Assembly: GCA_029259155.1 (NCBI GenBank)
Contig: JAPDJI010000003.1
Span: 1-21,869, forward strand
DNA: 21,869 bases
Reading direction: 5' to 3'
DNA from: Candidatus Methanomethylicia archaeon
GTDB lineage: Archaea; Thermoproteota; Methanomethylicia; Nezhaarchaeales; B40-G2
The notes beneath the pieces are model-generated. The model saw only the letters and a program-made list of their open reading frames with translations, had not been told where the DNA came from and made no database searches. Position numbers and translations under genes: made by a program. Below, one piece after another: positions 1 to 21,869 of this stretch. Numbering within the stretch: position 1 is the first letter of the stretch; every line of letters begins with the position of its first letter.

Positions 1-139
1 AGGATGTTTTAGCTAAAGCTGGCTTCAAGGGGCTGACGGTCACGAACGTCAAGGGGAGAGGGGGGACGGCGTGATATTCATATCCACGGTGGAGAGAACT
101 ATAAGGATAAGGACGGGTGAAGAGGAAGGAAAAACGTAA
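1..139 (+). pseudogene. glnB: P-II (GlnB/GlnK) nitrogen regulatory protein remnant with internal deletion and frameshift; 5' end outside window
   Basis: Frame from nt 3 reads DVLAKAGFKGLTVTNVKGRG (P-II N-terminal part) and stops at TGA 72-74. A second frame from nt 62 reads GDGVIFISTVERTIRIRTGEEEGKT* (P-II C-terminal signature GDGxIF...IRIRTGE). The junction lies in the G-run at 60-65. Not in the ORF track. Confidence 0.85.
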
Positions 140-173
140 CTTGATAATAGCTCAAGGATAGGTAGGCTCTTTC

Positions 174-330
174 CTTTCAACTCTCTTTTCATGAGATTCT
201 ATTGTAAGCACACAGTCTTGGAGCGTAAGCGTTGAGCCCTTTCAACTCTCTTTTCATGAGATTCTAGAAAGTTGAATAGTAGTGCTAGTAGTATCCATCC
301 TACTCTTTCAACTCTCTTTTCATGAGATTC
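174..330 (-). CRISPR. CRISPR mini-array, 3 repeats / 2 spacers
   Basis: Identical 26-bp repeat CTTTCAACTCTCTTTTCATGAGATTC at 174-199, 239-264 and 305-330. Each is followed by T, so the repeat may be 27 bp. Spacers are 39 and 40 bp. The reverse complement GAATCTCATGAAAAGAGAGTTGAAAG has the typical crenarchaeal GAATCTC...TTGAAAG form, implying minus-strand transcription. Confidence 0.92.
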
Positions 331-544
331 TGAAAGTTTATATACTAGTGTCTTCAGGCGTCCGTTGCTTTCATGTTAGGGGCTGTTCCCTTTAAAATGT
401 TTATTGGTTTAGCTTCTTGCGGGAGAGGGGTGGGCTTCTTTAAATAATGTAGGTTTTCCTGAAGGTTTTGTTTGTTGAGCGGTTGGTTTTTGGGTGGAGA
501 GGGTGCTTGGATTTGTTGTTTGGAGGCTTTGTGTAGCTTGATGT
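331..544 (-). promoter_or_regulatory. Probable CRISPR leader
   Basis: Low-complexity ~210-bp stretch with AT-rich TATA-like patches and no convincing gene, on the predicted 5' side of the array. Confidence 0.55.
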
Positions 545-2609
545 TTACTGTGTGTTTGAGGTGTGTATTCTGCATAGGTAGGATTTGAGCGCTGGGTAGC
601 CGACTACGTGGGTTTCTGGCTTGTCGTTGGTGAGGATGTTTACGTTGCTTTCCCTCCATCCGTGGGGTATGTTGACGACCTCTGGGATGATGTCCTCGGT
701 GATCTTGGCTTTAGCCTTTATGCTTCCCCTTAAGGTTTCGACGACGACCCATTGTCCGTCGCTGACCTGGAACTTCTTGGCGGTGGCTGGGTTGAGCTCG
801 ACTGTGGGTTCAGGTTCTCTGCTTCGAAGCTTGTCGAGGTTTCTGAGCTGTGAGTGTAGGAACCATAGGGTTCTGGAGCCTGTAACTAGTATGAGGGGGT
901 ATTGCTTGGCTAGTTCTGGGCTGTTTCTGGGGCTTTCGCTTGGTTCGAGGTGGATTGGTAGTGGGCTATACCCCATTTTTTCCAATGTCTCGGAGTATAT
1001 TTCGATCTTCCCCGTGGGGGTCTTGAAACCTGTCTTTAAGTACTCGCCGTAGTTGGCTTTACCGTAGGGGACTCCTTCAGGTTTTTCCTCTAATAGGAGT
1101 TTTAGGGTTAGGCCTGAGGGTTTAAGGACGTAGTCTATGTAGTCGGCTATGTCGCTCCAAGGGAAGTATTCTTTGAAGCCCATCCTCTCGGCTAGTTTGA
1201 GGTAGAACTTCCAGTCGGGCCATGAATCCCACAGCGGCTTGACGGCTTCCTTGCGTAGCATCACGTAGGGGATGCCGTTAACCGTGCCGTAGTAGTCGCA
1301 GAGCTCCATTCTTTCAAGGAAGGTGGATGCGGGTAGGACTAGGTCTGCGAGCTCAGCGGTCTCGGTCATGAAGATGTCCATGACTGCCAGGAAGTCGACC
1401 GCCTCGAGAGCTCTCTTGACTTTTCTCGAGTTGGGCCACGTCAATACTGGGTTGGAGGCTGAGGCGACCACCGCCTTGATAGGGTAGGGGTTGCCTTCCA
1501 GGATGGCGTCGGCTAGTAGGAGGGCTTGTCCCTCACCGAAGAGCCTACCCCAGCACTCGTAGAAAAGGGGGTATTGGTCTGCTCCAAGCGGCTTGCCTTC
1601 AAGCTTCTCAGGTAACCTGATAGGTGAGAGGTGGACTCTGCTGGTGCGTATGAAGCCTCCGGGCACGTCTATGTTGCCGGTTATCGCTTGAAGTATAGCT
1701 ATGGAGCGAGCGGTGTAGAAGCCTCCCGCTGTCTGGTCGAGGGCGTTGACTCCTTGAACTATGCAGGCTGGCTTGACCGTGGCGAATAGCCTAGCGGCCT
1801 CCCTGATCTCAGCGGCTGGCACCCAGGTTAGTTCTTCGACTAGGTCTAAGGTGTAGGTTTTCACGTGTTCAGCCAGCTTGTTGAAGCCGACCGTCCATTT
1901 CTCCACGAACTCCCTGTCGAAGAGGCCTTCCTGGATGATGACGTTTAACATGCCTAGGGCTAAGGCAGAGTCGGAGCCTGGACGAGGCTTTAAGTGTAGT
2001 GAAGCTTTTTTAGCGAAAAGAGTACGTCTAGGGTCTATGACGATCAGCTTAGCCCCTCTGCTAAGCCCCTCCTCGATGCGCCTAGCCCAGGGAGGCCTTG
2101 AGTGGTGGGGGTTTGAACCCCATAGAACTATGCACTTTGAGTTTTCAGGTTCAGCTACGCAGAACTTACCGAGCGTCAATATGTATGCGATGATCTGGTT
2201 ACGGTAACAAAGGCTTTCAGGGGAGAACACGTTGGGTGAGCCTAGGACGTCGAAGAACCTGCGAACGAGGCTTACTGTTGAGTGGCCGCCTAGGAGTATA
2301 GGCATCCCTATGATGCCTGCGATGGACCTAGCCCCATGAAGCTTCTTCGCCTCACCTGGAGGCGATCAGGTCTAGGGCCTCCTTCCAGGACACCTCGACC
2401 CAACGTTCCCCCACCTTCCTTAAAGGTCTCTTTAACCTGTCAGGATGGTACACGTAGTCTATGCTCGCTAACCCTTTCGGGCATAGCATACCTCGGTTGA
2501 GGGGGTGCTCAGCCATCCCCTCTACTTTAACCGCCCTATCACCATCGACGTAGATGTTCATGCCACAGCCTAAGTGACACAGCCCACAGGCGGTCTTGAC
2601 CACCTTCAA
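545..2609 (-). pseudogene. Molybdopterin oxidoreductase (DMSO reductase/MopB superfamily) catalytic subunit, split by a frameshift at ~2354
   Basis: 2352-2609 encodes the N-terminal 4Fe-4S domain (CGLCHLGC...LCPKG...HPDRLKRPL). 545-2305 encodes the rest (GSPN...ESLC ligand Cys, WGSNP, VIDPRRT, ADLVLPAS, C-terminal molydopterin dinucleotide-binding domain). The downstream frame is open from 2353 (EAKKLHGARSIAGIIG-MPILL). The joined product would be ~687 aa. Confidence 0.85.
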
Positions 2610-2855
2610 GTCTAGCTCACCTTAACCTCCACCTTAAAGTTGACGAAAGCTTCTCATAAGCTTTGTTTTAAGAGACGCTAAGCGCAGCGTGGAGCCGCTC
2701 TACAGCTTTTTCAGGCGCTTACAGGAGTGTTTGGAGACTGAGCTGATAGTAGACCTTCAAAGCAGGTTTTTAGATTTAAGAGGTTACGTCCATGTTAGAG
2801 GCGGCGGAGCGCTTCGCTAGAGTTTCTTCAGCTGAGAAGAAGGTCTAAGCCATTA

Positions 2856-3971
2856 CTAAGCACACTTGAGCGTTGAGCTAAGGCCTTCCTCAACCTCCTT
2901 GTAGAGAGCTAAGGTCTGCTCAGCCGCTCTCCTCCATGTAAAGCGGCTCGCCCTCTCCATCCCTTTGTAGGCCAGCTTTCTCCTCAACCCCTCATCGGTC
3001 AGCATGGTGGCTAAGGCCTGCTTCCACCCCTCAACGTCCCAGGGATCGACGTATAGAGCTGCATCCCCTAGAACCTCAGGCATGCAGGCAGCGTTGGATG
3101 AGAGCACTGGGCATCCACAAGCCATGGCTTCAAGCGGAGGCCAGCCGAAGCCTTCGTAGAGTGAGGGGAAGGCGAAGAGCTCAGCGCCTGTGTAGAGGCT
3201 TGCCAGGCAAGATTGAGGGACCCAGTCGAGGATGATGACGTCCTCGCTTATCCCTAAATCCCTGGTGAGCCTCAAAGTCTCTTCCCTAAACTTTGCTTCA
3301 CGTCCACCTGCGCGGCCCGCCTTCACTAGCTTCAAGTCCTTGAGCTCAGGGTTCTCCTGTTTAACCCGGCTGAAGGCCTTGAAGAGCGTGGCAAGGTTCT
3401 TCCTAGGGTGCTCGGAGCCCACGTAGAGTATGTAGGGCTCCTCGCAGGGCCTCCAGCCGTAGGTTGGCTTGAAGATCTCGTCGATCCCATGGTATATGAC
3501 CTCCACCTTCTCCTCAGGGACCTCCAAGTGTTTGACCACGTCGAGCTTGGTGCGTTGAGAAGGGACGATTATCTTCACCGCCTTCTTGACACCCTCGTAG
3601 TCTGAGCGTAGCAAGAGCCTATCCTTCAAGTTAGGTTTATGTATTAAGGGGCCGTAGCCCTTAGCGTCGAAGTACCTTATGAGGTCGTGAACCGTTATTA
3701 TGAAGGGCTTCTTGAGGAGGAGGCCAATCCTCCCTAGGTGGTGGTTGGGTAGGTGCGGGATGCCCTCCAGCTTATCGAGGGTCTTAGCGAACTTCCATAT
3801 GAAGTGGAGCTCCTTGAGGGTTGAAGGGCTAAAGAGCGGTTTATGGAACCTTTCGCGAACCCTTTGATAGGCGTCGGTGTGGAGGGTGGGGGCTTGAAGG
3901 TAGCTCGAGAGCCTAATGCTGTAGAGGTCCAATGAGCCTCTACCGTGAGTTACCACGAGAAAGACCCTCAA
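2856..3971 (-). CDS. Glycosyltransferase family 4 (GT-B fold)
   Basis: Motifs ITVHDL, YVGSEHPRKN, FPSLYEGFGWPPLEAMACGCPV and FTWRRAAEQT. Confidence 0.92.
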   Translation of the reverse strand: MRVFLVVTHGRGSLDLYSIRLSSYLQAPTLHTDAYQRVRERFHKPLFSPSTLKELHFIWKFAKTLDKLEGIPHLPNHHLGRIGLLLKKPFIITVHDLIRYFDAKGYGPLIHKPNLKDRLLLRSDYEGVKKAVKIIVPSQRTKLDVVKHLEVPEEKVEVIYHGIDEIFKPTYGWRPCEEPYILYVGSEHPRKNLATLFKAFSRVKQENPELKDLKLVKAGRAGGREAKFREETLRLTRDLGISEDVIILDWVPQSCLASLYTGAELFAFPSLYEGFGWPPLEAMACGCPVLSSNAACMPEVLGDAALYVDPWDVEGWKQALATMLTDEGLRRKLAYKGMERASRFTWRRAAEQTLALYKEVEEGLSSTLKCA

Positions 3972-4063
3972 GAACGATCCCCCTGAGTAATGTGAGAGCT
4001 GCGCGAGGCTACCGCTTCATTATAAAGGCGCTTCTATAAAAAACTTTGATTAGGAGTCAAAGG

Positions 4064-4912
4064 CTAGGGAGGCTCCACGCCATAGAAAACAGCCACGTTA
4101 TCCACCAGTATTCTATCCGCGTCGGGAACGCTTAAAGCTCCCTGATAGATCAGCTTCCTGAAGGAGGAGGCGATGGACCAGGGCGCCACGACGGCGCCAG
4201 GCCTCTTAGGGTCATCGAGGTAGTCAGACTCGACGAGGAAGCTTAGCGGTCTGGGCTGGCGTAGCGCCTCCACTAAGTCCTTAAACCTAGCTGGAATAGA
4301 GGAGGCTAAGCCGAGCTCAGCTGCCCGCCTCCAGACATGTGGCTCAGCGTGGTGGAGCAGCACCCTCCTAGCCTTCTTCGCCCTTGCCCTCCTAGCAACA
4401 TCCTCCACGGTGGCTAAGCCTCCCCTCTCCACGTGTATATGAACCGGGCAGTCGAGGTCGTGTGCCAGCTCAAGCACGTGGTCTAGGATGACGTTGCATA
4501 GCTCTACGGCTTCGCGAGGAGCTGGAAAATGTGGGCGGCCCACCTCGCCTAGCCCCTGCGCCTGCCCTTCCTTAACCATGCGTGCGGCTGCTTCATATGC
4601 ACCTACCACCAGCCCTTCCACCTCGTCTCGTTTAAGGCCTGTCTCCATTAACCTAACCACCTCAGCTGGATGGACACCTATAATAGCAGCACACACCAGC
4701 CCTTCCCTCCTCATCACCTCCACCGCCTCCACGTTTAGCTTAAACACCTCTACGTAGTCCTCTACGCGCCTAGCGAGGCCACGGTAGCTCCATGAGAGAA
4801 GCGAGGCCACTGCGATGAACCAGCCACCAGACTCCTTAAACCTCCTCGCCAACCTGCTAGGCCCTAACCCTTTAACCGGGTTGACGTGGCTATGAGCGTC
4901 GCCAACAAGCAT
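4064..4912 (-). CDS. TatD-family (amidohydrolase fold) metal-dependent hydrolase
   Basis: Motifs DAHSH, GVHP, GLGEVGRPHF, HIHVE, LHHAE and VESDYLDDPKRPG, matching the archaeal TatD-related family. Confidence 0.85.
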   Translation of the reverse strand: MLVGDAHSHVNPVKGLGPSRLARRFKESGGWFIAVASLLSWSYRGLARRVEDYVEVFKLNVEAVEVMRREGLVCAAIIGVHPAEVVRLMETGLKRDEVEGLVVGAYEAAARMVKEGQAQGLGEVGRPHFPAPREAVELCNVILDHVLELAHDLDCPVHIHVERGGLATVEDVARRARAKKARRVLLHHAEPHVWRRAAELGLASSIPARFKDLVEALRQPRPLSFLVESDYLDDPKRPGAVVAPWSIASSFRKLIYQGALSVPDADRILVDNVAVFYGVEPP

Positions 4913-4996
4913 GCCTAGACGCCTACGACGCGTTGTCGATGTTAAACTTATAAAGGTGCTGTGTCCTCTTGACCCTGCTTAAAGAGAGGGGTACGC

Positions 4997-5458
4997 TTGC
5001 CAACCTTCGGCTACTCGGTGAAGGAACTAGACCCTGATAAGACCTGTCTAGCTAGTGGTAGGGATCTTAGAGTTAGCTTCAAGAAAATGGTGGAGCTCTG
5101 CGCCTCCATAAGAGGCCTTAAGCTAGAGGAGGCCGAGAAGCTTCTGGAGGACGTTATAGCTAAGAGGAGGATGATACCTTTCAGGAGGTTTAAGAAGAAG
5201 AGGGCTCACCACGGCAGTATCGACGGTTACCCTGCCGGCGGCTACCCTGTCAAGGCGGCTAAGGAGCTGCTCAAAGTCTTGAAGAACGCTGAGAACAACG
5301 CTGAGAACAAAGGCCTCGACGCGTCGAGGCTCTACGTGAAGCACGCCGCCGCCCAGAAGGGCTTCAAGATACGTAAATACATCCCTAGAGCCTTCGGCAG
5401 GGCCACCCCCTACTTCCAAGAGTTAACCCACGTAGAGGTGGCGTTGGAGGAGAGGTAG
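4997..5458 (+). CDS. rpl22: 50S ribosomal protein L22 (uL22)
   Basis: Motifs RVSFKK, GGYPVKAA, NAENNAENKGLD and PRAFGRA; TTG start. Confidence 0.97.
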   Translation: MPTFGYSVKELDPDKTCLASGRDLRVSFKKMVELCASIRGLKLEEAEKLLEDVIAKRRMIPFRRFKKKRAHHGSIDGYPAGGYPVKAAKELLKVLKNAENNAENKGLDASRLYVKHAAAQKGFKIRKYIPRAFGRATPYFQELTHVEVALEER

Positions 5459-5460
5459 AC

Positions 5461-6111
5461 ATGGCCGACGTCAAGAAGATGTTCGTGGAGAAAGCGGTGA
5501 AGAAGCTTGACGTAGATAGGTTCCTGGCAAAGGAGCTGGAGAGAGCTGGCTACCTAGGCGTAGAGGTCCAGAAGACACCGCTAGGGACCCACTTAACCAT
5601 CTACGCTGAGAGGCCAGGCTTAGTCATCGGTAGGCACGGGATGACTGTGAGGGAGCTGGCGGAGAAGCTGGAGAAAGAGTTTGGGCTTGAAAGGCCGCAG
5701 ATAGGCGTAGTTTCCGTGCCCGTACCTGAGCTTAACGCTAAGATCATGGCTTTAAGGGTTGCCTCAGCCCTCGAGCGCGGTATACATTTCAGGAGAGCTG
5801 CGTTCGTAGCGCTTAACAGGATCATGGAGGCAGGGGCTCTAGGAGCTGAGGTTATCATTAGGGGTAAGCTTAGGACGGAGAGAGCTAGGTATGAGAAGCT
5901 TAGGACAGGCTTGCTGCTGAAGGCTGGCGAGATAGCGGAGGAGTACGTAGAGGAAGCAGTAGCCCACGCGTTCCTCAAGCAGGGGAAGGTGGGGGTTAAG
6001 GTTAAGATCATGCTTCCACAAGCAAAGGAAGCGTTAAAGCTTCTTGACCGAGGAGAGATAGCCCAAGTAGCTCAAGAAGGGGAGGGTGGCGGTGGCCATA
6101 CTGAGGGTTAG
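5461..6111 (+). CDS. rps3: 30S ribosomal protein S3 (uS3)
   Basis: KH domain RPGLVIGRHG, plus FRRAA and GAEVIIRGKL...RAR. Confidence 0.97.
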   Translation: MADVKKMFVEKAVKKLDVDRFLAKELERAGYLGVEVQKTPLGTHLTIYAERPGLVIGRHGMTVRELAEKLEKEFGLERPQIGVVSVPVPELNAKIMALRVASALERGIHFRRAAFVALNRIMEAGALGAEVIIRGKLRTERARYEKLRTGLLLKAGEIAEEYVEEAVAHAFLKQGKVGVKVKIMLPQAKEALKLLDRGEIAQVAQEGEGGGGHTEG

Positions 6112-6310
6112 CGAGGTCAGGAAGATGAAGCCGGAGGAACGCGTAGAGAAGCTTAACGAGCTATATGCTGAGCTTAGAAAGCTTAGGGCTAAGGTAGCTT
6201 CAGGAGGAGCCTTAGAGAACCCTGGGAAGCTTAGGGAGCTTAGGAGGACCATAGCTAGGATCCTTACGATCCAGCGCGAGGAGGAGTTGAAGAAGGTAGC
6301 TAAGCGTTGA
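6086..6310 (+). CDS. rpl29: 50S ribosomal protein L29 (uL29)
   Basis: Motif ENPGKLRELRRTIARILT; conserved position after rps3. Confidence 0.96.
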   Translation: MAVAILRVSEVRKMKPEERVEKLNELYAELRKLRAKVASGGALENPGKLRELRRTIARILTIQREEELKKVAKR

Positions 6311-6591
6311 AGATAACCCCCCGCAACTTAATCCGCCACGAGCTAATAGGGCTAGAGGTAGAGGTAGTAGAGAGCACCCATCCAGGCTACGTGGGGATAA
6401 AGGGAGTGGTCCTAGACGAAACCATGAACCTACTGCTCGTGAAGACGGAGCGAGGGGTCAAGGCGATACCTAAGAAGACATCCACCTTCAGGTTTAAGCT
6501 CCCCGACGGGGTTAAAGTCGACGTGGAAGGCTGGGTTATAGCGGCTAGGCCTGAGGACAGGGTGAAGAGGAGGATAAAGAAAAAATGGTAG
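6307..6591 (+). CDS. rnp1: Ribonuclease P protein component 1 (Rpp29/Pop4)
   Basis: Motifs NLIRHELIGL, GVVLDETMN and ARPEDR; conserved position between rpl29 and rps17. Confidence 0.95.
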   Translation: MKITPRNLIRHELIGLEVEVVESTHPGYVGIKGVVLDETMNLLLVKTERGVKAIPKKTSTFRFKLPDGVKVDVEGWVIAARPEDRVKRRIKKKW

Positions 6592-6642
6592 CCCGTAAAG
6601 CTTAAAGCACGCCGATAGGTCAGCTTCGAGGAGTCAAGGCCT

Positions 6643-6978
6643 ATGCCGAAGCCAGGTATACCTGGAATTAAGCCGCCTGAAGCGGAGTGCGAGGACCCTA
6701 ACTGTCCCTTCCACGGCACTCTACCTGTCCGAGGAATAATCCTGAGGGGTAAGGTGGTGAGCGTTAAGCGTAAAGGGACGGTTACGGTGCTCCGCGAATA
6801 CCTCCACTACGTCTCCAAGTACAAGAGGTATGAAAGGAGGAGGAGTAAGCTGAGCGCCCATTGCCCTCCATGCCTACATATAGCTGAGGGCGACGAGGTA
6901 ATCATAGGGGAGTGCAGGCCGCTCTCCAAGACAGTGAGCTTCGTGGTGCTAGGCAAAGCTAAGACAAGTAGTGGTTAG
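6643..6978 (+). CDS. rps17: 30S ribosomal protein S17 (uS17)
   Basis: Motifs [21 protein letters not shown] and GECRPLSKT. Confidence 0.97.
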
Positions 6979-7034
6979 CGCAACGTTTTTAGAATGCCTT
7001 CCGTAGCTAAGACAGGCACGCTAGGGGATAGAGC

Positions 7035-7463
7035 TTGGCCAAGAGAGGGATTAAAGGAGCGGTCGGCATAACCTACAGGCCTAGGATAAGCCCAGGCCTA
7101 CCTCTAGGAGCTATGGTTAGGTGCGCCGATAACAGCGGCGCGCAGGAAGTCAAGATAATAGGTGTGATAGGCAGGAAAAGCAGGCTTAGAAGGGTACCTG
7201 CAGCTGCGGTTGGAGATATGGTCATAGTTTCCGTGAGGAAAGGTAAGGCTGAGCTGAGGAAACAGGTTATGAAGGCGGTCGTGGTGAGGCAGCGTAAACC
7301 CTACAGGAGGATGAACGGGGTGTGGGTGCAGTTCGAGGACAACGCCGTGGTCATCGTGGGGGCTGAAGGAGAACCTAAGGGAACCGAGATAAGAGGCCCC
7401 GTGGCTAAGGAAGCTGCGGAGAGATGGCCTAAGATAGCGGCCTTAACCACCATGGTGGTGTAG
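7035..7463 (+). CDS. rpl14: 50S ribosomal protein L14 (uL14)
   Basis: Motifs ADNSGA, AAVGDM, FEDNAVV and [12 protein letters not shown]; TTG start. Confidence 0.97.
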
Positions 7464-7464
7464 G

Positions 7465-7848
7465 ATGGCTACTAGGTCAAGTAAGCCTTCCAAGCAGCGC
7501 TACGCCCTCTACAACGCTCCTATCCACGTTAAACGTAAGATGCTAGCCGCTCCACTATCCAAGGAGCTTAGGAAACAGTACGGCATAAGGTCCCTGCCTG
7601 TCAGGAAGGGAGACACCGTAATGGTGGCTAGGGGGGACCATAAAGGCAGGACCGGGAAGATAACCAAGGTATCCATCTCTAAGTGTAGGGTCTTCATCGA
7701 GGGGATCATGGGGGAGAAGATGGACGGCACCAAGTACCCCATACCCTTCCACCCCTCCAACTTAATCATCACTAAGCTAGACCTCTCCGATAAGATGAGG
7801 AAACAGATCTTAGAGAGAAGAGCCTCAGCGGGTGTTAGCCGTGGGTAA
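7465..7848 (+). CDS. rpl24: 50S ribosomal protein L24 (uL24)
   Basis: Motifs KPSKQR...NAP, KOW motif VRKGDTVMVARGD and HPSNL. Confidence 0.97.
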   Translation: MATRSSKPSKQRYALYNAPIHVKRKMLAAPLSKELRKQYGIRSLPVRKGDTVMVARGDHKGRTGKITKVSISKCRVFIEGIMGEKMDGTKYPIPFHPSNLIITKLDLSDKMRKQILERRASAGVSRG

Positions 7849-8599
7849 AATGGGTGGAAGCTCACATTTAAAGCGCCTCCCAGCCCCCGCTTTCTGGCCT
7901 ATCAAGCGCAAGGAGCATAAATGGGCGGTTAAGCCAAGCCCTGGCCCCCACCCCTTCGAGGCCTGTATACCTCTCCAAGTCATAATTAGAGATCTTTTAG
8001 GCTACGCTGAGGCGGGGAGGGAGGCTAAGATAATCATAAGCCGCGGGGAGGTCAAAGTAGACGGTAGGGTAAGGAAAGACCGTAGATACCCCGTAGGATT
8101 GATGGATGTGGTCGAGATACCTAAGCTGAACAAAGCCTTCAGGGTTATACCTCACCCTCAAAACTTCCTTCACCTACATGAAATCCCTCCTCCCGAAGCT
8201 GGCTTTAAGCTATGTAGGGTGGAGGGTAAGACCACGGTGAAGGGGGGACACATTCAGCTTAACCTCCACGACGGTAGGAACGTCTTGGTCAAGGTGTCGG
8301 ATCCACGTAAACCGGTCGAGGACGTGTTCAAGACCATGGACGTCCTCAAGGTCACCCTACCAGGCTCCGAAATCCTAGAGCACTTTAAGATGGAGCCTGG
8401 AGCCTTAGCTGTAGTCGTAGGAGGCAAGAACATAGGTAGGATCGGCAGGATAGTGGAGATAAGCGAAGCCGTGTTCAGGGAGCAGAGGCTGGTGGTCTTA
8501 GAGGATAAGAAAGGGGAGAGGTTCTCGACCAGCTACCTATACGCCTTCGTGATAGGCTCGGAGCGACCAGCCATATCACTCCCTGAAGGGTGGTGGTGA
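7841..8599 (+). CDS. rps4e: 30S ribosomal protein S4e (eS4)
   Basis: Motifs HLKRLPAP, PSPGPH, VKVDGRVR and GGHIQLNLHDGRN. Start placed at GTG 7841 (MGKMGG); 7832 and ATG 7850 are alternatives. Confidence 0.96.
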   Translation: MGKMGGSSHLKRLPAPAFWPIKRKEHKWAVKPSPGPHPFEACIPLQVIIRDLLGYAEAGREAKIIISRGEVKVDGRVRKDRRYPVGLMDVVEIPKLNKAFRVIPHPQNFLHLHEIPPPEAGFKLCRVEGKTTVKGGHIQLNLHDGRNVLVKVSDPRKPVEDVFKTMDVLKVTLPGSEILEHFKMEPGALAVVVGGKNIGRIGRIVEISEAVFREQRLVVLEDKKGERFSTSYLYAFVIGSERPAISLPEGWW

Positions 8600-9111
8600 T
8601 GTCGGAGAACGCCATGAGAAGGCTGGTGGTAAGCAAGGTAGTAGTGAACATGGCTGTAGGCACGTCGGGGGAGAAGCTGATGAAAGCCGCTCAAATTCTC
8701 GAAAAGCTTACAGGCCAGAAGCCTAGCTTCAGGAAGGCTAAGAGGACCATCAAGGACTTCGGGATAAGGAAGGGGGAGAACATTGCCTGCATCGTGACTC
8801 TACGGGGAGAGAAGGCTCTAGACTTCCTGAAACGAGCCTTAACAGCAGTGGACTTCAAGGTTAAGAGGAGCAGCTTCGACCCTCATGGAAACTTCGCCTT
8901 CGGCGTGAAGGAACACATAAGCCTACCTGGCGTTAAATACGACCCTGAGCTCGGAATACACGGCTTCGACGTATGCGTAACAGTCGAGCGCCCAGGCTAT
9001 AGGGTTGAGAGGCGTAGACGGAAGAGGTCTAAGGTGGGAGCTAGCCATAGAGTGACCAAGACGGAGGCCATGGAGTTCGTGGAGAAGGAGCTAGGCGTAA
9101 CGCTGATCTAA
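8599..9111 (+). CDS. rpl5: 50S ribosomal protein L5 (uL5)
   Basis: Motifs KVVVNM, FGIRKGE, GNFAFG and YDPELGIHG. ATG 8599 overlaps the rps4e stop (TGATG). Confidence 0.97.
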   Translation: MSENAMRRLVVSKVVVNMAVGTSGEKLMKAAQILEKLTGQKPSFRKAKRTIKDFGIRKGENIACIVTLRGEKALDFLKRALTAVDFKVKRSSFDPHGNFAFGVKEHISLPGVKYDPELGIHGFDVCVTVERPGYRVERRRRKRSKVGASHRVTKTEAMEFVEKELGVTLI

Positions 9112-10502
9112 GCCTTATAAAGACCCTCCCTACGCAGGATCTCCCTCGCCACCCATACACCTGAAGCTGACGCTTGAACCAATCCTCTAGTTATCCCAGC
9201 TCCGTCACCTATGGCAAATAGGTTGTTCACCTTAGTCTCAAGCTTACTGCTTAACTCAAGCCTAGAACTGTAGAACTTCACCTCCACCCCGTAGAGGAGT
9301 GTATGGTTAGAGTAGACGCCTGGAGCTACCTGGTCTAAAGCCTTAAGCATCTCTAAGATGTTAGTTAGGTAACGGTAGGGAAGCACGAAGCTTATGTCGC
9401 CTGGCGTAGCTGTCTTGAGCGTAGGTTCCACGGAGCTCCTCTTGATGCGATCCCACGTAGACCTCCTACCACTTTTAAGGTCTCCGAGCCTCTGGACAAT
9501 AACACCACCACCGAGCAGGTTGGCCAAGCTGGCTATGTATCTACCGTAGGCTATAGGTTCCTTAAAAGGCTCAGTGAAGGAAGTGCTCACCAGTAAGGCG
9601 AAGTTACTGTTATCAGTACGCCTATCCACGTAGCTTTGTCCGTTAACCGTCACTACGCCGTCGTAGTACTCGGTTATGACCTCGCCGTGAGGATTGAAGC
9701 AGAAGGTCCTAACCTTATCATCAAAGGTCTTGGAGTAGTAGATGAACTTAGGCTCATACAGCACGTCCGAGAGATGCTCCATCACGTAGGCAGGTATCTC
9801 TACGCGCACCCCTACGTCCACCGGGTTGTTGGTTAACTTGAGCCCCAGCCTCTCAGCCTCCCTCTTCAACCATGCAGCACCGCTCCTACCAGGTGCCACC
9901 ACCACATACTTACCCTTCAACACCTCTCCTCCCTTGACCCTCACTCCTTGCAGCTTACCCTCCTCAACTATGATCTCTTCAACCTCTATCCCTGTCTTCA
10001 CCTCTACCTTACCCTCCAGAGCTCTCCTCATCGCTTTAACCACCTCTACGCATCGCTCAGTCCCTAGGTGGCGAACCTTCACGGGGATTAGCTTGAGCCC
10101 AGCAAGCGAAGCCTTATGCTTAAACTCGCCTATCCTATCCATGTCTACGCCGTAGACCTCGTTAGGAGCACCAAACTTGACGTAAAGCTCATCCACGTAG
10201 TTGATGAGAGAGTCCAATTCCTCCTTACCTAAGTACTCGTTTAGCCATCCTCCAACCTCAGATGAAAGCGTAAGCTTACCATCGCTAAAAGCGCCCGAGC
10301 CACCCCACCCACTAAGCAAGTTACATGGATTACACTTTACACAGCCGAGCCCACGGTTAGCAGGGCAACGTCGATGCTCTACGTCTTTACCTTTATCCAG
10401 CATCACTACGTCTAAGCCTCCGTAAGATGCGAGCTCTAAAGCCGTGAAGATACCAGCTGGGCCGCAGCCCACCACGATAACATCATGTTTCAAGCAGCGC
10501 AC
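9108..10502 (-). CDS. NAD(P)/FAD-dependent oxidoreductase (COG2509-like, uncharacterised)
   Basis: Rossmann motif VVGCGPAG, Cys cluster CPANRGLGCVKCNPC, GWGGSGAFSDGKL, YGVEVKFYS and GDGAGITRGL. Confidence 0.9.
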   Translation of the reverse strand: MRCLKHDVIVVGCGPAGIFTALELASYGGLDVVMLDKGKDVEHRRCPANRGLGCVKCNPCNLLSGWGGSGAFSDGKLTLSSEVGGWLNEYLGKEELDSLINYVDELYVKFGAPNEVYGVDMDRIGEFKHKASLAGLKLIPVKVRHLGTERCVEVVKAMRRALEGKVEVKTGIEVEEIIVEEGKLQGVRVKGGEVLKGKYVVVAPGRSGAAWLKREAERLGLKLTNNPVDVGVRVEIPAYVMEHLSDVLYEPKFIYYSKTFDDKVRTFCFNPHGEVITEYYDGVVTVNGQSYVDRRTDNSNFALLVSTSFTEPFKEPIAYGRYIASLANLLGGGVIVQRLGDLKSGRRSTWDRIKRSSVEPTLKTATPGDISFVLPYRYLTNILEMLKALDQVAPGVYSNHTLLYGVEVKFYSSRLELSSKLETKVNNLFAIGDGAGITRGLVQASASGVWVAREILRREGLYKA

Positions 10503-10739
10503 CGGTGCAACACCAAGCAGGGAGAATATAACCTTTACGTGAAGAAGAGCGCAGTCTCAGCCTATCTATTGGTTAACGATCCTTTAAAACTAGGGCAAAC
10601 AGGGTTGAACGAAAGCCGTTGATACGCAGGGAGGAAGTTAGACGAGGCTGAAGCTAAAAGCAGCTGCAACGCTCCATTTCAACTGAACGGGAGCTTTATT
10701 ATATTAGCAAAGACGGTTAGTGTTGAAGAGGATGCAAGC

Positions 10740-11540
10740 ATGGAGGAAATGATGGATAAGCTGGTTAGATACTTAGACCTCACGTTTTATGAGGCTAAAG
10801 CGTATGTCACATTGCTTATACACGGCCCTCTCACCATGATGGAGCTCGCCGATCTCAGCGGAGTTCCTAGGCCTAAATGCTACCCTGTGGCTAAAAGCTT
10901 AGTCTTAAAGGGGATGGCCACTTTAACGCCGTCAAGGCCTATGAAGTGTCAGAGCCTACCTCCAAGCCTTGCGATCAAGAATAGATTAGCTCAGCTCGCC
11001 CAGGAACTTGAAAACAAGAAAAACGCAGCTGAATCACTGTTAACTCTACTCGAAGCTTTATCGTCCCAGAGCCCTCGCCAAATAACCAAGGTGGAGCAGG
11101 TAGTTTCATTGATAGAGGGGTTGGTTAACACCATCTCCTTCATTAAGTTTGACCTAGAGAGGACCAAGCAGGAAGCGTTGGTAGCTATTTCTAGCACACC
11201 GGTACGTTTTGACTGGAGGGAGCTACTTAGCTCCTTGGCCCGCTCAATGGAGAAGGGGGGAAGCATCAAGCTCATAGTCCCCTCTTCAGGTATCCTCGCA
11301 GAGGCTTATAGAAGCGAAAACGTATTGGAGTGGCTTAAAGAGGGCAAGTTGAGCTTTAGAGTATATGGAAATGTACATCAACCCTTCTCGGTGTTCGATG
11401 TAAGAGTGGTTTACGTATTCTTCACCGACCCACAGCTTAAGGAGCTGCTTTTCTCGGTGAGGATGGAGGATCCAAGGTTTGCTAAGCTCATGAAGGGCTA
11501 CTTCGATTTATTATGGGAGAGAGCGGCTCCCCCTAAATGA
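10740..11540 (+). CDS. TrmB-family transcriptional regulator
   Basis: N-terminal winged HTH LTFYEAKAYVTLL...ELADLSGVPRPKCY, a coiled-coil linker, and a C-terminal PLD-like effector domain ending YFDLLWERA. Confidence 0.9.
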   Translation: MEEMMDKLVRYLDLTFYEAKAYVTLLIHGPLTMMELADLSGVPRPKCYPVAKSLVLKGMATLTPSRPMKCQSLPPSLAIKNRLAQLAQELENKKNAAESLLTLLEALSSQSPRQITKVEQVVSLIEGLVNTISFIKFDLERTKQEALVAISSTPVRFDWRELLSSLARSMEKGGSIKLIVPSSGILAEAYRSENVLEWLKEGKLSFRVYGNVHQPFSVFDVRVVYVFFTDPQLKELLFSVRMEDPRFAKLMKGYFDLLWERAAPPK

Positions 11541-11541
11541 A

Positions 11542-11563
11542 GTTACTACTTCTAGTTACAAAA
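11542..11563 (+). promoter_or_regulatory. Putative operator, copy 1 (GTTACTACTTCTAGTTACAAAA), just upstream of TATA-like TTATAA at 11567-11572
   Basis: 20/22 identical to the reverse complement of 15431-15452; contains TACT-N3-AGT. Confidence 0.7.
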
Positions 11564-11596
11564 TAATTATAAGGTGATCGTCGTGGACGTGGCTAC

Positions 11597-12127
11597 ATGC
11601 AGCATGCAGGCTCCTCAAGAAGCCTTAAGGCGTCAACGATAGCTCTAACTTCTTCTCTACTATTCATAGTTTCCATAGTTAACCCCTACGTGTACCATGC
11701 TGTCCAGATACTCTTCGTTATAATTTTCACCATCGGAGTCCTCATAGTCGACATGTTTGGAGGCGCCACGCTCATAGCTTTCATCGCAGGCCTACTCAAC
11801 TCGCCAGTATCTATCGTCGGCCCGTTTATAATGTTGGCGTGGCTCGTGAGGGGGAGTACCACGGACCTTTTGTTTAGGATCCTGAAAATCTACGGTTACC
11901 ATCCTTTCCACAGCGTAAGGGTAGCATTAGCTATGACCGTGAGCAGCTTGGTCACAGGTCTCTTCCACTATGGAGTAATGGTTAAGGCTCTAGGCCTCAT
12001 ACCCGAACCTCCCCTCCCTCTGCTTGCATTGATCTTCATCGTATCCGCCGCCTCTACGTTTATGGGTGCTGTTATCGCTGTCAAGGTGGTCAACCGCTTA
12101 AGGAGGGAGCTTGATTGGTGCACTTAA
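11597..12127 (+). CDS. Small integral membrane protein (~5-6 TM), possibly ECF-transporter S-component-like
   Basis: 176 aa, almost entirely hydrophobic segments with GGATLIAFIAGL. Size and topology resemble S components (inference). Overlaps the start of the radical SAM gene. Confidence 0.7.
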   Translation: MQHAGSSRSLKASTIALTSSLLFIVSIVNPYVYHAVQILFVIIFTIGVLIVDMFGGATLIAFIAGLLNSPVSIVGPFIMLAWLVRGSTTDLLFRILKIYGYHPFHSVRVALAMTVSSLVTGLFHYGVMVKALGLIPEPPLPLLALIFIVSAASTFMGAVIAVKVVNRLRRELDWCT

Positions 12128-13220
12128 GCTCTATAGTGCATGGCACGAGCGAGATCTCGAGTATCGAGAGAGATGCAGGGAGGCCTATGATAAACATGGT
12201 GTAGGCGAGGTCCTATGGTTAGTGACAGGCAACTGTAACTTAAGGTGTCCTCATTGTTACGTCGACGCCCCAACCTCTCCTCTTAACGAGTTAACGGCTT
12301 CCGAAGCCATGAACGTAGTTGAGGAGCTAGTGAGGCTTGAGGTACCAGTGGTCTTCATTAGTGGAGGAGAGCCTTTGATGAGGCGCGACATATACGATGT
12401 CTTATCCTCACTAAGCGAGCATGGAGTGTTGACGGTGCTGAGCTGCAACGGCTTGTTGCTTAGCGAAGGCATCGTTAAGAGGCTGGGAAGGTGCGGCGTA
12501 TGGTTCGTAGCAGTCCCGCTCTATGGTCCTCCGCAGCTGCACGATAACATAACAGGGGTTGAAGGGTCCTTCGTGCGCATAGTCGAAGGAATAAAAGCCT
12601 GCGTAGAGGAAGGGATGCACGTATGCGTTAAGACCCTCGTGTCTTCACGAAACTACGACCATATCCCTTACCTCTTAGAGAAGTGCTTAGAGCTAGGGGT
12701 TAGAGCCTTCTACATATGTGACTTAGTAAACCTCGGTAGAGCCAAGACGCTTAATAAAGAAAAGCTACCACCTTCCCGGTGGATGGCCCTCCTAGATAAG
12801 CTAGTAAAGCTCGTTAAAGAAGAGAAGGTCGAAGTAGACATCGGCGCCATGCCTTCAGCAGCTCCATATCTCATTGAGCAGTTCGGCGGCCCAAGCAAAC
12901 CTCTACGTAGCAGCTGCCCAGCTGGGAAAGGCTTCATATCTATATCCCCTTCAGGAACAGTGTTACCATGCAACTTCCTCTTGGAGGTTGAGGTAGGCAA
13001 CATAAGGACAGCGAGCCTCGAAGAAATAGTCAGAGAATCTGAAGTGCTGAGCAGACTACGGCATTCACGGAGGTTTAAGGGACCATGCGGACAATGTAGG
13101 TACAACATGCTTTGCAGCGGCTGTAGAGCCAAAGCCTACATCTCAGGAGACCTTGAAGGCAGCGACCCCACATGTCTATTGTACATGCAAACATGGTCTA
13201 GGGAAGAAGGGAAAAACTAA
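12111..13220 (+). CDS. Radical SAM protein with SPASM domain (PqqE/NirJ/Ahb-like superfamily)
   Basis: Motifs CNLRCPHC and SGGEPL, plus SPASM cysteines CPAG...VLPC...CGQC...CSGCRA...DPTC. SD GGGAGG precedes the TTG start. Confidence 0.93.
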   Translation: MIGALKLYSAWHERDLEYRERCREAYDKHGVGEVLWLVTGNCNLRCPHCYVDAPTSPLNELTASEAMNVVEELVRLEVPVVFISGGEPLMRRDIYDVLSSLSEHGVLTVLSCNGLLLSEGIVKRLGRCGVWFVAVPLYGPPQLHDNITGVEGSFVRIVEGIKACVEEGMHVCVKTLVSSRNYDHIPYLLEKCLELGVRAFYICDLVNLGRAKTLNKEKLPPSRWMALLDKLVKLVKEEKVEVDIGAMPSAAPYLIEQFGGPSKPLRSSCPAGKGFISISPSGTVLPCNFLLEVEVGNIRTASLEEIVRESEVLSRLRHSRRFKGPCGQCRYNMLCSGCRAKAYISGDLEGSDPTCLLYMQTWSREEGKN

Positions 13221-13227
13221 GGATGAT

Positions 13228-15384
13228 CTACGCGCTACGCATCTGCCTTAAAACCCTGGGGAGGATGACCATTACTAGGGACGGCGTTAAGGTCATAGAT
13301 GCTAAGACGATGCACACCGATGAAAGTTCAAGTATTATAACTACGTCGAGTAACAGTCCTAATAAGTGAAGGAGAAGCGATGATACAAGCCAGGCAAACG
13401 CTACTCTAGCTATTTTACCTGCATCGATCGCCTTGAACCTGCGACCTAAAACGCTTCTCAGCAAGACTGCCAAGGGGCTAATGTAGGCTAGAGATATCAG
13501 CATACCAGCAGTAATGCCAGCAGCTACCACAGCCGCTTCAACGTTCCAACGAGCGAAGACATCGAAGACCCTCTCAGAGACCAGGAGAGAGCTTAACAGT
13601 GGATATAAGCTGCACCTGACAACTTGCCTTAGGTATTCATAACGGTACTCAGCTTCAGCTACGTAAGGGCTCCAAGAATAATACCAAGAGTTGAAAACTA
13701 CCATAAACGCAGCGCCGCCTTTCGTCGACGTGACCTTATAGTCCCTAAAGTCTCTCAAGAACTGGACAGGGCCCTCAAGCTCAGAGCCGAAGGCAGCCGT
13801 AGCGATTAAACAGCCGGGTGTAGTAGGCTGAGGCTCCGTGGGTGTCTCGACAGTGAAGGAAACAACTTCGCTAACTGAGGCTTCATGCTCAAGGTCTCCT
13901 CCAAACACTGCCTTAACGCTCCAGCTACCTTCAATCTCAGGGTTGAAGCTATAGGTAAAGGAACCATCGTCATCGCTTACCACCTCAACCGTCGTCGTGG
14001 AGCCGTCAGGACGGGTAAACACCAGCTCCAAGCACGCGTTCATGGCTGGAGCTATGCTACCGTAAACCGTTATCGCTGAGCCCAGCTCCACCTCACCGGA
14101 CGAGACCGATAAGGTTAGTGAAGTAGCTTCCTTAGTAAACTCAGCCACCGTGAACTGAGTAAAGTGAGATACGCTGGCGTATACATAATTAGCGTCTAGG
14201 TTCACATAGCTCTCCACTGGACACCATTTTTCCATCTCCTCATTATAGTACACTATGCATAGCTTAGCTTCATCCACCCCTAGCTCAAACACCAGCTCGT
14301 CGGTATAGGTGAAGTTTAAGGTTACCGGGTTGTCAAATGAAGCTTCAGGGCCTAGGTCAAATACCTGTAGGAAGAACTTTATGTGAAGGTCAGGGGGTGA
14401 GGGTGTCTCAACCACCTTCACGACCAGCTGCTCTTCTCCCAGCGAGAGGCCTTGTGGCAGCTCTAGGCATAGCTTGAGGTCGCCCATCGCTGTTTGGTTC
14501 ACCACGGTTAGCTTTATGGACCTTGAAAGCCTTCCACCCTCGACAGCCTCAGATAGATCGAAGACTATGGGTAAGCTTTCCGGCAAACGCTCACTCACCA
14601 TTACAGCTACCTCCTCCAAATCAGGCACGAAGCTTAGCAAGGTGGGGGCAGTGATGCTGGTTAAGCCCATCCTCAAGGACGAAGAGACGTTAACTCTACA
14701 CTCAACCCTTGTAGGTTCAGGGACCTCGAGGTCAATAGGGGCGTTAACGTGTAGGACGAAGTCACCTGTGATGGGGCCACAATACCTCTTAACCTCCGCC
14801 TGTACGACCCCTAACCTATACTCCGCCTCGGTCAGCACGGATCCCATGAAAACCTTGACTGGTTTGTCGGCGTTAACGACCTTAGCTCGGTACTCAACGA
14901 AGTCATCCACCGACACTACTATCACGGTCACCTCTTCATTGCTCAGCGGCATATAGATGGGTAGATGAGGGTAGTGGGGTACTTCGACTAGGCCCATAGT
15001 AGCGTTGCTAATGAAGCCCTCGACCTCGACCCTAAGGTCGCTCGGCAACAGAGTGGATAGAGTCTCGCTGAGCTTAGCCTTCACAACCTCCGCTCCATCA
15101 GGAGCCTCGACCAGTTCAACTCCAGGAGGTAATAGTTCGTAGACCACCACCTGCTTGATATCTCCAGACACGCCTTGCCACATCGGTGGCTGCCAAGCCT
15201 CTAACGTTAGCTTAACTGTGAAGACTTCTCCTTCCTCGACCGCGTGATCAGGCAGTTCCCTATACACTGCAGGCTTAAACACTGTGCCTCCCATGCTTCC
15301 TGAAGACGTCGGCGCCGCTATAGCGGAGGAAGCGACGGTCATGAGTATCAGGAGAAGCAGAGTCAAGAAACTTAACCTTTTCAA
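13228..15384 (-). CDS. Secreted/surface protein with Ig-like domains and CFI-box-CTERM domain
   Basis: Signal peptide MKRLSFLTLLLL, beta-rich acidic domains, a PT-rich linker, GCLIATAAFGS...VQFLRDFRD...WYYSWSP (CFI-box) and C-terminal TM helices. SD AGGTGA. Confidence 0.88.
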   Translation of the reverse strand: MKRLSFLTLLLLILMTVASSAIAAPTSSGSMGGTVFKPAVYRELPDHAVEEGEVFTVKLTLEAWQPPMWQGVSGDIKQVVVYELLPPGVELVEAPDGAEVVKAKLSETLSTLLPSDLRVEVEGFISNATMGLVEVPHYPHLPIYMPLSNEEVTVIVVSVDDFVEYRAKVVNADKPVKVFMGSVLTEAEYRLGVVQAEVKRYCGPITGDFVLHVNAPIDLEVPEPTRVECRVNVSSSLRMGLTSITAPTLLSFVPDLEEVAVMVSERLPESLPIVFDLSEAVEGGRLSRSIKLTVVNQTAMGDLKLCLELPQGLSLGEEQLVVKVVETPSPPDLHIKFFLQVFDLGPEASFDNPVTLNFTYTDELVFELGVDEAKLCIVYYNEEMEKWCPVESYVNLDANYVYASVSHFTQFTVAEFTKEATSLTLSVSSGEVELGSAITVYGSIAPAMNACLELVFTRPDGSTTTVEVVSDDDGSFTYSFNPEIEGSWSVKAVFGGDLEHEASVSEVVSFTVETPTEPQPTTPGCLIATAAFGSELEGPVQFLRDFRDYKVTSTKGGAAFMVVFNSWYYSWSPYVAEAEYRYEYLRQVVRCSLYPLLSSLLVSERVFDVFARWNVEAAVVAAGITAGMLISLAYISPLAVLLRSVLGRRFKAIDAGKIARVAFAWLVSSLLLHLLGLLLDVVIILELSSVCIVLASMTLTPSLVMVILPRVLRQMRSA

Positions 15385-15430
15385 TAGTGATCACCTTAAG
15401 CGTATAAGTTATGGGGCCCTGCTTTAATGT

Positions 15431-15452
15431 TTTTGTAACTTTAAGTAGTAAC
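15431..15452 (-). promoter_or_regulatory. Putative operator, copy 2 (GTTACTACTTAAAGTTACAAAA on minus strand)
   Basis: 20/22 identical to 11542-11563, in the same orientation relative to its gene, and followed at the same spacing by TATA-like ATTAAAG. Confidence 0.7.
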
Positions 15453-15606
15453 AAAATGTACCCTAGTCTAGGATTTCTGCCCTAAGGCTAAAAACCGGGG
15501 AGCCGCTAGGCTCTATGACACGTACATGGTAAGCGCGGCGTAGCCCGCGTGAACGCTGAAGGTTAACCATAAAGGTTTATAGGGCAAAAACACAACAATC
15601 CTCCTC

Positions 15607-15717
15607 GGCCCCTTTGGGCTCGGCGGGCAGAGCTCCGCCGTTACTCCGGATGCGGCTCAGCCAAGATGAAGGCTTGGCCAAGGGAGAAATCAACCTCTCC
15701 CATCGGAGGGGTGGGAG
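15607..15717 (+). ncRNA. Structured 5' leader of yhhQ-queC; candidate riboswitch / cis-regulatory RNA
   Basis: TATA box TTTATA at 15576-15581 predicts a start near 15605-15608. Five adjacent hairpins follow, plus an alternative hairpin that covers the SD region. Confidence 0.55.
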
Positions 15718-16368
15718 GTGGCTGAAGGAGAGGTACGTGTAGTATTAACGTCGCTATTCGTATCTTCGCTAGTGGTAGCTAACATAGCAGCCTCCAAGCT
15801 GGTACAGTTCTGGCAGCTCATATTTCCAGCTGGGACGCTGGCTTACTGCATAACGTTCCTATGCACCGATCTTTACGCAGAGTTCTTCGGCAGGAGAGAG
15901 ACCGAGGTAGTGGTGTTATCTGGTTTCGCCGCCAGCATACTGATGGTAGTGTTACTGCGCCTATCCATAGCAGCCCCCATAGCCCCCTTCCAGTCCAGCT
16001 ATCAAGAGGTGTATGCTAGCGTATTGGGCTCGACGGAGCGTATCGTGCTGGCTAGCATGGCGGCTTACCTCGTGGCACAGAGCCATGACGTGTGGGCTTT
16101 CCATTTCTGGGGTAGGCTTACGAAGGGTAAGCATCTATGGCTTCGCAACAACGCCTCCACCATGGTTAGCCAGCTACTCGACACCGTGGTGTTCACCTTG
16201 ATCGCGTTTTGGGGCTATACGCCGCTCCAAGCACTTCTAAACATGGTAATTGCGCTATACCTCGTTAAATGGTTCATAGCGCTTTGCGACACCCCCTTCT
16301 GCTACATAGGTGTATACGCCGTGCGTAGGGCTGTAGGCCTTAAACCCATCTGGATGAAGGAGGTCTAA
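15718..16368 (+). CDS. yhhQ: Queuosine/archaeosine precursor (preQ0/preQ1) transporter, YhhQ/VUT family
   Basis: Motifs ANIAASK, TFLCTDLYAEFFG, RIVLASMAAYLVAQSHDV, WLRNNASTMVSQLLDT and DTPF. Confidence 0.93.
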   Translation: MAEGEVRVVLTSLFVSSLVVANIAASKLVQFWQLIFPAGTLAYCITFLCTDLYAEFFGRRETEVVVLSGFAASILMVVLLRLSIAAPIAPFQSSYQEVYASVLGSTERIVLASMAAYLVAQSHDVWAFHFWGRLTKGKHLWLRNNASTMVSQLLDTVVFTLIAFWGYTPLQALLNMVIALYLVKWFIALCDTPFCYIGVYAVRRAVGLKPIWMKEV

Positions 16369-16369
16369 G

Positions 16370-17122
16370 ATGAGTGGCCTTAAAGCTGTGTCAATTATTA
16401 GCGGTGGGCTCGATAGCATAGGCTACGCCATGCAATGGAAAGTAAGGGGCTACGAGATTTACCCCTTGATATTTAACTATGGACAGAAAGCATCCAAAGA
16501 AGTCGAGGTTGCCCTACGGCTCTCAACTAGGCTAGGGTTTAAGGAACCAGTGGTACTAGACCTCAGCTCATTAAGAAAACTCTGGCCTAACACTCAGCTC
16601 ACCGACGAAAAAGTAGGCGTAGAGACCGAGTATATGCCTACCGTCGTGGTCCCCATAAGAAACGTGGTCTTCCTATCCCTAGCTTGCGCGTACTCGCTAT
16701 CGATAGGCGCCAGCGTGGTTACCTATGGAGCCCACCTAAACGACATAACCCCTAGACAGGACACCGGGGAACCTCTATACCCAGACTGTCACCCTGAAAC
16801 TGCCAGAGCCTTCGAGGAAGTAGTAGCCTTAGCCCACTTCCCCGTCGGCGAGAGGAAAGTCGAGATCTGGAGCCCAGCCAGAGAGGGATTAAGCAAAGCT
16901 GAAAACCTGAAAAGAAGCTACCAGTTGATGGGCGAGTTGATCTACGAGACCTGGAGCTGTTACCTAAGCAACGCTAAGCATTGCGGTCGATGTGAATCAT
17001 GCTTAAACAGGCATAAAGCCTTCATCGAAGCCGGCATCCCAGACCACACAGAGTATGAACACCACCCCCTAGTCCGGGAGGAATGCTTCAAGGGGCTGTG
17101 CGGGGTAAGCTTCAAGCGCTGA
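16370..17122 (+). CDS. queC: 7-cyano-7-deazaguanine (preQ0) synthase
   Basis: PP-loop SGGLDS, FNYGQK, VPIRN, YPDC and Zn site TWSCY...HCGRCESC. Confidence 0.93.
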   Translation: MSGLKAVSIISGGLDSIGYAMQWKVRGYEIYPLIFNYGQKASKEVEVALRLSTRLGFKEPVVLDLSSLRKLWPNTQLTDEKVGVETEYMPTVVVPIRNVVFLSLACAYSLSIGASVVTYGAHLNDITPRQDTGEPLYPDCHPETARAFEEVVALAHFPVGERKVEIWSPAREGLSKAENLKRSYQLMGELIYETWSCYLSNAKHCGRCESCLNRHKAFIEAGIPDHTEYEHHPLVREECFKGLCGVSFKR

Positions 17123-17209
17123 TGGTCTCCCAGACCTAAGCTAACGTCGCTTCCACCCATAGGTCATGAGGGCAAAACTAAAAAGAAAATCTCCCTTAAT
17201 GCGGATGGA

Positions 17210-17283
17210 GGGGCCGTAGGCTAGCTTGGTTAGACTGCGAGGCTTGGGCCCTCGTGACCCAGGTTCAAATCCTGGCGGCCCCA
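17210..17283 (+). tRNA. tRNA-Pro(UGG)
   Basis: Acceptor stem GGGGCCG/CGGCCCC, anticodon arm CGAGG-CTTGGGC-CCTCG, T-loop GTTCAAATC. No intron; CCA not encoded. Confidence 0.97.
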
Positions 17284-17407
17284 TGATTTATGTCATGTAT
17301 CGTTAACGTGGGCTAACGATAACTTAATGTTTGAAGATGTAGCATAGTACCGTTAGCTACTCATGGCCAGGAGGGAGGTTTATGTTAGTTCGGCCTCCAA
17401 TCCTTCC

Positions 17408-17929
17408 TTAAGCCGAGCCTTCGATGGTTTGCTTAGAGCCTTCAGACATCATCATATGCCTATTAAGCTGCCGCTGAAGTTTTTGTACTTGAGCTTCAAG
17501 TGCTTCAAGTTTCTTAGATAGCTCCTCTACTTTGGTGCCTCCCTCTGCGCTCTCGTCTTCCAAGGGGTATAGTCTATGTAGGTGAGGGCAGAGGAGGGTT
17601 CCGTTTAGAAGCTTGATGGGTTCAACCTCCCCGTGAGTAGGGCATATCACTTTAGGCCTCCTCACCTTAACCTCTCTAAGCTCATTCAAAGATGCTTCAA
17701 GCTTAGAGAGCTTTTCCCGCAGCTCTATAAGCTCGCTCATGGTAATCCCAGGAGACCCTACGCCTGTGTGTCTCCTTACACCAATCATCGGGGTCGAGGC
17801 TGGAGCTGAGCGCTTATTGAGTATCCTGAACACTATAGCTACGCAAACCAGCCCACCGGCAACGACAGTGAGCACGGTGAAAAGCCAGTTGGAAGCGATG
17901 GCGTTCAGCACGTCTAACATCGCCACCAC
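17408..17929 (-). CDS. Hypothetical single-pass membrane protein with coiled coils and a putative Zn site
   Basis: N-terminal TM (WLFTVLTVVAGGLVCVAIVF) and heptad segments on either side of CPTH...CPHLH. The start could be ATG 17920. Confidence 0.75.
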   Translation of the reverse strand: MVAMLDVLNAIASNWLFTVLTVVAGGLVCVAIVFRILNKRSAPASTPMIGVRRHTGVGSPGITMSELIELREKLSKLEASLNELREVKVRRPKVICPTHGEVEPIKLLNGTLLCPHLHRLYPLEDESAEGGTKVEELSKKLEALEAQVQKLQRQLNRHMMMSEGSKQTIEGSA

Positions 17930-18026
17930 TCGTGGACAACCTCACCTTACACTCACCACCTTTAAACCCACCGATCAAGCCATGTAGGGTTAAGGATAAA
18001 TGAGAGAGAGCAAAGCCCTGAAACAA

Positions 18027-18099
18027 GCCGGGGTGGCCGAGTGGTCGAGGCGGCGGCCTGCAGAGCCGCTTCACGGGGGTTCAAATCCCTCCCCCGGCT
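18027..18099 (+). tRNA. tRNA-Cys(GCA)
   Basis: Acceptor stem GCCGGGG/CCCCGGC with U discriminator, anticodon arm GCGGC-CTGCAGA-GCCGC, T-loop GTTCAAATC. Confidence 0.97.
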
Positions 18100-18295
18100 T
18101 AATATGAATCGAAAGAGATACATAACTCGACTTTAATATGGCGTGGAGGACTTTCGGCAAATTTAATTAACCCTAAGAGTCGTTGAAGCGAGGTTGAAGC
18201 TATGCTCACCGTATATATTGGCTTGTATGGCTTTTCAGGAAGGTTTCTGGCAAAGTTTATCGGTGTGTGTTCGTCTATTAACGTGGTGTTTGGTG

Positions 18296-18472
18296 TTGAC
18301 TAGGTTTGTTGAGGCTGTTTATCAGAATGGTGTTTTAAGGCCTTTGGAGGAGTTGAGGCTGCCTGAAGGCCTCCGCGTGAGGATACGTATTGAAGGCTTG
18401 TTTGGCCTCCTTAAAGGTTGGGGGGTTGATGCTCAGAGAGTCAAGGATGAGTTGAGAGGGATTCATGGCTAA
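18296..18472 (+). CDS. DUF104/AF2212-family antitoxin
   Basis: VEAVYQNGVLRPLEELRLPEG is the family signature. The start is probably TTG 18296 (or GTG 18293) rather than 18194. Overlaps the vapC start. Confidence 0.85.
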   Translation: MTRFVEAVYQNGVLRPLEELRLPEGLRVRIRIEGLFGLLKGWGVDAQRVKDELRGIHG

Positions 18473-18842
18473 GTACTTCGACGATACCTACGCCCTCATC
18501 GAGATCCTACTTGGTAGCCCAGCCTATCAAAGATACGCTTTTTAAGAACTCACCACTACTATGTTTAACCTACTAGAGCTGGCCTACGCCCTCATTAAGG
18601 ACTTTGAGCCCAGTCAGACCTTAAACATCTTAACCCAAGTTCAAGCACATATCCAAGTAATCGAGCCAAGCATAGAAGACCTGGTCAATGCCTCAAAACT
18701 ACGACTAAAAGCAAGACAGGAGGAGAGAAACCTCTCATTAATAAACTGCCTAGGATACGTCATAGCTAGGAGATTAGGCATCAAATTTCTAACAGGTGAC
18801 CGTGAATTTAAAGGACACGAAAACGTTGAATTCGTTAAGTGA
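18465..18842 (+). pseudogene. vapC: VapC (PIN-domain) toxin with premature stop
   Basis: ATG 18465 gives MAKYFDDTYALIEIL..., with an in-frame TAA at 18543-18545. The same frame then continues ELTTTMFNLLE...SLINCLGY...LTGDREF. Confidence 0.88.
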
Positions 18843-19306
18843 TGCCCTTCCAACATAGACTAAACCTTAATCCCTAAGATGAAAAATGATTCCGGCCCAA
18901 ACCTAAGACTCAGCTCCGCAGACGACAAACATGTAAGATTCCATGTAAAAGGTTAATGTAGGAAACCGAAGTTGAAACCTTATATTGAGACTGTGATTTT
19001 AGCGCTAAGTTTTTACGTAAGGTGATAAATTCATTTACTGATTTGATGAATGAGTTATCAGATAAATGAACTTTTAGCGATAAAAAAGAATTAGGTGATC
19101 ATATTTAAGTAATGCAACAACAATCTAAAAACCTTGCATCGTTTTTATAAATCAATAGTTTATAGTGATCAATTATTTTCTGTTTTTCTACTTTAACGCT
19201 CTTAGGTTTTCCCAAATATGCTATTCAAAAATTTGTACCTCATTAAGAGCAAAGTCCTCAATAAGAATATAAGACCAGTTTTCCTAATAAAATTAGGAAG
19301 AGGGTC

Positions 19307-19831
19307 TTGGAAGATATTTTACTTCAGAAATATAGTGACTTCCGCGTGCATGTTTCGAGATGTCTTGCTCAATATCGCAATGGAACATATATCAAGCGGG
19401 TTGAGGGAGATCCACAATATCAAAAACTGGTCTCCTATTATGAAAAGACAGGATTACTTGCTGATTTCAAAAGATTTTATGCTTTTGTAAAACTCATACG
19501 AGAGATATACTCTCATCCTTTCATTAATGATCTTATTTCCTTTGCTGATTCTTTAGGGGCTAGCTCGTTTAATTGGATTGGCGAATATGAAAGCGACCTA
19601 GATTGGCATTTTGCCGATCAACTCGCGCGTGGTTCTATGAAAGTAGATGATCCATTCTTCCGTTCTATTGGCTTTATCAAAGAACTTCGTCAAGAAAATT
19701 GGGGCTGGTTGGCGTATGTGGCATGCATTGCTGTATTAAAAATAATATGGGATGATGCTCTTGAGATTCAGGTCGTAGAACCCAATATAATTAAAATAGG
19801 TATAGGTCAGTTGCAGACAACCTTTAAGTAA
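19307..19831 (+). CDS. Hypothetical protein (start uncertain, possibly truncated)
   Basis: 174-codon open frame in AT-rich DNA with globular-like composition; no recognised motif. Confidence 0.55.
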   Translation: MEDILLQKYSDFRVHVSRCLAQYRNGTYIKRVEGDPQYQKLVSYYEKTGLLADFKRFYAFVKLIREIYSHPFINDLISFADSLGASSFNWIGEYESDLDWHFADQLARGSMKVDDPFFRSIGFIKELRQENWGWLAYVACIAVLKIIWDDALEIQVVEPNIIKIGIGQLQTTFK

Positions 19832-20198
19832 TGTCTATTGTAACTTCATAAGAAGACTTGGTTAGTCAAAAGCTAAGGCACATCAATCTTAGAATGACAT
19901 TAAAACGCGATACTTACCAATTCATTGTCATCATTACATACCTTATTTTATCCAAACACTGCACGTTTTCATGGTAATGAAGAGCTTATTAGACAATCAC
20001 GCAAAGCTTCATGCGAAGAAGCCAATGTAAGAAAACCATGGCTTAAACAATAAAGTGAGGTTATTGTATGGTGGCTAAAATTTATTGTAAGAAAAAGATA
20101 TAAAAGTATTGAATTTAAAAGGTGTTCTTGTAGTTTTAATTGTATGTAGCGTAAGGCTTATAAGCTACCTTTTAATTACTTTGTTTGGGTGTCGAGTC

Positions 20199-20957
20199 AT
20201 GCTCTTACCATGTTCGAAGTACCCTCTTGAAATCTATGAGAAAATTTATAGGGAAAAGGGCTTTAATGACCCAAGGGCTTTTGAGCGATGGCTCATACTA
20301 CATCGATTCGGATATGCAATAAATGATAAGATAATATATGAAGTAGCAAGGAAAATAGCAGATCGTGTTCGAGATGCTGAACTAAGCACCATCATCGATA
20401 ACTACAAAGATCGCTACTTTGACCACATCGATAAAGGATATTCCTTCTACATCAACTACAATGATAGAGAGAAGCTTGTGAGAAAAATAGCTCTCCTCAT
20501 TGAGGATAACGAGTTCACTGAGTTAATCTCAGCTAAACCTCCAAGCTACGACCTTGCCGATTTAGGTACTTTCAGAGGCCTCTGCTACACCTATGAGCTT
20601 GGAGGCACACTTAAAAACGAGTGTTCATGGGATGCTGTCTATAGAGACACTAAAAACGCACTACGTGATACAAAAGGCCGCGTCTTCTACTTTCTAAAAG
20701 CTATAATTGAAATATATCGGAAAGAAGGGGCTCCAGAACCCACCTACTTTAATGCTCCTTCACTATCAAAGATCCAAGAGAAAATCGCCCAAATAACAGG
20801 GCATGTGAAAATGTTAACACCAGTCGACTACGTCACTCTCAAGGCTTATAGAATTTACTTTAAGGCAGGAAGTAGGCGTTATCCAACTCACGCCATACCG
20901 ATTGAATCGATACCACCAATTGAAAAGGCATTAAACGAATGGAGGGAGCAAGCTTGA
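20199..20957 (+). CDS. Hypothetical protein (~252 aa)
   Basis: Long open frame. ATG 20199 is preferred over 20109 because an SD-like GGGTG and a TATA-like CTTATAAG lie upstream. Confidence 0.75.
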   Translation: MLLPCSKYPLEIYEKIYREKGFNDPRAFERWLILHRFGYAINDKIIYEVARKIADRVRDAELSTIIDNYKDRYFDHIDKGYSFYINYNDREKLVRKIALLIEDNEFTELISAKPPSYDLADLGTFRGLCYTYELGGTLKNECSWDAVYRDTKNALRDTKGRVFYFLKAIIEIYRKEGAPEPTYFNAPSLSKIQEKIAQITGHVKMLTPVDYVTLKAYRIYFKAGSRRYPTHAIPIESIPPIEKALNEWREQA

Positions 20958-21097
20958 TAGATATTGACCCTGAAAAAGCACTAACTTTTCTTCTCGACCT
21001 ATTTATAAGGATATTTCTTGGGTGGATAGCATCGAAGGTCATAGAGAAAATAAAAAATAGTATGAAGATGCCTCCTCCACCCAGGGTGCTACCCTGA
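20954..21097 (+). CDS. 47-aa small hydrophobic protein
   Basis: TTG overlaps the upstream stop (TTGA) and SD GGAGGGAG lies at 20941-20948. Translation: MIDIDPEKALTFLLDLFIRIFLGWIASKVIEKIKNSMKMPPPPRVLP. Confidence 0.5.
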   Translation: MIDIDPEKALTFLLDLFIRIFLGWIASKVIEKIKNSMKMPPPPRVLP

Positions 21098-21187
21098 GCG
21101 AGAGCCATTTTTCGGATATGAAGTATTTATGATTAAAAGTTTAAAGGTTCTTGAAGATATATTAACTCCCTGACTTAATTACATACG

Positions 21188-21869
21188 ATGAGCTTAAAGG
21201 CCCTATACCCCACTTATCCATTCATACTGTCTACCCGTTCTTCACTGAAAACGAACATAAGATTTGGTTCTCGAAGGATCTATGTTGACGTACCTTGGCA
21301 GGTTTACCATTTCATGAGGGAGGTTATTAATGAGCAGATAAGCATTGAAAATTTTAATGAATATATTAGGAAAACATGGCAAGAATATGTTAAGAAGTAC
21401 CAGAATCATTTAACATTTAATGGGAAACCTTTTGTCTGGATATATCCTTGGACAAATAGGTTTTCACGGTATAGATATCATCTCATATTGAGGATTGATT
21501 GGAAACTTCTACTTCAATATCTTGATAATAAAGCTTTAAACTTATTGCATGAACTCCTCGAGGGTAAAAGGACCATTAATGAAATTTATCAAGAGATTTT
21601 CCTTAATTTCCTCAATTCAATAGGTAAGCCACGAGCTCCAGCTCCTCGACCTTTAGGTAAGGTACAAATAGCATTCATAAAATTACTTAAAGAAACAAAT
21701 GATTATCAAAAAATGCTTTATGAACTCTTACGTATTCAAATGATAATTGAAAAAATGGAGGATATACTTGCAAGGAAAGCACCTTCAATTAAATTCTATA
21801 CTGTAAACCTTAAGATGATAGCATTAAACCTAAACATCCTCCTCGAAGGCCTTAATTTCTCTGCGTCCT
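21188..21869 (+). CDS. Hypothetical protein, runs off window end (>227 aa)
   Basis: Frame open from ATG 21188 (MSLKALYPTYPFILSTRSS...) to the last base. It is absent from the ORF track because it has no stop in the window. Confidence 0.75.
   Translation, partial: MSLKALYPTYPFILSTRSSLKTNIRFGSRRIYVDVPWQVYHFMREVINEQISIENFNEYIRKTWQEYVKKYQNHLTFNGKPFVWIYPWTNRFSRYRYHLILRIDWKLLLQYLDNKALNLLHELLEGKRTINEIYQEIFLNFLNSIGKPRAPAPRPLGKVQIAFIKLLKETNDYQKMLYELLRIQMIIEKMEDILARKAPSIKFYTVNLKMIALNLNILLEGLNFSAS

Follow-up and report, generated by a model that had tools for sequence, protein, structure and literature searches.

The closest described counterparts of the element analysed here are the bacterial preQ1 riboswitches, whose Rfam families we take to be RF00522 for preQ1-I (including the type upstream of yhhQ), RF01054 for preQ1-II and RF02680 for preQ1-III. 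Fluoride (crcB) and TPP riboswitches occur in archaea; to our knowledge, archaea have few known riboswitch classes, each of which also occurs in bacteria. Among the 7-deazaguanine sensors, preQ1-II is credited to Meyer et al. 2008 in the available text of PMC5372724, and bacterial preQ1 riboswitches control both transporter families, YhhQ and QueT, according to the available portions of PMC5372724 and PMC11625349. The latter, a 2024 review, describes in its available text three 7-deazaguanine classes, none of them archaeal, and the word 'archaea' is absent from that text; the bacterial classes are said there to sense preQ1 and to bind preQ0 more weakly. Within the searchable full-text literature, which excludes subscription journals and supplementary files, our searches turned up no account of the present motif or of any preQ0 or preQ1 riboswitch in archaea.

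The leader of an archaeal yhhQ-queC gene pair, at about 15605–15720 of the window (the whole 21,869-nucleotide stretch of DNA that was analysed), probably represents an undescribed, archaea-restricted class of cis-regulatory RNA that would most likely act as a translational OFF riboswitch sensing the free base preQ0. A scan of the window against Rfam 15 gave no match at gathering score, a scan of 15350–15800 gave no relevant match at E up to 10, and six representative homologous loci gave 0 matches at E up to 1, the outcome that the original prediction had named as favouring novelty. The covariance models of preQ1-I, preQ1-II and preQ1-III did not match, in keeping with the misfit to all three classes that had been noticed by eye. 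That prediction, a possibly new ligand-sensing translational switch, is supported by the absence of Rfam matches, by covariation and by the single copy of the leader, with ligand sensing itself being predicted. All the computational checks suggested with it turned out favourably. The locus comprises the following features.

15570–15581, forward strand: promoter, a purine-rich BRE-like AAAGG followed by the TATA box TTTATA at 15576–81, recognised from sequence 45 nt 5' of P1
15607–15620, forward strand: P0, an optional 5'-terminal hairpin (GGCCC 15607–11 with GGGCU 15616–20) that touches P1, from sequence and folding of relatives
15621–15640, forward strand: P1 hairpin (CGGCGG 15621–26 with CCGCCG 15635–40) with the conserved loop GnnGAGCU, from the alignment
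15641–15643, forward strand: conserved linker UYA joining P1 to P2, from the alignment, its positions fixed by the search pattern
15644–15647, forward strand: 5' strand of P2, CUCC (segment a), partner of 15683–86, from covariation in the alignment
15648–15653, forward strand: conserved 5'-side bulge RRAUGY (GGAUGC in the window), from the alignment
15654–15679, forward strand: P3 hairpin with the conserved apical loop RAUGA (AAGAUGAA in the window), from the alignment and the window's fold
15683–15686, forward strand: 3' strand of P2, GGAG (segment b), from covariation in the alignment; it lies within GGGAGA and can pair with TCTCCC instead
15687–15695, forward strand: conserved single-stranded linker AAAUCAACC between the sensor-like part and P4, from model-derived matches
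15697–15717, forward strand: P4 hairpin, CUCCCAUC with GGUGGGAG, over the ribosome-binding site, from covariation in the alignment
15718–16368, forward strand: yhhQ (COG1738 / Vut_1), 7-deazaguanine precursor transporter, from profile matches, with its GTG start adjoining P4
16370–17122, forward strand: queC, 7-cyano-7-deazaguanine synthase, 1 nt 3' of yhhQ

Every stretch named in the original prediction, together with the GTG start at 15718, was recovered in the sequence where it had been placed. The YhhQ product matches Pfam PF02592 (2.5e-50) and the NCBIfam model TIGR00697, 'queuosine precursor transporter', at 187 bits against a cut-off of 51, and in orthologues the start codon is a TTG aligned with the window's GTG. 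QueC matches PF06508 (7.4e-45), and its TIGR00364 score of 131.5 bits lies below the equivalog cut-off of 150.3; the two genes presumably share one transcript. The leader at 15621–15720 is real and not a chance fold. Identity of the window to four orthologous loci is 82–87% in the leader, as against 67–72% in their yhhQ coding DNA and 47–54% in the 100 nt 5' of the leader. Folding of the 141-nt leader gives -66.4 kcal/mol (z = -2.77), a value matched by 1 of 200 shuffles, and since the leader occurs once in its own genome it is not a repeat, an explanation that the original prediction had wanted checked. Of 39 distinct upstream regions from homologous loci, 31 have a TATA-like hexamer that begins 25–50 nt 5' of P1, its positions peaking sharply in the -50 and -40 bins, which places the structured element inside a predicted 5' UTR. 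A cis position in the 5' UTR with steady orientation and distance, as generally expected of a riboswitch, is thus indicated, the UTR being predicted from the TATA-like box.

A covariance model combined with one degenerate pattern yielded 55 model-confirmed instances of the motif, 41 of them distinct, from Nezhaarchaeales, other Methanomethylicia and Bathyarchaeia. By the covariance model, the motif occurs in 10/62 genomes of the window's class, in 3/151 of a phylum sample and in 5/151 of a Bathyarchaeia sample, where three of the five are strong; other archaeal phyla were covered by an exact pattern scan of the genome collection rather than by the model. The model upheld 12 of 17 pattern matches from the genome collection and 40 of 41 from metagenomes. 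Five bacterial loci (L032, L033, L034, L041 and L042) that it did not uphold were chance pattern matches, as was the metagenome locus L050. A further match, G245 (L094), scored 25 bits and has neither P3 nor a transporter downstream. As the pattern fixed GAGCU, UYAC, AUGYG and GAAAUCAACC, the invariance of these bases in the 52 pattern-derived loci is circular, and their conservation was judged from model-derived matches only, two of which (G041 and G196) differ.

Aligning the 41 distinct homologues (alignment A5) placed 95.0% of helix cells in standard pairs, compared with 82.9% in shuffles (0/500 as high), with both sides changed in 15 of 27 pairs and a covariation score of 0.374 against 0.149; because the sequences were aligned to the structure of the model, the outcome is biased in its favour. 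When the partner was slid by 1–3 columns, pairing fell to 41–55% and the covariation score to at most 0.10. This covariation supports P1, P2, P3 and P4 as predicted helices, and a conserved secondary structure with compensatory changes, another general mark of riboswitches, is thereby supported in a model-fitted alignment of related sequences. The conservation and covariation that the original prediction had looked for among relatives were both found.

P1, foreseen as the CGGCGG/CCGCCG hairpin, is conserved, with 99.2% of cells paired and a covarying closing pair (CG 33, AU 3, GC 2, UG 2). The GAGCU of its loop is fixed by the pattern, yet it occurs in the model-only matches too, bar G041 and G196. 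The stem predicted 5' of it (15607–11/15616–20) is present in the window as P0; in relatives, its place is taken by a hairpin of variable sequence in only about half the cases (20 of 36 distinct upstream stretches at -4 kcal/mol or below, mean z -1.2). The 4-bp helix P2 (15644–47/15683–86) is new, having been missed in the original prediction. One of its column pairs (34:80) is UA in 28 and CG in 13 of the 41 homologues and unpaired in none, and G041 forms it as CCCUC:GAGGG; given the relatedness of the sequences, as few as two or three independent events may underlie the P2 covariation. An extension of P2 by UU:AA was rejected, as column pair 31:83 is unpaired in 20/41, and the second position of UYA (U or C) is accordingly without a consistent partner. 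AUGYG is likewise pattern-fixed, yet it also appears in the model-only matches G002, G017 and G041. The Y of the RRAUGY bulge covaries perfectly with the base 5' of the P2 3' strand (column pair 43:76; C:G 26, U:A 15), which may reflect a clade effect or one more pair closing the bulge; similar behaviour is seen at further clade-linked columns, 12:76 among them.

P3 stands where a GCCAAG 15660–65 / CTTGGC 15673–78 hairpin had been drawn, in a different family register: GGCU 15654–57 with GGCC 15676–79 and AGCC 15659–62 with GGCU 15671–74. The window's own minimum-energy fold gives the same register; 98.8% of P3 cells are paired, and both bases have changed in six of its eight pairs. The linker AAAUCAACC was invariant in the first 9 of 10 model-derived matches, before any use of the pattern, and a search of the alignment for a consistent pairing partner found none. 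P4, anticipated as CTCCCATC at 15697–704 pairing with GGTGGGAG at 15710–17, is conserved, with 91.6% of cells paired and both bases changed in six of its seven pairs. Its loop, GGAGG at 15705–09, lies 8 nt 5' of the start codon, and the genome's own 16S rRNA 3' end, ...GGAUCACCUCCUA, is complementary to the ribosome-binding site. Leaders of the queT type carry GGGAGGU as the P4 3' arm, followed by 7 nt and then AUG, and in every leader type the ribosome-binding site lies within P4 or touches it.

Several other pairings did not stand up in the family. The proposed pseudoknot between GAGCT 15630–34 and GGCTC 15654–58 lost three of its five pairs in at least 32 of the 41 homologues and is not conserved, and the CCG 15646–48 / CGG 15653–55 stem dissolved in relatives that read CCA, CUA and so on. 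A helix between CUCCG 15644–48 and CGGAG 15705–09 (a:d), present in the window's minimum-energy fold and in our first model (R1), pairs in 22.4% of cells. A contact of the P1 loop GGnnGA with UCAACC was dropped, as by eye the two variable loop bases do not track the invariant AA.

Genes downstream tie the motif to 7-deazaguanine transport. The first of them encodes a 7-deazaguanine transporter in 53 of the 55 instances (YhhQ in 18, QueT in 35), and the other two lie at contig ends with less than 160 nt of downstream DNA. In all 53 with enough downstream DNA, the transporter is on the same strand with the motif 5' of the gene, and the transporter-matching frame starts within about 25 nt of the model end in 50 of them. 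QueC or ECF components often come next, a QueC-like frame following in 24/55 instances and an ABC ATPase in some QueT loci; some QueT loci also encode a 192-aa protein, which in one locus weakly matched a membrane protein below threshold and in another matched nothing. With the same RNA standing 5' of the non-homologous YhhQ and QueT, the link to 7-deazaguanines that the original prediction had drawn is stronger than could be seen from one locus. Such attachment to one pathway across non-homologous genes, also generally expected of a riboswitch, holds here by gene annotation.

The sensor-like part consists of hairpin P1, the 4-bp P2 and hairpin P3, with the RRAUGY bulge setting P3 off from P2. 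Ligand binding would lock the G-rich P1 and P2 strands into this sensor, leaving the C-rich anti-SD strand at 15697–704 with 15710–17 as its sole partner, and initiation at the GTG at 15718 would be blocked. Without ligand, the anti-SD strand would be taken up by a competing G-rich strand: GGGAGA at 15682–87 in the window and its close relatives, and for a few Bathyarchaeia leaders possibly the P1 5' half. As the start site would be freed only without ligand, importer and QueC would be produced only when preQ0 is short. The pairing of GGGAGA with TCTCCC 15696–701 (b:c), proposed originally as an anti-anti-SD stem, is plausible as an alternative fold in part of the family: it formed in 27 of 41 distinct leaders, including the window's, when the P4 3' arm was forced single-stranded. 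It is not family-wide, being possible in 81.7% of cells against 79.3% in shuffles, and folding of the 41 leaders did not predict it in those of the Bathyarchaeia type, so that these data support no one switching mechanism for the whole family. Folds of the Bathyarchaeia-type leaders L025, L039, L044, L045 and L047 instead contain a long-range helix of the P1 5' half with UCAACC and the anti-SD strand, a possible ON-state fold of those few leaders.

P4 is present in most minimum-energy folds without ligand (37 °C parameters), which would also fit a constitutive or a protein-controlled hairpin. In one alternative, which we consider unlikely, a regulatory protein rather than a small molecule would bind the conserved leader, stabilise P4 and so keep the transporter operon from being translated; such a protein could be an RNA-binding repressor, a ribosomal-type protein or a tRNA-modification enzyme, for instance arcTGT. 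Any binder would fit a structured cis element conserved over a ribosome-binding site, P4 appears stable alone in most predicted folds, and the conserved loops GnnGAGCU and RAUGA could contact a protein. However, no candidate regulator gene accompanies the motif, whose upstream neighbour genes vary between loci, and the same core stands before two unrelated transporters in two archaeal classes, as is typical of metabolite sensors. A K-turn or L7Ae-binding reading of P3 was rejected: a K-turn takes a three-nucleotide bulge followed by tandem sheared G-A pairs from both strands, whereas P3, inspected by eye in the alignment, has GA on one strand only, with 1 nt between the two GA steps of its GAUGA loop, and hence neither a K-turn nor a K-loop arrangement.

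The preference for preQ0 over other ligands comes from the pathway genes. Searches of the window's genome (94% complete) and of 14 other genomes of its order, 15 in all, found no QueD/PTPS, and 9/62 genomes of the class had it; arcTGT is present, and a search for QueE returned only weak generic radical-SAM matches of at most 24 bits. Three motif genomes (G010, G013 and G041) carry QueT, adjoined by an ABC ATPase in G010 and G013, and a true QueC was not found in them (best E about 1e-5). With QueD unfound, arcTGT present and QueT lacking a true QueC partner in some genomes, preQ0 would therefore be the one compound that all of them need. The motif is not confined to pure salvagers, since G017 carries both motif and QueD. 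A riboswitch for another ligand, be it CDG (7-carboxy-7-deazaguanine, the QueC substrate), preQ1, guanine or another purine, or archaeosine base, seems to us decidedly unlikely. The QueC-like frame that follows the transporter in 24/55 instances while QueD is not found would suggest CDG import there, but the queT-ABC ATPase loci without a recognisable QueC (G010 and G013) keep the same core, and a CDG sensor would make little sense in them. Although the bacterial classes favour preQ1 over preQ0 in the available text of PMC11625349, the archaeosine pathway as set out in the available text of PMC5372724 does not pass through preQ1. A general purine sensor would be expected at purine genes too; none was seen downstream among the 55 instances. 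Finally, a structured leader without a sensor role (an mRNA-stabilising 5' structure, an RNA thermometer or a constitutive translation damper for a membrane protein) is very improbable: P4 by itself would reduce initiation and, the source habitats being hot by their record titles, a 7–8 bp hairpin could melt with temperature, but a thermometer or damper needs P4 alone and leaves unexplained both the ~75 nt over which P1, P2 and P3 are conserved, with their near-invariant unpaired bases, and the exclusive tie to 7-deazaguanine transporters of two unrelated families.

For the preferred reading, a translational preQ0 riboswitch, we put the chances at about even that it amounts to the first archaea-confined riboswitch class and to a fourth, structurally unrelated natural 7-deazaguanine aptamer, tuned to preQ0, precursor of the archaeal tRNA base archaeosine, rather than to preQ1 and controlling salvage transporters in Nezhaarchaeales, Methanomethylicia and Bathyarchaeia that apparently lack the de novo pathway, with an exchange of CDG and preQ0 implied in hot-spring and vent communities. 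If true, the existence of a class limited to archaea would show that this domain evolved its own metabolite-sensing RNAs, and RNA would have reached a fourth independent solution for 7-deazaguanine recognition. YhhQ and QueT would be marked as importers of archaeosine precursors, and genetic tools in thermophilic archaea would gain a natural thermostable preQ0-responsive switch. The same reading would point to 7-deazaguanine auxotrophy in uncultured Thermoproteota, because QueD was not found in the 15 searched genomes of the window's order, and would bear on their cultivation.

Set against the known classes, the element resembles preQ1-I in its genes, since preQ1-I controls yhhQ and queT and binds preQ1, and preQ0 more weakly (PMC5372724 and PMC11625349, available text). 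PreQ1-I is a pseudoknot of ~34 nt, whereas the present element spans ~100 nt, has three stems plus a platform hairpin and lacks an Rfam match. With preQ1-II it shares a similar size (~80–100 nt), and preQ1-II sits in the queT 5' UTR and acts on translation, burying the Shine-Dalgarno sequence on 7-deazaguanine binding (PMC11625349, available text). It differs from preQ1-II in that Rfam scans found no match in sequence or structure, in that the ribosome-binding site lies in the local hairpin P4 rather than in the sensor's pseudoknot helix, and in being archaeal with preQ0 as the expected ligand, whereas preQ1-II belongs to Firmicutes and binds preQ1. PreQ1-III is of similar length, lies upstream of queT and likewise hides the ribosome-binding site in a separate downstream helix, as far as the available text of PMC11625349 describes it. 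It is known only from bacteria, and the present element has no Rfam match and different conserved nucleotides. Like the fluoride (crcB) and TPP riboswitches, the element would be a metabolite- or ion-sensing leader of archaeal mRNAs; unlike them, first defined in bacteria and shared with them, it was found only in archaea of the Thermoproteota.

The leader lies at the end of the 333-nt intergenic region 5' of yhhQ, and all stretches named in the original prediction were found there as described. Its 141-nt fold outperformed 199 of 200 shuffles (z = -2.77), and its single occurrence in the genome indicates that it is not a repeat.

Promoter and genes around the leader.
13228-15384, minus strand, divergent gene for a 718-aa protein, sharing its intergenic region with the yhhQ promoter
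15576-15581, TATA-like box, TTTATA
15718-16368, yhhQ (Pfam Vut_1, 2.5e-50; NCBIfam TIGR00697 'queuosine precursor transporter', 187 bits)
16370-17122, queC, starting one base past yhhQ (Pfam QueC, 7.4e-45)
17210-17283 and 18027-18099, plus strand, two tRNA genes just 3' of queC (Rfam tRNA, 57 and 60.6 bits)

A surface location is probable for the 718-aa protein, which has an N-terminal signal-like stretch, hydrophobic C-terminal segments and an Ig-like (Big_3_5) match that is weak and below threshold.

A YhhQ protein search of 40 related genomes returned four close orthologues with 67-81% amino-acid identity. In favour of the original prediction, the leader is kept in these relatives: identity between the window and the four loci was 82-87% over the ~100 nt before the start codon, compared with 67-72% in the yhhQ coding DNA and 47-54% in the 100 nt further upstream, with the GTG start of the window aligning with TTG in the orthologues. 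Identity above that of the gene, together with substitutions lacking codon periodicity, marks the leader as a non-coding element under selection.

Successive covariance models (R1-R3) extended the family. Within the window's class, R1 recovered the element from 10 of 62 genomes, with divergent copies in three (G002, G017 and G041). In a phylum sample of 151 genomes, R2 recovered it from 3, including the window's own and one from another class (G101). One degenerate pattern, built from unpaired conserved bases only, was scanned over two collections. Among its 17 loci in a species-genome collection, R2 confirmed every archaeal locus (12, at 82-123 bits) and no bacterial one (five); among 41 loci in the JGI metagenome collection it confirmed 40. 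By record title, the archaeal matches belong to Nezhaarchaeales, Methanomethylicia, Hecatellales and other Bathyarchaeia. R3, run on 151 genomes of G101's class, found three strong carriers, two of these with two copies each, and a divergent, low-scoring copy in G196 (30.9 bits), again with a QueT gene next. The resulting alignment, A5, holds 55 loci with 41 distinct sequences.

Helices of the leader.
15621-26/15635-40, P1, nearly invariant, the closing pair varying (CG 33, AU 3, GC 2, UG 2)
15644-47/15683-86, P2, CUCC with GGAG
15654-62/15671-79, P3, 6 of 8 pairs changed on both sides
15697-704/15710-17, P4, 6 of 7 pairs changed on both sides

P1 and P4 correspond to the CGGCGG/CCGCCG stem and the start-site hairpin of the original prediction, and P2 had gone unseen. 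The covariation by which that prediction proposed to judge the structure is present: with A5 fitted to the model and its sequences related, standard pairs filled 95.0% of cells compared with 82.9% in shuffles (0 of 500 as high), the covariation score was 0.374 compared with 0.149, and 15 of 27 pairs had changed on both sides compared with a shuffle mean of 9.8 (0 of 500 as high), while sliding the 3' partners by 1-3 columns lowered pairing to 41-55% and the score to at most 0.10. One P2 column pair is U-A in 28 sequences, C-G in 13 and never unpaired, and P2 in G041 reads CCCUC:GAGGG. About half of the leaders also have a variable hairpin, P0, abutting P1. Columns 43:76 (window 15653 and 15682), which are the final RRAUGY bulge position and the nucleotide just 5' of the P2 3' strand, co-vary perfectly (C:G in 26, U:A in 15), reflecting either an extra pair that makes the internal loop two bulges or a clade effect.

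Other proposed pairings fared less well. For the GAGCT/GGCTC pseudoknot, three of the five pairs cannot form in 32 or more of the 41 sequences, and the CCG/CGG stem is not kept in A5. The GGGAGA/TCTCCC stem, joining P2's 3' strand to the anti-Shine-Dalgarno strand, pairs across the family hardly above shuffles (81.7% vs 79.3%); it forms in 27 of 41 sequences when the P4 3' arm is forced single-stranded, among them the window and the Nezhaarchaeales type, but not the Bathyarchaeia type. In a few Bathyarchaeia-type leaders the P1 5' half is instead complementary to UCAACC plus the anti-Shine-Dalgarno strand. A helix of the window's own minimum-energy fold, between 15644-48 and 15705-09, pairs in only 22% of cells.

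Conserved unpaired segments.
P1 loop, GnnGAGCU
Linker, UYA
5'-side bulge between P2 and P3, RRAUGY
P3 loop, RAUGA
Linker, AAAUCAACC

The harvest pattern fixed GAGCU, UYAC, AUGYG and GAAAUCAACC in the 52 pattern-derived loci, and conservation of these segments rests on the model-only matches, two of which (G041 and G196) differ at pattern-fixed positions. These divergent variants upstream of queT (L022 1499-1618 in G041; L093 1501-1616 in G196) have a P1 loop without GAGCU and the linker AAAUCCGCG or AAACCCCGC instead of AAAUCAACC, a joint divergence hinting that the two segments may be in mutual contact or may mark a subtype. A further R3 match, partial and at 25 bits (L094 1501-1591 in G245), has a P1-like hairpin, an AAUCAAC-like linker and no P3; it lies just past a radical-SAM gene with no transporter downstream, and represents a remnant or else a chance match.

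In 31 of 39 distinct upstream regions, a TATA-like hexamer begins 25-50 nt ahead of P1, with a sharp frequency peak at this distance. Archaeal TATA boxes usually lie ~25 nt from the start, which would place the transcript start 5-20 nt before P1. The 16S rRNA of the genome ends in ...GGAUCACCUCCUA. In queT-type leaders the P4 3' arm, GGGAGGU, is the Shine-Dalgarno sequence itself, 7 nt before AUG; in the window, GGAGG forms the P4 loop (15705-09) and lies 8 nt ahead of GTG, with the 3' arm taking up the spacer and the helix abutting the start codon. In both arrangements, P4 occupies the ribosome-binding site.

Each of the 55 alignment rows was classified by its first downstream gene.

First gene downstream of the leader.
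18 rows, YhhQ homologue
35 rows, QueT homologue
2 rows, too little downstream DNA to assign (<160 nt)

Fragmented genes or different start positions put the matching frame 228-459 nt downstream in three YhhQ rows (L076, L031 and L035). In L076 (830-940) the leader is intact and the yhhQ and queC frames lie in several pieces on a metagenome contig, the result of decay or of an assembly error. Further downstream, 24 rows have a QueC-like frame; in representative loci, the identities of QueT, Vut_1 and QueC were confirmed with Pfam. The gene after QueT encodes an ABC ATPase in L018, L083 and L058, and a 192-aa protein comes next in L054 and L083; the L054 protein matched a predicted membrane protein family weakly and below threshold, the L083 protein no family. 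This arrangement resembles an ECF-type importer; the queT-type loci of the window's order (L018, L054, L058 and L083) would be a dedicated ECF-type 7-deazaguanine module, with the 192-aa protein, by position only, as T component. In a single genus, leaders that are almost identical stand before yhhQ-queC in G005, G006 and G008, and before queT plus an ABC ATPase in G010 and G013.

One Hecatellales MAG (L026 and L031) and one Bathyarchaeia MAG (L035 and L040) carry two leader copies each, the same loci as in G233 and G213 (L090/L091/L095/L096). At least one copy in each stands ahead of yhhQ and a longer QueC-like gene of 319 aa (Pfam QueC, 3.9e-32); the other is followed by yhhQ, and on contigs that extend far enough no queC was found after it. 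Two copies per genome imply a small regulon rather than a single locus in these genomes.

Gene content bears on the ligand. The window's genome, 94% complete, encodes arcTGT, which inserts the preQ0 base; no QueD/PTPS was found in it, and QueE gave generic radical-SAM matches only (at most 24 bits). A QueD search over the 62 class genomes was positive in 9, while all 15 searched in the window's order, the window's genome included, were negative; a single QueD-positive genome, G017, carries the motif. No true QueC was found in G010, G013 and G041 (88%, 69% and 91% complete), which carry the motif and QueT. According to passages of PMC5372724, FolE, QueD, QueE and QueC convert GTP to preQ0, the archaeosine precursor. 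Given these missing matches, motif-carrying organisms look like salvagers, and the entire order may rely on an external supply of 7-deazaguanine precursors. Where queC is present, the salvager may take up CDG; where it is absent, preQ0 itself must be taken up, and preQ0 is the only compound they all share.

Together, these comparisons establish, as far as such analysis can, a cis-regulatory leader RNA that is conserved, covaries and is tied to 7-deazaguanine import. Its best-supported reading, which we consider somewhat probable, is a ligand-binding riboswitch for preQ0 or a very close 7-deazaguanine: the ligand would lock P1 and P2, leaving the anti-Shine-Dalgarno strand free, and P4 would then close over the start site. 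The main rivals are a leader bound by a protein and a riboswitch for a different ligand.

In line with the novelty suggested by the original prediction, its Rfam 15 check gave no match to the window at gathering score, nothing relevant in the leader region at E up to 10 and no matches for six representative loci at E up to 1. Openly accessible full-text articles yielded no archaeal preQ0 or preQ1 riboswitch and no account of the present leader motif. A 2024 review of the preQ1 family distinguishes three classes, and the word 'archaea' is absent from its text (PMC11625349). According to passages of PMC5372724 and PMC11625349, yhhQ and queT in bacteria are under preQ1 riboswitches.
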